From assembly GCA_965216875.1 (NCBI GenBank), contig OZ244207.1, positions 3,776,001 to 3,840,000 of the forward strand: a stretch of DNA of 64,000 bases, written 5' to 3'. This DNA is from Rubripirellula sp. (lineage in GTDB: Bacteria > Planctomycetota > Planctomycetia > Pirellulales > Pirellulaceae). The position numbers and the translations under genes are program-made. The notes under the pieces are model-generated. The model was not told the DNA's origin and made no database searches. It saw only the letters and a program-made list of their open reading frames with translations. How positions within the stretch are numbered: position 1 is the stretch's first letter; the number at the start of each line of letters is the position of its first letter. Below are positions 1 through 64,000 of the stretch, piece after piece.

Positions 1-565
1 CATTGCGATGAGCTCGCACGGCGTCAATCGCTTCAACGCCAACCATGACGCAAACCGCAAAGTCTTTGAGTTTGCCAAACGGGCTGGTTTGAAGAACATC
101 ACAGCCAATCCGACACCGGATGCCTTCGAGAGCCTCGATAAGCTGGTTGCCGAGTTTGACATCCGCATTTGCATCCACAATCACGGCCCAGGGTCGAGCT
201 ACGACAAGATCGATGAGGTGGTCGATGCCGTCAAAGGTCACGATCCGCGCATCGGTGCTTGTATCGACACAGGGCATTTCATCCGCAGCAAAGAAGATCC
301 AATCGAAGCGATCGAGCGTCTTGGCAAACGTGTGTTTGCATTGCACATCAAGGACGAAGAGAAACAAGAGAAGAAATCGCACAATGTGATCATCGGCAAA
401 GGGTTTCTCGACGTGGTTGCTCTGTTCAAGACGCTTCGCAAGGTTGGCTTCCCGGCGGACGGGTCCATCTCGCTCGAATATGAAGCAAATCCGGACAACC
501 CTATCGACGACATCGAACAATGCCTGGTCGTCGCCCGAGACGCCATCGCCAAAGCAGCCGGCTAA
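1..565 (+). CDS. Sugar phosphate isomerase/epimerase (xylose-isomerase-like TIM barrel), 5'-truncated by window edge
   Basis: IHNH, D-x-G-H, HIKD and ISLEYE metal-binding motifs of the AP_endonuc_2 family; frame is open to the window start. Confidence 0.85.
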   Translation, partial: IAMSSHGVNRFNANHDANRKVFEFAKRAGLKNITANPTPDAFESLDKLVAEFDIRICIHNHGPGSSYDKIDEVVDAVKGHDPRIGACIDTGHFIRSKEDPIEAIERLGKRVFALHIKDEEKQEKKSHNVIIGKGFLDVVALFKTLRKVGFPADGSISLEYEANPDNPIDDIEQCLVVARDAIAKAAG

Positions 566-940
566 AACGCCGTTTGTAGTACCGCCTTCACGCGGAATGC
601 GTAGCTACCTTCGCCAGAAGGTGGACCGTGCCAGTTCGCGGTTTCCATCACACCACGCTCTGGCGAGCGTAGCTACGGGAACGCCGTTTGTAGTACCGCC
701 TTCAGGCGGAGAGTGTGAAGATTCCGGCTAAAGCTCGGGACTACGAACGCTGCCAAGCGTAGCTACCTTCGCCAGAAGGTGGAACGTAACAGTTCGGGGT
801 TTCCATCACACCACGCTCTGGCGAGCGTAGCTACCGGAACGCCGTTTGTAGTACCGCCTTCAGGCGGAGTGTGTGAAGATTCCGGCTAAAGCTCGGGACT
901 ACGAACTGCGATCACCACGCTCTGGCGAGCGTAGCTACGG
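566..940. repeat. Composite REP cluster (CGTAGCTACCTTCGCCAGAAGGTGG / CCACGCTCTGGCGAGCGTAGCTAC pairs interleaved with GTAGTACCGCCTTCAGGCGG...CGGGACTACGAAC units)
   Basis: Repeated palindromic units between convergent genes; the same units recur elsewhere in the window. Confidence 0.9.
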
Positions 941-1003
941 TCGAAACGGCTCCGCAGGAGCGTCGCCCTCCCGATGCGGTAGCCCATTGCACGGCACCAA
1001 TCA

Positions 1004-2137
<1,134 letters not shown>

Positions 2138-2164
2138 GGTTGTTGTTTTTGAGAAACAGTTGCT

Positions 2165-2971
2165 TTAGTTTTCGGCGTTGATTCGGCGCGGCGCCAATCC
2201 GATGGCCGCAGCCCGATCACGGAACGATTCGAGCCCGCTGCGTTCGCCGGGTCCCATTCGAAAGTGAAGGTTCTCTGCAAAGTAACGGTGCAAATCTTCC
2301 TTGGTTAGTCCGTGCGACGCAGCGTCGCGACTGGCAATCGCCTCAAGATGATCGATCCCTTCATCACGGCTCGCCTCAAGAATCTCGGCCAAGCCCGCAG
2401 TATCGACTCCCGGACGAGCAACCCACATCGCAAACACGAACGGAAGCTCCGTCCAGCGGCACCAGCGATCACCAAGGTCCCAAATCTCTTGGTACGTCCC
2501 GGCTGGGGGGTGCATCGCTCGATCACCGATCGTCAAAACGGCGTCGGCATCGACGTCATCAGCTGCTTGATTGATCGCAAGAGGAACGGTTTCGGGCCGC
2601 AGCCCGTACATTTCGTGGAGCAGGATTCGGACAAGCGTCGCGCTGGTTCGACTCCCTTCATCAAGAGCGAGACGCTTGATTTTGGAAACCGGAACGTGGC
2701 TCAGCAGCCGCACACTCCAAACTGGCCCACGACAGGCGATCACCGCATCCGAAATGATCGAATAATCATCCGCGCGGAAGTACTCAATCGACGGAATCAG
2801 GGCCACATCGAGGTCATTCTCGCTCAGCCGCCGAGCCAGCACGCTGGGCAAATCGACACTCAGCTCGCCGCAACCCTTCAATCGCTGCGGCAACCCGAAG
2901 ATCAATGGTTTCGTGTTTAGGTAAGAAACGGCACCGATGCGGAGCATTGGAATCACCTGACCATTCGTCAC
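2165..2971 (-). CDS. mqnA: Chorismate dehydratase (futalosine menaquinone pathway)
   Basis: IGAVSYLNTKPL, GPVWSV, SRTS, IGDRA and LPFVFAMW motifs of MqnA/MqnD family. Confidence 0.9.
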   Translation of the reverse strand: MTNGQVIPMLRIGAVSYLNTKPLIFGLPQRLKGCGELSVDLPSVLARRLSENDLDVALIPSIEYFRADDYSIISDAVIACRGPVWSVRLLSHVPVSKIKRLALDEGSRTSATLVRILLHEMYGLRPETVPLAINQAADDVDADAVLTIGDRAMHPPAGTYQEIWDLGDRWCRWTELPFVFAMWVARPGVDTAGLAEILEASRDEGIDHLEAIASRDAASHGLTKEDLHRYFAENLHFRMGPGERSGLESFRDRAAAIGLAPRRINAEN

Positions 2972-3252
2972 TGCGGGAACGTAACACTACGTAGTAAACC
3001 GCACTGGCGAAGCCAGAATAACGTGAAAACCCCGATTTTGACAGTCGCCTGATCGATGCCTACCGAGGGTGTGCTGGACTGCACTCTCCGGCGATCGGCC
3101 TGATTCCAGGGTGAGTGTGCGAGATCACATCCTCGACACAAACGACGAATCAACAGCACCAACGTGCCAGCGTTTTTTGCTCTTCAAATATGAAGCGTCG
3201 CTTCTATGATCAGTCCCTCACTACCGTGACGGGAATCTCAACCAACGCGCAT

Positions 3253-3323
3253 AAAAAAACGAGAGATCCCGGCCACGTCGATTGATGAAACTCCTTTTCA
3301 CAATCGATCATCGGATCTCTCGT
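3253..3323 (-). ncRNA. Long hairpin with AGGAG apical loop followed by U-tract (candidate sRNA/terminator)
   Basis: 3260-3269 pairs with 3313-3322, 3278-3284 with 3301-3307, 3286-3290 with 3296-3300; minus-strand loop AGGAG; 7-nt U run. Confidence 0.55.
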
Positions 3324-3506
3324 CGATTCAAGTTGTAAAGCGTTACAACAGTACGTCAAGAGCGACATTCGCATTGACGCAACGAAATTCGCACCTGTGT
3401 GCTTCTGTTAAGACGAATGATGGGTGCCAACATCAACGCTTCCACTTCATCTGGGCATGCTTGATGCGTTAACTTTGTTTGCTTAGCAACGTCGGCTTCC
3501 AAGCGA

Positions 3507-4940
3507 ATGCGTCAGGACGCAAACGTGATTGAACCTCTACCACAACATCACTTTCATTTTGTCACCGGCAAGCTAGCCGAGACGGCGGTACGTGATGTCG
3601 TCAAAGCATTGGCCGACAAGCACGGCTTTCAGTTTTCGATTGGCGTGATGCCGATCACCGTCGCGGCGTTGATCACGCCACGATGGTTGCGCCGACACCT
3701 TGATGTCCCTGAATCGGCAACTCATGTCGTTGTGCCAGGCTACTGCCAAACAGGAATCGAAGAGTTAACCAACTCGCTCGAAATCCCCGTTATTTGTGGA
3801 CCTAACGACTGTCGCGCCATGGCAGAACTGTTCGGTCAGCCGCGTCCCGAAGATGCATTGGATGATTACGACATCCAGATCATTGCCGAAATCAACCACG
3901 CCCCACGCTTGTCGATCGATCAACTTATCGAAACGGCAATTGGACTCCGTGATGAAGGCGCCGACATGATCGATTACGGTTGTGATCCTGCGATGCCATT
4001 TTCAAAAATCGGTGACGCGATCCAAGCACTGGTCGACCAAGGATTGCGTGTATCGGTCGACACCTTTGACGCCGAAGAAGCAGCAACGGCCACCAAGTAT
4101 GGCGCTGAACTTGTTCTTTCGGTGAACTCGACGAACAAAGAACAAGCTGTCGACTGGGGTGTCGAAGTCGTCGTGATTCCCGACGCAACGGATGACGAAA
4201 AAAGTTTGCACGAAACTGTAAATTTTTTGGTCGGTAAGGGAGTCAACGTCCGTTTGGACCCCATCTTGGAACCGATTGGCGCTGGTCTGACCGCGAGCCT
4301 CTTGCGTTATGCAAAGGTGCGTGACACTTACCCAGACCTTCCGATGATGATGGGCATAGGCAACCTCACCGAACTGACCGATGTCGATTCGGCCGGCATC
4401 AACATGATGTTGCTGGGGATCTGCCAGGAGCTTTCGATTCATAGCGTGTTGACGACCCAGGTCATCAACTGGGCTCGCACCTCGGTGCGTGAATGCGAGA
4501 TCGCACGTCGATTGGTTCGATACAGCGTGCAAAACGGCGTTCCCCCCAAGCGTTTATCCGACGATTTGGTGATGCTTCGCGATGCCAAACTGCGTCCCTA
4601 CACGTCCGAGGCCCTGCTTTCGCTCGCCGAACAGGTCAAAGACAACAACTACCGGCTCTTTGCCCAGGAGGACCAGATTCACTTGATCGCCGCGGGCCTC
4701 GCGCTTTCGGACCAGGATCCCTTTCTGCTGTTCGAGAAACTGATGAACGAAGAGGTTTCCGAGAATGTCGATCCGGGCCACGCGTTTTACCTTGGATACG
4801 AGATGGCCAAGGCAACCATCGCTCTGACGCTCGGCAAACAATACGAACAGGATCGCTCGCTCGACTGGGGGATGCTGACGCGCGAAGAAGACCTGCATCG
4901 GCTCAAACGTCGTCAACGCCAACGACCGAACCAGCAATAG
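3507..4940 (+). CDS. Dihydropteroate-synthase-like pterin-binding protein (methanopterin biosynthesis Orf20-like)
   Basis: N-terminal FVTGKLAE, IIAEINHAPRL, DPILEPIG, MGIGNLTELTDVDSAG and C-terminal HAFYLGYEMAKA..LGKQYEQD. Confidence 0.8.
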   Translation: MRQDANVIEPLPQHHFHFVTGKLAETAVRDVVKALADKHGFQFSIGVMPITVAALITPRWLRRHLDVPESATHVVVPGYCQTGIEELTNSLEIPVICGPNDCRAMAELFGQPRPEDALDDYDIQIIAEINHAPRLSIDQLIETAIGLRDEGADMIDYGCDPAMPFSKIGDAIQALVDQGLRVSVDTFDAEEAATATKYGAELVLSVNSTNKEQAVDWGVEVVVIPDATDDEKSLHETVNFLVGKGVNVRLDPILEPIGAGLTASLLRYAKVRDTYPDLPMMMGIGNLTELTDVDSAGINMMLLGICQELSIHSVLTTQVINWARTSVRECEIARRLVRYSVQNGVPPKRLSDDLVMLRDAKLRPYTSEALLSLAEQVKDNNYRLFAQEDQIHLIAAGLALSDQDPFLLFEKLMNEEVSENVDPGHAFYLGYEMAKATIALTLGKQYEQDRSLDWGMLTREEDLHRLKRRQRQRPNQQ

Positions 4941-5030
4941 TGCTTCGCCATCACGGTTCGCTGGCGATGCAAAAACTCTTGCGCAAGCGGCACTGTTCAA
5001 CGGAAATTGGCGTGATACGTTGGTCCGTTC

Positions 5031-6461
5031 ATGTCTGCCTCCAATAACCCATTGCCGCTCGTACGCCGACTTCCATCCGGATTCTCTCTTTCGGATGCAT
5101 TTGCTCGACTTGCCACGCTTCCTGGATGCCTTTGGCTCGATTCAGCATCGCGCGGACCAACCGACAAAATTGGCGGCCACAAACTTGGACGGTATTCCTT
5201 CCTGACGGCCCAACCGGTGCGTTCCTTGACCGCGTCGCCCGAGGATCGCGATCCTTGGCCCGAACTACGTCGCTGGTGTGAAACGCTGCCTACCTGTGAC
5301 GAGGCTGGCCTGCCGCCCTTCCAAGGCGGTATTGCGGGGTTGATCGGGTACGAAGCCGGCGCATGGCTGGAACCGGTTGGATTGGCGCAACAGAACGATT
5401 TGCCCACTCCAGCACTTTCACTCGGTTTGTACGACTGGACAATTGCCGTCGATCACCAATACGAAAACGCTTGGTTGATCAGCCAAGGATTCTCCGAGGA
5501 CCTGGTTCCCGATCCTCAAATCGCAGCCGATCGCGCCGACTGGGTGATGTCGCTGCTCGAGTCGGATGCGGATGACGATCAAGTCCCCCAACGTAACGTC
5601 CAAGGCGAGACGACCGGTGACGTCTCGAGCAATTTCACCAGCGAGCAGTTTCAATCGAGTGTTTCGGAAATCGTTCGCGGCATCCACGACGGTGACTCCT
5701 TTCAAGTCAATCTTGCGCAGCGTCTGTCCTGTGTTTCCAGCGAGCACCCCGCCGAACTCTACCAACGGTTACGGAAAGCGAATCCAGCTCCGTTCGCGGG
5801 CTATTACAGTGCGGCGATCGCGGAACAAGCCAGCGACGATGTGTTCGCAGTGCTCAGCAGTTCCCCTGAAGGTTTTCTGAAAGTTCGCGGACGCACTGTC
5901 GAAACACGCCCGATCAAAGGCACGATCAAACGAACAGGCAACGAAGCCGATGACCGACGACTCGGCCAAGTCCTTCACGAGAGTGAAAAGGATCGTGCGG
6001 AAAACGTCATGATCGTCGACCTGATGCGCAACGACCTGTCACGTGTTTGTGATGACCACAGTGTTCAGGTCGCGCAGCTCTGCGAAGTCGAACGGTACCA
6101 GTTCGTCCAACATTTGGTTTCGGTTGTGACGGGGCGCCTGGCAACGGGATTGAACGTGGTCGATCTGCTCGCTGCCTGCTTTCCAGGTGGCAGCGTGACC
6201 GGAGCGCCCAAGATCGAGGCGATGCGCACCATCGCGCGACTTGAGCCTCACCGACGCGGTCCCTATTGCGGGTCGCTCGGCTACATCAGCTGTAGCGGCA
6301 GCGCCGACTTCAACATCTTGATTCGCACGATCACGGCCGCCCACGGGCACCTTCAAATCCCCGTTGGTGGAGGCATCACCGCGCGCAGCAATCCGGCGGC
6401 GGAAGAAGCCGAAACCTGGGCCAAAGCCAAAGGGATGCTCAAAGCGCTCGCGCCGGAATAG
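5031..6461 (+). CDS. pabB: Aminodeoxychorismate synthase component I (anthranilate synthase I family)
   Basis: SSPEGF, TRPIKGT, EKDRAENVMIVDLMRNDL, FPGGSVTGAPK; PIKGT motif is typical of PabB. Confidence 0.85.
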   Translation: MSASNNPLPLVRRLPSGFSLSDAFARLATLPGCLWLDSASRGPTDKIGGHKLGRYSFLTAQPVRSLTASPEDRDPWPELRRWCETLPTCDEAGLPPFQGGIAGLIGYEAGAWLEPVGLAQQNDLPTPALSLGLYDWTIAVDHQYENAWLISQGFSEDLVPDPQIAADRADWVMSLLESDADDDQVPQRNVQGETTGDVSSNFTSEQFQSSVSEIVRGIHDGDSFQVNLAQRLSCVSSEHPAELYQRLRKANPAPFAGYYSAAIAEQASDDVFAVLSSSPEGFLKVRGRTVETRPIKGTIKRTGNEADDRRLGQVLHESEKDRAENVMIVDLMRNDLSRVCDDHSVQVAQLCEVERYQFVQHLVSVVTGRLATGLNVVDLLAACFPGGSVTGAPKIEAMRTIARLEPHRRGPYCGSLGYISCSGSADFNILIRTITAAHGHLQIPVGGGITARSNPAAEEAETWAKAKGMLKALAPE

Positions 6462-6506
6462 CAAAAATGGTTTTGGTGCGTGCAAGCACACACGCAACGA
6501 TCGGCT

Positions 6507-7478
6507 CTAGCCTGCCGACGCCGCCATGATCAGGAAGAACAACGCGATCGCTCCGAGCACCATCCCGACCACAAGAAAGATCTTGAAGTAGGAAACCGGC
6601 GCCGAACCGACGACAAGTCGCGTATTCTGGCCGCAGATCACCACTCGGTAGAGCTGTTCTTTGTAGCGGTAGGCCAGAACGTAAGCAGGCAAGGAAAGCC
6701 GCCGGGTGATCAATTTTCGTAAGACCACGGAAACGTGAACATTTCGAAAACTCGACCCAGGAACGTGGTTCTGTTGCACACGCGCGGCCGCAATGTTTTG
6801 AATGGCGCCAGCGACCTGTTGCCGAGCTTGCGAGCGTTGCACATCGAACTGTTCAAGCGTCGCATCTTCGGACGCCCCCTCGGGCTGCTCGCGCTGCGTC
6901 GAGAGGTTCAATCCCGGCGTGATGCCGGAGACCTCTTTTTCCGTCAGACCACGCGAGGCCGACACGAGAATGTCATCAAATCGAAGGTTGTTCTGGCCAG
7001 CGTGTGGCGCCCATGCTGACCGACCCGACCCAGCATTCGAGTCAGCTGTCCAACTGACGAATGCGTCGGCGTCAAAGACCCAAGCGACCCACCAAAGCGG
7101 CTTCAAGTGAGTCAACTGGGCCGAGGACACCAAGTCCGCTGGTCGAAACCAACCCAGCGATTTCAGCCACGTGCTCAGCGCAGCACGTGCTTCGTCTTCC
7201 GAAACCGTGAATGGCAAGTAGTGTTCGGTCTGCTCCATCGGGTCTTCGATCGACTCGACTTCCATCACCTCGCCGCAGAACGAACATGAGGGTGCGCGAC
7301 GCTTGGCGTCATAAGCGACTGCGGCACCACACCCGGTGCAACGCAAGATCTGAACGACAAGCGTTTCTTTGTTCGCTTCGTCAGCGACCGGAGCAGCTTG
7401 CCCGCATATTGCGCAGCGCAGGTCGCCATGTTCAAGCGGCGATTCACAACGTTTGCAATGTTCCGTAACGGTGCTCAC
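6507..7478 (-). CDS. Zinc-ribbon membrane-anchored protein (probable GTG start at 7478)
   Basis: Four CxxC pairs near the N-terminus, C-terminal hydrophobic helix; paralogous to the upstream gene. Confidence 0.75.
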   Translation of the reverse strand: MSTVTEHCKRCESPLEHGDLRCAICGQAAPVADEANKETLVVQILRCTGCGAAVAYDAKRRAPSCSFCGEVMEVESIEDPMEQTEHYLPFTVSEDEARAALSTWLKSLGWFRPADLVSSAQLTHLKPLWWVAWVFDADAFVSWTADSNAGSGRSAWAPHAGQNNLRFDDILVSASRGLTEKEVSGITPGLNLSTQREQPEGASEDATLEQFDVQRSQARQQVAGAIQNIAAARVQQNHVPGSSFRNVHVSVVLRKLITRRLSLPAYVLAYRYKEQLYRVVICGQNTRLVVGSAPVSYFKIFLVVGMVLGAIALFFLIMAASAG

Positions 7479-7483
7479 TCGAT

Positions 7484-8431
7484 TCAGCCCTGTGAAACGA
7501 CGAGGAAGAAGATAACGATGGCCAGAATGATGCCGACGACAACGGCGATGCTGCAGCCAACCTTCGTGGCCGAGATAGGCACATCGCCGCCAATCCGCCC
7601 CGTCTGGCCGTTGACGAGAATCTGGACGGGCGGTTTGTCTTCGGCATAGCGAACGGCATACGACCAAACGGGCAACAGCACCAGATCGATCACTTCGTGC
7701 GAAAGGCTCGTGCGGTACTGGAGGTTGGAATAGGTGTCGCCAGGCATGAAGTTTTTCAAATAGTTGCCCACCTTGGCAACCGATTCGTCGTGTGCCATTC
7801 GAAAACAATCGTCCTTGGTGCGCGACGCCTCCTCGGCAAGCCACCCCGAAATGAACGACTCTTCAAACCGTCGCATGGCGCGAAGGTCAAACGGCTCGAT
7901 CGCCTCAAGTGCCGGATTGGTGACACCTTTCGAAGCGGACACGATCACGTCCACGACGTAACAACAGTGCTGTCCACTGAGCGGTCGCCATTCGGTTTTC
8001 ACCACCGTACGCGTTCGCGTGACCGTCTTTCCATTGGCATCGGTGGTCGTGTACGTCTCCGTCTCGGTGTAGTTTTCACCGATGCTTGCGGAGTAGTCGG
8101 AATTTGCAACGGCACCATAGAGGTACGCTGGCAAGTAGACACCGCGTGTCAATTCAGGGACTGCGGTCTTGAAGTCCGAACGAACAAAAAAGTGCCGACT
8201 CGCCATCCATTGCCGCACCAACCGAGTTGCGTGTTCGTGATCGACCACAAAGCCGACAAGAAACGTCGGTTTGGGACGATTGGGGGCAGGGGGACGCTGA
8301 ACGATCGAAGGCGAAGCACAATACGGACACATCGCCGTCCGCATGTGTGATTCAACGATCAAATTTGCACCGCACGATTGGCACGAGATCTCAAGTTGTT
8401 CTGATGATTGCGATGCGAGATCGGTCGTCAT
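7484..8431 (-). CDS. Zinc-ribbon membrane-anchored protein
   Basis: CQSCG...CPYC, GVYLPAYLY, LVNGQTG and a C-terminal TM helix. Confidence 0.8.
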   Translation of the reverse strand: MTTDLASQSSEQLEISCQSCGANLIVESHMRTAMCPYCASPSIVQRPPAPNRPKPTFLVGFVVDHEHATRLVRQWMASRHFFVRSDFKTAVPELTRGVYLPAYLYGAVANSDYSASIGENYTETETYTTTDANGKTVTRTRTVVKTEWRPLSGQHCCYVVDVIVSASKGVTNPALEAIEPFDLRAMRRFEESFISGWLAEEASRTKDDCFRMAHDESVAKVGNYLKNFMPGDTYSNLQYRTSLSHEVIDLVLLPVWSYAVRYAEDKPPVQILVNGQTGRIGGDVPISATKVGCSIAVVVGIILAIVIFFLVVSQG

Positions 8432-8550
8432 GACGCGAGAGTTACCAACAGTTGGCTAGGCGGAAAGGCGGGTGCATGATCGCTGTCGTTGCCAGCGATT
8501 TTGTTAGGCTCGAATCACCCGAAAACGTGTCACAGTTTTTCTAAAAATAC

Positions 8551-11193
8551 CTAATTCGCGGCCTGTTCGCGATCACCTAGCTTGCGACAAAAGAATTCGG
8601 CCTGCCTTCGTTTCGCGTAGGGGTGTCCCGCCGCACCATGCCCCACTCCTGGCATGATCAACTGCTCGAAGTTCTTGTTCGCCTTGATCAACGCATCAAT
8701 CACCTGCATCGTGCTTGCGGGATCGACATTGCGGTCGAGTTCACCCCAGATCAACAACAGATCTCCTTGCAGTTGGTGTGCGCATGTCACGTTGGATTGT
8801 ACTTCGTAGTGGGGGCCAATCGGCCACCCCATCCATTGCTCATTCCACCAAACCTTGTCGACACGATTGTCGTGACAACCACAGTCAGCGACGGCGGCTT
8901 TGTAGAAATTACCGTGCGCGACGAGCGCTCGCATCGCACTTTGCCCGCCCGCCGATCCGCCCCAGATGCCGACACGGCTCAAGTCCATCTCGGGCCGCTC
9001 TTTGGCAGCCGCTTTCATCCATGCAATGCGATCAGCAAAACCACTGTCGCCAAGGTTCTGCCAACACACATCATGAAATGCCTTACTGCGATGACTCGTT
9101 CCCATGCCGTCGATTTTGACGATGATGAACCCGAGGTCCGCCATTTGATAAAGCCCGGTGTGACTGCCGAATCGTTTCGGCACAAATGCTGAATGCGGCC
9201 CAGCATAAATCGCTTCCAACACAGGGTACTTTTTGGACGGATCGAAATGCGTAGGACGAATGATGAAACCGTAGATGTCCGTCTTTCCGTCGCGTCCCTT
9301 TGCAACAAACCGCTCGGGGTACCGCCAACCTGAATCGATCTTTTCGGTGGCGACAGCTCGCTCAAGTTCGACCAGCAACTCACCGGTCCGCGCATCAACG
9401 ATCTGTGTTACCGGCGGAAGATCAACGCGCGAATAAGTGTCGATGATGTACTGCTGGTCAGACGAAAACTCCCATTGGTGATCGCCGTCACCGTGAGTCA
9501 AACGCGTCAGGTGATTTCCGTCAAAGTCGACCCGCACCAAGTGGCGATGGTAAGGGTCTTGACCAGCGTCAATGCCCGAAACCGTTAGCCACACCTGTCG
9601 CGTTTTGGTGTCGACACGCTCGACCGATCGGACCACCCATTGGCCCGATGTGACCGGATGCTTGATTTCACCACTTTCCGCATCGATCAAATAGAGGTGA
9701 TTCCAGCCGCTGCGTTCGCTCATCCATAGGATCTCGTTGGTTTCATCCAAGCAACGCAGGAATTTCTTGTGCGAATAGCAAACGAACGTTTCTGCAGCTT
9801 CATCGATCACGGTTCGCGCGTTTGCGGTGGCTGCGTCGACTTCGATCAACCTCAAGACTTGGTGCCCGCGTTGGTTGTACAGAAACGAAAAACTCGAGCT
9901 GTCTTGGTTCCAACGCAAGTCGGTCAAATGAAAAGGGTTCGAGTAGAGGTCGTCATCAATCGCGACCGGTTCAAAGTCATCGACTCGGAACAAGACGATT
10001 TGCGGTTTGTCGAGCCGGTCGCCCGGCTTGGCGTACCCCATCGTATGAAGCTTGGCATGAATGGAGTCTTTGGGTGAGGATTCGATCAGGTTGATATTCC
10101 GGCGTTGTCCCGGCTTTGTTTTCATCACGACAAACGCCGACGAGTCGGGAGCCCAATGGACTCGGCCGCCGTAGGCATTGTCTTGGGAACCGTCCGAAGT
10201 GATTGCCAATCGCTCCCGCGTCTCGCGATTGAGGCGGACGACGTTGTGATCTTCGAACACGATCTGCCATTTGCCGTCTGGCGAGTTACCAGGTCGACTT
10301 CGTCCATCACGGCGACGCATCGAAAAGGGCTCCGGCTTGGGCGTCTCGGTGTCGACGATGGCAAGTTCACTTGAGGAGCTGGCTACAAACGCGGCGACAT
10401 CGTCGCCCTCTGCGTTGCGAAGCAACCATGCGTGGCCGTCGAACGTGCTCAAACCACGCGTTTGTCGCGCGGGCACCTTGCCGTACGATCGAAGCCCGCC
10501 GCTGGAGTCGACCCAAAAGTATTCCAATGATTGGTCGGTGCGGTTTTCGAATCGAATGTCGGTGCGTTCGCCGCCGTTTCGGCTTCGTTGAACGCGTCCG
10601 CGGGCAACCAAACCCTCACTCCACTCGCCGCTGCCCGATTCGTCAGCCTCTGCTTTCTCAAGTGGCCCCGCTGGCAAAGTGAATTGCCAACTCGAACCGA
10701 ACGTCACGAATCGACAACTGGTGGCGTCATCAGAAAACTTGAGCGAGCGCAAATCGAGTTGCGCAGCGGCCACCCGCTTTCCCGTCGCGTCGGCAAGCGC
10801 TTTGGCAAGACGCTCATCATCGAACGGCACCTTGGGCGAATTGGCATTTGCGAGATCAACCACGACGTAGCGGTGTTGATCGACATCGATTCGCACGCGG
10901 TACCAGAACTTGTCTTGCTTGGGTCCAAACCATGTGAGCTTGAGGTTGTCGCCATAAACGCCACCGCGCGTGCGCGTGCCAGCCGACTGGGCCCATTCGT
11001 ACCGCCGGTCAAAATCGCTCAATCGAGCGGGCGAGGGCAACGAGAACGAAGGGCCGCTGGGGCCATCCGCCAACAGAGTGGGAACGCTCGCGAAAACAAC
11101 GAGACAGACGCGAAGAAGCAGCGTGACAGGGGGCCGTGCACCAGCAGCCGGGGATTGGTTTTCCGGCCTACTTTTTGTTGAGAGTTTGAGCAT
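8551..11193 (-). CDS. Secreted S9 (DPP IV/prolyl oligopeptidase) peptidase with inserted VHL-beta-like domain; start uncertain
   Basis: DPP IV N-terminal propeller-like region, IYAGP, GIWGGSAGG nucleophile elbow, GELDRNVD, GVGH. Confidence 0.88.
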   Translation of the reverse strand: MLKLSTKSRPENQSPAAGARPPVTLLLRVCLVVFASVPTLLADGPSGPSFSLPSPARLSDFDRRYEWAQSAGTRTRGGVYGDNLKLTWFGPKQDKFWYRVRIDVDQHRYVVVDLANANSPKVPFDDERLAKALADATGKRVAAAQLDLRSLKFSDDATSCRFVTFGSSWQFTLPAGPLEKAEADESGSGEWSEGLVARGRVQRSRNGGERTDIRFENRTDQSLEYFWVDSSGGLRSYGKVPARQTRGLSTFDGHAWLLRNAEGDDVAAFVASSSSELAIVDTETPKPEPFSMRRRDGRSRPGNSPDGKWQIVFEDHNVVRLNRETRERLAITSDGSQDNAYGGRVHWAPDSSAFVVMKTKPGQRRNINLIESSPKDSIHAKLHTMGYAKPGDRLDKPQIVLFRVDDFEPVAIDDDLYSNPFHLTDLRWNQDSSSFSFLYNQRGHQVLRLIEVDAATANARTVIDEAAETFVCYSHKKFLRCLDETNEILWMSERSGWNHLYLIDAESGEIKHPVTSGQWVVRSVERVDTKTRQVWLTVSGIDAGQDPYHRHLVRVDFDGNHLTRLTHGDGDHQWEFSSDQQYIIDTYSRVDLPPVTQIVDARTGELLVELERAVATEKIDSGWRYPERFVAKGRDGKTDIYGFIIRPTHFDPSKKYPVLEAIYAGPHSAFVPKRFGSHTGLYQMADLGFIIVKIDGMGTSHRSKAFHDVCWQNLGDSGFADRIAWMKAAAKERPEMDLSRVGIWGGSAGGQSAMRALVAHGNFYKAAVADCGCHDNRVDKVWWNEQWMGWPIGPHYEVQSNVTCAHQLQGDLLLIWGELDRNVDPASTMQVIDALIKANKNFEQLIMPGVGHGAAGHPYAKRRQAEFFCRKLGDREQAAN

Positions 11194-11296
11194 TTTTCGT
11201 CGCAGCGTGCGGTAGGTGGGTATAACAGCAGGATACACGGATCTGTGTTCCACTTGCTTGATCCCTAAGCTTAATCCGCGACCTTGAGAGGGAGCG

Positions 11297-11824
11297 ATGG
11301 GTGTCTGCATTTACTACCGATCCTGCGAGCCGCTCCATCCGGCGGCCGCTTACGATATCAACCAGCATGTTGATCGGTTGCTTGAACGCTATACCTGGAA
11401 TAGCTGCGAACCGGTGTTGCTGCGGCATTTCCCTGATGGCCACCTTGGCGGGGCGAGCAAGCCCAACTTTGACGAAGACGAGTTTCGTTTCGATGAAGAA
11501 ATGGGTGGCTTGCCCGACGGCAACGTGATGACGCTCGTCGAAGTTCTTTGCGAGTTGTCACGTGATCACGAGGTCGATTGGGATATCGGCGACGACTACA
11601 GTCCCAAACCGATTGGATGCATTCGCAATGGTGTCGCTGATCTCGACTTGATGGAACAACTCGAAACCCTCGACTTGATCGGCGATCTCTTGGAATCCGA
11701 AACCATCGCCCTTGAGGAAGACGACCAGGTTTGGAGCGACGAAGCAATCCGCGATCACGAACTCTCGTGTGACGACGACAACGACGAAGGTCCGCGGTTG
11801 CTCAAATTTCCGAAGCCGGATTGA
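11297..11824 (+). CDS. Acidic hypothetical protein
   Basis: 175-aa ORF with GGAG upstream, protein-like composition. Confidence 0.7.
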   Translation: MGVCIYYRSCEPLHPAAAYDINQHVDRLLERYTWNSCEPVLLRHFPDGHLGGASKPNFDEDEFRFDEEMGGLPDGNVMTLVEVLCELSRDHEVDWDIGDDYSPKPIGCIRNGVADLDLMEQLETLDLIGDLLESETIALEEDDQVWSDEAIRDHELSCDDDNDEGPRLLKFPKPD

Positions 11825-11836
11825 AGCATCAAAAGC

Positions 11837-11923
11837 GTAGGTCATGCTCCGCATGACAAGCATTGTCTGTGTAGGTCATGCTCCGCATGACATTCGCTGG
11901 GTGTCATGCGGAGCATGACCTAC
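11837..11923. repeat. REP triplet GTAGGTCATGCTCCGCATGAC (two direct copies, one inverted)
   Basis: Directly visible; related inverted copy at about 28124-28146. Confidence 0.85.
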
Positions 11924-11924
11924 T

Positions 11925-12428
11925 TCAGTGTTCGCCGAACTCGAACTTTGACGAGCCACGTGCGCCGTTTGGCAATTGGCCGCGCACGATGATTTCTTCG
12001 GGCGGGTACTTTGACGGGTCGTAGCGTTGACTGCTGCGTTTGTCAGTGAAAACGCGCAGCGGCATCACCAGATCCGTTTCTACTTCGAGTGGCGTTTCGG
12101 TGAACATCAAGTACTGGCCATTGATCTCGATCGCCAGTCTTCCGATTTCGTGATCCGCTTCGTTGGTAATCACCACCACTTCGGTGACCACGGCCCCCTG
12201 ACTGCCTGTCGTATCGACCGGTCGTTTGTCGAGCGACACGGCGACTGGCAAATCAGGACCACCGACCGCGGGCGGGAAGGACTGATAGACCAACAAGCCC
12301 GCAATCACCATCGCAAGCAGACTGAAGACAAGCCCTCGTCGAGAGAGTTGCAACGTGGGCGCAATATTGGGAGGCTGGGTCTGTTCGTTTGGCGAGTCGT
12401 CCATTTTGCCATCGTATCGCGTCGACAA
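11925..12428 (-). CDS. Membrane-anchored hypothetical protein
   Basis: Single N-terminal TM helix followed by a beta-rich domain. Confidence 0.7.
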   Translation of the reverse strand: MSTRYDGKMDDSPNEQTQPPNIAPTLQLSRRGLVFSLLAMVIAGLLVYQSFPPAVGGPDLPVAVSLDKRPVDTTGSQGAVVTEVVVITNEADHEIGRLAIEINGQYLMFTETPLEVETDLVMPLRVFTDKRSSQRYDPSKYPPEEIIVRGQLPNGARGSSKFEFGEH

Positions 12429-12462
12429 GACGGCAAGAAGGAGGCCTCAAAACGCTCGGACT

Positions 12463-13299
12463 TCAGCCCGACTCAAGACGCTTGGCGATTTCCGCGATCG
12501 CCTCGGCGGCGCCGGCCATAAGCGAAATGCCTTGATTGAGAACGTACTCGCGCGGGTTGACTCGAATCAACGTATCGCTGGCTCCGCGAGTCTGGCGTTC
12601 CATCTCGTAACGCACCGTCGGGACGGCCGTGCCGGCACCAAACTCAATGGCCACCATGCGTGTGCCGGGTTCAAAATCGACCAACCAACGCGAGTAGCGA
12701 TCCGTTTGGCGACGCGTTCGGTCTTCTACCCAATGCGCGTCCCCAAACATCAAGACATTCGGGCGAGCGAGACCTCCGCAGTACTTGCACTCGGGCAAGG
12801 GTTCCGCCGCGCGAAAGGTCGCTTCGTCAATCACGACGTCCGTCTCGTTTGCCTCCCAAATCTCGTCGCAACAAGGTTCGGCACACTGCAAGTGATTGAT
12901 CGAACCATGGCATTCCACCACTTGGTCGTCGCGAAAACCGCTGCGTTGGAAATGCCCGTCAACGTTGCTGGTGAAAACGTGACAGCCCAAGCGGCGTTGG
13001 CCGGCAATCTGAAGGAGTTGGGCGAAGCCAGCGTGCGGCTGAGTTGCGTTGTAGAGATTCATTCGGTGACCGTAAAACCCCCACGCCAAAGTTGGGTCAC
13101 GGACAAACCAAACGGGATCTGCCATTTCGTGAAACGACAAACCCAACTTTTCCATCGGCGGGTACGCGCGCCAAAACCCTTTGTCGCCGCGAAAATCGGG
13201 AAGCCCCGAATCGACTCCCATTCCCGCGCCAGCCCCAATCAACAACGCATCGCAATTCGCAATCGCCTCGGCGGCCGCATCGCATTTTTCAGGTTTCAT
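12463..13299 (-). CDS. Sir2/CobB-family NAD-dependent deacylase
   Basis: GAGAGMGVDSGLPDFRG, TSNVDGHF, ECHGS, CxxC pair, RPNVLMFGD. Confidence 0.9.
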   Translation of the reverse strand: MKPEKCDAAAEAIANCDALLIGAGAGMGVDSGLPDFRGDKGFWRAYPPMEKLGLSFHEMADPVWFVRDPTLAWGFYGHRMNLYNATQPHAGFAQLLQIAGQRRLGCHVFTSNVDGHFQRSGFRDDQVVECHGSINHLQCAEPCCDEIWEANETDVVIDEATFRAAEPLPECKYCGGLARPNVLMFGDAHWVEDRTRRQTDRYSRWLVDFEPGTRMVAIEFGAGTAVPTVRYEMERQTRGASDTLIRVNPREYVLNQGISLMAGAAEAIAEIAKRLESG

Positions 13300-13441
13300 G
13301 TTCGCAGAGTATGTGAGGTGGCAGTGTTTTTGTGGTGCCTGTCGTTCGCAGTACCGCGGCCTAGCCGGAATCTTGTGCCGCTTCCGCCTAAAGGCGGGAC
13401 TACGAACATGAACGCGTTGTTTCTGGCGTCGGTTGAATGAA

Positions 13442-14491
13442 CTAGGACGGCAGGCTGATGCGTTGGACGCGATGATTGTTGCTGTCCAAAACGTGAACGC
13501 GATCATTGGAATCGACAACAATTCCCCAAGGTTGGTTCAGTTGCCCCGGTTCAAAACCTGGGCCACCCCAACTTGCGATGAACTCCCCTTCTGGCGAGAG
13601 ACGCTGAACGCGTTGGTTCTTGTACTCAATCACCAGGACGGTGTCGTCGCCCGCGATCGCAAGGTCATAGGGATAGAAGAACTCGCCCGGCTTCTCCCCT
13701 TGCTTGCCCCAAATATCGATCAACTCGGGAGTCTCGGGGCGAATGTCATAGCGTTGGATTCGATGGTTGCAGGCATCCACGGCCCAAAGGACGTCTCCGC
13801 GAACGACCAAACTTTGTGGGCGAACGAATTTGCCTGGCTCTCGTCCCGTCCCACCCCATTGCGTCAAGAAGTTGCCGTCAGGATCAAACTTCTGGATGCG
13901 ATCCGAGTCACCGTATTCGCCAATGTAGAAGCAGCCGTGGCGATCACAGACCGCATCGGTGACGAAGGCGAACTCGCCGGGTGAATGTCCCGCTGTCCCA
14001 CCAATTTGCTCGCCTTCCTGGAGTTCGCCATCGATGGTGTAGGAAAGCATCCGGTAGTAGTGGGTGTCGGCAACCAACACCCTTGGCTCGCCCGCTTCCT
14101 GTGGCACGACCGCTAGCCCCGTCGGTCGTCCGTTCTTGGTTTGCGGTGTCGACCAAACCCTCAAAAAGTTGCCATCACCATCAAAGACTTGAATGCGTCC
14201 GGTGGTGTCAACGATGTACATGTCGTCGTTGGAATCGATGGTGATCGCGCGGGGCTTGAGGAACCGACCGTCGCTAAAACCTCGGCGTCCCCAAACCAGA
14301 TCAGGGCGACTTCCCAGTCCAACGGGGACGCATCCCGTCGAAAGGGCGCAGGCAGCGGCCATCAAACCGCCCGTCGCCTTTAGAAATCCGCGGCGCGGCA
14401 CGTCGCTCTCGGCAATGCGGTTGGTTGCATCCGCTTGCAGGTTGCCCAATTTGTCGTGCGGCCGGCCCATTTGGCCTCCTTGTGAACACAA
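13442..14491 (-). CDS. NHL-repeat beta-propeller protein with Tat signal and probable lipobox
   Basis: RRGFLK Tat motif, LSTGC, repeated G-x-F-x-x-P...D-x-x-N-x-R-I-Q units. Confidence 0.85.
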   Translation of the reverse strand: MCSQGGQMGRPHDKLGNLQADATNRIAESDVPRRGFLKATGGLMAAACALSTGCVPVGLGSRPDLVWGRRGFSDGRFLKPRAITIDSNDDMYIVDTTGRIQVFDGDGNFLRVWSTPQTKNGRPTGLAVVPQEAGEPRVLVADTHYYRMLSYTIDGELQEGEQIGGTAGHSPGEFAFVTDAVCDRHGCFYIGEYGDSDRIQKFDPDGNFLTQWGGTGREPGKFVRPQSLVVRGDVLWAVDACNHRIQRYDIRPETPELIDIWGKQGEKPGEFFYPYDLAIAGDDTVLVIEYKNQRVQRLSPEGEFIASWGGPGFEPGQLNQPWGIVVDSNDRVHVLDSNNHRVQRISLPS

Positions 14492-14553
14492 ATCTTTCGT
14501 TCGTACAATGAGGACTTTTCATTTTACCGTCTCATCGATCCCCTTTTTCGTCC

Positions 14554-15687
14554 ATGCCCAAGATTCTTGACCTTCAGGCGACGGACGATCCGCGCGATAT
14601 CATCCACCGAACCGTCCAAGCATTGGTCGAAGGCCAGGTGGTTGGATTGCCGACCGATACCGTTTACGGACTCGCTGCCTCCGCACTTTCCGCATCAGCG
14701 GTCGAACGCCTGTGCGAAATCAAACACCGCCTCGATGCTCCGTTGGCCATCTCGGTGGGCAGTCGCGAGGCGGCGGCCGACTTTTGCTGCAATTTTCCGC
14801 TACCGGCTCGACGGCTGAGCTATCGATGCTGGCCAGGCCCGCTGACGATGGTGCTGCCGTGTGACATGGAACAATCGGCAGCCGGCCAGTTGCCCGAATC
14901 GGTCCAAAAACGAATCACGGGCGATCACGACTGCATCGGTTTTCGAGTGGTCGACCACCGTGTTTTGTCACACATTCATCGCTTTTTGTCGGCTCCGTTG
15001 GTGCTTACCAGCGCCAACCTCAGCGGCACCCCAGCCCCGACGACAGCCCCTCCGGTGGCAGAACAATTGGGCGATTCTCTGCCTCTGCTGCTCGATGACG
15101 GCCCAACTCGCTATGGTGGAGCATCGACGGTTGCCCGAATCATCGGCAATCGTCTGGAAGTCTTGCGTGAAGGGGTGATCGAGAAGGCCGCCATGAACCA
15201 GTTCATCAAACCAGTGATCGCGGTCGTCTGCACTGGCAATACCTGCCGCAGCCCAATGGCCGAAACGCTGCTGCGCGAACAGATTCGTGTGCGTTTGGGC
15301 CGTGAAGATGCCGTGCGCGTTTTGTCGGCCGGCGTTGCGGCCATGTCGGGTTCGGGCGCAAGCCCACAAGCGGTTGAAGTGATGGGGCGCCGAGGATTGG
15401 ACCTCACCGGACACGCGAGTCGTCCGCTTGACGACGCTGTGATGAATGTCGCCGATTTGATTTTGACGATGACCCGCGGGCATCGTGCCGCAATTTTGGC
15501 AGCGTGGCCCGACATGCACGATCGCGTTTTTACGCTTCGTCGTGATGGCGGAGACATTACCGATCCTGTTGGGATGCCGGTCGAGGTCTATCAGGAATGT
15601 GCTGATCAGATCGATGGCGAACTGAAAGATTGGCTCGACTCCCTCGGCGACGATTTTTTCCCTGATTCCACCTCGGACCAGGCGTGA
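14554..15687 (+). CDS. TsaC/Sua5 (YrdC) domain fused to a low-molecular-weight protein phosphatase (YwlE-like)
   Basis: PTDTVYGL, K-x-R, WPGPLT, TSANLSG, then VCTGNTCRSPMAE and DITDPVG. Confidence 0.88.
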   Translation: MPKILDLQATDDPRDIIHRTVQALVEGQVVGLPTDTVYGLAASALSASAVERLCEIKHRLDAPLAISVGSREAAADFCCNFPLPARRLSYRCWPGPLTMVLPCDMEQSAAGQLPESVQKRITGDHDCIGFRVVDHRVLSHIHRFLSAPLVLTSANLSGTPAPTTAPPVAEQLGDSLPLLLDDGPTRYGGASTVARIIGNRLEVLREGVIEKAAMNQFIKPVIAVVCTGNTCRSPMAETLLREQIRVRLGREDAVRVLSAGVAAMSGSGASPQAVEVMGRRGLDLTGHASRPLDDAVMNVADLILTMTRGHRAAILAAWPDMHDRVFTLRRDGGDITDPVGMPVEVYQECADQIDGELKDWLDSLGDDFFPDSTSDQA

Positions 15688-15696
15688 GGTGACAAC

Positions 15697-16155
15697 ATGA
15701 TGACCATTTCCATCGCCAGCGATCATCGCGGCGTCCACATCAAAGCTCGCTTGATCCAAGCGCTCACTGCAGCCGGGTTCACGGTCCTCGATGAAGGCAC
15801 CGATTCAGAAACCGCGGTCGACTACCCCGATTTTGCCAAACAAGTCGCCAAGAAGGTCAGCGATGGTTCAGCCGATCGCGGGATTTTGATCTGCGGTACG
15901 GGAATCGGGATGGCGATCGCAGCGAACAAATTCCCTGGCGTTCGCGCAGCACCCTGTTACGACGAAGTCATGGTCGAAATGAGTCGTCGTCACAATAACG
16001 TCAACATCCTTTGCCTTCCCGGTGACATGATTGGCGAACGTCCCATCGACGACCTCGTCTTGATGTGGCTGAACACCGATTTCGAAGGTGGTCGCCACGA
16101 GTCGCGGCTTGAAAAAATCGCTGCCCTCGAAAAAGCTCAACCCGTCGATCAATAA
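15697..16155 (+). CDS. rpiB: Ribose-5-phosphate isomerase B
   Basis: ASDHRG, DYPD, LICGTGIGMAIAANKFPGVRAA, RRHNNVN, FEGGRH. Confidence 0.95.
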   Translation: MMTISIASDHRGVHIKARLIQALTAAGFTVLDEGTDSETAVDYPDFAKQVAKKVSDGSADRGILICGTGIGMAIAANKFPGVRAAPCYDEVMVEMSRRHNNVNILCLPGDMIGERPIDDLVLMWLNTDFEGGRHESRLEKIAALEKAQPVDQ

Positions 16156-16196
16156 GCGGATCGATTTGCAACGAGTCGACTGCAGAAGAAAGAAGG

Positions 16197-17246
16197 GTGA
16201 TGTCAGAGCCAGCGCCAAAGCGAACGGTTGATTGGGATTCGTTGATTGGACACGAATCGATCAAGCGCTGGTTGGCCGCCGCAATTACCAAAGGTCGCTT
16301 GGGTGGCTGTTTTCTGCTGGTGGGTCATCCAGGCGTGGGGAAGCGGACGGTTGCTAACTTGCTCGCGCGGACGCTGCTATGCCGCACAAGCGATCCGTCG
16401 ACAATGAGTCCCTGTGGAACGTGTTCGGCATGTGTTCAGGTCGTCGCCGGAACGCATCCCGACATGATTCGAGTCAGCAAACCTGCCGACAAATCAACCA
16501 TTCCGCTCGACCTGCTCATCGGTCCCAAAGACGCTCGCATGCAAGAGGGTTTGTGCCGAGACATTCGACTTCGCCCCATCGCGGGCACTCGCAAGATCGC
16601 GATCATCGAAGACGCCGACTTCTTGAACGAGGAAGGCGCAAACTGCCTGTTGAAAACGCTCGAAGAACCACCCGAGGGCGCACTGATCCTGCTGATCGGG
16701 ACCAGCGAACAGCGACAATTACCAACGATTCGATCGCGTTGCCAAACCTTGCGATTTGCTTCACCGAGCGGCGATTTGGCAGTGCGATTCCTCAAAGAGA
16801 TTCACGGTATCGAAGCGGACGAAGCGCAAATCGCTGACGCCGTCGACACCTCGGGCGGTGACATGCACATCGCGGTCCGTTTGCTCAGCGGCGAAGCGGA
16901 TGAGCTCCGCAGTTCTTTGCAGGCTCAGCTTTCGGCGCCTGCCCCCGACCCGGTTGCGATCAGTCGATTGATCACCAAGCACGTCGATGAAGCTGGAAAA
17001 GAAGCAAGCAAGCGCCGCGGCGCGATGCGTGATGTCTTTTCGATGGCGATCCAACACTACCGAAGCTTGTTGCGAACGGACGCCTCAAACCAAGTCTCCG
17101 ATTCAAAAACCATCGCCCGGCTCGACCGAAGTGTTCGAGCCATGCGAGAGATCGATCGTAGCGCCAACCAATCGACATTGATCGAATGCTATGCCGCCGA
17201 CATCGCTGCTGGCATGACCGGCGACCGCGGCGACATCGGTTCGTAA
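16197..17246 (+). CDS. holB: DNA polymerase III delta' subunit
   Basis: GHPGVGKR, Zn-binding CGTCSAC, HPD, ANCLLKTLEEPP, LPTIRSRCQ. Confidence 0.9.
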   Translation: MMSEPAPKRTVDWDSLIGHESIKRWLAAAITKGRLGGCFLLVGHPGVGKRTVANLLARTLLCRTSDPSTMSPCGTCSACVQVVAGTHPDMIRVSKPADKSTIPLDLLIGPKDARMQEGLCRDIRLRPIAGTRKIAIIEDADFLNEEGANCLLKTLEEPPEGALILLIGTSEQRQLPTIRSRCQTLRFASPSGDLAVRFLKEIHGIEADEAQIADAVDTSGGDMHIAVRLLSGEADELRSSLQAQLSAPAPDPVAISRLITKHVDEAGKEASKRRGAMRDVFSMAIQHYRSLLRTDASNQVSDSKTIARLDRSVRAMREIDRSANQSTLIECYAADIAAGMTGDRGDIGS

Positions 17247-17262
17247 ATCAAAAGGGGAGTGT

Positions 17263-17550
17263 CCGTAGTGGACGAGGCCACGAGTCCCTGCTGTTGACGA
17301 TTTGCGTCCCGCGGAAAGACCGTAGCTACCTTCGCCAGAAGGTGGTTTCCGCCCGTAGACCGCCCGCCACGATCACCACGCTCTGGCGAGCGTAGCTACG
17401 TCAAATCAAAGGCCCGATGCTAGCGCATACGGCTCACATAATCAGACCGCACCTACCTTCGCGCCCGTAGACCGCCCGCCACGATCACCACGCTCTGGCG
17501 AGCGTAGCTACGTCGAATCAAAGGCCCGATGCTGGCGCATGCGGCTCACT
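17263..17550. repeat. Composite REP cluster with an internal direct duplication
   Basis: CGTAGTGGACGAGGCCACGAGTCCC unit plus CGTAGCTAC-type units; GCCCGTAGACCGCCCGCCACGATCACCACGCTCTGGCGAGCGTAGCTACGTC occurs twice. Confidence 0.85.
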
Positions 17551-17558
17551 GGCGAGCA

Positions 17559-17885
17559 TCATTCCAGCGCTCGATCGAGAGCCTCGGCATAACGTTGCTG
17601 CTGCTGGTGTCCGAGCAGCGTTTCAACAACGATGCCGTTTCGAAAGATAAGGACGGTTGGCAGCCGTTGAACTCCATAGCGGTCGGCCAACTCGCGGTGC
17701 TGGTCAACATCTACCTTGGCAACGGTGGCTACCGATTCATATTGCTCGGCAAGTGAGTCGATGACTTGGCCAAGCAATCGGCAGGGCGGACACCATGGCG
17801 CCCAAAAATCGACCAGCACCGGGCGATCCGAATCGATCACCTGCTGCCGAAACGTGGCGTCGGTCAAATCAATCGTTTTGGCCAT
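17559..17885 (-). CDS. trxA: Thioredoxin
   Basis: VLVDFWAPWCPPC active site, LPT cis-Pro motif, 108 aa, GGGAG RBS. Confidence 0.92.
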   Translation of the reverse strand: MAKTIDLTDATFRQQVIDSDRPVLVDFWAPWCPPCRLLGQVIDSLAEQYESVATVAKVDVDQHRELADRYGVQRLPTVLIFRNGIVVETLLGHQQQQRYAEALDRALE

Positions 17886-17926
17886 CTATTTGCTCCCAGC
17901 TTGAGTGTTCTTTGGCGAAACCTGTT

Positions 17927-17942
17927 AGCAGGGGACGTGCCA
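17927..17942 (-). promoter_or_regulatory. Sigma54 (-24/-12) promoter for thioredoxin
   Basis: Minus strand TGGCACGTCCCCTGCT: GG-N10-GC, close to consensus TGGCACG-N4-TTGCW. Confidence 0.8.
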
Positions 17943-18088
17943 ACGACCAAAACAAAGCCGCAAACCGTTTCCCGACAGAGAGTTAGCACTCACGACGCGA
18001 CCGAAACCCCGGTCGCGAACTCTCGTGACTTGTTGAGGTTTCGCGAGGCAGTCGCGATATTTCGTTACATTCAAAGCAAAGCACTCAG

Positions 18089-19726
18089 GTGCCTTCCAAC
18101 CGCGCAATCATGGCCATGCCCCCCACAGACCAATGTCCGACCGACGTTTCGTTGTTGAAGCAGTTGCTGCTTGAAATGGCTCAACAGCAGTCGGTTGACC
18201 AGCTTCTTACTTTGGTCGTTGACCGACTCGCACAACTGCCCGATGCAGCACTGGTCCGCGTTTGGCTGGTCGGCCCCGATGACACGTGCGCGATCTGCAA
18301 AAGCGACGACGAAACCCCGAGTCATGACGAATGTTTGCACTTGGTCGCGAGCGAGGGCCGTTCACTTGCGGGCGAGCGTTGGAACCGACTTGATGGCGAT
18401 TTCCATCGCTTTCAAATCGGCGCCCGCAAGGTCGGAATGATCGCGTTGAACGCCCAGCCGATCGAGATCCCCGATACGGTTGCCGACCCCAACTGGATCG
18501 CCTTGCCCGAGTGGGCTGAAGAAGAAAAGATCCGCGCCTTCGGTGGACAACCTTTGATTCACCAAGGACGCGTTCTTGGCGTGTTGGCGGTCTTCACGCG
18601 TGCTTGTCTCGGCGAAGACAACCTGACGTGGATGCGGATGATCGCCGATCATTTGGCCGCCGCGATTTCGATGGCTCGTGCTTTCGAAGAAATCGACAAG
18701 CTTAAACAACAACTCGAACAAGAACGTGATTACCTGCGTGCTGAAGTGCTCCAGGCTCACGCCTTTGGCGAGATCGTCGGTCGCAGTCCCGCGCTGCAGA
18801 ACGTGTTGCAACAGATCGAACTGGTTGCCCCCACCGACGCCAGCGTGCTGGTGCTTGGCGAATCGGGTACTGGCAAAGAGTTGATCGCCCGAGAAATTCA
18901 TCGACGTAGTGAACGAAAGTCGCACCCGATGGTCAAAGTGAATTGCGCCTCGGTTCCGCGGGAGCTCTACGAGAGTGAGTTCTTTGGCCACGAGAAAGGC
19001 GCGTTCACCGGCGCGATCGACAAGCGGACAGGCCGTTTTGAACTCGCCGATGGCGGAACGCTCTTCCTTGACGAGGTGGGTGAAATCCCACTCGCACTCC
19101 AAAGCAAACTCTTGCGAGTGCTACAGGAAGGCGAGTTTGAACGTGTTGGCTCGGGCAAGACGCATCGAGTGGACGTTCGAATCGTTGCGGCAACCAACCG
19201 AGACTTGAAGGAAGAGGTCGCTGCTGGCCGCTTTCGAGAGGACCTCTACTATCGATTGAATGTCTTTCCCATCGAGATTGCGCCACTGCGAGAGCGTCGG
19301 GATGACATCGAATTGCTCGCCGCGCACTTTGTCACTGCCTGCTGCGAAAAGATGCGGCGACCGCATCCACGGATCACGCGTTCGGCCATCCAGCGGCTGA
19401 CCCGATACGGCTGGCCCGGGAACATTCGCGAGCTTCAAAATGTGATCGAGCGCGCCGTGATCACCAGTACGGGCGGCAAACTTGTTGTCGACCTTCCAGA
19501 TGCGGATGACTCGATCGAAGCGATGCCGAGTAGCGTTGTTGTCGAGGAGACCGCAGTGATTTCAGATGCCGATATGCGCCGCCGCGAACGTGACAACCTG
19601 TTGGCTGCCTTGAAAGAGGCATCGTGGAAAATCTCGGGCCCCGATGGAGCGGCCGCGATGCTCGGCATCAAGCCGACCACCTTGACCAGCCGCATGAAGA
19701 AGATGGGAATCAAACGACCAGTTTGA
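18089..19726 (+). CDS. Sigma54 enhancer-binding protein (GAF + AAA+ + Fis HTH; FhlA-like)
   Basis: [44 protein letters not shown]-terminal HTH. Confidence 0.93.
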
Positions 19727-19810
19727 AGTTCGCAGTTCATCGTTCGTTGTACCGGCTTCAGCTGGAATCTTCATCAAGTCCGCCCAAAGGCGGGACGCCA
19801 AACGAGCCGT

Positions 19811-20938
19811 TCAACGTGTTTCCTCGATCGCTTTTCTCACCGCGTTTTCGTCGATGCCACCAACCAAATCGACGTGGCCAATCTTGGTCGGCAAGATGAA
19901 GCGTAGTTTGCCGTGAGCCACCTTTTTGTCGCGCATCATGACCGGCAACATCTCATCGGCACTTGCGGGTTCAAAGGTGATGGGCAAGCGACATGCTTCA
20001 AGCAGCTTGGTTTGGCGATCCAGCAAGCCTGCGTCGCACATACCGAGGTCGATGGCAAGCCGAGCGGCCATTTGCATCCCGATCGAGATCGCTTCGCCGT
20101 GCAACAGCGTGCCGTAACCGGCAGTCGCTTCGATGGCGTGGCCGAAGGTGTGACCATAATTCAGGATCGCCCGACGTCCGCTCGTTTCACGCTCGTCGGC
20201 TCCGACGACACGCGCTTTGGACTCGCAGCTCTTTGCGATCGCGTGACGCATCGCCGCCTCGTCTCGATCGACCAAAGCGCCCGCGTTGACTTCAAGCCAG
20301 TCGAAGAACTCAGCATCATCGATCACGCCGTATTTGACCACTTCGGCCAAGCCACTGAGATAACTTCGATCGGGGAGCGTCGAAAGGACTTCGGTGCCGA
20401 TCAAGACCGCAGCGGGCTGCCAAAAGGCGCCCACCATGTTTTTTGCCCCGGGAAGGTTGATTCCTGTTTTGCCCCCCACACTGCTGTCGACCATCGCCAG
20501 CAGCGTCGTCGGAACTTGAACAAAGCGAATTCCGCGAGCAAACGAAGCAGCAACGTAGCCGGCCAAATCCCCAGCGACTCCGCCGCCAACGGCGAAGACC
20601 ACACTGCGCCGATCACCACCATGCTCAAGCACCCATTCGAGCAGCCGCTCGAATTCGGCCAGCGATTTAGAAGGTTCGCCCGATGGCACCGTGGTCGACG
20701 CGACACGGATGGCGTCTTGGCCGTGCTTCAACCCCGACAATGTTTTGCAAAGTTGGTTGGCCCACGGATCGGCAACCGCCTCGTCCGAAATCACTAACGC
20801 ATGCGACAAATCGTCCAGGCGATCCGCGATGACGTCGGTGGTACCAGCAAGTTGCCCCGTGATTTTGATCGGATAGCTACGATCACCAATCGGAACTAGG
20901 ACGATTTGGCTCGGGGACTCTTGAGTCGGTGATACCAT
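19811..20938 (-). CDS. aroB: 3-dehydroquinate synthase
   Basis: GEPSKS, GGGVAGDLAG, PTTLLAMVDSSVGGKTG, LNYGHTFGHAIE, HGEAI. Confidence 0.95.
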   Translation of the reverse strand: MVSPTQESPSQIVLVPIGDRSYPIKITGQLAGTTDVIADRLDDLSHALVISDEAVADPWANQLCKTLSGLKHGQDAIRVASTTVPSGEPSKSLAEFERLLEWVLEHGGDRRSVVFAVGGGVAGDLAGYVAASFARGIRFVQVPTTLLAMVDSSVGGKTGINLPGAKNMVGAFWQPAAVLIGTEVLSTLPDRSYLSGLAEVVKYGVIDDAEFFDWLEVNAGALVDRDEAAMRHAIAKSCESKARVVGADERETSGRRAILNYGHTFGHAIEATAGYGTLLHGEAISIGMQMAARLAIDLGMCDAGLLDRQTKLLEACRLPITFEPASADEMLPVMMRDKKVAHGKLRFILPTKIGHVDLVGGIDENAVRKAIEETR

Positions 20939-21077
20939 GAATTTGTACGAAGTGGGGTGAATGCGAAACCTGGGAAGTAAGCCATTGCTGGGATCGACCG
21001 CCGGGCGCGATTGACCGCGAGTGCGATCGACTATCAGGGGCTTGCTAGAAAATGTCAAACCTCTGACAACTTAGTCC

Positions 21078-21692
21078 ATGACCGACACATCCATCGAGAC
21101 GGCATCCGACGAACAAGGCTCGAAATTGGCCGACCACGCAGACAAGTACAACGACCCGCGAGCAAAGATCACGCGGCGAGGCGTGCTGATGGGGATCGGT
21201 GTCTTCGTTTTCGCAATGCTCGGGGCTGCCGCCAGCATTACCCTTCGCCGCACACAGGTTGGCGAAACGACCCGGTTTTGGGGCGAAGACACGATCGCGG
21301 CGCTGCGTCTGGGCGAACGGATCAAAATGAGCCCGCGACAAGGCCGAGAGTTCCCCGAAGTCGAGCTGACCGGAACGCCTGGTCTTGGGCATCTACGCCG
21401 CCTCCTTTTGGATGAGCGGAACTTTGATTGGGCGAGCGAAGCGAAGTCCACCGTGCTGGAGCAGGCGGCGGGAAGCGACCCCAAGTTTGTGGTGACGCTA
21501 ACGATCACCGACCCCACGATTCATCGTTTTGACGATGTCCACATCGACCTCGACCTCATCGGGGGCTGGGCGGGGCATCGCGATCAAGCGGCCACCGTGC
21601 AGGTCGCCGAGAGAAAACGGGAAAGCCTGAGACGTTTTCTCACACTGATCATGGACAAAGAAAAGAACCGCTACGACCTCCGCGCGGAGTGA
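21078..21692 (+). CDS. Membrane-anchored hypothetical protein
   Basis: 204 aa; TRRGVL followed by a hydrophobic helix. Confidence 0.7.
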   Translation: MTDTSIETASDEQGSKLADHADKYNDPRAKITRRGVLMGIGVFVFAMLGAAASITLRRTQVGETTRFWGEDTIAALRLGERIKMSPRQGREFPEVELTGTPGLGHLRRLLLDERNFDWASEAKSTVLEQAAGSDPKFVVTLTITDPTIHRFDDVHIDLDLIGGWAGHRDQAATVQVAERKRESLRRFLTLIMDKEKNRYDLRAE

Positions 21693-21695
21693 GGA

Positions 21696-21772
21696 GTAGC
21701 TACCTTCGCCAGAAGGTGGGAGGGTTGGGCAGGCCTTCTCCACCACCCCACGCTCTGGCGAGCGTAGCTACG
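21696..21772. repeat. Inverted REP pair (CGTAGCTAC family)
   Basis: GTAGCTACCTTCGCCAGAAGGTGG...CCACGCTCTGGCGAGCGTAGCTAC. Confidence 0.85.
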
Positions 21773-22049
21773 GAAAGCCCAGACCCGTGTCCTCTTCGGA
21801 AGGGATTTCGACCCGCCCGGCCAGCGTCCGAGTCGCCGCTGGGTACATTTGGACAGACGGTTCGTTCTACCCTCGTAGCCGCCTGACCCGCAGAATCCGA
21901 CTCGCGCGAGGCTTTCGCGGGTGGTTGAGAAGCAAGTTTGGACGCTTCTTGCTGCCGATTATTGGCTTCACCGCCTATAATGGAACCTTCCCTCCTCCCC
22001 CTTTTGTCCTCTTATCGACCGCACAATTCTGTGTGAAACGAGACAATTT

Positions 22050-23618
22050 ATGGCAACGGCCACCGACCCAAATTGGGATGTCGATGACGCGATTCCCGCC
22101 GAACCTGCCGAGGAAGAAAACAACGAACCCGATGCCGATCCCTATCGTCGGTTTCTGTTTTTCCAAGCGACGCCCGCTTGGCTCGTCAGCACGATGGTTC
22201 ATGTATTGATCTTCCTGGTCCTCGGATTGGTCACGATTGCTGACCCGGTCAAGATCGTGAATGTGCTGACCGCCAACAACACAGGCGAAGAAGGTCCAGA
22301 GATTGAAGAGTTCACCATCGACGAAATCGATCCTGGTGAAGTCAGCGAGATGGAAGAGGTCGCTGAGCCGGTCGACGTTTCCGAGCCAGTCGAAATGATC
22401 GAGCCGACTGCGATGGAGCCGATGGAAATCGCAACGGTCGATTTCGAGATGTCGGACCTCGCCGCCGACATGGCACCGACCGCATCGATGCTGCAATCAC
22501 TCTCATCCCTTTCCGCTGCTCCGCTAAGTAGTCGCAGCGCCGACATGAAGAAAAAGTTGCTGCGTGACTACGGCGGCAACGAAAGCAGTGAAGCGGCCGT
22601 CACCAAAGCTTTGAAGTGGTTGTCGCGTCACCAAATGCCGAACGGGGCTTGGACCTACGCGCACAACGTCGTCTGTCGCAACAACTGTGGCGATCCAGGT
22701 GAACCGAACCGTGCCAAGGCAGTCAACGCAGCAACCGCGATGGCGCTGCTTCCGTTCATGGGAGCAGGACAAACGCACATTCAGGGCGAGTACCGCGAGG
22801 TCGTCTTTCGTGGTCTTCGGTTCCTGATTCAAAACGGAAAAGCCGGCAAGAAGAACGGCTTGCCGGTTCTCGACCTCTCGGAAGGTCCGGGCAACATGTA
22901 TTCGCACGGACTCGCAGCCATCGCGCTGTGCGAAGCCTATGCGATGACCGAAGACCCGGAACTGGCCGGACCAGCGCAAGCTGCCCTGAACTTCATTGTC
23001 TACGCCCAGTGCCGCGATGGCGGTTGGCGTTACCGTCCACAACAACCCGATGGCGGCGACACGTCGGTGACCGGTTGGCAAGTGATGGCGCTCAAGAGCG
23101 GTTACATGGGGCACCTGGCCGTTCCGCCACAAACCATTCAAGGATCCATGCTGTTCCTTGATAAAGTGCAATCGAACAACGGTTCACGCTACGGCTACAC
23201 CAAACCTGACACGAGGGTCCGCCAAGCCTGCACTGCGATCGGCTTGCTCTGTCGCATGTACACCGGTTGGGACAAAGATCACCCCGGGATCAAGGCAGGT
23301 GTCAAAGAACTGGCCAAGATTGGTGTCATGAAGAATGACATCTACTACGACTATTACGCGGCCCAGGTGTTACGACATCACGGCGGAGCCGAATGGGACA
23401 AATTCAACATCGAGCTGCGTGATTGGCTCGTTTCGACCCAATCCACCGAAGGTGGTGCTCGCGGCAGCTGGCACTTTCCCAACAGCAGTTCTCATCGAGG
23501 CCCCAAAGAGGGCGGGCGTTTAGCAAGCACGTCGTTCGCGACGATGATTTTGGAAGTTTACTACCGCCATATGCCGTTGTACGCTGATGCGGCAGCCGAA
23601 GAGGATTTCCCGCTGTAG
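22050..23618 (+). CDS. Prenyltransferase/squalene-oxidase-repeat protein with N-terminal TM helix and acidic linker
   Basis: ALKWLSRHQ..GAW, MYSHGLAAIALCEAY, DGGWRY, DTSVTGWQVMALKS, ILEVYYR. Confidence 0.85.
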   Translation: MATATDPNWDVDDAIPAEPAEEENNEPDADPYRRFLFFQATPAWLVSTMVHVLIFLVLGLVTIADPVKIVNVLTANNTGEEGPEIEEFTIDEIDPGEVSEMEEVAEPVDVSEPVEMIEPTAMEPMEIATVDFEMSDLAADMAPTASMLQSLSSLSAAPLSSRSADMKKKLLRDYGGNESSEAAVTKALKWLSRHQMPNGAWTYAHNVVCRNNCGDPGEPNRAKAVNAATAMALLPFMGAGQTHIQGEYREVVFRGLRFLIQNGKAGKKNGLPVLDLSEGPGNMYSHGLAAIALCEAYAMTEDPELAGPAQAALNFIVYAQCRDGGWRYRPQQPDGGDTSVTGWQVMALKSGYMGHLAVPPQTIQGSMLFLDKVQSNNGSRYGYTKPDTRVRQACTAIGLLCRMYTGWDKDHPGIKAGVKELAKIGVMKNDIYYDYYAAQVLRHHGGAEWDKFNIELRDWLVSTQSTEGGARGSWHFPNSSSHRGPKEGGRLASTSFATMILEVYYRHMPLYADAAAEEDFPL

Positions 23619-23647
23619 TCTTTCATTGCTCCTGCACGGTGTGTTCC

Positions 23648-24832
23648 ATGATTCGAGTGGTTTGCAGTCTCTCGTTGATGTTCGTGTCGACGATTGCGTT
23701 TGCCCAATTCAAACTTCCGACGGTCGATGAAGCTCTGAAGATCTCGGCCGAAACGGGTAAACCGATTTTCGCGATGGCGGGCCAAGAAACGTGACCGCCT
23801 TGCGTTGCGTTGCTCAAACGGCTCGAAACCGATCGGTCGTTGGCACGCTTTGCGGGACAGTTCGTTCCGCTCAAAATTGTCACAAGCAACAATCCGGACT
23901 GGGCCAAGTGGTCCCGAAAGTACCCGGTCGACGGTAACGGCATCCCTCGACTTTACGTCGTTCGCGCTGATGGCGAAAAACTTTTCGGCGCCGTCGGCTC
24001 ACTTCCCGGTGACAAGCTTCCTCAGATGATGACGGCCGCATTACAAATGTCGGGTCGGCAATTCAACGAAGTCGAAGCAACGGCACTCAAGTCAGCGGGC
24101 GAAAAAGCCAAATCGGAACTGAGCAACAACAATCCCCTTGCCGCCGCACACGCGCTGGCATCCATTTCCAGCCTCGGTGCCCCAGATGAACTGGGCAGCT
24201 TCGCTCGCACCGCGGTCCTTGCCGGGGAAGCGTTCGAAGAATTGCAGAAGCAACTTGAATCGCAAGTCGACGATGCCCAATCGAAACTGTCAGCCAGTGG
24301 TGATCAAGAAACGCTCACCGCACTGGTCAAGATCGCGGAAGCCGAAAACGCCTATTCGCTCTTTCCCAAGCTTCGCAAATCGGCAGGTGGGCTCACACGA
24401 GAGATCAAGAAAGAGAAACCATTGGCAGATCTCTACACTCAAGCGAGTGGCTTGGTCAAAGCCCGCGCGTTGGTTTATTCGCCCAAACGAAACGTCAAAC
24501 TACGTGCGAGTTCGGCCTTTGCCTCGTTGATTCGGCGCTACCCCGGAACAGAAGTTGAAACGCTCGCACGCAAAGACCTTGAAGAGATTGATCCTGATGC
24601 GGCGATCCTCAGCGCCGACACGCCGTCGATGACCGTATCGCCAAACGCATCGAAACCGACCACGTTCCGCACCTGGACTTCCAAGTCGGGGACGTTCGAA
24701 ACCGAAGCGATGTACTTGCAACAGAAATCGGGCAAGGTTCAACTGCAGTTACGCAACGGCCGCAAAATCGTGGCATCGATCGATCAGCTCAGCGAATCCG
24801 ATCAGGCCTACCTCCGAACTCGCATCCAATGA
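23648..24832 (+). CDS. Secreted thioredoxin-like protein with in-frame UGA (UPPC motif) and C-terminal SHD1 domain; putative selenoprotein
   Basis: ATG 23648 gives signal peptide + DEALKISAETGKPIFAMAGQET; TGA at 23792-23794; then PPC, in frame with the 23810..24832 ORF; C-terminal RTWTSKSG..LSESDQAY. Confidence 0.75.
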
Positions 24833-25074
24833 ACCCCTACGATTCCCCCAACGAACCTCGCGACCCGACCGATCGACCGATCTACCACCACGATCCCGAA
24901 GAACTGGCGGCGCGGCAAAAAGCATTGCTCGTTCGCCTCGGATTGCTGGCCGTCCTGACCACCGTCATTTCGTTGATCGGTATTTTTATCATGGGGCTAG
25001 CCGTTGTCCCCATCTCCATTCTGGTCGCTCTGGTCACGGGGATCCTGTTCACGGTCAAGCCTAAGGATCGGTAG
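24829..25074 (+). CDS. Small membrane protein
   Basis: MNPYDSP start, two hydrophobic helices, ATGA overlap with upstream stop. Confidence 0.7.
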   Translation: MNPYDSPNEPRDPTDRPIYHHDPEELAARQKALLVRLGLLAVLTTVISLIGIFIMGLAVVPISILVALVTGILFTVKPKDR

Positions 25075-25133
25075 CGACAGCCCCTCGCATACGCGCACGT
25101 GAGCTGAGAGTCGGCCGCCACAAACCATCGGCG

Positions 25134-25436
25134 ATGAATCACGATTCCCTTCTGCCGCATCAACGTGACCTACATCGATGTCTTGTCATGGAAGCCAAGC
25201 AGGCTGGCGAAACCACCATCATCTACCGCACCGAGTGGCTAGGCTATCTGCCCTACGGTCAATATCACTGGATCGAGTGCAACGGCGAAACGCTCACGCT
25301 CGACCTGGGCCAAGACTGGGAATTGAGTGACCTGGAACAGCTCGAACGGTTGGGGCTTCTCACCAAACTGAGTGACACGACCGCAAAGGATGACCACACC
25401 GATCGCGCAGTCGTTTACGAAATTCGCGAAGGTTGA
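25134..25436 (+). CDS. Hypothetical protein
   Basis: 100-aa ORF, co-oriented, protein-like composition. Confidence 0.6.
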   Translation: MNHDSLLPHQRDLHRCLVMEAKQAGETTIIYRTEWLGYLPYGQYHWIECNGETLTLDLGQDWELSDLEQLERLGLLTKLSDTTAKDDHTDRAVVYEIREG

Positions 25437-25484
25437 AACCGACACCATCCGTTGGCTGCTGGCCGACGGTTGCTGGGCCTTTGG

Positions 25485-26708
25485 TCACTGAACCTCAGGC
25501 TGTCGGGGTTCAAAACGCAGGTTGCGGAATCGGGTATCCCACCCCCACAGCCCAATCTTGCCCGACGCTCGCTCACCAAGCATTTCTTCGACAACCAACA
25601 CGGGCGTTTCGAAATCCTCGACGTACGTAGTGAGTGTTTTCCCGTCGAGTTCGATGCGAACTTTGAACCATTCGTTGACCGTCATCTCAGCGCCCGCTTC
25701 GTACTTGCCGGGAGATTGAGTTCGCAGCGTTCGCCAATCAGCGCCGTCAACACCCTTCGAAACGTATTGGACTGAATTTTGGTGCTTGGCCGTTCCCGAG
25801 TTTTGAGGACGGAAATAGATCAAGTCATAGTTGGACGTATCGGATCCACGGATAGCAATGCCGCTAAAGATATCCGAAGCGATCTCCACTTCGATGACGC
25901 CATCGCCCAGTTCCACACCGGGCAAGTAGGCAACGGTGTTGTCTTGGCCTTTGGTGTGTGCGACACGCTCGCCTTGAAACATCACCGAGTCAATCGTGCC
26001 ATTGACTTCCCGCCAGTCGACGTTGACCAGATCAATCATTTTGCCGGGCTCGATCTTCGCGGCTGGTTTGTTTGGCATCGCCGCAGGTTTGCTCGTTGAT
26101 GCGACGAGCTTTTCAAAGACCACGGTCGAACTGTTCGACACGACCGCAAGTTGTCGATTGTTATCCGCTCGAAACGCGATGTTAGGTTCCAATCGACGGA
26201 CGTTCCCCTCCCAATCGACAAGGGCTTTCCCATCAAGCTTGGCCGCGATCGAAACGCTATCCTCGCCGGCACGAGAAACCTCGACTTCTACCTGATAAGG
26301 TCGACCGTTTTCGAGGGTGCCGGGGCGCACCGAGGTTGGATTGGATTCATCCTTGGAACTCAGCGAGTCGACCCTGGCAAGACCATGCGAATCACCTTTC
26401 CAGCCACCCAGCTCAAGCAACACCTGCGTTTGGCCAAGCGGAAGCACAATTCCCACGAGATCCTCACCCGTTCGTCTGATGAATTGGAACGACACCGTGT
26501 AGGGTAGCGCGATGTCGTAGTCGATCGGACAGATTGATCGGCCGCCGTCCGCGTCACAAACAAGCGTGGTTTCGGTCTGATCCCAACTCCCCACGATGCC
26601 GGTTGACTCGAGATCGATGACCTTGAGCAGGTCGACCTTCGTGCTTTGACCGTGGGCGGAAAAGCAGAACAGGAACGGGAACGTCGCAACCATCAGACGA
26701 ACGAGCAT
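25485..26708 (-). CDS. Secreted two-domain concanavalin-like/DUF1080-like protein
   Basis: Signal peptide; LELGGWKG; DGVIEVEI..IYFRPQN..VQY..GKIGLW..FRNL. Confidence 0.75.
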   Translation of the reverse strand: MLVRLMVATFPFLFCFSAHGQSTKVDLLKVIDLESTGIVGSWDQTETTLVCDADGGRSICPIDYDIALPYTVSFQFIRRTGEDLVGIVLPLGQTQVLLELGGWKGDSHGLARVDSLSSKDESNPTSVRPGTLENGRPYQVEVEVSRAGEDSVSIAAKLDGKALVDWEGNVRRLEPNIAFRADNNRQLAVVSNSSTVVFEKLVASTSKPAAMPNKPAAKIEPGKMIDLVNVDWREVNGTIDSVMFQGERVAHTKGQDNTVAYLPGVELGDGVIEVEIASDIFSGIAIRGSDTSNYDLIYFRPQNSGTAKHQNSVQYVSKGVDGADWRTLRTQSPGKYEAGAEMTVNEWFKVRIELDGKTLTTYVEDFETPVLVVEEMLGERASGKIGLWGWDTRFRNLRFEPRQPEVQ

Positions 26709-26887
26709 GCATGATCTCCTCGTGCTGAAACCGATCGCAGCCTCGCGGAGTCCCAGCAGTCTATTGAAGCACATCGAAACCCAGCGCAACATCGGCTGGC
26801 ACTACTTATACGAACGAGTCTCCGAGGATCTTGATTGCACCAAATTTCTCGTCATGATGATTTTTATGGGGATCACCCCGTGACGGT

Positions 26888-27406
26888 GTGATCGCTTGGA
26901 GAAATCTGTTGCAATCCGAATCGAGTGCTGAGTCGAACGACGATCGCGCAATCATACGCGCCGGGTTTCGCTATGCGCTGTCGTTGACCCATGACCGGCA
27001 CGATGCCGAAGATCTCGTCCAACAGGCATGCCTCAAGACGTTCCGGTCGCGCGGCAAATTGATCAGCAAACGGTACCTGTTCGTCGCGATTCGCAACCTG
27101 TTCGTTGATCGATGTCGAAAAAAGCAACTCCATCGCGCCGATCTCGACACCGTCGACTTGGCCGACCCGAAGCCCTCTCAATCGGAACGGCTCGAACATC
27201 GCGACGACATCCAAACCATGCTCAGCCTGCTTAGTTACGAGCAGCGCGAGGTGTTGTTTCTCAATTGCGTCGAAGGCTACACCGCCGCCGAAATCGCTGA
27301 AATCACAGGACAACCCCGAGGAACGATCCTGAGTCAATTGGCTCGTGTAAAAAAGAAGCTCGTGGATCGCTTTGGCGATGTGGAGGTGACATGCCATGAC
27401 GATTGA
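26888..27406 (+). CDS. ECF RNA polymerase sigma factor
   Basis: DAEDLVQQ region 2; YTAAEIAEITGQPRGTILSQLAR region 4. Confidence 0.9.
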   Translation: MIAWRNLLQSESSAESNDDRAIIRAGFRYALSLTHDRHDAEDLVQQACLKTFRSRGKLISKRYLFVAIRNLFVDRCRKKQLHRADLDTVDLADPKPSQSERLEHRDDIQTMLSLLSYEQREVLFLNCVEGYTAAEIAEITGQPRGTILSQLARVKKKLVDRFGDVEVTCHDD

Positions 27407-28007
27407 CGAGCAAGACGTTGTTGACTTCTATAAGAACGCCGAGCTTGATGACGCACACGTTGATGCCATCCTCGCAAGCGGGCAACATGTCGTCTCGGCG
27501 CGGCGATGGAAACGCATCGCGATCGCTTCGATGGTTGCTTTGGCAGCAACGTTAGTCGTTGTTGTCGGCGTTCTATCACGCAATGCCGATGCTCCTCATC
27601 AAAACGATCAACAACAGGCTGCACGGCCCGACGAGGGTGTCAATGCGGTTGTGCGGCCGAGCGCCGAAGTTGAGCAACCCGCAACGACCTACCGGCTTGC
27701 CGCCTTTCGCAGCCACAATGATCAATGCCCGCATTGTCGCGCCACCGGCGAGCTGTACCAAACGCTGTCGGATCGTTTTGCCGACGCGTCGATCGAATTC
27801 GAAAAGTTTGAGCTTCAAGACCGAGCTCGCCTCGATGACACCAAAGCGAAAATCAAAACACGAGGGCTTGGTGAACTGGTGGAAGGAAAACAGGAGACTG
27901 CGTTCGCCGTCTTGCTGTCGCCAACCGGCAAGGTGTTGCAACGGTTCAAGGGAACGGATGACGTGCAAAGCGTCCAAACCAAGATCGCCAACGTGATCGA
28001 GCAATAA
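27396..28007 (+). CDS. Putative anti-sigma factor with TM helix and extracytoplasmic thioredoxin-like CxxC domain
   Basis: Overlaps the sigma stop; short cytoplasmic N-terminus, TM helix, then AAFRSHNDQCPHC. Confidence 0.7.
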   Translation: MTIDEQDVVDFYKNAELDDAHVDAILASGQHVVSARRWKRIAIASMVALAATLVVVVGVLSRNADAPHQNDQQQAARPDEGVNAVVRPSAEVEQPATTYRLAAFRSHNDQCPHCRATGELYQTLSDRFADASIEFEKFELQDRARLDDTKAKIKTRGLGELVEGKQETAFAVLLSPTGKVLQRFKGTDDVQSVQTKIANVIEQ

Positions 28008-28155
28008 CCGAGTTCCCCCGTAGCTACGCTCGCCAGAGCGTGGGGTTTTGAAAAACGCTCGACCAACGCATTCCATGTTCTTGCGAAGGTAGCGACGGTT
28101 TGGAAAGGTCAGCCCGCCCCAGATGTCATGCACAGCATGACCTACGGCAGCTACA

Positions 28156-29526
28156 ATGAACTCCAACCATTTCAAAGCATCTTCCGTTTGTGGGAACGCT
28201 CTGATGCCAACACTCACTCGCTCGTTCGTGCACTGCGTGCTGTTCGTCGCCGCGTGCTTGGCGACTTGCGTCCCTTGCTTTTCGTCCGAGCCGTTTCGAT
28301 ATGACGACACGGGCGACAAGCTTCCGCGGCCGCGTTTTCACAACATCCAAACGGGATTGCCAGGAGGCATCGAGCGTGATGCGTTGCTTTGGGGTATCGA
28401 TCCGACCGGCACATCAAAGTGGAACCTCGGCTGGTTTGTTTACGGGGCCCAGGATTCGCGTAGCATCGCCATCGGATTCAAAGCGGGCACACCCAGCCAG
28501 CTTTATGTTGACTTGAATCGCGACAAAACCTTTCAAGCCGATGAACGGATCAACGCCGATGATCCTGGCGTCGAAAGTTGGCAAACCAAGATCGATGCCG
28601 AATTCGTTACCGAGTCGGGTGACTTTGAAACGGCAACCCGTTCGATTCGCATTCGACGTTTGGGGGACGAGGCGATCCAAATCGCAACAACCGGCGTGAT
28701 GCGAGGCCAAGTCGAGATTGGTGGCACCTCGATCGCCGCAATCCGGATGGATCGTGACAGCAACGGTCGCTGGTTCGACGCTGCCGATCGCATCGTGTTG
28801 GACCTCAATGGTGACGGCAAAGTCGATTCGATCGGCGGCCGTGTCGCCTGTGAATCAATCACGCGGCTGTTCGGAAAACGCTATGTGCTCAAGAGTGATC
28901 AAGTAGGAACGAGTATCGAATTCGACGAACTCGTTGGGACCGGATCGATCGCTCCTCACCTTCCGCTGAAACCGTCCGTCGAGCTGAGCAAATTCAACGC
29001 TTCGCTTGTTTCGCGTGGTGGAGTTCGCGTTGCACTCGAAGGGCTCGAGCCACGAGACGAATGCCCTGTTGGCCATTATCGAATTGAGTCGCTTTCGTTT
29101 GAGGTCACCGAAGCGGATGAGCAATACGAGTTCTTTTTCTACGGGTCGAACCAGTCGAAGTACCCGTTTGAAGTTTCCGATGCCGGTTCGACCAAAGTCG
29201 ACCTGCTGGGCGAATTGAAACTCGGCGGCGGCCAAACGGTGATCCCGCGTCCGGACGGGGCGATGATCACGATCAACCCATCGCTGACCACCACCAGCGG
29301 TCTCTACATGACCGACTGCAAAGCCGAACAACGAGAAAACCGATTGCTCGTTCGAGCGAGACATGGCGACCACGTTTTCGCGACCGCGTCTTCGGGATTC
29401 TCGTGAGGCAGTCTCTGTCCGGTCTCGGTCCGAGTCCCCCAATCTATTGAACCCCTTCACGTCACGTCGTTGCTTCTCTTTGACGGCGGTCCTCTCGCTG
29501 GCCTCTTGCAAAAGGTTGTTCCCTAG
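28156..29526 (+). CDS. Secreted hypothetical protein with in-frame UGA (SGFS-U-GSLC); putative selenoprotein (otherwise ends at 29406)
   Basis: TGA at 29404-29406 is followed by 39 open codons to TAG 29524-29526, 5 nt before the next ATG; SECIS-like hairpin just downstream; D-x-N-x-D Ca-binding-like motifs. Confidence 0.7.
29421..29437 (+). promoter_or_regulatory. Candidate bacterial SECIS hairpin
   Basis: GGUCUCGGUCCGAGUCC starts 15 nt after the UGA; apical loop contains GU; architecture resembles the E. coli fdhF SECIS. Confidence 0.55.
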
Positions 29527-29531
29527 CCTCA

Positions 29532-32500
29532 ATGCGTACTCTCACTCTTGCCGCACTGTCGCTTGTCGCATCTGTTTCGATCGCAAGTGGCGCCTCGCCC
29601 GTGATTCGTGGAGTCGTTACGTCAAAGGATGACTCGTCGAAGATTGCTGATGCCAAAGTGACACTGGTGGCCGGTGCGGGTTGGCTCAAACAGGCCTACG
29701 CCGAACTGAACCCAGAGCAACCGCAAGTCACCTCAGCCTCCGATGCCGACGGAAACTTTTCGTTGCCATTCCCGCAAACCGATCGACGCTTCTTTCTTCC
29801 CGACAAGCATCACCTTGTCGTCACCGCCCCCGGGTTTCAGCCGCATGTCGTCGACTTGCATTACCAGCGCATCAAAGTCAACGTGCCCCTTGAAATCAAG
29901 CTGCGTCGCGGGGAAGGCTCGACGGTCGCAATCGTTTCACCCGAAAACAAGACGCTCGCTGGCGTACGAGTCGCACCTGCAATTGTTGCCGGCCACCGGA
30001 TTCCTTGGTGCGTCGCTCGATCGCTTGCCAACGTGTCTGACGAAAACGGAAAGGTGACGGTTCAAGGATGCGATGCTGAGACATTGGAAGCGGTGTTCCT
30101 TAGCGGCGATGGTGTCGGAAACCAACGGTCTGGGGTTCGCAAGCAAGCAGGCAAAGGAATCGTCGTGGTCCCGGCCCGGACGCGAGAAGTCGTCGGAAAG
30201 GTGATTCCAGCGGACGGAGAAACGATCGACAACTTGGACGCGACACGGCTATTCGTGATTTCGAGACCGGTGGGGGCGAGTGCCCGTGTGACCAATCCCG
30301 ACAACCTTGGTTGGTCCTTCGCTCACCTCGACGCCGCCGGTAACTTTCGATCGCCCGCCCTCAGCCAAGGACAACTGCAACATCTCCTTGCTTGCCCAAG
30401 TGATTTCCCTTTCCGATTTGATGCCGACAAACAGGTCGAACTGTCGGGCGGAGAAGGGGCGTTCGCTTGGGAAATGGAAATGAGCAAACAGGTTCAGCTG
30501 ATCGCAACGATACGCGAAGCCGGAACCGACACACCTCTCGAAGACATCTCGATCGCAAGTTTTGACGGCCGGCTCGAAGACACCTTCACCGACGCAAGCG
30601 GCAAGGCGAGGTTCTTTCGAGTACGAGACCACGTTTCTTACTACCCGCATGACCATACTGGCGTCCTCTATTTTGACGACACCTTTTATCAGAGTTCAAA
30701 AAAGCTGCCTGTCGATGGCGTGCTTGAACTGGAACCACTCACGCTCAACCGCAGCACCGGGTGGCGTGGCAGTGTGGTGGATGCCGACGGAAAACCGGTT
30801 GCCGGCGCGTCGATTGCTTACGAGTTTGGGCAAGAGCGTTTCCTGACCACGCAACACGTCTTTTCAAATCCAGAAGGCGAATTCAGTCTCTTCGGCGTTG
30901 CTGACCAGACGTCCGTAACGCTGCTGGCCAGCAAAGGGAATTCGCTTTCCGAGAAGCGAAGCGTCATCCTGAACTCCGACGAACCGGTCGAACTGGTGAT
31001 CACGCCTCGCAAAACAGCCGTACCAACGGGAAGGGTTGTTGATCTCGATGGTCATCCTGTTGTGGGGATAAGCGTCAACATACGCCGTGGACAAGTCATG
31101 ATCGCCGAGGGCTACAGCTCGGAAGAGCTGATGGAATCGGAATTCTATGATCGTCCGACGACGGCAACGACCAATGACGACGGACTCTTTGAATTCCCAA
31201 AGACCGTTGACTTCAAAGAACGCGTGCAGATTCGAATCAGTGCTCCCGACTTCTTTAAGCTGCACAGTCCCTATGCTGCGGGAAAGCTGATTGGCGACGA
31301 AGCGGAGGTGTCGTCGGTCGGACGCCTGGAATTGGGCGAGTTTCGCATCATGCGCCGCGGTGCTGAAAGCGAAATCCAAGTCGTCGTGAAATCGGAGGCC
31401 GGTGAGGGCATTGCGAATGCGCGGGTCGCCATCGTCGGTGCGCGCGTCGGCACGGTTCGCGGCACAACAGGCGCCAACGGAACAGCATCGTTTCGTGTAC
31501 CGAAAGGGAAAGCAATCGTCGGAATCTCGGCGCCGGGTTACGCACCGTACTTTGCGCCGCTGGCGAACGACGGCGCCGTCGACTGTCGATTGTCAAAGCA
31601 GACATCGCCCATCACAAACTCGATCCGCAACGTAGAACCGGAAACCTTCTTTGATGCTGCGAACCAGGTCTTTGGTGTCGTTGAACCGGTCGTAGTAAAG
31701 AGCAGTCCCATGCATCGGGTTGGGCTGTACATGCAGGGGCTCGCCGCAACCCAACCGGAGCAATTCTTGGCCTACGTCCAGACGGCTGTGGTGCAGAACC
31801 CGCAAGTCGGGCAGTACGCGTTGATGTATGGCGAGCATGCACTTCGGCAGCAACCCGAGATGGTCGAATTGGTGGTCAACAACCCACTGGTCCCAGCGGA
31901 GTACGCTGCGATGTTGCTTACCCAAGCCGCCTCGATGTCGGACGATCCCGACTTGCATGAGGACTTCTTGGGTGAAGCACTTGCGATGGCACGGAAAAAG
32001 ACGGGCCGCGATGGGTTGATCGGCAAAGCACGTTTGGCTCGCACGTTGCTCGCAGCCGGGCACAACGATTTGGCGACGCAGATTGCGGAAGAGATCTGGC
32101 AAGACGCCGATGAGTTCCAAAGCATGGTCGACAGCAACCAGCGAAAGCTAATGGTCGGCGAATCCCGCGTGGTGGTTCCTGTGCTGGCGATCCTTGACTT
32201 GAAACGTGCCCAACAACTCATTCGCCTCACAGCGCGCGAGGTCGAACTCGATCGTCTGCTATCAGAATGCGAATTGACTTGGGGGCAAGCCAACGCGAAA
32301 GCTTGGATCCAACATTTGGAAAAAGGCAATGTCGATGCGATCGACGGCGGTGGAATTGCGAGCTGGCTGCGGTACCAGAACGAAGCGGGAACGATGTGGA
32401 AACAGGGGCTCGGCGAACCTGGGATAGTGGGGCCGTTGATCAGCGACCTCAACACACGCATCGGTTTCTTGCTTGCTCATGCACGCCTAAGCTCCAACGA

Positions 32501-32999
32501 AGAAGAACGCCAAAGCTTGATCGAGCAAACGGTTCAAGCAATGTCGTCGATCAACCGTCTGGAATCGGATCACTACCTGTTCCATTACACGGGTGTCGTG
32601 TTGCCGGCACTCCAGCAATTCGATTCTCTCGCTCCCGAGTTGCTTGATGCGTTGATCTTTGAGTCGCTTTGGCAATTACCAGAAAGTTTTGAATCGGATC
32701 GGCTGCACACGATCCTGGGGGGCGCTGCGAGGATCGTTTCGTTTCGTGATCGTGAACTTGGTCGCCAACTGCTTGAGCCAGCGTTTGAAGACACCGGCTG
32801 GTTGTTTGGTGGCCGCCAATTGCGACTCAACAACAATCAATCGATTCTTTCGATCGCCAGCGTCGATCCAATGTGGTGTGTCGACGTGGTCAACAAGCTC
32901 TGTGACGGGCCGTTGGCGCAGGACGAAGCCGCTCAGCTCGAAGTCCGCGCCGGGGTCGCCGCTGAACTTGTCAAAGAAGCGATGCGGCAAAAGCAGTAA
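29532..32999 (+). CDS. Large secreted protein with repeated carboxypeptidase-regulatory-like beta domains and helical C-terminus
   Basis: Signal peptide; repeated G-x-V-V-D-x-D-G-x-P-V-x-G..T-x-x-x-G-x-F units; 1155 aa. Confidence 0.8.
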   Translation: MRTLTLAALSLVASVSIASGASPVIRGVVTSKDDSSKIADAKVTLVAGAGWLKQAYAELNPEQPQVTSASDADGNFSLPFPQTDRRFFLPDKHHLVVTAPGFQPHVVDLHYQRIKVNVPLEIKLRRGEGSTVAIVSPENKTLAGVRVAPAIVAGHRIPWCVARSLANVSDENGKVTVQGCDAETLEAVFLSGDGVGNQRSGVRKQAGKGIVVVPARTREVVGKVIPADGETIDNLDATRLFVISRPVGASARVTNPDNLGWSFAHLDAAGNFRSPALSQGQLQHLLACPSDFPFRFDADKQVELSGGEGAFAWEMEMSKQVQLIATIREAGTDTPLEDISIASFDGRLEDTFTDASGKARFFRVRDHVSYYPHDHTGVLYFDDTFYQSSKKLPVDGVLELEPLTLNRSTGWRGSVVDADGKPVAGASIAYEFGQERFLTTQHVFSNPEGEFSLFGVADQTSVTLLASKGNSLSEKRSVILNSDEPVELVITPRKTAVPTGRVVDLDGHPVVGISVNIRRGQVMIAEGYSSEELMESEFYDRPTTATTNDDGLFEFPKTVDFKERVQIRISAPDFFKLHSPYAAGKLIGDEAEVSSVGRLELGEFRIMRRGAESEIQVVVKSEAGEGIANARVAIVGARVGTVRGTTGANGTASFRVPKGKAIVGISAPGYAPYFAPLANDGAVDCRLSKQTSPITNSIRNVEPETFFDAANQVFGVVEPVVVKSSPMHRVGLYMQGLAATQPEQFLAYVQTAVVQNPQVGQYALMYGEHALRQQPEMVELVVNNPLVPAEYAAMLLTQAASMSDDPDLHEDFLGEALAMARKKTGRDGLIGKARLARTLLAAGHNDLATQIAEEIWQDADEFQSMVDSNQRKLMVGESRVVVPVLAILDLKRAQQLIRLTAREVELDRLLSECELTWGQANAKAWIQHLEKGNVDAIDGGGIASWLRYQNEAGTMWKQGLGEPGIVGPLISDLNTRIGFLLAHARLSSNEEERQSLIEQTVQAMSSINRLESDHYLFHYTGVVLPALQQFDSLAPELLDALIFESLWQLPESFESDRLHTILGGAARIVSFRDRELGRQLLEPAFEDTGWLFGGRQLRLNNNQSILSIASVDPMWCVDVVNKLCDGPLAQDEAAQLEVRAGVAAELVKEAMRQKQ

Positions 33000-33015
33000 C
33001 CTCTCAACGCCGCTC

Positions 33016-33545
<530 letters not shown>

Positions 33546-33725
33546 AGGAGGACGAGCGAGCATGACCACCAGCGGTAAGCCATTTTCTGGGCCCGCGAAG
33601 AAAAATCGTGTTTCACGCCGCGAAACACGGAAACCAGAAACCTCGCTTTTTACGTGGTTTTTGCGGCCAAGCAGCCGAACGCTTCATTCTTGCGACGACA
33701 AAATTGCTTCCGCGGCAAATCGCCG

Positions 33726-33754
33726 TTGACATCACAAAGCGACGGCTGTTAATC
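33726..33754 (+). promoter_or_regulatory. Sigma70-type promoter
   Basis: Perfect TTGACA at 33726-33731; GTTAAT/TTAATC 16-17 nt downstream. Confidence 0.6.
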
Positions 33755-33755
33755 C

Positions 33756-34128
33756 CCGACCAAGGTGATGACACGACCAACGTGATGCCCGTTCGTATTG
33801 ATCACGCTGACTCGGAATCACACAACCGTCCACTACAGAAGTTTCATCGTTGGTGAACGCTTTGCGGGAAACGTTCACTGGCCTCCCAACTTGGTCGGAG
33901 CATTCAATCGCTTGCCAAGACGATTTCTGGGTCAATCGTCTCGGTCGGCGGCTCCACGTTGAAACTTCACTGTGCATCGGGACGTCGTCTCTCGGCGGCG
34001 TTCCGATGCCAGGATACACTCCAACCGCGTGGGACGAGGGAACGATCAACCTCGTCCACGCTCTTCTGTCGGCGAGCTGCGACTAGCAGCAAGGGAACTT
34101 GCTGAGCCCCTGTTTGCTCGTGATGAAA
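33756..34128 (+). ncRNA. Unassigned highly structured RNA (~370 nt)
   Basis: At least seven helices of 7-16 bp, G-U wobbles and a GGAA tetraloop favouring the + strand; no convincing ORF. Confidence 0.6.
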
Positions 34129-34137
34129 TGCGAGATG

Positions 34138-34209
34138 AGGGACTCGTGGCCTCGTCCACTACGAGGTGTGATGGGAGGTTTGAGGGACTCGTGGCCTCGT
34201 CCACTACGA
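34138..34209. repeat. REP doublet GGGACTCGTGGCCTCGTCCACTACG
   Basis: Two direct copies; same family at 17263 and 42636-42737. Confidence 0.85.
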
Positions 34210-34246
34210 AGAGGGTGGGCGCGTCCCGCTTGTCCATGATGACGAT

Positions 34247-35245
34247 GTGGCAACCGCCGGGGCGATTCTGTACGATCCGGTTATGGCTGATGTCGCGAAC
34301 AAAGAAGACGAAGAACAACCTGACGCCGAGGGCGTTGGTGTCGACGATGCTGCTGAGGATGACGGCATCTCGGTAGGCGTCGCCCCCGATGGCGCGGGCG
34401 ATTCGGCCGATGAACCTGCAAGCTCCGAGTCGACCGAAGAGGGCGATGATTCTTCCGAGGAGGCTGACGAGCCACTCGAGATTTCTCCCCGTGAGAAGCA
34501 ACGTCGAATTCGCCGTCGTCACATGATGTGGGCAATCGTCCTGACGGCTGTCTTTGTCACAATCGTCGTCTATTCCAGCGGCGTGCTGCACCCGCGCAGG
34601 GACCAGGATCTGTTGGCGATCGCGCCGAGCGTTCTCTTCGAGAACCTGTGTACCGAGGTCGCGAAAGAGAACGGCACCAAGCTGCACGTTGCCGATTTTG
34701 AAGTCACCGATTCGATGATCCCACAGATTGTCGAATTGAAATCGATCGACACATTCATTGTCGATCAAGGAAAACTCACCGACCGAGCGATGATCGCCAT
34801 CTCGGCGCTCCCGAATCTGCGACATCTACGACTGCGTCTCTCGCCCATCTCCGACGAAGGACTCGAGACGATCGCGCAGTGCGAGTCCCTCTGGTACTTG
34901 AACTTGCCCCACGTTGATTGCACACCTGAGGGTGTCGCGTCACTCGCACAACTACCGCGACTGCGACAGCTTCGGTTGGGATCGACCGAACTCGGCAACG
35001 AAGTGACCAACTCAATCGCAAAGATCGAATCCCTCCGTGGCATCCATCTCATTGGTGTCGCCGTGACCGACGAGGGACTGAAGACACTCGCCGCCATGCC
35101 TCACCTTGAATCACTCTACCTTGATGATTCCAAAGTCACCGAAGCCGGATGGATGTGGTTGTTCAAAAACTACCCCCAGCTTCATGTGCACATCGATCAA
35201 GAACACCACGACTACGACCCGCACGCGCACCAGCATCACGAGTAA
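34247..35245 (+). CDS. Membrane-anchored leucine-rich-repeat protein (start may be 34283)
   Basis: Acidic N-terminus, TM helix, LxxLxL..VTDEGL repeats, His-rich tail. Confidence 0.82.
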   Translation: MATAGAILYDPVMADVANKEDEEQPDAEGVGVDDAAEDDGISVGVAPDGAGDSADEPASSESTEEGDDSSEEADEPLEISPREKQRRIRRRHMMWAIVLTAVFVTIVVYSSGVLHPRRDQDLLAIAPSVLFENLCTEVAKENGTKLHVADFEVTDSMIPQIVELKSIDTFIVDQGKLTDRAMIAISALPNLRHLRLRLSPISDEGLETIAQCESLWYLNLPHVDCTPEGVASLAQLPRLRQLRLGSTELGNEVTNSIAKIESLRGIHLIGVAVTDEGLKTLAAMPHLESLYLDDSKVTEAGWMWLFKNYPQLHVHIDQEHHDYDPHAHQHHE

Positions 35246-35270
35246 AACTGCTTCCTGATTCTCGCGCACC

Positions 35271-36377
35271 TTGCTAGGAGCCCGACCCTTGCTGCCACCA
35301 CGACTTGAAACGCTCGCCGCAAGACTTGATGAGCTCGAAATGGATGCGATGCTCGTCACGGACGAAATCAACGTTCGCTACCTTTCCGGATTCACCGGCG
35401 ACAGCTCCTATTTGCTCGTTACCCGAAAGGGCACGACGATCATGAGCGACGGACGGTATGACACTCAGATTGCTGATGAATGTCCTGCGCTCGCAACGGC
35501 GATTCGTCCCCCCGGACAACTAATGCAAGATCTTCTGGCCGAGGTGATCAAGGGTTCGGGGCAGTCACGCGTCGGATTCGAAGCGGCTCATGTGACTGTG
35601 GCATCGCTTGCGGTGATGACAGAAAGCTGCCCAGACATTCAATGGATCGAGACGAGCGGTGTCGTTGAACAACAACGAATGATCAAAGACGCCGATGAAA
35701 TCGAGACGACACGCAAAGCGGTTGAAATCGCCCAGCGCAGTTTCCAAGCAGTCCTGCCGATGATCACCACCGCTTCGAGCGAGCGGGAGATTGCCCATGA
35801 CCTCGAAGCCAAAATGCGAACCCTCGGAGCCGAAGGGGTTAGCTTTGCTCCGATCGTTGCCGCCGGCGCCGCGGGCGCCCTTCCGCACTACCGCCCAGGC
35901 CCGGCGATGATCGGCGATTCGGCGACGCTGTTGGTCGACTGGGGCACCTGCTACGACGGGTATGCGAGCGACCTGACACGGACATTTCATCGCCAGACGG
36001 CCAGCGACGCATTTCGTCGAGCTTATGACGTCGTGCTCGAAGCCCAGCTGGCCGCGATCGCCGCCATCGGTCCCGGCGTGGCTGCGAGCGACGTTGACCG
36101 GGCGGCCCGCGAGATTTTGGAAAAAGCTGGACTCGGCGACGCCTTCAAGCATGGACTCGGGCACGGCACCGGCCTGCAAATCCACGAATCGCCCCGAATG
36201 TCGTCTGTGAGCGACGAAATCCTCGATAGCGGCATGATTATCACCGTTGAACCGGGCGTCTATTTCGAGGGAGACTTTGGGATTCGCATCGAGGATGACG
36301 TGCTCGTGACCCCTGAGGGTGCGGAAGTCCTTAGCAGTCTGGCAAAGGGCCTCGATGATTGCCGTTTGATGCTGTAA
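35271..36377 (+). CDS. Xaa-Pro aminopeptidase (M24B)
   Basis: NVRYLSGFTG, RMIKDADEI, GYASDLTRT, HGLGHGTGLQIHE, TVEPGVY, RIEDDV. Confidence 0.92.
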   Translation: MLGARPLLPPRLETLAARLDELEMDAMLVTDEINVRYLSGFTGDSSYLLVTRKGTTIMSDGRYDTQIADECPALATAIRPPGQLMQDLLAEVIKGSGQSRVGFEAAHVTVASLAVMTESCPDIQWIETSGVVEQQRMIKDADEIETTRKAVEIAQRSFQAVLPMITTASSEREIAHDLEAKMRTLGAEGVSFAPIVAAGAAGALPHYRPGPAMIGDSATLLVDWGTCYDGYASDLTRTFHRQTASDAFRRAYDVVLEAQLAAIAAIGPGVAASDVDRAAREILEKAGLGDAFKHGLGHGTGLQIHESPRMSSVSDEILDSGMIITVEPGVYFEGDFGIRIEDDVLVTPEGAEVLSSLAKGLDDCRLML

Positions 36378-36519
36378 AACTTGCACAACGATCGTTTACA
36401 GGTCGCCCCCCCTCATCGGAGCGGGACATGACCTCAACGGAACAAGACTGGAACGACCAAGCTTGTATGCATGCAAGCGTCGGTTTGCTGATTGAGATTT
36501 TTCTGACAACGAGTCAAGC

Positions 36520-37005
36520 ATGAGCAAAGGCGGAAAGCCCAACGACGACGTGTTCGATATCGAACGGATTCGCAAGATTATCGAGCTGATGGAACAGCAC
36601 GAGCTAAGCGAAGTGGATCTTCAGCAAGGCGACGAAAAGATCAAATTGAGTCGCGGTGGAGCGGCACCGATCCAGGCAATGCCTGCGGTCGCCCCCATGG
36701 CTCCTGCACCCGTCGCGCCGGCTGCGCCAGCCGATGCTGGCGGTGGCGCTGACACTTCGGGAACGATCACCATCGACGCTCCGATGGTTGGCACATTCTA
36801 TGCTCGCCCCAACCCCGAATCTGAACTCTTCGTCAAGGTCGGCGACGTGGTGAACGAAGACACTGTCGTTTGCATCGTCGAAGCCATGAAGGTGTTTAAC
36901 GAGATTCCTGCGGAGTGCCGTGGCAAGATCGTTGAAATCCTGGTCGACGATCAGCAGCCAGTTGATTTCGGAAAGCCGATGTTCCGTGTCCAACCGAGCA
37001 ACTAG
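36520..37005 (+). CDS. accB: Acetyl-CoA carboxylase biotin carboxyl carrier protein
   Basis: APMVGTFY, EAMKVFNEI biotinylation motif, Ala/Pro linker. Confidence 0.96.
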   Translation: MSKGGKPNDDVFDIERIRKIIELMEQHELSEVDLQQGDEKIKLSRGGAAPIQAMPAVAPMAPAPVAPAAPADAGGGADTSGTITIDAPMVGTFYARPNPESELFVKVGDVVNEDTVVCIVEAMKVFNEIPAECRGKIVEILVDDQQPVDFGKPMFRVQPSN

Positions 37006-37023
37006 CTGAAAGTTTGAAGACAA

Positions 37024-38367
37024 GTGTTTCAAAAACTACTGATCGCAAACCGCGGTGAGATCGCTCTACGTGTGATCCGTGCCTGCCGCGAGATGGGTGT
37101 TCAATCGGTCGCCGTCTACAGCGAAGCCGACGCCGACTCGATGCACGTTCAGCTGGCCGACGAAGCTTACTGTGTTGGGAAACCACGCAGCGCTGACAGC
37201 TATTTGAAAATCGACCAGATCATTGCGGCCGCGGAAGTCGGTAACGTCGACGCCGTGCACCCCGGATACGGATTCCTTGCTGAAAACGCTCACTTCAACG
37301 AAGTCTGCCGTTCAAGCGGATTCGAATTCATCGGACCAAGCCCCGAGGCAATGGAAAAACTGGGCGACAAAAACACCGCCCGATCGATGGCAATCGCCAA
37401 CGATGTTCCCGTCGTCCCCGGAAGCGACGGCTTGGTCGAAGACGACTCGACCGCAGCCGAAATCGCACGCGAAATTGGCTACCCCGTTCTGATCAAAGCG
37501 ACCGCCGGTGGTGGTGGCAAAGGGATGCGCGTCGCGGAAGACGAAGATTCGCTCCTGACCGCACTCAATCAAGCCCGCACCGAAGCGCTGGCCGCATTTG
37601 GAAACGGGGGCGTTTACCTGGAACGCTACGTTGGCAATCCTCGCCACATCGAAGTCCAAGTGATCGCCGACAACCACGGCAACGTTTGTCACTTGTTCGA
37701 ACGCGACTGCAGCGTCCAACGCCGTCACCAAAAGTTGATCGAAGAGGCGCCAAGCCCGAACTTGCCTGCCGACCGCCGTCAGGCGATTTGCGAAGCAGCG
37801 GTTCGAATGATCCGTGGTGCCGAGTACAGCAACGCGGCAACGGTCGAGTTCATCGTCGATGAGAACAACGACTTCTTTTTCATCGAAGTGAATGCTCGAA
37901 TTCAAGTCGAGCACCCAGTGACCGAAATGATCACCGGCGTCGACTTGATCAAAGAACAAATCCGCGTCGCAGCGGGCGAGAAACTGTCGTTCTCGCAGGA
38001 CGACCTGAAGTGCAGTGGTGCGGCGATTGAGTGCCGAATCAACGCCGAAGACCCTGACAAGAACTTCCGCCCCAACCCCGGCAAGATCACCAAGTTGTTC
38101 ACGCCGGGCGGACTCGGCGTCCGATTCGATTCGCACGTCTATGGCGGCTACACCGTACCGCCTCACTATGACTCGATGATCGGCAAACTGATCGTTTACC
38201 GACCGACTCGCGAAGACGCAATCGCAACCATGCGACGAGCACTCGCTGAGATGCAAGTGGAAGGGATCGCCACCACCGCCGCATTCCACGACAAAGTGCT
38301 CCAGCACCCCGAGTTTGTCGAGGGTCGCCACGACACCAAGTTCGTCGAACGCGAATTCATCGACTAG
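37024..38367 (+). CDS. accC: Biotin carboxylase
   Basis: [49 protein letters not shown]. Confidence 0.97.
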
Positions 38368-38383
38368 AGGCTGTTGTCGCTGA

Positions 38384-38545
38384 GCTGAGCCGAACGCGCT
38401 AGCGTCGGGCCTCACACTTTTTTTGATCCCGAAGGGCCCGAGGCTAGCGCCTGCGGCTCAGGACGCAAGAGGACGCGGAGCGTCCAAGAGTGCGTGACCA
38501 CGCAGAGCGGGGTCACGAGGTTGAGCAGAGCGGGGTCACGAGGTT
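38384..38545. repeat. Composite REP cluster (TGAGCCGAACGCGCTAGCGTCGGGCC and CGTC-type units)
   Basis: Same units as the 33.2-33.5 kb and 44.5-44.7 kb clusters. Confidence 0.85.
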
Positions 38546-38557
38546 AGGCACTCCAGC

Positions 38558-39742
38558 CTAGGCCGATTGGATCGCTTGCTCCAAATCAGCCTGCAAGTCC
38601 TCGGCCGATTCCAATCCGACGGACAATCGAATCAGGCCGTCGGTGATTCCGAATCGGGCTCGATCTTCGGCATCGTAACTGGCGTGCGACATGGTCGCAG
38701 GCTGCTCAATTAGCGACTCGACCGCTCCAAGGCTGACGGCCAAGTGAAACAGCCGCGTCGCCTCGCATGCCTTTGCCGTCTGGTCAATCGTGCCATCGAG
38801 TTCGAAGGTCACCATCGCTCCGAAACCGCCGTCGAGCAGTTTCGACGCGCGATCGTGTTGCGGGTGTTCTGTCAGCCCTGGGTAGAGGACTGACTTGACG
38901 CGTGGATGCGACTGCAGCCACGTCGCAAGTTTCAGTGCCGTTGCCGATTGCTCGCGAATCCGCAAGTCAAGCGTCTTCAAACCACGCGAGACCAAGAAAC
39001 AACTCAGTGGATCGAGGACCGCTCCCGTGGCGTTCTGGATGTAATAGAGCTCGTCGAGCAGTTCTTTCGTCCGAACCGCAAGCGTGCCACCAAGACAGTC
39101 GCTATGGCCACCAAGGTATTTGGTCGCCGAATGCATCACGATGTCAATGTTCTGCTCGATGGGACGCACCAGCGCGGGCGTGCCAAAGGTATTGTCCACT
39201 CCGATCACCGCGCCGCGAGCGTGTGTCACTTCCGCAAGCGCCGCCAAGTCGGGAATCGTCAAACGTGGATTGCCGATCGTTTCGGCCCAGACCAATTTCG
39301 TCTTGTCCGTGATCGCCGCTTCGACGGCCGAGGTGTCGGTCATGTCGACAAGGGTGACCTCGATCCCGCTACGGTCACAGATTTTGTGAAGCAACCGATA
39401 AGCACCACCATACAAATCGCATCCAGCAACCACGTGGTCGCCGGTGCGGAGCATCATCGTGACACAGTGGATCGCAGCCATTCCGGACGAAAAGGCCAAC
39501 GCTCCCGCTGCGCCTTCGAGCGAAGCGAGCGTCGATTGCAGGTTGGTCCGAGTCGGATTGCCGCTGCGCGAATAGTCGAACTCACCCCACTCGCCAGCAC
39601 CTGGTTGGCGAAACGTGCTTGCAAGGTGAATGGGCGGAACGACGGCGCCGGTTGCGGGGTCAATTTCGTTACCGACGTGAATCGCGCGCGTACGAAACGA
39701 TTCGTTGTTGTGGTCGTGACCGCCGCCAGAATTGTCGGTCAT
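38558..39742 (-). CDS. PLP-dependent trans-sulfuration enzyme (cystathionine beta/gamma-lyase)
   Basis: YSRSGNPTR, FSSGMAAI, DNTF, HSATKYLGGHSD, SLGAVESL, IRLSVGLE. Confidence 0.9.
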   Translation of the reverse strand: MTDNSGGGHDHNNESFRTRAIHVGNEIDPATGAVVPPIHLASTFRQPGAGEWGEFDYSRSGNPTRTNLQSTLASLEGAAGALAFSSGMAAIHCVTMMLRTGDHVVAGCDLYGGAYRLLHKICDRSGIEVTLVDMTDTSAVEAAITDKTKLVWAETIGNPRLTIPDLAALAEVTHARGAVIGVDNTFGTPALVRPIEQNIDIVMHSATKYLGGHSDCLGGTLAVRTKELLDELYYIQNATGAVLDPLSCFLVSRGLKTLDLRIREQSATALKLATWLQSHPRVKSVLYPGLTEHPQHDRASKLLDGGFGAMVTFELDGTIDQTAKACEATRLFHLAVSLGAVESLIEQPATMSHASYDAEDRARFGITDGLIRLSVGLESAEDLQADLEQAIQSA

Positions 39743-41049
39743 GCCTTGAGTGCCTGGTCGAGGTCGCGAATCAAGTCTTCCGGATTTTCGATGCCACAAG
39801 ACATACGAATCATGTTGTCAGGAATCCCAAACCGCTGACGCTCTTCGGGCGTGCAATGGAAGTAGCTCATGATCAACGGCTGCTCGATCAACGTCTCGAC
39901 TCCGCCAAGGCTTGGAGCGATCCGAGCGATCTGAGAACCATCGACAATACGTGAGGTTTCCTTCCAGTCAGCGTCTTTGACCAGGAAGGTGATCAGGCCA
40001 CCAAAGCCCTTCATCTGCGACGCCGCGATGGCGTGCGTCGGATGTGACTTGAGGCCCGGGTAGTAGACCTTTTCAACGCGGGGATGAGCCTCAAGGAACT
40101 CGGCAACACGTTGGCCGTTTTCGTTGTGACGCTGCATCCGCAGTTCGAACGTCTTCAACCCACGTTCGAGCAAGTAGAGGCTGTGGGGCGAATTCACGCT
40201 GCCCAAGATGCCTCGCAATGCACGAACCGGTTCGAGCGCCTCTTTACGGCCCGAGATGACGCCTGCCAACAAATCGTTGTGGCCACCAAGGTATTTCGTG
40301 GCAGAGTGCAGGACGTAATCGACACCGTAATCAACGGGCTTGATGTTGTAAGGCGTCGCAAGCGTCGCATCGATCAACGTTTCGACTTCGTGAGCCTTAC
40401 CAATCGCAACAAACCGCTCCAGATCGACGGCCGTCAAATGAGGGTTGGTCGGCGATTCCGAAACCAGCATCTTGGTCGCCGGGGTGATCGCAGCCTCCAT
40501 CGCATCGAAGTCCCCCGTGGGAACTTGGCGAGTGACGACACCGAAACGCGAGAGGTGCTTGGTGCAGAATTCGCGACTTCGGTGATAGCACTGGTCAAAG
40601 AAAACGATCTCGTCGCCCGCGTTCAAACGACTCATCAACAGCCCGACGATCGCCGCCATCCCACTGCTGTAAAGGATCGCGTCTTCGGCACCATCAAGCG
40701 CGGCAAGCTTCGCCTCGACGCTCTTTTCATTGGGGTTGCCGTAGCGGCCGTACTCTTCGCGTTCTTCCCGTCCCTCGACAAATTCCATCAACGAGTCAGT
40801 CGACTCAAATGTGTACGTCGAGGCGGTAAAGATCGGAGCGGTGATCGAACCTTCCGGCTTCTGTCGGCGTTCGCCCGCGTGAACGCACTGGGTCGACAAA
40901 CCAAGTTCAGAGACTGGTAAGCTCTTCTTTGCCGGACTGTCGTCCGATTTGGGGGGTGAAACAGACTCTTGGAAAGAATCACCAAGGTCAGCATCAGAGG
41001 TGCGACCTGGAGTGGTCGCGTCAGAATCAATAGACATATTCGTTGGCAT
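39739..41049 (-). CDS. metB: Cystathionine gamma-synthase (plant-type-like)
   Basis: EYGRYGNP, SSGMAAI, ESPTNP, HSATKYLGGHND, SLGGVETLIEQP. Confidence 0.8.
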   Translation of the reverse strand: MPTNMSIDSDATTPGRTSDADLGDSFQESVSPPKSDDSPAKKSLPVSELGLSTQCVHAGERRQKPEGSITAPIFTASTYTFESTDSLMEFVEGREEREEYGRYGNPNEKSVEAKLAALDGAEDAILYSSGMAAIVGLLMSRLNAGDEIVFFDQCYHRSREFCTKHLSRFGVVTRQVPTGDFDAMEAAITPATKMLVSESPTNPHLTAVDLERFVAIGKAHEVETLIDATLATPYNIKPVDYGVDYVLHSATKYLGGHNDLLAGVISGRKEALEPVRALRGILGSVNSPHSLYLLERGLKTFELRMQRHNENGQRVAEFLEAHPRVEKVYYPGLKSHPTHAIAASQMKGFGGLITFLVKDADWKETSRIVDGSQIARIAPSLGGVETLIEQPLIMSYFHCTPEERQRFGIPDNMIRMSCGIENPEDLIRDLDQALKA

Positions 41050-41051
41050 GG

Positions 41052-41093
41052 CTCTTTAGCAGGTTAAGGCTGCAATCGGCCGCAAATCCCTAC
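41052..41093 (-). ncRNA. Candidate SAM-II/SAM-V class riboswitch
   Basis: Minus strand GAUUUG..UUGCAG..GCUAAAGAG ending 2 nt before the ATG of the Met-pathway gene. Confidence 0.55.
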
Positions 41094-41339
41094 AAGGGAC
41101 GCGAATTCACGTGTGAATCGTTTGCGTCTGCTCCAAGATTACCCGCCACCAGGCAGATAGACAACCGTTTTCGCCCTTTCCTTTCCGAGTTCGACGATCG
41201 AAGATATGACGAATCAGCCGCATTGCTGTAGTCTCACAAACCGATAAAGCTTTACATCAAACCACAGATCTCCCGTTAAGGCGGGTGATTACAGGCTACA
41301 GTGGAATCGGAAGCCAGCGGCCAACACGGGATGTTCGCA

Positions 41340-42608
41340 ATGAGTCAACCGAAGCGACACAGAATCCTTGCAAGGATTTCGATCACGGCGATCGCCTTTG
41401 TGGTGATCCCGCTGTCGACTCTCGCTCAGACTCCGCCACAGCCATCCCCCACCGAGCTCCCCAAAAGCGATTCCCCAACCCAGCCGCAAGTTGCCCCCCC
41501 AACCGATCGTTCCAAGCCATCAGCCGAAGCCCACCCCACGGCGACCGATGAAGAAATCGAGCAGTGGATCGAAGAGCTTGGCTCGAGTGCGTTTGCCGAT
41601 CGCGAGCGTGCCGCGAGCCGCTTGAGCGAACTGGGGCAAGCCATCATTCCTCGGCTAACCGAACTTGGAAAAGAGCATCATGATCCCGAGGTTCGGATCC
41701 GCGCAAACAAGATCGTTCGTCAGCTGACCGCAGGTGATTTGAACCGTCGCATCGAAGCCTTTCTCTCCGGCAAGGACGTTGGCTTCGAAGGGTGGGACAC
41801 GATCTCGTCCATCTTTGGCGACTCGAATTCGGTACGTGAGATGTTTGTCGAACTGGTGCAAGTTTATCCCGACTTGACCGTCGCCCTCGATGGAACCTCG
41901 CGCGACCGCGCAATGGCGCTCGAGCGTGCCATTGTAACCGTTCGCCAAAAGATGACCCGAGACTTCCCGAGCGTCGCCGACACGATCGCCCTGCTGTTGC
42001 CATCGAGTGACCCCGCCGTTCCACTCAACAACGGTTTCGACGATCTGATGCTGAGCGTGCTGTACAAACCGGCGATCGGAAAGATGTATCGAGACCCCAA
42101 CATGGCGACGCCAACCAAAGTCTTGGTGGGACGTTGGCTGCCTCGCAGCAAACTGAAGAATCGCGAAGAGATTCTGATGTACGGCATGACCAACTCGAAT
42201 CGATACACCTATGACTTGGCGATCAAAACGTTCGAAGAATCGGACGACGCGATGATCCTTGCCTCCGCAATCCAGGCCGTCACCGTTTTTGGCGACGAAG
42301 ACGATGCGGAACGATTGGCCGACTATTTAGACGATGATCGCGTCGTTTCTGAGAACGGTTTCTACAACGGCAAACCACTTCGCGTGGAACTCGGCGACGC
42401 GGCGATGGCTGCGATCGCGCGGCTTCACGATATGTCGCTCAAGCAAGTTGGCTTTCCAACCGAATCGGTCGACGAGCGGTTTGGCTTCGCGCTCAACGAA
42501 ACGGGCTTCATCGTCGGCGACGACGAAAGCCGATCGGCGGCAAGAAAGAAAATCGAAATGTTGGTTCGACCAACCTTTCCAATCGAACCGTTCGACCCGG
42601 TTCAATAA
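41340..42608 (+). CDS. Secreted HEAT-repeat-like hypothetical protein
   Basis: Signal peptide, Pro-rich linker, IEELGSSAFADRERAASRL..DPEVRIRA. Confidence 0.78.
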   Translation: MSQPKRHRILARISITAIAFVVIPLSTLAQTPPQPSPTELPKSDSPTQPQVAPPTDRSKPSAEAHPTATDEEIEQWIEELGSSAFADRERAASRLSELGQAIIPRLTELGKEHHDPEVRIRANKIVRQLTAGDLNRRIEAFLSGKDVGFEGWDTISSIFGDSNSVREMFVELVQVYPDLTVALDGTSRDRAMALERAIVTVRQKMTRDFPSVADTIALLLPSSDPAVPLNNGFDDLMLSVLYKPAIGKMYRDPNMATPTKVLVGRWLPRSKLKNREEILMYGMTNSNRYTYDLAIKTFEESDDAMILASAIQAVTVFGDEDDAERLADYLDDDRVVSENGFYNGKPLRVELGDAAMAAIARLHDMSLKQVGFPTESVDERFGFALNETGFIVGDDESRSAARKKIEMLVRPTFPIEPFDPVQ

Positions 42609-42619
42609 CCCGCAACCCT

Positions 42620-42737
42620 TCGTAGTCCCCATCTTCGTAGTGGACGAGGCAACGAGTCCCATGAGCGAATGAAAACCGAGGGACTCGTGGCCTCGTCCAC
42701 TACGAAAATTGTTGGACTCGTGGCCTCGTCCACTACG
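42620..42737. repeat. REP cluster (CGTAGTGGACGAGGC family, mixed orientation)
   Basis: One forward and two inverted copies; last copy overlaps the glycosyltransferase stop. Confidence 0.85.
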
Positions 42738-43830
42738 GGTCGTTCTGCTCCACGGCCGCTTTCAACACTCGCTCGTAGGCGCGGACCATCGCGTTCCAGC
42801 CGAACATCTCGGTGACGCCGACGGCATTGCGTCCGAGTCTTTGCCGCAGATCAATATCGCGGATCAATCGCTCGATCCCCAATCCAAGTGCTTCGGTATC
42901 GTTCTCGACAAGCAGACCGTTGTAGTCGTCTTCGACAATGCACCTTGGCCCACTGTCACAGTCGACCGCAATCGCCGGTGCTCCCGTTGCCATCGCCTCC
43001 ATCAGCGCTGACGGAAATCCTTCGTAACGACTGGGCAGTGCGAAGATGCCGGCTTTGAAAAGTTCGGGCCAAATCGGTTTCACCCAACCAGGCATCGAAA
43101 CGCGATGGTCGATGTCGTAGTCTCGAGCAAGCTCTTCCAATTCGCCGCGCCGAGATCCCTCGCCGAGGATCTTCAGCCTCCAATCGGACGCATCATCCGC
43201 GACCATCGCGAAGGCTCGAATCAAACGATCAAATCCCTTTTCGTGCTCGAGCCTGCCGACGCCCACGATCGTTTTTTGACGTTCATCCTCAACGCCAAAC
43301 TCTTGCGGCGGCGTTTCCACCGCCGACGGAATCACCACAATCGGATCACGGTGCAGTGGCTGTAGCGCGCGGGCGGCTCCGTCGGTCTGCGCGATGATCG
43401 ACGTTGCTTTGGGGTAGGTCTGGCGGCGCCGCAATTCCCACAGCCGACCGAGTTTTTGTTGACTTGGGTCGCTGCGTTCGGAAATCACGATTGGAACGTT
43501 CGATGCGGCCAACGCGGTCAACACCAAAATGTTCGTGCGATCACAGAACGAAAGAATCGCATCGGGACCGATTTTGTCGACCGCTTTTCGAAGCGCATCG
43601 ACACGGGCGCGCGTGTTTTGCACGCGCTGTAGCAACGACCGACTTTCGCGCATCACGTCAAGCGGCAACCGCTCGACACGGGCATCAACAGAGTGCCGAT
43701 CGCCACTGGCATCATCAAGCGTAACGAGCGTGACTTGGTGCCCACCGCACGCCAAGCGCGAGCAGAGTCCAGCCATGACTCGCTCGGCTCCTCCTCCGTC
43801 AAGTGAGTGAATGATGGCTGCGATGTTCAC
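42733..43830 (-). CDS. Glycosyltransferase family 4
   Basis: GGGAERV, VGRLEHEKG, PSRYEGFPSALMEAMA. Confidence 0.92.
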   Translation of the reverse strand: MNIAAIIHSLDGGGAERVMAGLCSRLACGGHQVTLVTLDDASGDRHSVDARVERLPLDVMRESRSLLQRVQNTRARVDALRKAVDKIGPDAILSFCDRTNILVLTALAASNVPIVISERSDPSQQKLGRLWELRRRQTYPKATSIIAQTDGAARALQPLHRDPIVVIPSAVETPPQEFGVEDERQKTIVGVGRLEHEKGFDRLIRAFAMVADDASDWRLKILGEGSRRGELEELARDYDIDHRVSMPGWVKPIWPELFKAGIFALPSRYEGFPSALMEAMATGAPAIAVDCDSGPRCIVEDDYNGLLVENDTEALGLGIERLIRDIDLRQRLGRNAVGVTEMFGWNAMVRAYERVLKAAVEQNDP

Positions 43831-44025
43831 GTTCGAGAAGGCTGTTTTGAGGGTGGGGTAATGACGGTTGTTTCGGTTGTACTATCGATGCTGAGACACG
43901 GGAAATATCGAATTTCAATGGTTGAAAGGGGGCGAGAATGCGACTAGCGTAGGTTCAGGGCACGGGGGTGATCGCCAACGACCCCATGACACCCCGGACA
44001 AACCGTACCATCTGAGCCAGTTTCA

Positions 44026-44457
44026 ATGAAAAAGCTTCTTTTGGCTTCCCTTTTCGCGCTCGCCGCGTCAATCGTAATGTCTGACACCGCATCGGCCCAA
44101 CAGCCGTTTGGCTACGGTGTTTTGCCATATGGATTCTATCAGCCATACGGTGCTCGCTACGGCACAAGCCTTCGCACACCACCCTATTTTGCGACCAACC
44201 CACCCGTGTACTACGGGTCACGTCACTCGCGCCCCTACGGCATCAGCCCCTTCGCTTCGTTGCCACAAGTTGCACCGTCGGGCGACTACAAAAGTCGTTT
44301 GCGTGTGCAGTTTGACCAGCCTGCTGTGCCCACGCCAGCACCCTCATGCAACCCTTGCGTGCACCACTCCACCGTGGTCAAACCCAAGGTCGTTGCCAAA
44401 GGGCCGGTTCGCGTGAACCCATTCGTTCAAGACGTCGAACGAGTCGCCAAAAAGTAA
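44026..44457 (+). CDS. Secreted Tyr/Pro/Gly-rich hypothetical protein
   Basis: Clear signal peptide (ASA-Q); PPYFATNPPVYY. Confidence 0.8.
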   Translation: MKKLLLASLFALAASIVMSDTASAQQPFGYGVLPYGFYQPYGARYGTSLRTPPYFATNPPVYYGSRHSRPYGISPFASLPQVAPSGDYKSRLRVQFDQPAVPTPAPSCNPCVHHSTVVKPKVVAKGPVRVNPFVQDVERVAKK

Positions 44458-44483
44458 TTGGCGATTCCAATCGGACTCAACGA

Positions 44484-44517
44484 GAAACCTCCCCGATTTT
44501 CGGTGAGGTTTTTTTGT
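44484..44517 (+). terminator. Rho-independent terminator
   Basis: AAACCTC-CCGA-TTT-TCGG-GAGGTTT hairpin plus T-run. Confidence 0.75.
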
Positions 44518-44706
44518 GGCGCAGTCGAGGCAGTCGCCACTGTGAGCCGAACGCGCTAGCGTCGGGCCCTACGAGATTTAGAGGAGCGCGAGGCCCGACG
44601 CTAGCGCGTGCGGCTCACGGGTGAGGACGCGGAGCGCCCGACGAGTGCGTGACCACGCGGAGCGGGGTCACGAGAATAGGCCCGTCCCAACGGTGCGTGG
44701 ACAAGA

Positions 44707-45138
44707 CTAGCGCAGGTCGAGTTCGACGTCGCCTCGTTCCCAGGCGTCGACGAAGGTGGGCAGGCTTGGCAGCATATCGGCCGCCGTACGAATTTCGGCC
44801 CGATTCATCCAGTGCACTTCAGCAACCTCTTCGGGATTAGCGACCGGAATCACGGTCTCATCAAGCCCGGCAAGCCACCAAGCGAGGTTGGTTCCCCAGG
44901 GCGTGATGCTGCGCCAACAGAGCCGCACGGGATCGACATCGATCGCCAGTTCCTCCTGCATCTCGCGAACCAACGCTTCGTCTTCGCTCTCTCCATCCTC
45001 GATCGTCCCTCCCGGCAGGCAGAGTTTGCCGGGTGCGGTCACGGTCAGGGACCGACGGATGATCAGCAGTCGATCTTGGCGCAAAATGACGCCAACGACT
45101 CCGCGTTTGCGACGTGTTGAAGGCTTCGGTAGGTTCAT
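44707..45138 (-). CDS. NUDIX hydrolase
   Basis: Nudix box PGGTIEDGESEDEALVREMQEEL. Confidence 0.9.
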   Translation of the reverse strand: MNLPKPSTRRKRGVVGVILRQDRLLIIRRSLTVTAPGKLCLPGGTIEDGESEDEALVREMQEELAIDVDPVRLCWRSITPWGTNLAWWLAGLDETVIPVANPEEVAEVHWMNRAEIRTAADMLPSLPTFVDAWERGDVELDLR

Positions 45139-45207
45139 GGTCCGCTTTTATCCAAGATAGTCGCTGCCGACAATCTCATTCCGTCCTATTTCCGCGATTC
45201 GATCGTT

Positions 45208-46482
45208 GTGACAAACACTGGCGCTAGCCCAAACCACTACTTTGATTGCCCCGAAGCTCAAGAAGCATTGCGGGTCATTACGACGCTGCGCGAAGCAGGG
45301 TTCGTCGCCTATTTGGCGGGCGGTTGTGTGCGTGACGCCCTGCTTGGCCGAAAACCCAAAGACTACGACGTCGCAACCAACGCCACCCCCGAATCGGTTC
45401 GTGAAGTTTTCGGGCGCAAACGGACGCTGGCCTTCGGTGCCTCCTTTGGTGTCATCGGGGTATTGCCGCCGCTGCCCAAAGTTCGAGACAGCAACGAACC
45501 GACCATTGAGCCAACCGAAGTGGCGACCTTTCGAAGCGACGGCGACTACACCGACGGCCGCCGCCCCGATAGCGTTCACTTTGGCGAGGCCGAGCAGGAT
45601 GCGCTGCGCCGCGATTTCACGATCAATGGACTCTTCTTTGATCCAGCCGAAAACAAAGTGGTCGACTTCGTTGGTGGTCAAGACGATATCAAACGCGGCG
45701 TGCTACGGACGATCGGTAGAGCCGAAGCAAGAATCGACGAAGACAAACTGCGGATGTTACGCGCGGTCCGGTTTGCAACGTCGCTTGGTTTTTCAGTTGA
45801 CGATGCAACGATCACCGCGATCCGAAAACATGCAGATGAAATCTCCGTTGTCTCGGGCGAACGCATCGGCGCAGAAATGCGCCGCATCCTTGCGTCGGAA
45901 TTCGCCGATCAAGGTCTGCAACATCTTCGTTCCCTCGCGCTGGAACGAGTCGTCTTGCCTGAACTCGCAAACGCCGACTTGGACCGATTCGCAAAGATCC
46001 ATGCGGCAATCGAAACGCGCGGCTTTGTGGCAACGCTCGCAAGCCTGCTGATCACCATGCCCAGCCCGCTTGAGCGTCTTCCCGAAATCACTCAGCGATG
46101 GAAACTCAGCAACGAAGAAGTTCGTCAATCAACAGCAGCCATCAAGTCTTTTGAACTGCTCTGCGATGCCGACCAAAGGCCATGGTGTGAAGTGCAGCCG
46201 ATCCTGATTGACCGCGACATCGAAACATCACTGGTCGTCGCCAGCGCGATCGCGATGGCCGATGGTCTCTCCACCGCCGGTGTCGAGGTTGCTCGCGACG
46301 CTCTCGCCTGGCCAACCGAAAAGCTCAATCCCCCCTTCTTGTTGACGGGGGATGACCTGCGCGAGATCGGTGTTCCGCCCGGCCCACAGTACCGAACGAT
46401 TCTCGAGCAGATTCGCGATGCCCAGCTCAACGAAAAGATCGCCTCGCGGGAAGAGGCGATCCAGCTGGTCAAGACTTTGTGA
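45208..46482 (+). CDS. cca: CCA tRNA nucleotidyltransferase / poly(A) polymerase family
   Basis: AGGCVRDALLG..DYDVAT, EVATFR, DALRRDFTING, EDKLRMLRAVRF. Confidence 0.88.
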   Translation: MTNTGASPNHYFDCPEAQEALRVITTLREAGFVAYLAGGCVRDALLGRKPKDYDVATNATPESVREVFGRKRTLAFGASFGVIGVLPPLPKVRDSNEPTIEPTEVATFRSDGDYTDGRRPDSVHFGEAEQDALRRDFTINGLFFDPAENKVVDFVGGQDDIKRGVLRTIGRAEARIDEDKLRMLRAVRFATSLGFSVDDATITAIRKHADEISVVSGERIGAEMRRILASEFADQGLQHLRSLALERVVLPELANADLDRFAKIHAAIETRGFVATLASLLITMPSPLERLPEITQRWKLSNEEVRQSTAAIKSFELLCDADQRPWCEVQPILIDRDIETSLVVASAIAMADGLSTAGVEVARDALAWPTEKLNPPFLLTGDDLREIGVPPGPQYRTILEQIRDAQLNEKIASREEAIQLVKTL

Positions 46483-46576
46483 GCCAAGCGTGCAAGAGAC
46501 GGGCCTTACACATCGGATACCAACCCGACCAAGAACCGACGCTGGCGCGTTTGGCTCGCTGGGCTCGCGACGTACG

Positions 46577-47587
46577 CTAGCGTCGTGTGTTCGATTTGCG
46601 AACCGCGACTTGTCCCTTGGGCCGCAGCACGTAAACCTTGGGGTCGTCGACCACAAACGCGGTGCTCCAGCGACGTCCGTCATCGGCACTGCAGACGTTG
46701 TAAAAGAAGGTGCGGAAGCGTTCGCAGCGGTAGTCGTAGGGGAATTGGCTGGTGATGTAATCGTCTTGGGTCAGATCATCTACACCAGGTGACGCATAGT
46801 AGTGCACCATTCCATCGGGAGTGACGCTCATTCCCAAAGTCCACCAACCAGTGGTTGTGATTTGCGGACCCTTGAAGTCGCCGCCGCGACGATTGCTGCG
46901 GATACGAAGGTAGGCATAGTCGTGCTCGCGACGAGTTTGCCCCTTGTTCTCGAATTCGATGAACATGCCGGGCCAGTAGACTTCGTTGCCCATTTCGCGC
47001 GTGGTGCGTTTGAAAATGCCGACGCCAGATTCTTTATCAACCATCGCCGTCGTCTCAAGCGCCAGACGGAATCCAAAGTGAGGACCGCTGCGGTTTTCCC
47101 ATTCATCGACCGGTGGCAGAAAGACCCGCGTGGTGACACTCGGAACTTCTGAAACATCGAGCCGTCTTTTCAAACGATATTGAACGTTGGCGACGAAATC
47201 GTCCTGGTGCATCTTTCCACTCGGACGCCCAGGCAATCCGGTGAACTTGGATTTCAGAAGCAGTGCGCCAGTGCTTCCAGGCAGTCCGCCGGCCGGTGTC
47301 TCAACGCGTTTGACAATGTCGGGATGGCCACGCTTGATGCCTTCGTACCAACGACCGTTCAAGCTGCGGCCCATTGGCCCTCGTTGGTTTTCATCAATGT
47401 CCTCGGTGCTCTTCGGATCGCGAGGGGTGTAACCCCAATTGGGATCCTCGAAATCATCCGCAACGCCAATGATCTCTGAGCCGGTCCCAGGAACGACAGC
47501 TCGCTGGGCATTAACGTTATTGGATGTGAGTCCACTGATGACGACCATCGCTGCCGTCGCGATGAACCGCTGAAGTGAAATGCGCAT
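46577..47587 (-). CDS. Secreted hypothetical protein
   Basis: Signal peptide (VNA-Q); aromatic-rich beta domain. Confidence 0.78.
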   Translation of the reverse strand: MRISLQRFIATAAMVVISGLTSNNVNAQRAVVPGTGSEIIGVADDFEDPNWGYTPRDPKSTEDIDENQRGPMGRSLNGRWYEGIKRGHPDIVKRVETPAGGLPGSTGALLLKSKFTGLPGRPSGKMHQDDFVANVQYRLKRRLDVSEVPSVTTRVFLPPVDEWENRSGPHFGFRLALETTAMVDKESGVGIFKRTTREMGNEVYWPGMFIEFENKGQTRREHDYAYLRIRSNRRGGDFKGPQITTTGWWTLGMSVTPDGMVHYYASPGVDDLTQDDYITSQFPYDYRCERFRTFFYNVCSADDGRRWSTAFVVDDPKVYVLRPKGQVAVRKSNTRR

Positions 47588-47874
47588 GATTCGACCTGTA
47601 ATCCCCATCGGTCGGCGATCACGAGCAGACGCTGAGCCTGCCGGCGCGGACCGGAATGATTATCGTTCCACCGAAACAGATTTTTTGTGGAGATCGACCG
47701 CGCCACGGTGCCATTGAATCGGGCCAAGTGGTTTCGCACTTGGCCCTCGGGGCACCGAGATAGCGCATTCGTCCTCCGCCCTCCACCGGAATGATCGGCA
47801 TATTCGTTACAGACCTCCACAAAAAAGCGGAGCATCGCTCAGGCGGAACGGGGCAAGCGAAAACGAACGGCTCC

Positions 47875-47953
47875 CGTAGCTACCTTCGCCAGAAGGTGGT
47901 TCCGACCGGCCAGACGCTCGCAACCACACCACGCTCTGGCGAGCGTAGCTACC
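47875..47953. repeat. Inverted REP pair (CGTAGCTAC family)
   Basis: Same pair as at 600 and 21696. Confidence 0.85.
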
Positions 47954-47975
47954 GCTAAAAAGTGCCCACAGACCA

Positions 47976-48602
47976 CTAGAGCGACGGGCGGACAGCCGCG
48001 AGCATGTCGGCCGTGACCGAATCGACTGCCTGATCCGCGTTGATCACACAGGTTTGGTCGCTGCTGCCAGAGAGGTTGTCTTTGAACGCCTGGCGGACTT
48101 GCTCCATATAGTCAACGCCTCGCGACTCCATCCGGTCGGCTGGCCGATCGAGGCGGGCAAACGCCTTTTCGGCCGGCATGTCGAGCAGAATGGTCAGGTC
48201 TGGCCGCAGGCCTCGGTTGGCGAGCTGTCCCAACTGCCACAGTTGATCGGCATCCACTTCGCCACCGATGCTTTGATACACGACATTGGCAAGCAGGAAG
48301 CGATCGGAGACGATCGTTTTGCCCTCGGCCAGCGCCGGGCGAATCACCGATTCAATCAACTCGCAGCGGCTTGCCATGAACAACATCGCTTCGGTGCGGC
48401 GATGCATCTGTAAGTCGCTGTCCAACAACAACGCCCGCAGCTCTTTTCCGACGGCGGTACCCCCAGGATCTTGAACCTGAAGCACGTCGCGACCGTGCTC
48501 GTTCAAGCAATCGATCAATCGAGCGATCTGGGTCGACTTTCCAACGCCGTCGATTCCGTCAACAGTAATGAATCGCAGCGCAGCGTCGTCTTGATGGGTC
48601 AT
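47976..48602 (-). CDS. tmk: Thymidylate kinase
   Basis: FITVDGIDGVGKSTQ, EAMLFMASR, DRF, PDLTILLD. Confidence 0.92.
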   Translation of the reverse strand: MTHQDDAALRFITVDGIDGVGKSTQIARLIDCLNEHGRDVLQVQDPGGTAVGKELRALLLDSDLQMHRRTEAMLFMASRCELIESVIRPALAEGKTIVSDRFLLANVVYQSIGGEVDADQLWQLGQLANRGLRPDLTILLDMPAEKAFARLDRPADRMESRGVDYMEQVRQAFKDNLSGSSDQTCVINADQAVDSVTADMLAAVRPSL

Positions 48603-49153
48603 CGGGCGGGAAGGTTGGAGTATTGATCGGGTCCACCCGTTACGGGCTGGTGCCGATAATCGACGACAACCCACTTTTCGTCAACCTTGTGAAACTTGAG
48701 TTCCAGTCGCCTGAGCACTCGCTGGTTGACCAATCGGCCGACGCTGACGTTCACTTTCGCGCTCATGTCCACCAAGATCTCGGGGGGATAACTTCCTTCG
48801 ACAACCTTGATGCTGCGAATCTGGTTGACCCGGGCGAGATCAAAACGCAAACGCGGCAACTCCGATTTTGCCATCTGCAACGCACGGGGTTCGGCGATCA
48901 CCTCATAGACCTCGTCGAACCGATTGTTTTCGATGTGCTCGGCGGTCTCGTAGATCACGCGCGTGACGGCTTCGCGATCCGTTTCCCAACTGCTTGCCAC
49001 CAACCAAGCCACTGGAATCAACGCGACCGCGAACAACCCCACTCCACCCGCTTCGCGTTTCCCCGTCTGCAACCATCCGTAGATAGCGATCGCCGCAACA
49101 GACCCGAGCAGAACAGTCACGACCATCGGTTTTTCGGCGAGCAGTTCGAACAT
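48599..49153 (-). CDS. Membrane protein with two TM helices and a NTF2-like C-terminal domain
   Basis: Hydrophobic N-terminus; ATGA overlap with tmk. Confidence 0.7.
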   Translation of the reverse strand: MFELLAEKPMVVTVLLGSVAAIAIYGWLQTGKREAGGVGLFAVALIPVAWLVASSWETDREAVTRVIYETAEHIENNRFDEVYEVIAEPRALQMAKSELPRLRFDLARVNQIRSIKVVEGSYPPEILVDMSAKVNVSVGRLVNQRVLRRLELKFHKVDEKWVVVDYRHQPVTGGPDQYSNLPAR

Positions 49154-49342
49154 CAGCGTCTCGCAAAGAAGAGAAGTAAGGGGCGATTCACTTGTTGTCG
49201 TTACGTCCACTTCCGTCTAATCGTTCGACGAAGACTCGTGGAAAAGAAAGATGAACGCGGCCGGAGTCATTCTTGCACAAAAAAACGGATTCCCGCCGAG
49301 AACGCGGAAACCCGTTTGTGCGATAACGTTGCGTCGTAAGCG

Positions 49343-50841
<1,499 letters not shown>

Positions 50842-51067
50842 TCAGCCGACATAATGGCCGGCTTCGGTGTCCGACAGGCGGACTCGCAAAGCTGGCGGAC
50901 TTTGGGGCGGACTTCGGAACCACCTCCTGGTCCGGCTCCTGGCCCGACTTGAGGACGACTCCCGAGCCGACCACCCCAACACGCCGCCTGGGTGCCTTCA
51001 GCCACCCTTAGGCCGCTGATCGCGTACCAGACCTTCGCTCGTTTCCTCAAACAACCCATCACACCCT

Positions 51068-51697
51068 ATGTTCACTGGCTTGGTCGAAACCATCGGCCGC
51101 ATCGTTGAAATTGCGGACGAGCCCCCCGGCAAGCGATTCACGATCGATGCAAAAGCGTTCCAAGATGACAATGTCGCGATTGGTGACAGCATTTCGATCA
51201 ATGGCTGCTGCCTGACCGTCGTCAAGATTTCAGCCGATGGCCAACACCTCGATTTTGAAGCCGGTGAAGAGACGCTTTCACGCACCAATCTTGGCGAGCT
51301 TGAAATCGAGTCGCCCGTCAATCTCGAGCGTGCTCTGGCCCACGGCGATCGACTCGGCGGTCATTACGTCTCGGGCCACATCGATGACCTGGGCGTTGTG
51401 CTCTCTCGAGAAGACGATCCACCATGGTCGAACTTTCGATTCCAAGTTCCCGGTCGCCTCGCGTCTCAGATCGCCGCCAAGGGAAGCATCGCCGTCGATG
51501 GGATCAGTTTGACGGTGGTCGATGCCGACAAAGACTCGTTTTCGGTTGCCCTGATTCCACACACCTTGGATGCCACGACTTTGGGCTGGCGAAAAGTGGG
51601 CGATCGAGTCAACCTGGAAACGGACATCCTAGCCAAATACGTGCAGCGTAGTTTGGCCTTTGTCGATGACGACGCGCCCAAGTTGCCCGGTTCGTAA
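51068..51697 (+). CDS. ribE: Riboflavin synthase alpha chain
   Basis: [48 protein letters not shown]. Confidence 0.95.
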
Positions 51698-51782
51698 CCC
51701 CGTGTTGATCGCGAGCTTGCGATTCGGCTCTCTCCCCAAGCTGAAACAAACCACCTTCAACCCCAACTCCAAAAACCGTCGA

Positions 51783-52685
51783 TTGAACCAACCACGCCAA
51801 ACCGCGTCGTACCTCTCCAAGCGACTTGCCGCCGCAGGCCTGCGTCCTGTCTCACGCTACGGCCAGAACTTCTTGATCGATTTGAACCTCGTCGACTTGA
51901 TTGCCAAGAGTGCCGAACTTGAAAAGCACGATGTGGTGCTGGAGATCGGCACGGGTGTTGGTTCGCTGACCAGTCGCTTGTCCGATCAAGCCGGCGCCGT
52001 CCTCTCAGTCGAAATCGACACGAACCTGCATCAACTTGCCAGTGAAGAGTTGGCGGGACGACCGAACGTCAAATTGATTCATGGCGATGCATTGCGCAAC
52101 AAGAACTCGCTGCGTGACGACCTGATGGATCAGATTCGCGATGCGCTTGGCCGTATCGGTGGCGAGCCTCGGTTCATGTTGGTCGCCAACCTACCTTACA
52201 ACGTTGCTACGCCCATCATCAGTAACTTGCTGCGTGAATCACCTGCACCTGACCGAATGGTCGTCACCATTCAAAAGGAACTCGGGGATCGCATCACCGC
52301 AACACCGGGCAGCAAAGACTATGGCGCCCTCAGTGTTTGGGTCCAATCACTTTGCAACGCGGAAGTCGTGCGAGTGTTGCCGCCAACCGTCTTCTGGCCT
52401 CGCCCCAAAGTCCATTCATCGATTCTCCGGCTCGATTTCTCACAAGAGCTTCGCGACAAGATTCCTGATCTCGAGTACTTTCACCAAACCGTTCGCGCAC
52501 TCTTTTTCCACCGCCGTAAGTTTCTGCGCAGCGTCGTGATCAGTGCGATGAAAGGCAAGCTCGACAAAACGAGAGTCGACGAAATCCTGGAACAACTCGG
52601 ACATGATGCATCAGCGCGCGTCGAGCAACTGACAGTCGAACAGATCCAAACACTCGTCGAAGCATTACGCGTCGCCGAAGCGTAA
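51783..52685 (+). CDS. rsmA: 16S rRNA m6,2A dimethyltransferase (probable TTG start)
   Basis: [37 protein letters not shown]. Confidence 0.93.
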
Positions 52686-52790
52686 GGGTGCTTGCACGCG
52701 TGACAGATTCGAATTGGTGCGTGCAAGCACACACCCTACGGAATTGCACGTGCTCGAATCAGTAGGGTGTGTGCTTGCACGCACCAACCC
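52682..52790. repeat. REP cluster GTAGGGTGTGTGCTTGCACGCACC
   Basis: Three copies in alternating orientation; related copy at about 6474-6493. Confidence 0.8.
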
Positions 52791-52819
52791 CGAGACGAAA
52801 GCGAGTTCTCTCACACACC

Positions 52820-53911
52820 CTACTTGGTCGTGACGATGATCGCGGTCTCAGTCCAGGTTGCGGTCACACCGCCGCGTGTTGCAACTTGGTCGACGAGTTG
52901 ACGCAGCGTTTGGTCGGTCGCTTCGAGGGTGATGACCTTCTCACAAGCTTCGATTGCTGCGGGATCGATTTTGCAGTGCCGTCCTGCGGTGAGTGCAAAC
53001 TTGGTCAACAGGTCACCGACCCTAGCTTCGGTCGGCTTAAGCGAGAAGACTTGATTCGCATTGGCCGCTACCCGTGCGTCAGCCTTGAGCAATTCGGCGA
53101 CTGCGGCGCGGTGTGCCGACAGGCTGCCACTGGCGACGGTCCATCCATTGCTCAGTCGAACGCGACTGGTGCGATCAACATTTCGCATTGCCCCGTCGAG
53201 TTGGTTCTTCGCAGCGGCCGGATAGCGACGCGTGACGCTCGCTGGAAGTGTCGCGGCAATGGGCCTGGCGGGAGATGTACCGGGACGCAAGTCAAACTGA
53301 GCCAACACCAACGCGTTTGCGACGCGCCGGTCGATCTTCTGCCAATGAACCGCTGGCCAAAGATCATGAGGCAGCGCCGGCCCCGTTGCTGCGCCCCCAT
53401 CCGCAATCACCTGATACGCCTCGCGCGGCGTCGTCAATGGATCCCACTGCACGTCAATCTTTGCTGCGGCACTGCGCCGCGTCGAAATTGCGATCAGAGA
53501 AGCGGCGGTCGTATCGACCCATTGGGGACGACCAACCAACACAACCTCTGACACCGCCATGACGACACAGCCGTTTGCTTCTGCGATCTTCCTGATTGCT
53601 TGATAGACGGTCGGCCCAACCGGCCCGAGGTCAATTGGGGAAGTGGGGTCAACTTTGCGGTCAAACCAAAGGTTCAGCTGAACTTGGCCAGCGATCGACT
53701 GCAACGCTTCACGCAGCGGCTTGCCATCCTGGATGGAGGTCAATGGAGTGGACAGCTGAGCAAAAAAACGATCCTTTCCAGAAAAATCGTCCGCGGCCGA
53801 CGGCGAGACCGATGCGGTCGCCAAGAGGCACAATGCCAGCATCAGGTACTGCCGGATTCCCCGCCGTTGCTGCTGGCGACGTCGCTGGAGAGAGTCGACC
53901 ATGAGACCCAT
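52820..53911 (-). CDS. Secreted hypothetical protein with STN-like domains
   Basis: Signal peptide; PLREALQSIA..LWFDRKVDP and TLRQLVDQV repeats. Confidence 0.7.
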   Translation of the reverse strand: MGLMVDSLQRRRQQQRRGIRQYLMLALCLLATASVSPSAADDFSGKDRFFAQLSTPLTSIQDGKPLREALQSIAGQVQLNLWFDRKVDPTSPIDLGPVGPTVYQAIRKIAEANGCVVMAVSEVVLVGRPQWVDTTAASLIAISTRRSAAAKIDVQWDPLTTPREAYQVIADGGAATGPALPHDLWPAVHWQKIDRRVANALVLAQFDLRPGTSPARPIAATLPASVTRRYPAAAKNQLDGAMRNVDRTSRVRLSNGWTVASGSLSAHRAAVAELLKADARVAANANQVFSLKPTEARVGDLLTKFALTAGRHCKIDPAAIEACEKVITLEATDQTLRQLVDQVATRGGVTATWTETAIIVTTK

Positions 53912-54258
53912 AAAAAACGCCTAAAAAGCTCTGAGTCGGCCGATGATCGGCGATCAGAGGGATGGTGGATGGGAAAGGTGATTGACGACCGGATGAGGCG
54001 ATTTTGCCCATTGCTTGTGGCTATCGAGCCATGCAATTAGACTCGCTCATTATAGATCACGTGGGGCACACTTCGGACCGGTTGACTGGTCCCACGGTTG
54101 CCCACGCTCGAATGCTGCATACCATGCTCGGAAAAGTTGCCGCGATCACTCAACAACATCGCGGTTCCTTTGCCGGCAACACAACATCAAGTCGAATCAA
54201 CTTTGACATTTGAACCGTGATTGCGACGGCGGCTTGAGACCCAAATCATGGAATACCA

Positions 54259-54927
54259 GTGACATCACCTTTGCTACGGACCACTCGGCTGGCCGCCGCA
54301 TACCGTCGATACCTTGCTTCGGCCGATGCCCCCACCTTTGCGTCCGAGGTCGACGAGTTCTACTCGGGAACAACGCTGGCGACGATGCTAGGCCGCGGCG
54401 ACGTGGAAACGCGACGTGCCGCTGCCCTGGCATTGGGAATGTTGGGAGATCGCCACTCGGTCGAACCTTTGGGGCGTGCACTGGCCGATTCTGATCGCGG
54501 CGTCCGTTTGGCTGCCGATGACTCTTTCCGTGCACTCCTTGTTCGCGATGCCGCCCCATTGCATCACCAACAACTATTGCAAGTGATGCACCTCAATGAT
54601 GGCGGCGAATACGCGGCAGCACTCGCCCCGACCATGATCTTGATTGATCAGGCACCGCTCTACACCGAAGCGCATCATCAGCTTGCGATCTGTTGGCACG
54701 GACTCGAAAACTACTTCCAAGCCGAAGCCGCATACAGTGCTTGTCTTTGGCATTGCCGTTTTCACTATCCCGCCTGGCAGGGATTGGCTCGTTGTCGCTT
54801 GATGCTTGGTGACAACAACGGAGCACTAAGCGCGTTGGAACGATGCGTCGATGTTTGCCCCGATACCGAAAACGCTCGTCTGCAGATTCGTCAAATCAAG
54901 CGGCGAATGCGTCAGACCGACGCTTGA
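54259..54927 (+). CDS. HEAT + TPR repeat protein
   Basis: RRAAALALGMLG..DRGVRLAA; TPR-like helices. Confidence 0.8.
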   Translation: MTSPLLRTTRLAAAYRRYLASADAPTFASEVDEFYSGTTLATMLGRGDVETRRAAALALGMLGDRHSVEPLGRALADSDRGVRLAADDSFRALLVRDAAPLHHQQLLQVMHLNDGGEYAAALAPTMILIDQAPLYTEAHHQLAICWHGLENYFQAEAAYSACLWHCRFHYPAWQGLARCRLMLGDNNGALSALERCVDVCPDTENARLQIRQIKRRMRQTDA

Positions 54928-54947
54928 AGTCCCTTCGACGACAGACC

Positions 54948-55205
54948 ATGAGACCTGACGAAGTCCTTGTCGGAACCATCGCGCTCACCCTCGCTGCCAT
55001 CGCTATGGTGATCGCATCCGGTCCGTGGCAAGCACCTTATGAGCTACGAACGATCAAAGCCGTACTGAGCCGCTTTGGCAAACCGGCTGCACGCGGGGTC
55101 TGGTTTCTTGTTGCCGTTGCGTCATTGATCGCAGGCGTCTCCATTCTCGGTGGCTTTCGCCCAAGCTACGCCGTTCCGGCCCACACCACGCAAGCCAACC
55201 CATAG
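54948..55205 (+). CDS. Small membrane protein
   Basis: Two hydrophobic helices, 85 aa. Confidence 0.7.
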   Translation: MRPDEVLVGTIALTLAAIAMVIASGPWQAPYELRTIKAVLSRFGKPAARGVWFLVAVASLIAGVSILGGFRPSYAVPAHTTQANP

Positions 55206-55234
55206 CGTTTCACCGTGCTATCACTCGGGCGTAA

Positions 55235-56253
55235 AGCTCTTAGCCCGGGGGGCGGAACAAGAACTGCCGGGGTCGTGAGACCCCGGACCTGAGTGCGAAG
55301 ATTGACTAAGCCCGGTGGGCGACACAATTCAAATCTGTCGCCCTGCGGGCTGAATCGATTCTGCTCGTATTCCGGTGGCTCACGCCACCGGCAGGCATAT
55401 GCCGGCCTCCGGCCTAAACGCCACCCGCGCAAGTAGCTCTTAGCCCGGAGGGCGGAACAAGAACTGCCGGGGTCGTGAGACCCCGGACCTGAGTGCGAAG
55501 ATTTGCTAAGCCCGGAGGGCGACACATTTCGAATCTGTCGCCCTCCGGGCTGAATCGATTCTGCTCGTATTCCGGTGGCTAACGCCACCGGCAAGAATAT
55601 GCCGGCCTCCGGCCTAAACGCCACCCGCGCAAGTAGCTCTTAGCCCGGAGGGCGGAACAAGAACTGCCGGGGTCGTGAGACCCCGGACCTGTGTGCGAAG
55701 ATTTGCTAAGCCCGGAGGGCGACACAATTCGAAGCTGTCGCCCTACGGGCTAAATCGATGTTGCTCGTATTCCGGTGGCTAACGCCACCGGCAAGCATAT
55801 GCCGGCCTCCGGCCTAAGCCCTACCGGCGCGGCAGCTCTCAGCCCGGAGGGCGGAATAAGAACTGACGGGGGCGTGAGCCCCCGGAACTGAATGCGAAGA
55901 TTGACTGAGCCCGAAGGGTGACACATTTCGAATCTGTCGCCCTCCGGGCTGAATCGATTCTGCTCGTATTCCGGTGGCTCACGCCACCGGCAGGCATATG
56001 CCGGCCTCCGGCCTAAACACGACCAGCGCGGCAGCTCTTAGCCCGGAGGGCGGAACAAGAACTGCCGGGGTCGTGAGACCCCGGACCTGAGTGCGAAGAT
56101 TTGCTAAGCCCGGGGGCGACACATTTCGAATCTGTCGCCCTCCGGGCTGAATCGATTCTGCTCGTATTCCGGTGGCTAACGCCACCGGCAAGAATATGCC
56201 GGCCTCCGGCCTAAACGCCACCGGCAGGCATATGCCGCGGCCGTCCGGCCTAA
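55235..56253. repeat. Tandem array of five ~200-bp palindrome-rich units (BIME-like)
   Basis: Unit starts at 55235, 55435, 55635, 55834 and 56033; each has several internal inverted repeats. Confidence 0.95.
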
Positions 56254-56300
56254 GCGAGTGTTTGTGGACGCTGCTTTCGCGGAGCGAAAGGCGACCTTGG

Positions 56301-56702
56301 TCAGGGCGTCGAGGTGGTCAGTTTGCTGCGAAAGAGCAGGCGTGCGATCAAGTAGCAGGCGATCGCCGAGAGCGCGCCGATGGAATCGGCAACGAAGTCC
56401 ATCACATCGGCGTAGCGGCCAGGCACAAATTGCTGAGTGAATTCGTCGGCCGCAGCATAGGCCATGACCAGAAGCGCGATCGATCCGAATCGCAACCACA
56501 AGCGATCTGAATTGGTGACGTAGCACATCAGCGTCGCCAATCCGAAAAACGCGACAAAGTGCTTGGCCTTGTCGTTTACCTTGGGGGAGATGTCGGCCAC
56601 CGCTGGCAAATGGGTTCCGACGAAAATGATGCCCCAATATGCGATGAGGACCACGACTCCCAGACGGAGTCCAAGTATCGTAATCTTCGTTACCGGTCGC
56701 AT
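56301..56702 (-). CDS. VanZ-family membrane protein
   Basis: DKAKHFVAF, YAAADEFTQQFVPGR..DFVADSIG. Confidence 0.85.
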   Translation of the reverse strand: MRPVTKITILGLRLGVVVLIAYWGIIFVGTHLPAVADISPKVNDKAKHFVAFFGLATLMCYVTNSDRLWLRFGSIALLVMAYAAADEFTQQFVPGRYADVMDFVADSIGALSAIACYLIARLLFRSKLTTSTP

Positions 56703-56730
56703 CACCGAGCCTCGAATCGGGTAGGCTGGA

Positions 56731-57507
56731 ATGTTCGACACGACAAAATCCCTCCCCTCCCAAGAACTTGCTTCGCCGAAGGTATCCATCGTGAATCGCA
56801 GCCCATTTGGCCAGTCAATTTCATTCTTCGTGGCAACAGTTTTTCTTTCGGCATCTCTCGCCAGCGGCGCCTTCGCGGGTGACGAACCGGCGAAACCGAC
56901 CAAGAAAAAGGCAGACCAAGCCAAACTCGAATGGAAACCTCTTAAAGGCTCGTGGAAAGAATGCCAGTTTGGTGGTGATGGTCCGATCGAAATCACCGAC
57001 AAGCTGATCAAGGTGGAAATCGGCGACCCGCTCACCGGGATCCAGTGGACCGGTGACGTGGTCCGCGAGAATTACGAAGTCGAACTCGAAGCGCGCCGAA
57101 CCGACGGCTTTGACTTCTTTTGCGCCCTCACCTTTCCCGTCGGAAAAGACCATGTCAGCTTTGTGCTCGGCGGCTGGGGCGGAGGGATCGTCGGCATCTC
57201 GAGCATCGACGGACGAGATGCCAGCGACAACAAAACGACGATGTTCCAGAGCTTCGACGACAAAAAGTGGTACAAGATCCGCGCTCGCGTCGACGCGCAC
57301 CAGATCCAATGCTGGATCGACGATGTCCCCACCTGCGAACAAGTCCGCAAAGGCCACGAATTCGACATTCGCTACGAAATGGATCCTTGCACGCCGCTCG
57401 GATTGGCGGCCTTTCAGTGCGATGCCGAGTATCGCAACATTCGCTGGCGAAAACTGACCGACAAAGAAATCGCCGCCGCCAAGAAGCTGGCAAAAGAAGA
57501 GGAATAG
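56731..57507 (+). CDS. Secreted DUF1080 (3-keto-disaccharide hydrolase-like) protein
   Basis: NYEVELEARR..DFFC.LTFPV..LGGWGGGIVGISSIDG. Confidence 0.82.
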   Translation: MFDTTKSLPSQELASPKVSIVNRSPFGQSISFFVATVFLSASLASGAFAGDEPAKPTKKKADQAKLEWKPLKGSWKECQFGGDGPIEITDKLIKVEIGDPLTGIQWTGDVVRENYEVELEARRTDGFDFFCALTFPVGKDHVSFVLGGWGGGIVGISSIDGRDASDNKTTMFQSFDDKKWYKIRARVDAHQIQCWIDDVPTCEQVRKGHEFDIRYEMDPCTPLGLAAFQCDAEYRNIRWRKLTDKEIAAAKKLAKEEE

Positions 57508-57509
57508 GC

Positions 57510-57655
57510 CGTAGGCCGGATCAAGAAGCGACAGCGACGCAGATCCGGCATTTGTCAGTACCTGCCACGCTCTGGCGAGCGTAGCCACCGTTTGTCGTCC
57601 CGCCTTTAGGCGGAAGGGCCTGAAGATTCCGGCTAAAGCTCGGTACTACGAACTC
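57510..57655. repeat. Composite REP cluster (three families)
   Basis: GTAGGCCGGATCAAG..GATCCGGC, CCACGCTCTGGCGAGCGTAG and CCGGCTAAAGCTCGGTACTACGAAC units; inverted counterparts at 60949-61072. Confidence 0.8.
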
Positions 57656-57714
57656 GGCCTGGCGAAGTGTACCTACCGCTTACGCGATTGGGCCGGACTG
57701 ACTAAAACGACGTC

Positions 57715-58203
57715 ATGGATGCACTTTCAAAGTCAATCAACGACGCCGACGCCTATTACATGTCTCGCGCTCTCGAGCTTGCGGTCGAGGCAGTTTCGGC
57801 CGACGAAGTGCCGGTGGGAGCGATCGTCGTCCTTGACGGCTCCATCATCGGCGCCGCCTCCAACCAACGCGAATCGCTGAGCGATCCGACGGCTCATGCG
57901 GAAATGATCTCCATCACCCAGGCTGCGGCCGCCATCGGCGATTGGCGATTAGAGCGAGCGACTCTTTACGTGACGCTGGAACCATGCATCATGTGCTCAG
58001 GGGCCATCCTCCAGGCTCGAGTGCCTCGGATCGTCTACGGAGCGTCCGATCCGAAGGGAGGAGCCGTTGAGAGCATGTACGAGCTGCTGCAGGACAAACG
58101 CTTGAATCACCAATGCGACGTCACTGGTGGCGTCCTGGCCGAGCCCTGTGGGCGGATTCTGACCGAATTCTTTGCAAGCAAACGGGCAATGGGCAAAAAG
58201 TAG
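57715..58203 (+). CDS. tadA: tRNA adenosine(34) deaminase
   Basis: [37 protein letters not shown]. Confidence 0.93.
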
Positions 58204-58483
58204 CGGCTCAAAAAGGCTGTTAATGTATGCCGGTTCTGCAGATTCTCGGACTTTTGCAGTTTTGCGAGCCAAACAGGCTAAGCCTTTTCTATCCAACAGA
58301 CCGATACTACCCGCACAACCCGAACTCATCGCGCTCATTGCGCGGCTGGGCTGTGAGTCGAAAACGGCTCAAACACAGCACAACGAGTTATGGGCGACAG
58401 GCTCGCGTCTGAGCACGGACGCAACAGATTGTGGCGGGGGCCACTTTCTGATCGAGAACAATTGCAAGACGGTGGAACAAGCG

Positions 58484-59644
58484 ATGTCGGTAAGGAAGCT
58501 GACTGCAGGACTCCTCACAGCCCTAGCGCTGCTTGGCGGGGTCACAAAAACTCATGCACAGCAACATGTGCCGGTGGCTGATCCATTCGAGTTCGATCCC
58601 GACTTTCACTGGTTCGAGCCCGTTTACGAAGCGGATCTGATCGATATGAAGCCCAAGAAGCGGGCTGCTACCGGTTGGTTCGCGACCTACGATCGGCTGA
58701 ACCTGTACACCTCGCGTCCCGAGCTCGATGCGCCTCCGATCAGCATTTCGGAGGTTCGAGTCGACAGTGGCTGGGGTCACCGATACGAGGTCGGCTACAT
58801 GCTGCCCGATGACGACACTGGTTTTGTCTTCAACTGGACCAGCAACGGCGTCGGTGCCTTCAACCAACTGCGTCGTGAGCGATTGAACCGAGTCAACTTG
58901 AATGATTTGGCAGGCACGCCTGACAACCCCGGGCCTCCCTTTGGCTTCGGCGAACCAGCTGCTGAGCGAAACAACCTCGGTTACAACACTCGTTTCTACG
59001 ACATCACCGACACCGAGAACCTGGTTAACTTCGACAGCTACGAGCTGAACAAGACTTGGCGTTTGGAGCCGTATCACTACGGCGGCATCTTGGAGCCATT
59101 GGTTGGTCTCCGCTGGATGCGAATCCGAGACACCAACGGAAACCAAGTCTACACATCGAGCTTGGACGGTAACCTGGCTTTGGCCGACAGCGAAAGCTTG
59201 TTGACCAACACCGCGATCACCAAGAATGAGATGTTCGGCGGCAACCTCGGCTTCCGCTACTTCAAGTTCCGCGATCGATTCACCTTCAACGCAGAATTCA
59301 AAGCCTTCTTCGGCGGTAGCTGGCAGAACACTCGTGCCAGCGTCCACGAAGTCATCACGTCCTACGACGCGACCGGCACCGACGCTCAAGTGGTTTCGAT
59401 CATCACACGGGAGCCGTTCGACCCTCGATTCGCTCGAAACGAAACCTTCATGGTTGGCTTCGACGTGAAGGGGAGCGTTGGCTACCAACTGACCAAACAG
59501 GTTTCGATCCGAGCCGGTTTCCAAGTCATCGACGTTGCTCGCGGTGTTTGGCGAGGCGGTAACGGCGACTTCATCGTCGGCGGCAGCAAAGACCAAGACT
59601 TGCTGATGTTCGGTGGCACATTCGGGATCAACCTGAACCACTGA
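58484..59644 (+). CDS. Planctomycete outer-membrane beta-barrel protein (BBP7-like)
   Basis: Signal peptide, alternating beta strands, C-terminal FGGTFGINLNH. Confidence 0.72.
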   Translation: MSVRKLTAGLLTALALLGGVTKTHAQQHVPVADPFEFDPDFHWFEPVYEADLIDMKPKKRAATGWFATYDRLNLYTSRPELDAPPISISEVRVDSGWGHRYEVGYMLPDDDTGFVFNWTSNGVGAFNQLRRERLNRVNLNDLAGTPDNPGPPFGFGEPAAERNNLGYNTRFYDITDTENLVNFDSYELNKTWRLEPYHYGGILEPLVGLRWMRIRDTNGNQVYTSSLDGNLALADSESLLTNTAITKNEMFGGNLGFRYFKFRDRFTFNAEFKAFFGGSWQNTRASVHEVITSYDATGTDAQVVSIITREPFDPRFARNETFMVGFDVKGSVGYQLTKQVSIRAGFQVIDVARGVWRGGNGDFIVGGSKDQDLLMFGGTFGINLNH

Positions 59645-59688
59645 TACAGGAACCAAGTTCCAGTCAAGCAAGCCTGTACCCAACCATC

Positions 59689-59732
59689 GAAAACGGCCTT
59701 GCCAGATCAGTCTGGCAAGGCCGTTTTTCTTT
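59689..59732. terminator. Bidirectional Rho-independent terminator
   Basis: AAAACGGCCTTGCCAGA-TCAG-TCTGGCAAGGCCGTTTT perfect stem between convergent genes. Confidence 0.88.
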
Positions 59733-59772
59733 GTTCATTTCAAATGGCTTGGACGTCGGGATTTGACGCGGG

Positions 59773-59955
59773 CTAGTTCTTGGTAGCCAAATCTCGCAAT
59801 TCGTCCAATTCAACGGTCAGGCGGTGTCGAAGTGGGCTTTCGGGGCGAAGTTCCTCTTCAAGCAGCTCTTCCGCCTTCTCGAACGTCTCTTCGTCGCGTT
59901 TCGGGTCATTCATCAACTTGCGAAACATTTTTTCGACGGTGGACTCAGTAAGCAA
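59773..59955 (-). CDS. Small acidic helical protein
   Basis: AAGGAG RBS ahead of a TTG start; 60 aa. Confidence 0.75.
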   Translation of the reverse strand: MLTESTVEKMFRKLMNDPKRDEETFEKAEELLEEELRPESPLRHRLTVELDELRDLATKN

Positions 59956-60123
59956 AGCATTCTCCTTAGCAGGCGATTGTCGGGTCGGGCGTCTTTTTGC
60001 ACTTCAAACGCCCATTCGCCAAGACTGTGTTGGCAGGTTCGGTGTAACGTCGATTTTAGAAAACGAAGGGACCGTCGCAAGGGCTAACTTTTCGTCATCT
60101 TGCTCAACCAGTCCAACTCAGCC

Positions 60124-60813
60124 CTAGGGTTTGGCGTATCCGTCGCGATCCGCAATCAAATTGACCGGCAAATGGCTCACAGAATTGAACCAGTCGAGGG
60201 TCCAGGTTTCCCCATCTAGGGAAAGCCGGGTAACACCGACGTTCAACAGAGGGCCGAGCGAATCGACGTTGATTTGCGTGAGTAAACGCCTCAACAAGAG
60301 CCGCTTAATGTCTGCATGCATCACGATTGCGACAACTTTTCCACTACCCCCAAACTGATCGACAATCCGATCGGCAAGTGAATCCACCCGGCATTCAGCC
60401 TCGGAATCGGTCTCCCGGTTTCGACCAAACCACCAGCCTTGTTCGCCAATCGTGTCGTCAACCACGCACTTGCATTCGCCAAAGAAGCCTTCAATCGCGG
60501 CGCGCCCCATACCCGCGGCTCCGACCGCACTGTGACCGAAACCGCTGTAGCAGCCGCCTCGTTCGAAAACGTCGTGCCAGACAAACACTGTCTGCGGGTT
60601 GCGTTCGATGATCGGACGAGTCGTTTGAAGGGTCCGCAAAAACGGGCTCGTGATCAGCACGTCCGGCTCAAGCGCTTCCATCCAGCGAGCCAAATGGTCC
60701 GCTTGAAGCTGCCCCTGGGGGGATATCGGAGGGTCTTCTTCGCGCAAATGCTCGGCGCGAGCGTTGTTGGCACTCTCGGCGTGTCGGATCAAATAGAGCT
60801 TCATCGCGTTCAC
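60124..60813 (-). CDS. Histidine phosphatase (phosphoglycerate mutase family)
   Basis: LYLIRHAES, SPFLRTLQT, VMHAD, N-x-x-x-H-L. Confidence 0.88.
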   Translation of the reverse strand: MNAMKLYLIRHAESANNARAEHLREEDPPISPQGQLQADHLARWMEALEPDVLITSPFLRTLQTTRPIIERNPQTVFVWHDVFERGGCYSGFGHSAVGAAGMGRAAIEGFFGECKCVVDDTIGEQGWWFGRNRETDSEAECRVDSLADRIVDQFGGSGKVVAIVMHADIKRLLLRRLLTQINVDSLGPLLNVGVTRLSLDGETWTLDWFNSVSHLPVNLIADRDGYAKP

Positions 60814-61109
60814 TCGCTGGTCGTTTTATTTTGCCCGCCGCAACGACGGTCGCCAGAACCATCAGCCGAAACGCGATAGCGTGCGGTTTTCTTATCCACG
60901 CCTCGTTTCATAACCGCGAGCTATCGCTCAGCGGCTGATGTGCGAGACGTTCGTAGTACCGAGCCTTAGCCGGAATCTTCAGGTTCTTCAGCCCCTAGAC
61001 GTACGGGGGGAATACAAACCGGCGTTTGATGACGCCGGATCAGCGTCGCTGTCGCTCCTTGATCCGGCCTACGAGCTGTGGGCCGGTCCAACATCGAGGG
61101 GACCCCACG

Positions 61110-61388
61110 TCAGTTCTGGGAGGAGCGTTGAGAGAAACGGGTTCGCACGTAGTCGATCATCATCCACTGAACCACAACCAGTACGACGGGAACGAGGAAC
61201 AACATGAACTGAGAAAACTGGGGCTTCTGAATCCACTGCGGTCCGGACTTTGCCGCCACTGTCAGGATCGCCATTACGAGCGAACCATTGATGAACAACA
61301 ACAAACAGGTCAACAGAGCCGAACCGAACGCCATCAGGCATCCGGCCGTTATCGTGTTCCGTTCGTTTGTCTCTGAATGTGCGTTCAC
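61110..61388 (-). CDS. Small membrane protein
   Basis: Two TM helices; directly downstream of the permease. Confidence 0.7.
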   Translation of the reverse strand: MNAHSETNERNTITAGCLMAFGSALLTCLLLFINGSLVMAILTVAAKSGPQWIQKPQFSQFMLFLVPVVLVVVQWMMIDYVRTRFSQRSSQN

Positions 61389-61396
61389 GCGCCAAC

Positions 61397-63280
61397 CTAC
61401 ATCGGAAGGACTTGGCTAAGTGCGATCGTGGTCCCGAGTGAGACCAACGCCAACACGGCCAGCAGTGGAGTCCAGCTTCGCAGCGATTCCCCTTCGGTCA
61501 AACCGCCCATCTTCGTGAACACCCAGAAACCACTATCGTTCATCCAACTGCCCAACAGCGATCCCGACCCAACCGCTGCCGCAACATACACCATGTTGTA
61601 CTCCGGTTTGGCGTCACCAATGATCGCCGCCATCATGCTGGCGCCGATGATCATCGCCACGGTGCTACTGCCTTGAGCAATCTTGAGAACCGAAGCGATG
61701 CCAAAAGCGAGCAGCAACAAACCAACTCCGGCCGCATCGGCACCGGTGAAATAGTCCTTGATCGTGTCGCTGATGTGGGTCGCCGTCAGCATGGCGCCAA
61801 ACGCCCCCCCAGCTGCGGTGATCAAGATAATCACACCACCACTCATCAGTGATTCCTCGACGTCATCGCCGAGGCTACGCCAACTCAGCTTGCGTACTTT
61901 CTTGAGCGTTAACATCGCGACGATCGCCGCCAGCAGCAACGCAAAGTTCGGATTGCTCCACAAACCGAGTCCATCCGAAACCGATCGCTTGGGCGAATCC
62001 CACTCGTGCTTGTTGATCAAATCAGGAAACGCAGCTTCGATCAAGTTTCGATTCATCCGCCGCGCGTCGACCGGCTTCATCCGTTGCTTGTCAGCCGAAA
62101 TCTTCGACTTGGCTGGTCCAGGAATCATCACACCGGTGTATGCCGCTTCGTCGTACATGTCGACATCAAGCAAGACGGCGTTGAGTGCATTGACGACCTG
62201 TCCTTTCGATTCATCGTCCGTCGCTGGCGTGGTCAGCGTTTCCCGCTGAGCGTCAGAGAGCTTGCTGCTCGCCATGATGCGTCCGGCGGGCGAATCGGGC
62301 TCGGCCGACGCGAGCGTGGTAGCCAGTTGGTCATAGTTTTGAATATCGGCGACCGAGAGTTTTGCGCGATCCTCAGCATCGGCCAATGTCATCGCAACCG
62401 TGCCGGCAAAGATCAAACAGACCGGCAAGATCACGGGCAACAAGGCAACGCCAAGCGAGGGCAACTTGTCTTCGGGCAACGTGTCATGCTTCTCCTCGCC
62501 ACTACCAAGCGGTCGCATCTCAACGGGCATCTTGGCGTCGAGAACGTGCGAGAAAACCAATCCGACCATTGCGGCAGGAATCGCAACCATCGCGCCGACG
62601 ATCATCATCATGCCGATATCAACGCCAAGGATCGCCGCCACCAGAAGTGGTCCAGGTGTCGGCGGCACCAAAGTGTGAGTGATCGCGCCACCGGTGGCGA
62701 TCGCCATCAGGTACCGCAAGTAGTTCTTGCCCGTCCGCTTGTACAAACTGCGAGCCAGCGGAACGAGCAAGTAAAAGACGGTGTCAAAGAAGACGGGAAC
62801 GGCGAGGATAAATCCGCTGATCATCAGACCAAACGAAGCCTTCTTTTCGCCGGTCACTTTCACGGCGCTTCGCACCACGCGGTCGGCCGCACCACTATCA
62901 AGCATGCACTTGCCGATGATCGCGGCCATCGCGATCACGATCCCGATCCCACCTGCAGACTTTCCGAAAGCGCTAACGACCGCCCCCATGCGGCTGCCGG
63001 CAGCTTCGCCATCAACAAAGCCGACCCCAAGACTGACGATCAATGCCGAAATGATCAGCGCCAGGAAGGCGTTGAGCTTGAGGCCGATGATCATGGCCAG
63101 GACCGAGACGATCCCAATCGTCAACAGAACCACAGGCGTCGTGTCGATCGGGGCGGCCGCATCCGCGGAAACAGCCGCCGGCTCGGCGACCGACGCGGCA
63201 TCTTGCGCCAACAGATTCGGCGCGACAAAGCCGATCAAGAAAATCCAAATCAAACCGATCGAAAAGTGTGATGCACGCAT
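61397..63280 (-). CDS. GntP-family permease with large soluble insertion
   Basis: LNAFLAL, PVFFD, THTLVPPTPGP, ITAAGGAFG, AQGSSTVA, MNDSGFW. Confidence 0.88.
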   Translation of the reverse strand: MRASHFSIGLIWIFLIGFVAPNLLAQDAASVAEPAAVSADAAAPIDTTPVVLLTIGIVSVLAMIIGLKLNAFLALIISALIVSLGVGFVDGEAAGSRMGAVVSAFGKSAGGIGIVIAMAAIIGKCMLDSGAADRVVRSAVKVTGEKKASFGLMISGFILAVPVFFDTVFYLLVPLARSLYKRTGKNYLRYLMAIATGGAITHTLVPPTPGPLLVAAILGVDIGMMMIVGAMVAIPAAMVGLVFSHVLDAKMPVEMRPLGSGEEKHDTLPEDKLPSLGVALLPVILPVCLIFAGTVAMTLADAEDRAKLSVADIQNYDQLATTLASAEPDSPAGRIMASSKLSDAQRETLTTPATDDESKGQVVNALNAVLLDVDMYDEAAYTGVMIPGPAKSKISADKQRMKPVDARRMNRNLIEAAFPDLINKHEWDSPKRSVSDGLGLWSNPNFALLLAAIVAMLTLKKVRKLSWRSLGDDVEESLMSGGVIILITAAGGAFGAMLTATHISDTIKDYFTGADAAGVGLLLLAFGIASVLKIAQGSSTVAMIIGASMMAAIIGDAKPEYNMVYVAAAVGSGSLLGSWMNDSGFWVFTKMGGLTEGESLRSWTPLLAVLALVSLGTTIALSQVLPM

Positions 63281-63522
63281 CCGTGGCCCATTGCTGGTGG
63301 TGGTCTTAAGAAAAGGTCGTGTGATGTTTTGGTGCAGATTCTAATCGCAATGCACCGGCAAATGTGTTCTTCGCCGCTCGTTTCAGGCTGTCGATCCGTT
63401 TTCGATCGACTGGTGGTCGACCAAACACCCCGCCTCGCCCAGTGGACCGTTCTGGCTTTATCATGAACACGTCACACAAACCAACCACCTATGCCCCACA
63501 AGCACCCCGCTTAAATAAAACA

Positions 63523-64000
63523 ATGAGCGAATTCCGAACCGAACACGACTCGATGGGCGACGTCCAAGTACCCTCAGATGCCTACTACGGCGCCCAGACT
63601 CAGCGCGCGGTCGAGAACTTTCCAATTTCAGGGTGGCGCCTACCACCCGCCATGATCTCGGCCATGGGCATGGTCAAGTATGCATGTGGCGTCGCCAATC
63701 GAGACCTCGGCAAACTGACCGGTTCCGGCAAGAACCCACTCGACGATGCCCAAGTCGAAGCACTGCTGCAAGCGGCCGACGAAGTCGCTCAAGGGGAACT
63801 CGCGGATCAATTCCCGATCGATGTCTTCCAAACCGGCAGCGGCACCAGCAGCAACATGAATGTCAACGAGGTGATCAGCAATCGAGCCACCGAAATCGCC
63901 GGTGGCGATCGGCTGTCGGCTGAAAAGCTCGTCCACCCCAACGACCACGTCAACATGGGGCAGAGCACCAACGACACCTTCCCAACGGCAATTCATGTTG
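63523..64000 (+). CDS. fumC: Class II fumarate hydratase, 3'-truncated by window edge
   Basis: [65 protein letters not shown]. Confidence 0.9.

Follow-up and report, generated by a model that had tools for sequence, protein, structure and literature searches.

A gene divided by an in-frame TGA codon

The window, a 64,000-nucleotide stretch of Rubripirellula sp. contig OZ244207.1, carries on its forward strand a single frame of 394 codons that contains one internal TGA and is closed by a second TGA at 24830–24832 (Table 1). We found in place each of the elements that a first-pass annotation of the sequence had listed here: the ATG at 23648, the internal TGA followed by CCG CCT TGC, and the continuation of the same frame into the 340-aa ORF at 23810..24832. 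The TGA occupies the first position of a thioredoxin CxxC motif. That annotation had also foreseen that standard gene calling would split the gene, and public collections indeed store it as two proteins of 48 and 340 aa. Among 92 database homologues, some of them titled 'SHD1 domain-containing protein', coverage was at most 86% of the query for most, and most records begin 3′ of the UGA; CxxC was present in 9/9 of the database homologues fetched for having a thioredoxin domain. Named close relatives are Rubripirellula, Rhodopirellula and other Pirellulaceae bins.

The TGA was unchanged in contigs from all three sequencing runs that cover the site (run X6 has no coverage there). Runs X1 and X2 may be the source sample, and X5 comes from another study and represents a relative with 99% identity. 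The X5 contig keeps the TGA despite 12 other differences; an A to G difference at 23857 (+63; positions with a plus sign count bases 3′ of the UGA) replaces an A-U pair in the distal hairpin described below by G-U.

No sigma-70-like promoter was found for the gene, and terminator-like sites occurred only at chance level. Twenty-nine bases upstream ends a gene (22050–23618, + strand) for a 522-aa membrane-anchored protein with a squalene-hopene cyclase C-terminal-like domain; this neighbour recurs in one other locus, and the linkage is not conserved. Among 80 loci (flanks of 1.5–4 kb) we found no conserved operon, the largest neighbour cluster covering seven. Elsewhere in the window, the thioredoxin with CPPC that had been reported near 17.8 kb appears as WCPPC in the ORF at 17559–17885, and a 416-aa ORF at 28156–29406 (+ strand) ends in TGA after S-G-F-S and has no Pfam match.

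Table 1. Coordinates of the predicted selenoprotein gene, its elements and further candidate sites (window positions unless marked G000:C1)
Feature	Position	Strand	Description
Whole gene	23648..24832	+	Predicted exported Trx7–helical–SHD1 selenoprotein, one in-frame TGA
Predicted signal peptide, aa 1–19	23648..23704	+	Hydrophobic core, A-F-A cleavage site; read from the sequence
Thioredoxin-fold domain, ~aa 20–136	23705..24055	+	UPPC; invariant Pro of GIP (aa 100)
In-frame TGA	23792..23794	+	Predicted selenocysteine codon, U49 of U-P-P-C
Spacer hairpin	23807..23848 (+13 to +54)	+	Predicted loop-out of the ~42 bases that separate UGA from SECIS
Weak hairpin of the first-pass annotation	23808..23820 (+14 to +26)	+	Overlaps the 5′ arm of the spacer hairpin
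SECIS-like hairpin	23852..23870 (+58 to +76)	+	7-bp stem; AGUUC loop 23859–23863, loop start +65; codes A-G-Q-F-V-P
All-helical middle region, ~aa 141–322	24068..24613	+	AlphaFold model; TPR-like end in some homologues
SHD1 domain, aa 335–390	24650..24817	+	PF03983, E 3.2e-12; after flexible linker; optional within the family
Further TGA candidates, G000:C1	333089, 332624, 353597, 1685310, 1772173, 5006761	+	
Further TGA candidates, G000:C1	1259663, 1386418, 3179718, 3658658, 4039386, 4481819, 4983994, 5002400, 6090558, 8114242	-	

Domain organization of the read-through protein

The product had been described in advance as a thioredoxin-fold/SHD1 protein, and profile searches bear this out: the read-through protein matches Thioredoxin_7 (PF13899) over aa 25–106, across the TGA (E 1.7e-8; 34.9 bits, cut-off 27), and SHD1 near its C terminus. 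Besides the CxxC-type motif, which precedes helix 2, a Pro stands at the cis-Pro position in 66/66 sequences, and G, C/U and P are invariant in the aligned family members. The N terminus has a hydropathy peak of 2.27, and the N termini of homologues are similar.

An AlphaFold model, built on a 66-row alignment with the TGA read as Cys, has a mean pLDDT of 94.7; it shows the thioredoxin domain and a helical bundle, then SHD1 behind a flexible linker. The modelled thioredoxin domain superposes on AGR3, 2lst, 3f9u and DsbH with Z of 12.6–13.0 (rmsd ~2.4), and the modelled SHD1 on 2hbp with Z of 10.0 (rmsd 1.1, 57 aligned). Thioredoxin_7 is matched by 64 of 66 members, SHD1 by 37 and TPR_6 by nine, the last two counts indicating that the tail is exchangeable. 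YbgF/CpoB-like matches occur in 13/66, and PDZ is absent from the 12 Pfam families that these members match.

The model points to periplasmic disulfide reduction or isomerization as the likely role of the protein. A selenolate would attack substrate disulfides in the periplasm and Cys52 would resolve, with the helical and SHD1 domains binding client proteins.

The UGA/cysteine column among homologues

Four sources supplied the homologues: a set of 61 relatives; 401 genomes of the order, of which 50 gave a match; metagenomes, where 80 of 89 loci were retained and the search pattern avoids the UGA and the hairpins; and genome contigs, which contributed 22 loci through six search patterns, one of which covers hairpin codons. 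One locus did not align across the site, and removal of identical sites gave 132 distinct ones. The first-pass annotation had proposed such an alignment as a check on its reading of the UGA as selenocysteine (Sec), a residue such as Trp counting against it; the column holds TGA in 103 sites, Cys in 24, other residues in 5 and Trp in none. The UGA is therefore aligned with Cys in homologues, and coding is conserved on both sides of it. In every TGA site for which 84 bases or more are available downstream (102/102), the second Cys of UxxC is present, as it is in 18 of the 24 Cys forms. Conservation to this extent exceeds chance. The TGA is kept down to ~25–30% protein identity and in several families of this order.

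In a quick tree built from 69 rows (L151 was omitted as too short), nine Sec/Cys changes are needed, of which strongly supported branches force only two; since so few are forced, the counts of TGA and Cys forms are not counts of independent events and, the homologues being related, Fisher P values overstate the contrast between them. One Cys form, L055, is nested among TGA forms (support 98–99) and keeps Q-F-V-P with a broken stem. Its genome, G190, is 99% complete; selA is matched more weakly there and selB not at all, which suggests that Sec use was lost recently and that the distal hairpin decayed with it.

Two further groups stand apart in the alignment. Five loci (L149, L150, L152, L171 and L176) have Ala, Ser or Asp at the site and no second Cys, and are probably redox-inactive members. 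Another five (L173–L175, L178 and L181, from genomes of family f15) make up a Cys clade on a long branch, in which the motif is C-x-x-x and the resolving Cys is missing; searches of their genomes gave neither selA nor selB.

Selenocysteine machinery and other candidates in the genome

Searching the genome for Sec genes, as the earlier reading had recommended, returned a selB-selA-selD cluster (C1:325–331 kb) and a tRNA-Sec with anticodon UCA (C1:7784436–7784530), so that selA, selB, selC and selD are all present. SelB is ~640 aa long with no visible extension, and the TIGR00475 model is matched end to end; a SelB of longer reach, considered as an explanation for the distance of the hairpin described below, was set aside on this length and profile match. 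A selA match is present in 31/31 genomes that carry the TGA form (one match partial, at a contig edge and under the cut-off) and a selB match in 29/31, the two misses being 78% and 79% complete; G026, which has both TGA and Cys forms, is counted with these. Genomes with the Cys form only have a selB match in just 7/20; the presence of selB in those seven means that Cys is not only a result of machinery loss.

The proposal that the UGA is recoded as Sec thus gains from the machinery, from the Sec/Cys pairs and from the company that the TGA form keeps with selA and selB. Nothing that had been named as counting against it was found: the column is free of Trp, and the TGA is present in the contigs of relatives. 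The apparent stop codon very likely stands for Sec in a redox enzyme predicted to be exported; the gene is almost certainly a real selenoprotein gene of an uncatalogued family.

We also scanned 68,432 in-frame TGA contexts of the genome, from which 16 other candidates were hand-picked (Table 1). In all of them a G-U loop that starts between +18 and +28 caps a hairpin, although four of the 16 were picked for the hairpin and for those four this is circular. The commonest loop among them is a 5-nt R-G-U-Y-N. Eleven of the 15 scanned candidates match recognizable families, namely FwdB, SelW/Rdx, ArsC, two AhpC/Prx, deiodinase-like, DUF3179, CMD/YciW, HMA, rhodanese and FG-GAP. Candidates of this kind thus number at least 16 beyond the window gene (G000:C1; L218–L231), and several of them have no selenoprotein family model (an FG-GAP protein, a GGGGUGGGSC protein, a 1100-aa protein and a mini-ORF before FwdB).

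ARAGORN further reported two large tRNA gene arrays, at G000:C1 591000–594748 (14 tRNAs, including a tRNA-Ile with anticodon UAU) and 628016–632638 (31 tRNAs), and a tRNA with anticodon CUA ('Pyl') at G000:C1 3282034–3282109 (- strand), possibly an amber suppressor or else a degenerate tRNA.

A conserved hairpin far downstream of the UGA

The likely SECIS, missed by the first-pass annotation, lies at +58 to +76. This distal hairpin has a predicted energy of -11.1 kcal/mol (2/200 shuffles were equally stable) and is the sole helix that RNAalifold finds. With at least three pairs it occurs in 96/102 TGA homologues but in only 3/24 Cys homologues; with at least five pairs, after dereplication at 80%, the counts are 38/50 and 1/20, respectively. 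Its columns are 90.9% paired in TGA forms, with double-sided changes at six of seven pairs, and the covariation exceeds 500/500 shuffles and every slid control. In contrast, the same columns are at chance in 19 Cys forms, with 43.7% paired and a covariation that 392/500 shuffles reach.

The encoded amino acids covary in ways that preserve the stem (G-Q-F-V-P, A-Q-F-V-P, G-W-F-I-P and T-Q-F-V-S). An A at +63, a third codon position that pairs with U+71, is found in 46/50 TGA forms versus 2/20 Cys forms; GGA and GCA each make up ~19% of their own codon family in the genome. The loop reads R-G-U-W-Y in 100/102 TGA forms, and of the genome's 1.69 million same-phase coding positions, 78 carry a comparable loop with a stem of at least five pairs. 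The AGUUC loop of the window gene matches the loops of the genome's canonical elements. A search of the TGA forms for a hairpin with a 5-nt R-G-U loop at +14 to +39 gave 0/102.

When set against the bacterial SECIS (bSECIS) consensus in the Fig. 2 legend of PMC13188914 (16–37 nt from UGA to apical loop, upper stem of 4–16 bp, threshold of -7.5 kcal/mol), the distal hairpin agrees in its loop, its seven pairs and its energy and departs from it in spacing, with a loop that starts at +65, also far outside the +18 to +28 seen in the 16 hand-picked candidates. On these patterns of conservation and covariation, we hold with considerable confidence that the distal hairpin would be the SECIS directing recoding.

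The strict form of the hairpin is absent from 6/102 TGA forms, and L179 has no such loop altogether. L179 (G158:C443) is a divergent TGA member on a long branch with a predicted hairpin whose loop, CGUGA, lies at +18; this may represent a switch to a SECIS at the canonical position.

A spacer predicted to fold between the UGA and the distal hairpin

The bases between the UGA and the distal hairpin are themselves predicted to fold in the window gene: the spacer hairpin has an energy of -17.9 kcal/mol, and 13/1000 synonymous recodings fold equally well. Relative to synonymous recodings, bases +10 to +57 have a mean z of -2.89 in TGA forms and -0.22 in Cys forms, and z falls below -1 in 98% of 50 TGA forms versus 20% of 20 Cys forms. 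This contrast is absent from six other 48-nt windows of the same genes. The fold of 23780–23860 alone is unremarkable (z -0.05) because that stretch cuts the distal hairpin.

The register of the spacer varies among homologues, and RNAalifold predicts no spacer helix. A consensus register derived from the same sequences is only 64% paired, with a weaker signal of 49.8% paired in Cys forms (8/500 shuffles). The spacer's own loop is not conserved, a G-G/G-U pattern occurring in 5/50, which argues against the spacer as a SelB site.

Counting each outer helix as two bases, a crude measure, we obtained an effective position for the distal loop with a median of 23 and a range of 19–30 in TGA forms (50/50), and of +25 in the window gene. 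An effective position of +23 falls inside the canonical loop range of the genome, although the measure does not separate the two groups by range, since 20/20 Cys forms also lie within 16–38 (median 28.5). A genome scan for further genes with a far hairpin and a folded spacer returned only the window gene; the scan required a redox motif and a coding score and so may miss genes.

It is likely that the UGA of the gene is read as Sec under the direction of the conserved hairpin at +65, the spacer bringing it within the reach of SelB. The mechanism would then probably be a loop-out. Once the UGA occupies the A site, the stretch from +13 to +54 would fold at the mRNA entry, and the folded spacer would place the G-U loop at an effective +23 to +25. 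A SelB of ordinary length would bind this loop and deliver Sec-tRNA, after which the ribosome would unwind both hairpins. If this is true, the codons just after UxxC are freed from RNA constraints. If the loop-out works, SECIS searches should permit a folded spacer, and engineered bacterial selenoproteins could place the SECIS away from active-site codons. With ~100 TGA and 24 Cys alleles, the gene family is a testable model that comes with a natural control.

Alternative readings

Sec could also be inserted at the UGA by another RNA element. The spacer hairpin itself might be the SelB-binding SECIS, or only a pausing element, with the distal hairpin as an accessory. Its apical loop at ~+28 to +33 lies inside the 16–37 nt of the consensus legend in PMC13188914, and it folds strongly in nearly all TGA forms. 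The near-invariant loop that matches the genome's canonical loops is, however, that of the distal hairpin, and we regard this reading as unlikely. The first-pass annotation had noted a small hairpin at +14 to +26 as an uncertain SECIS. The hairpin does exist, and could serve as a transient SECIS while the ribosome opens the spacer: it sits at the canonical position, its loop (GCUCA at +18) has G first, and 73% of its cells are paired in 50 TGA forms, above slid controls. It did not hold up as a SECIS. It has no G-U loop and only -2.7 kcal/mol against the threshold of -7.5 in the Fig. 2 legend of PMC13188914; 67/500 shuffles equal its covariation, and the pair +16/+24 is broken in 28/50. This makes it a very improbable alternative to the distal hairpin.

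The remaining readings dispense with Sec. A suppressor or near-cognate tRNA might read the UGA as Cys or Trp without selenium, and the Cys homologues (24/132) imply that Cys would be tolerated. On the other side, the sole tRNA with a UCA anticodon reported by ARAGORN is tRNA-Sec, TGA acts as an ordinary stop at the gene's own end, Trp is missing from the column and selA accompanies the TGA form in 31/31 genomes; we give this reading hardly any weight. Least probable of all is a pseudogene or a real split into a 48-aa peptide and a 340-aa cytoplasmic SHD1 protein, although both pieces are in public collections and most homologue records begin after the UGA. The break falls exactly at the catalytic Cys column, it persists in remote homologues from several families, and selection on the hairpins is confined to TGA forms. 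A UGA read as Sec, with the distal hairpin as its SECIS, is thus the reading that we retain. It entails an annotation correction, in that planctomycete 'SHD1 domain-containing protein' records are C-terminal pieces of predicted exported redox enzymes.

Comparison with known systems

The thioredoxin domain of the window protein superposes on DsbH/AGR/ERp19-type thioredoxins (2ju5, 3ph9, 2lst and 3fk8) with Z of 12–13. The top Foldseek matches were the Trx-TPR proteins YbbN/CnoX (3qdn and 3qou, E 3e-5), in which a thioredoxin domain is likewise followed by a helical region. The whole-chain match is poor (TM 0.27, rmsd 13.9, 17% identity; by superposition, Z 11.5, rmsd 10.6, 175 aligned), and a profile search of PDB sequences returned no YbbN entry. 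YbbN/CnoX is a cytoplasmic holdase that hands its clients over to GroEL/DnaK and is not known to contain Sec. Unlike it, the window protein has a predicted signal peptide and SHD1.

Several thioredoxin-fold families with UxxC are predicted in Table 1 of PMC13188914: thioredoxin (PF00085), thiol:disulfide interchange protein (PF13098), thiol-disulfide isomerase-like (cd02966) and Trx7/PDZ (NF041199). The window protein resembles the thioredoxin-fold selenoproteins described there in having Sec at the position of a catalytic Cys and Cys-containing homologues. A signal peptide, Trx7 and helical bundle with an optional SHD1/TPR tail is not among the 119 families listed there. NF041199 has a PDZ domain and is listed with CxxU, whereas the window protein has UxxC and no PDZ; the highest NCBIfam score of the latter, 11.6 bits, falls below the cut-off of 300 (NF041199), so that no NCBIfam selenoprotein model fits. 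Closer in lineage are two planctomycete thiol-disulfide isomerase-like thioredoxin selenoprotein candidates for which bSECISearch gave no SECIS (PMC4807772, S9 Table, organism P1). As described there, they too are thioredoxin-fold genes split in two by annotation and have Cys homologues. The openly available literature that we searched yielded no description of a bacterial SECIS that acts from afar by looping out, nor of this family, which could still figure in the BSepDB family table or in subscription papers; the main texts of PMC13326102 and PMC12013277 do not mention planctomycetes or SHD1.

Like the canonical SECIS/SelB system of the E. coli fdhF type, the window gene has a coding-region hairpin 3′ of the UGA with a stem within 4–16 bp, a small loop with G-U near its start and an energy beyond -7.5 kcal/mol; its genome likewise has the full selA/B/C/D set. 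In E. coli the upper stem lies 11 nt from the UGA (PMC8659212). The window gene differs from this arrangement in that its loop is at +65 with a separate 42-nt hairpin in between, and its conserved element does not sit atop a stem that starts next to the UGA. Canonical SECIS elements are given for only 87.4% of the bacterial selenoprotein entries of BSepDB, the rest being uncharacterized (PMC13326102, main text), and bSECISearch missed at least 13% of the known genes in a test set (PMC12013277, main text). Somewhat more tentatively than for the gene itself, we propose that this uncatalogued exported planctomycete family represents a second bacterial SECIS architecture, in which a sequence-free adaptor hairpin loops out ~42 bases and a standard SelB-binding hairpin works from +65, and which may well account for part of the ~13% of genes without a canonical SECIS. 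The family is a concrete model for one class of such genes.

Follow-up and report, generated by a model that had tools for sequence, protein, structure and literature searches.

An undescribed class of structured RNA in Planctomycetia

Locus, extent and fold

The window, a stretch of 64,000 nucleotides of a Rubripirellula genome, carries on the plus strand a conserved RNA fold of 182 nt (33838-34019) ahead of the genes LRR-pepP-accB-accC. A preliminary description of this region had proposed a structured RNA of approximately 370 nt. The conserved unit is smaller: conservation ended at about 33838 and at about 34019, even inside the genus, thus a length of ~182 nt has to be assumed rather than 370 nt. 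Relatives identified by BLASTN in 9 of 60 other genomes were all confined to 33820-34019, and copies of the same genus diverged directly after CAGGATACAC as well as in the leader. The folding stability in comparison to shuffled sequences peaked in 33838-34019 (z -9.0), was at chance level in the 5' part (33757-33837, z 0.08) and had a z of -2.2 in 34071-34128. For the entire region the stable fold was confirmed, with a z of -4.47 for 33750-34130, better than all 100 shuffles. The six nested helices described before were all present, the hairpin 34027-39/34050-61 with about 12 bp and a bulge.

A sigma-70-type promoter is predicted on the plus strand at 33726-33755, with the -35 element TTGACA at 33726-31 and an extended -10 element of TG (33747-48) and TAATCC (33750-55). 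The -35 hexamer of the preliminary description is conserved, its -10 element (GTTAAT or TTAATC) was placed in the wrong register; the conserved form in ten loci is TG-n-TAATCC with an 18-nt spacer. GTTGACA, TG, TA and one C of the promoter were invariant in ten aligned loci, the distance to helix P1 varied. A generic promoter scan did not call the promoter of the window. Transcription is predicted to start on the plus strand at about 33761-33763. The 5' leader (33761-33837, plus strand) is not conserved and A/C-rich directly 5' of P1; composition and a z of 0.08 suggest that it is likely trimmed or inert.

Covariation defined a minimal core on the plus strand (33838-33968), a four-way junction that has P1 (33838-33849 paired to 33957-33968) as its closing helix. 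In an alignment of 92 homologues, all 12 pairs of P1 had changes on both sides. The core spans 130-138 nt (interquartile, 236 sequences), and the core covariance model R3 matched the window at 33836-33970 with 101.6 bits. According to the alignments, hairpin P2 (33853-33878) has a near-invariant UUU-GCGG-GAA top with the loop GCGG at 33864-67. The hairpin P3 (33880-33896) is short and variable, in most Pirellulales of the type CCC-UCCU-GGG; it was 89.9 % paired in the alignment and had a pair probability of 0.97-0.99 in the window sequence. The long arm P4 (33897-33955) is built of GGAGC/GCUCC, an internal loop, a middle stem and the terminal stem 33918-25/33934-41, and ends in the 8-nt loop UCUGGGUC (33926-33) containing UGGGUC. 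Outside of the junction follows the 3' hairpin P5 (33970-34019), composed of CUG/CAG plus 33974-89/33994-34009 and then a CAGG(G/A)AWCA tail; P2 to P5 all lie on the plus strand. Some lineages lack P5 and have a U run directly 3' of P1, thus the minimal RNA comprises about 132 nt. Copies in the family f97 (L187, L261-L263) possess a conserved 5' leader hairpin, CCAGCGGGCC...GGCC, that was not observed elsewhere.

Downstream of the conserved unit, a non-conserved hairpin with a U-rich tract (34027-34069, plus strand, z -4.4) is the likely terminator in this genome. We infer this role, since the copy failed both the hairpin and U-run test applied to the loci and the generic scan. The primary transcript in this genome is predicted to have a length of approximately 310 nt. 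Two families of REP-like repeats flank the RNA (33258-33347, 33459-33547, 34136-34164 and 34181-34209) and are represented genome-wide by about 9 and 141 copies. Directly 5' of P1, the 10-mer CGTCCACTAC resembles the 141-copy repeat, as does the 3' arm of the hairpin at 34027-34061.

Alternative pairings had been described in addition to the nested helices. The four perfect complements of 7-9 bp do exist, they are within the reach of chance and not conserved; 13 perfect stems of at least 7 bp were observed versus 4.8 in shuffled sequences. The pairing 33757-64/33890-97 had a pair probability of 0.0 in a model that does not score pseudoknots. The other three would break P1, itself at a pair probability of 0.96-1.0, and the partners outside of the conserved unit were not conserved among homologues.

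RNase P RNA, tmRNA and SRP RNA gave no match in the window with Rfam and ARAGORN, and all three were found elsewhere in the genome, in agreement with the first assessment, which had found no signatures of them; a tRNA match was likewise absent. Against Rfam, nothing in the window reached the gathering level, only chance matches off the core appeared at E up to 10, and ten homologous loci yielded no match. A credible ORF is indeed lacking: three overlapping ORFs had no Pfam match, and the distance between loop 2 and loop 4 of the homologues (63-65 nt, interquartile) was spread across the three frames (71/95/70) and is not a multiple of three. In the same genome, large tRNA arrays with 14 and 31 genes are located at C1:591000-594748 and 628016-632638, a small tRNA cluster lies near 606699-608012, and ARAGORN called a tRNA-Pyl at 3282034 and a tRNA-SeC at 7784436. 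At 55438-56152, the window contains four spaced, near-palindromic structured stretches of about 115 nt; R3 scored them weakly on either strand, and they probably form a repeat array.

Homologues, covariation and distribution

A sequence pattern of the two loops recovered at least 120 loci from a collection of species genomes. Among the 80 titled matches listed, 74 were Planctomycetota and four came from other phyla; three of these four were scored and all failed the covariance model. Fourteen of 138 pattern matches were discarded as chance matches without the fold (L029, L031, L032, L034, L112, L131, L140-L147), six after scoring with model R2 (≤12.6 bits) and the other eight by their likeness to those. 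A match titled Ca. Kuenenia (L064), a Pirellula-like copy on a contig of 2.7 kb, was treated as likely mis-binned. The MAFFT alignment A3 comprised 92 non-redundant of 122 full-length cores at a redundancy filter of 85 %, with L017, L113 and L132 excluded as atypical.

In the consensus of the 92 copies, P1 closes a four-way junction with the arms P2, P3 and P4, and P5 follows. In this alignment 88.9 % of the cells were paired and 57 of 66 pairs had changes on both sides. The covariation score of 0.487 exceeded that of shuffled alignments (0.238, with none of 500 shuffles reaching the observed value) and that of slid partners (0.08-0.12). A more divergent core set of 64 sequences had both-side changes in 46 of 48 pairs and a score of 0.544 versus 0.262. 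Among 238 unique sequences, metagenome copies included, pairs of the nested helices headed the mutual-information ranking, although for P1 this evidence is circular, the set having been selected by the closing helix. No signal for a pseudoknot was present in these sequences, and the pseudoknots of loop 2 with loop 3 and of loop 3 with the tail did not covary. Paired positions of the homologues contained 687 G-U versus 126 A-C combinations; by this excess, the fold is that of an RNA read from the plus strand. The pattern-found homologues had been selected for both loops, so the invariance of the loops rests on 36 model-found copies: GGGUC of loop 4 and CGG of loop 2 were present in 36/36, the first G of loop 2 in 35/36. 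A covarying secondary structure in the absence of a coding signal fits an orphan stand-alone structured ncRNA.

Within the genome of 8.26 Mb the region occurs once, which extends the single-copy observation beyond the window. Among 151 genomes of the class, 62 were positive with model R2, each for one copy, and thus not for the dispersed copies of a MITE. Positive were 33/36 Pirellulales (the genome of the window not counted), 20/36 genomes of the family f26, likely the Planctomycetaceae, 4/5 of f101, 2/31 of f97 and 0/36 of f96. A phylum-wide draw of 151 genomes had eight matches, all in the class of the window; in the other classes of Planctomycetota in this draw the RNA was not found. Application of the core model R3 to 40 genomes missed by R2 revealed four convincing extra copies (G283, G307, G337, G217), none in G231, G256, G050, G238 and G258, and weak matches in G250, G253 and G260 that were rejected on inspection. 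The searches score only a share of the candidates, and negatives are to be read as not found in those searched. With 3/36 Pirellulales, 16/36 genomes of f26 and most of f96 and f97 without a detected copy, the RNA is not universal. Beside mraY, one of 30 loci matched R2, in a genome of f26, and unfiltered R3 had 0/24 loci below an E of 0.05. Searches of 72,556 plasmid and 50,697 phage records were without a match, and eight viral pattern matches were dismissed as chance hits. A sediment contig, probably of DNA origin, carries a relative of the core.

Genomic context and promoter

The commonest site of the RNA, across f26 and several Pirellulales, was between murF and mraY in the order murE-murF-RNA-mraY-murG. 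Upstream Mur ligases occurred at 54/124 loci, of which about 40 had short flanks only. The interval between murF and mraY is likely the ancestral site. In several Pirellulales (L021, L013) a truncated or degenerate MurF-like ORF of 153-311 aa lies between murE and the RNA, retained after the loss of mraY. In the clade of the window, the RNA precedes LRR-pepP-accB-accC, a context confined to that clade. At the remaining loci the neighbours are unrelated enzymes; the RNA has moved repeatedly. At six loci the downstream gene is convergent and Pfam-confirmed, in a scan that covered 60 of 78 neighbour ORFs.

A promoter of the type TTGAC...TGnTA was present in 13/49 loci outside the mur context versus 0/42 loci adjacent to mur genes, for a pattern devised after inspection of the promoter in the window, with many of the 13 loci being kin and with loci of too short flanks counted as outside the mur context. 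Control stretches had one match each (control 1/49). The -10 element preceded P1 by 14-82 nt in the 13 loci. A distant lineage has its own TTGCAA...TATA promoter and a U-run terminator. A hairpin with a U run followed 3' of the RNA in 34/91 loci, as counted without a control. Relocation among unrelated genes, the gain of a promoter outside the operon and the single copy are most simply explained by a trans-acting RNA gene. Covariation, order-wide conservation in single copy and conservation of the promoter support the claim of a novel ncRNA that is structured and possesses a promoter of its own.

Proposed function and comparison with known systems

We assign a probability of about one half to the reading that a stand-alone ncRNA, likely transcribed as such, acts in trans and presents its loops to a protein distinct from RNA polymerase, as scaffold or decoy. 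The letters of the helices drift freely, the letters of the loops and the lengths of the arms are fixed, which points to an RNA recognized by a protein. The lack of a conserved switch and of a long exposed seed also fits a recognition of shape and loops by a protein. The RNA may have originated between murF and mraY in the ancestor of Pirellulales and Planctomycetales, where it would have been read within the mur operon. After its moves, only copies under a usable promoter would have been retained. The variable 5' leader would be processed away or disregarded, and the RNA may end 3' at a terminator located behind P5 or, alternatively, at P1 followed by a U run. Both G-rich loops are predicted to be displayed at a fixed spacing to the protein. 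Rather doubtful is a wider proposal, in which the RNA is the subunit of an undescribed RNP of budding planctomycetes, born in the dcw cluster and outliving the erosion of mur and mraY, that would now regulate cell cycle, envelope or transcription in these FtsZ-less dividers.

A second RNA polymerase-binding decoy, similar to 6S, Ms1 or CoRP in action and different in fold, is the first alternative, and we regard it as unlikely. The accessible text of PMC5673643 reports 6S RNA as missing in Pirellulales, thus the RNA was first considered as the missing planctomycete 6S. The Rfam model RF00013 matched 87/151 genomes of the phylum set and 103/151 of the class set. It was positive in 57/67 genomes of f96 and f97, where the new RNA is mostly undetected, and in 4/36 Pirellulales (4/40 in another set). 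This complementary pattern speaks for a decoy, together with the size of ~180 nt, the single copy, the closing stem and the precedent of several structurally distinct RNA polymerase-binding RNAs (accessible part of PMC11077062). An orthologue of 6S was rejected: in 28 of 62 RNA-positive genomes RF00013 matched a distinct locus elsewhere, which also argues against a second decoy, and the RNA did not match the Rfam 6S models. Conversely, model R3 scored 6S loci with ≤12.4 bits and likewise did not recognize RNase P and SRP loci. In place of the single-stranded central bubble, the new RNA has a four-way junction with P2 and P3. A motif search indicated divergent 6S-like sequences missed by Rfam in many Pirellulales, including the RNA-positive genomes G060 and G040, as judged from reading the listed matches, the tally itself being at control level. 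The complementary distribution of 6S and the new RNA is therefore largely a detection artefact.

The divergent 6S-like RNAs of Pirellulales have 210-230 nt (L388-L391, L395, L398, L401, L409, L411) and score below or near the cut-off of RF00013. The gene beside them, checked at four loci, is presumably larE-like. Their presence speaks against 6S being absent from the order, as had been reported. In the genome of the window, no 6S was detected by Rfam, HMM, motif or synteny, which is in line with a decoy and leaves a small chance of a 6S-like role. A partial 6S motif near C1:4924430-4924600 had no convincing fold. Were RNA polymerase the partner, the RNA would join a known functional kind; fold and family would remain new.

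Control in cis was the second alternative: a riboswitch, an attenuator or a structure in the murE-murF 3'-UTR would regulate mraY and murG and would have been reused upstream of LRR-pepP-accBC. The commonest site in the dcw cluster immediately 5' of mraY is in line with this, as is a U run after P1 just ahead of mraY in some genomes of f26, and a ligand might be bound in a pocket formed by the invariant loops. The preliminary description had likewise considered a switch-like leader of the LRR, peptidase and accBC genes. Against such a leader stand the limitation of this context to one clade and the downstream genes at other loci, which are unrelated after relocation or face the RNA; the RNA does not consistently precede genes of related function in the same orientation. 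A leader with alternative folds is not supported, given the terminators often placed 3' of the RNA and the absence of a conserved alternative fold or pseudoknot in the 238 sequences. The RNA was kept where mraY was lost, and murF and mraY abut without the RNA in G165 and G194. A coupling to MurE was rejected, since both occur independently: murE is 0.58 Mb distant from the RNA in the genome of the window, three RNA-positive genomes (G310, G217, G280) had no murE match and six RNA-negative genomes had one. Altogether, a cis element appears improbable.

Equally improbable is a small RNA that acts by base pairing, with its UGGGUC loop, and possibly its GCGG loop, binding a conserved target, e.g. 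mRNAs or the 3' ends of tRNAs. Pairing of UGG to CCA is known from the T-box and the P-loop. The conserved sequence is restricted to the exposed G-rich loops, and the invariant loop of 8 nt could equally serve as a pairing site, but loops of 4 and 8 nt are short for a seed and the complementarity to the rRNA operon of the genome was at chance (p 0.23-0.98). A DNA-level element or mobile remnant (MITE, REP-like element or ssDNA hairpin), as might be suggested by the frequent change of place and the flanking REP-like repeats, is highly improbable in view of one copy per genome versus 9 and 141 for the flanking repeats, the lack of plasmid and phage matches and of a transposase among the 60 neighbours scanned, the bias of G-U over A-C and the bracketing by promoter and terminator. 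Other readings, such as catalysis, share the remainder.

We conclude that Planctomycetia possess a previously undescribed class of RNA whose structure is well supported and whose newness lies in fold and family. To our knowledge, stand-alone bacterial RNAs of such structure and order-wide conservation are rare. Characterized RNAs of this kind hold central roles. Literature searches yielded no description of such an RNA for Planctomycetia, although a supplementary listing could exist; term searches had no match in the main text and one supplement of PMC8632094, in the main text of PMC11109978 and in the main text of two preprints of 2026, and the accessible part of a 2025 review of the phylum had no passage on ncRNA (PMC12673574). 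The role of the RNA is directly testable, given the defined fold, two mutable loops, the natural gain and loss of a promoter, natural absences and the genetic tools: deletion and transposon methods exist for this group, and the mur and mraY genes are reported as non-essential in P. limnophila (both from the accessible part of PMC10632474).

Several known systems are similar in part. A mimicry of rRNA, by the likeness of loop 4 to the 23S P-loop, was rejected, as the likeness to the rRNA operon was also at chance (p 0.23-0.98). Y RNAs (YrlA), the partners of Ro60, are likewise small, have base-paired termini and contain a domain of several arms. The new RNA differs in having no Rfam match, and a Y RNA was rejected, as Ro60 was present in 0/5 genomes tested, three of them RNA-positive. 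With the CsrA sponges CsrB and RsmY it shares a host rich in csrA paralogues and GGA in loop 2 and the 3' tail; unlike these, it has only two conserved GGA and a rigid long-range fold. GGA was not enriched in the leader (77 versus 67.2), and CsrA was present in 151/151 genomes, RNA-positive or not, with 2-17 csrA-like genes each and seven in the genome of the window. A CsrA sponge was rejected on these grounds. No CsrA-sequestering RNA was identified in the sample of 151 genomes of the class. The raiA motif and similar orphan ncRNAs, as described in the accessible parts of PMC10861870 and PMC12968392, are also highly structured, lineage-wide, embedded in operons and found by covariation. In comparison to the raiA motif, the new RNA has no Rfam match, a size of ~130-180 nt and no pseudoknot signal, and among the genomes searched it was found only in Planctomycetia. 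Similar as well are 6S RNA (RF00013), Ms1 and CoRP, which are single-copy and stand-alone, have about 180 nt and stem-closed ends and keep structure over sequence. The models do not cross-match. These RNAs form a rod with a central bubble, whereas the new RNA forms a four-way junction and adds two invariant hairpin loops and an external 3' hairpin.
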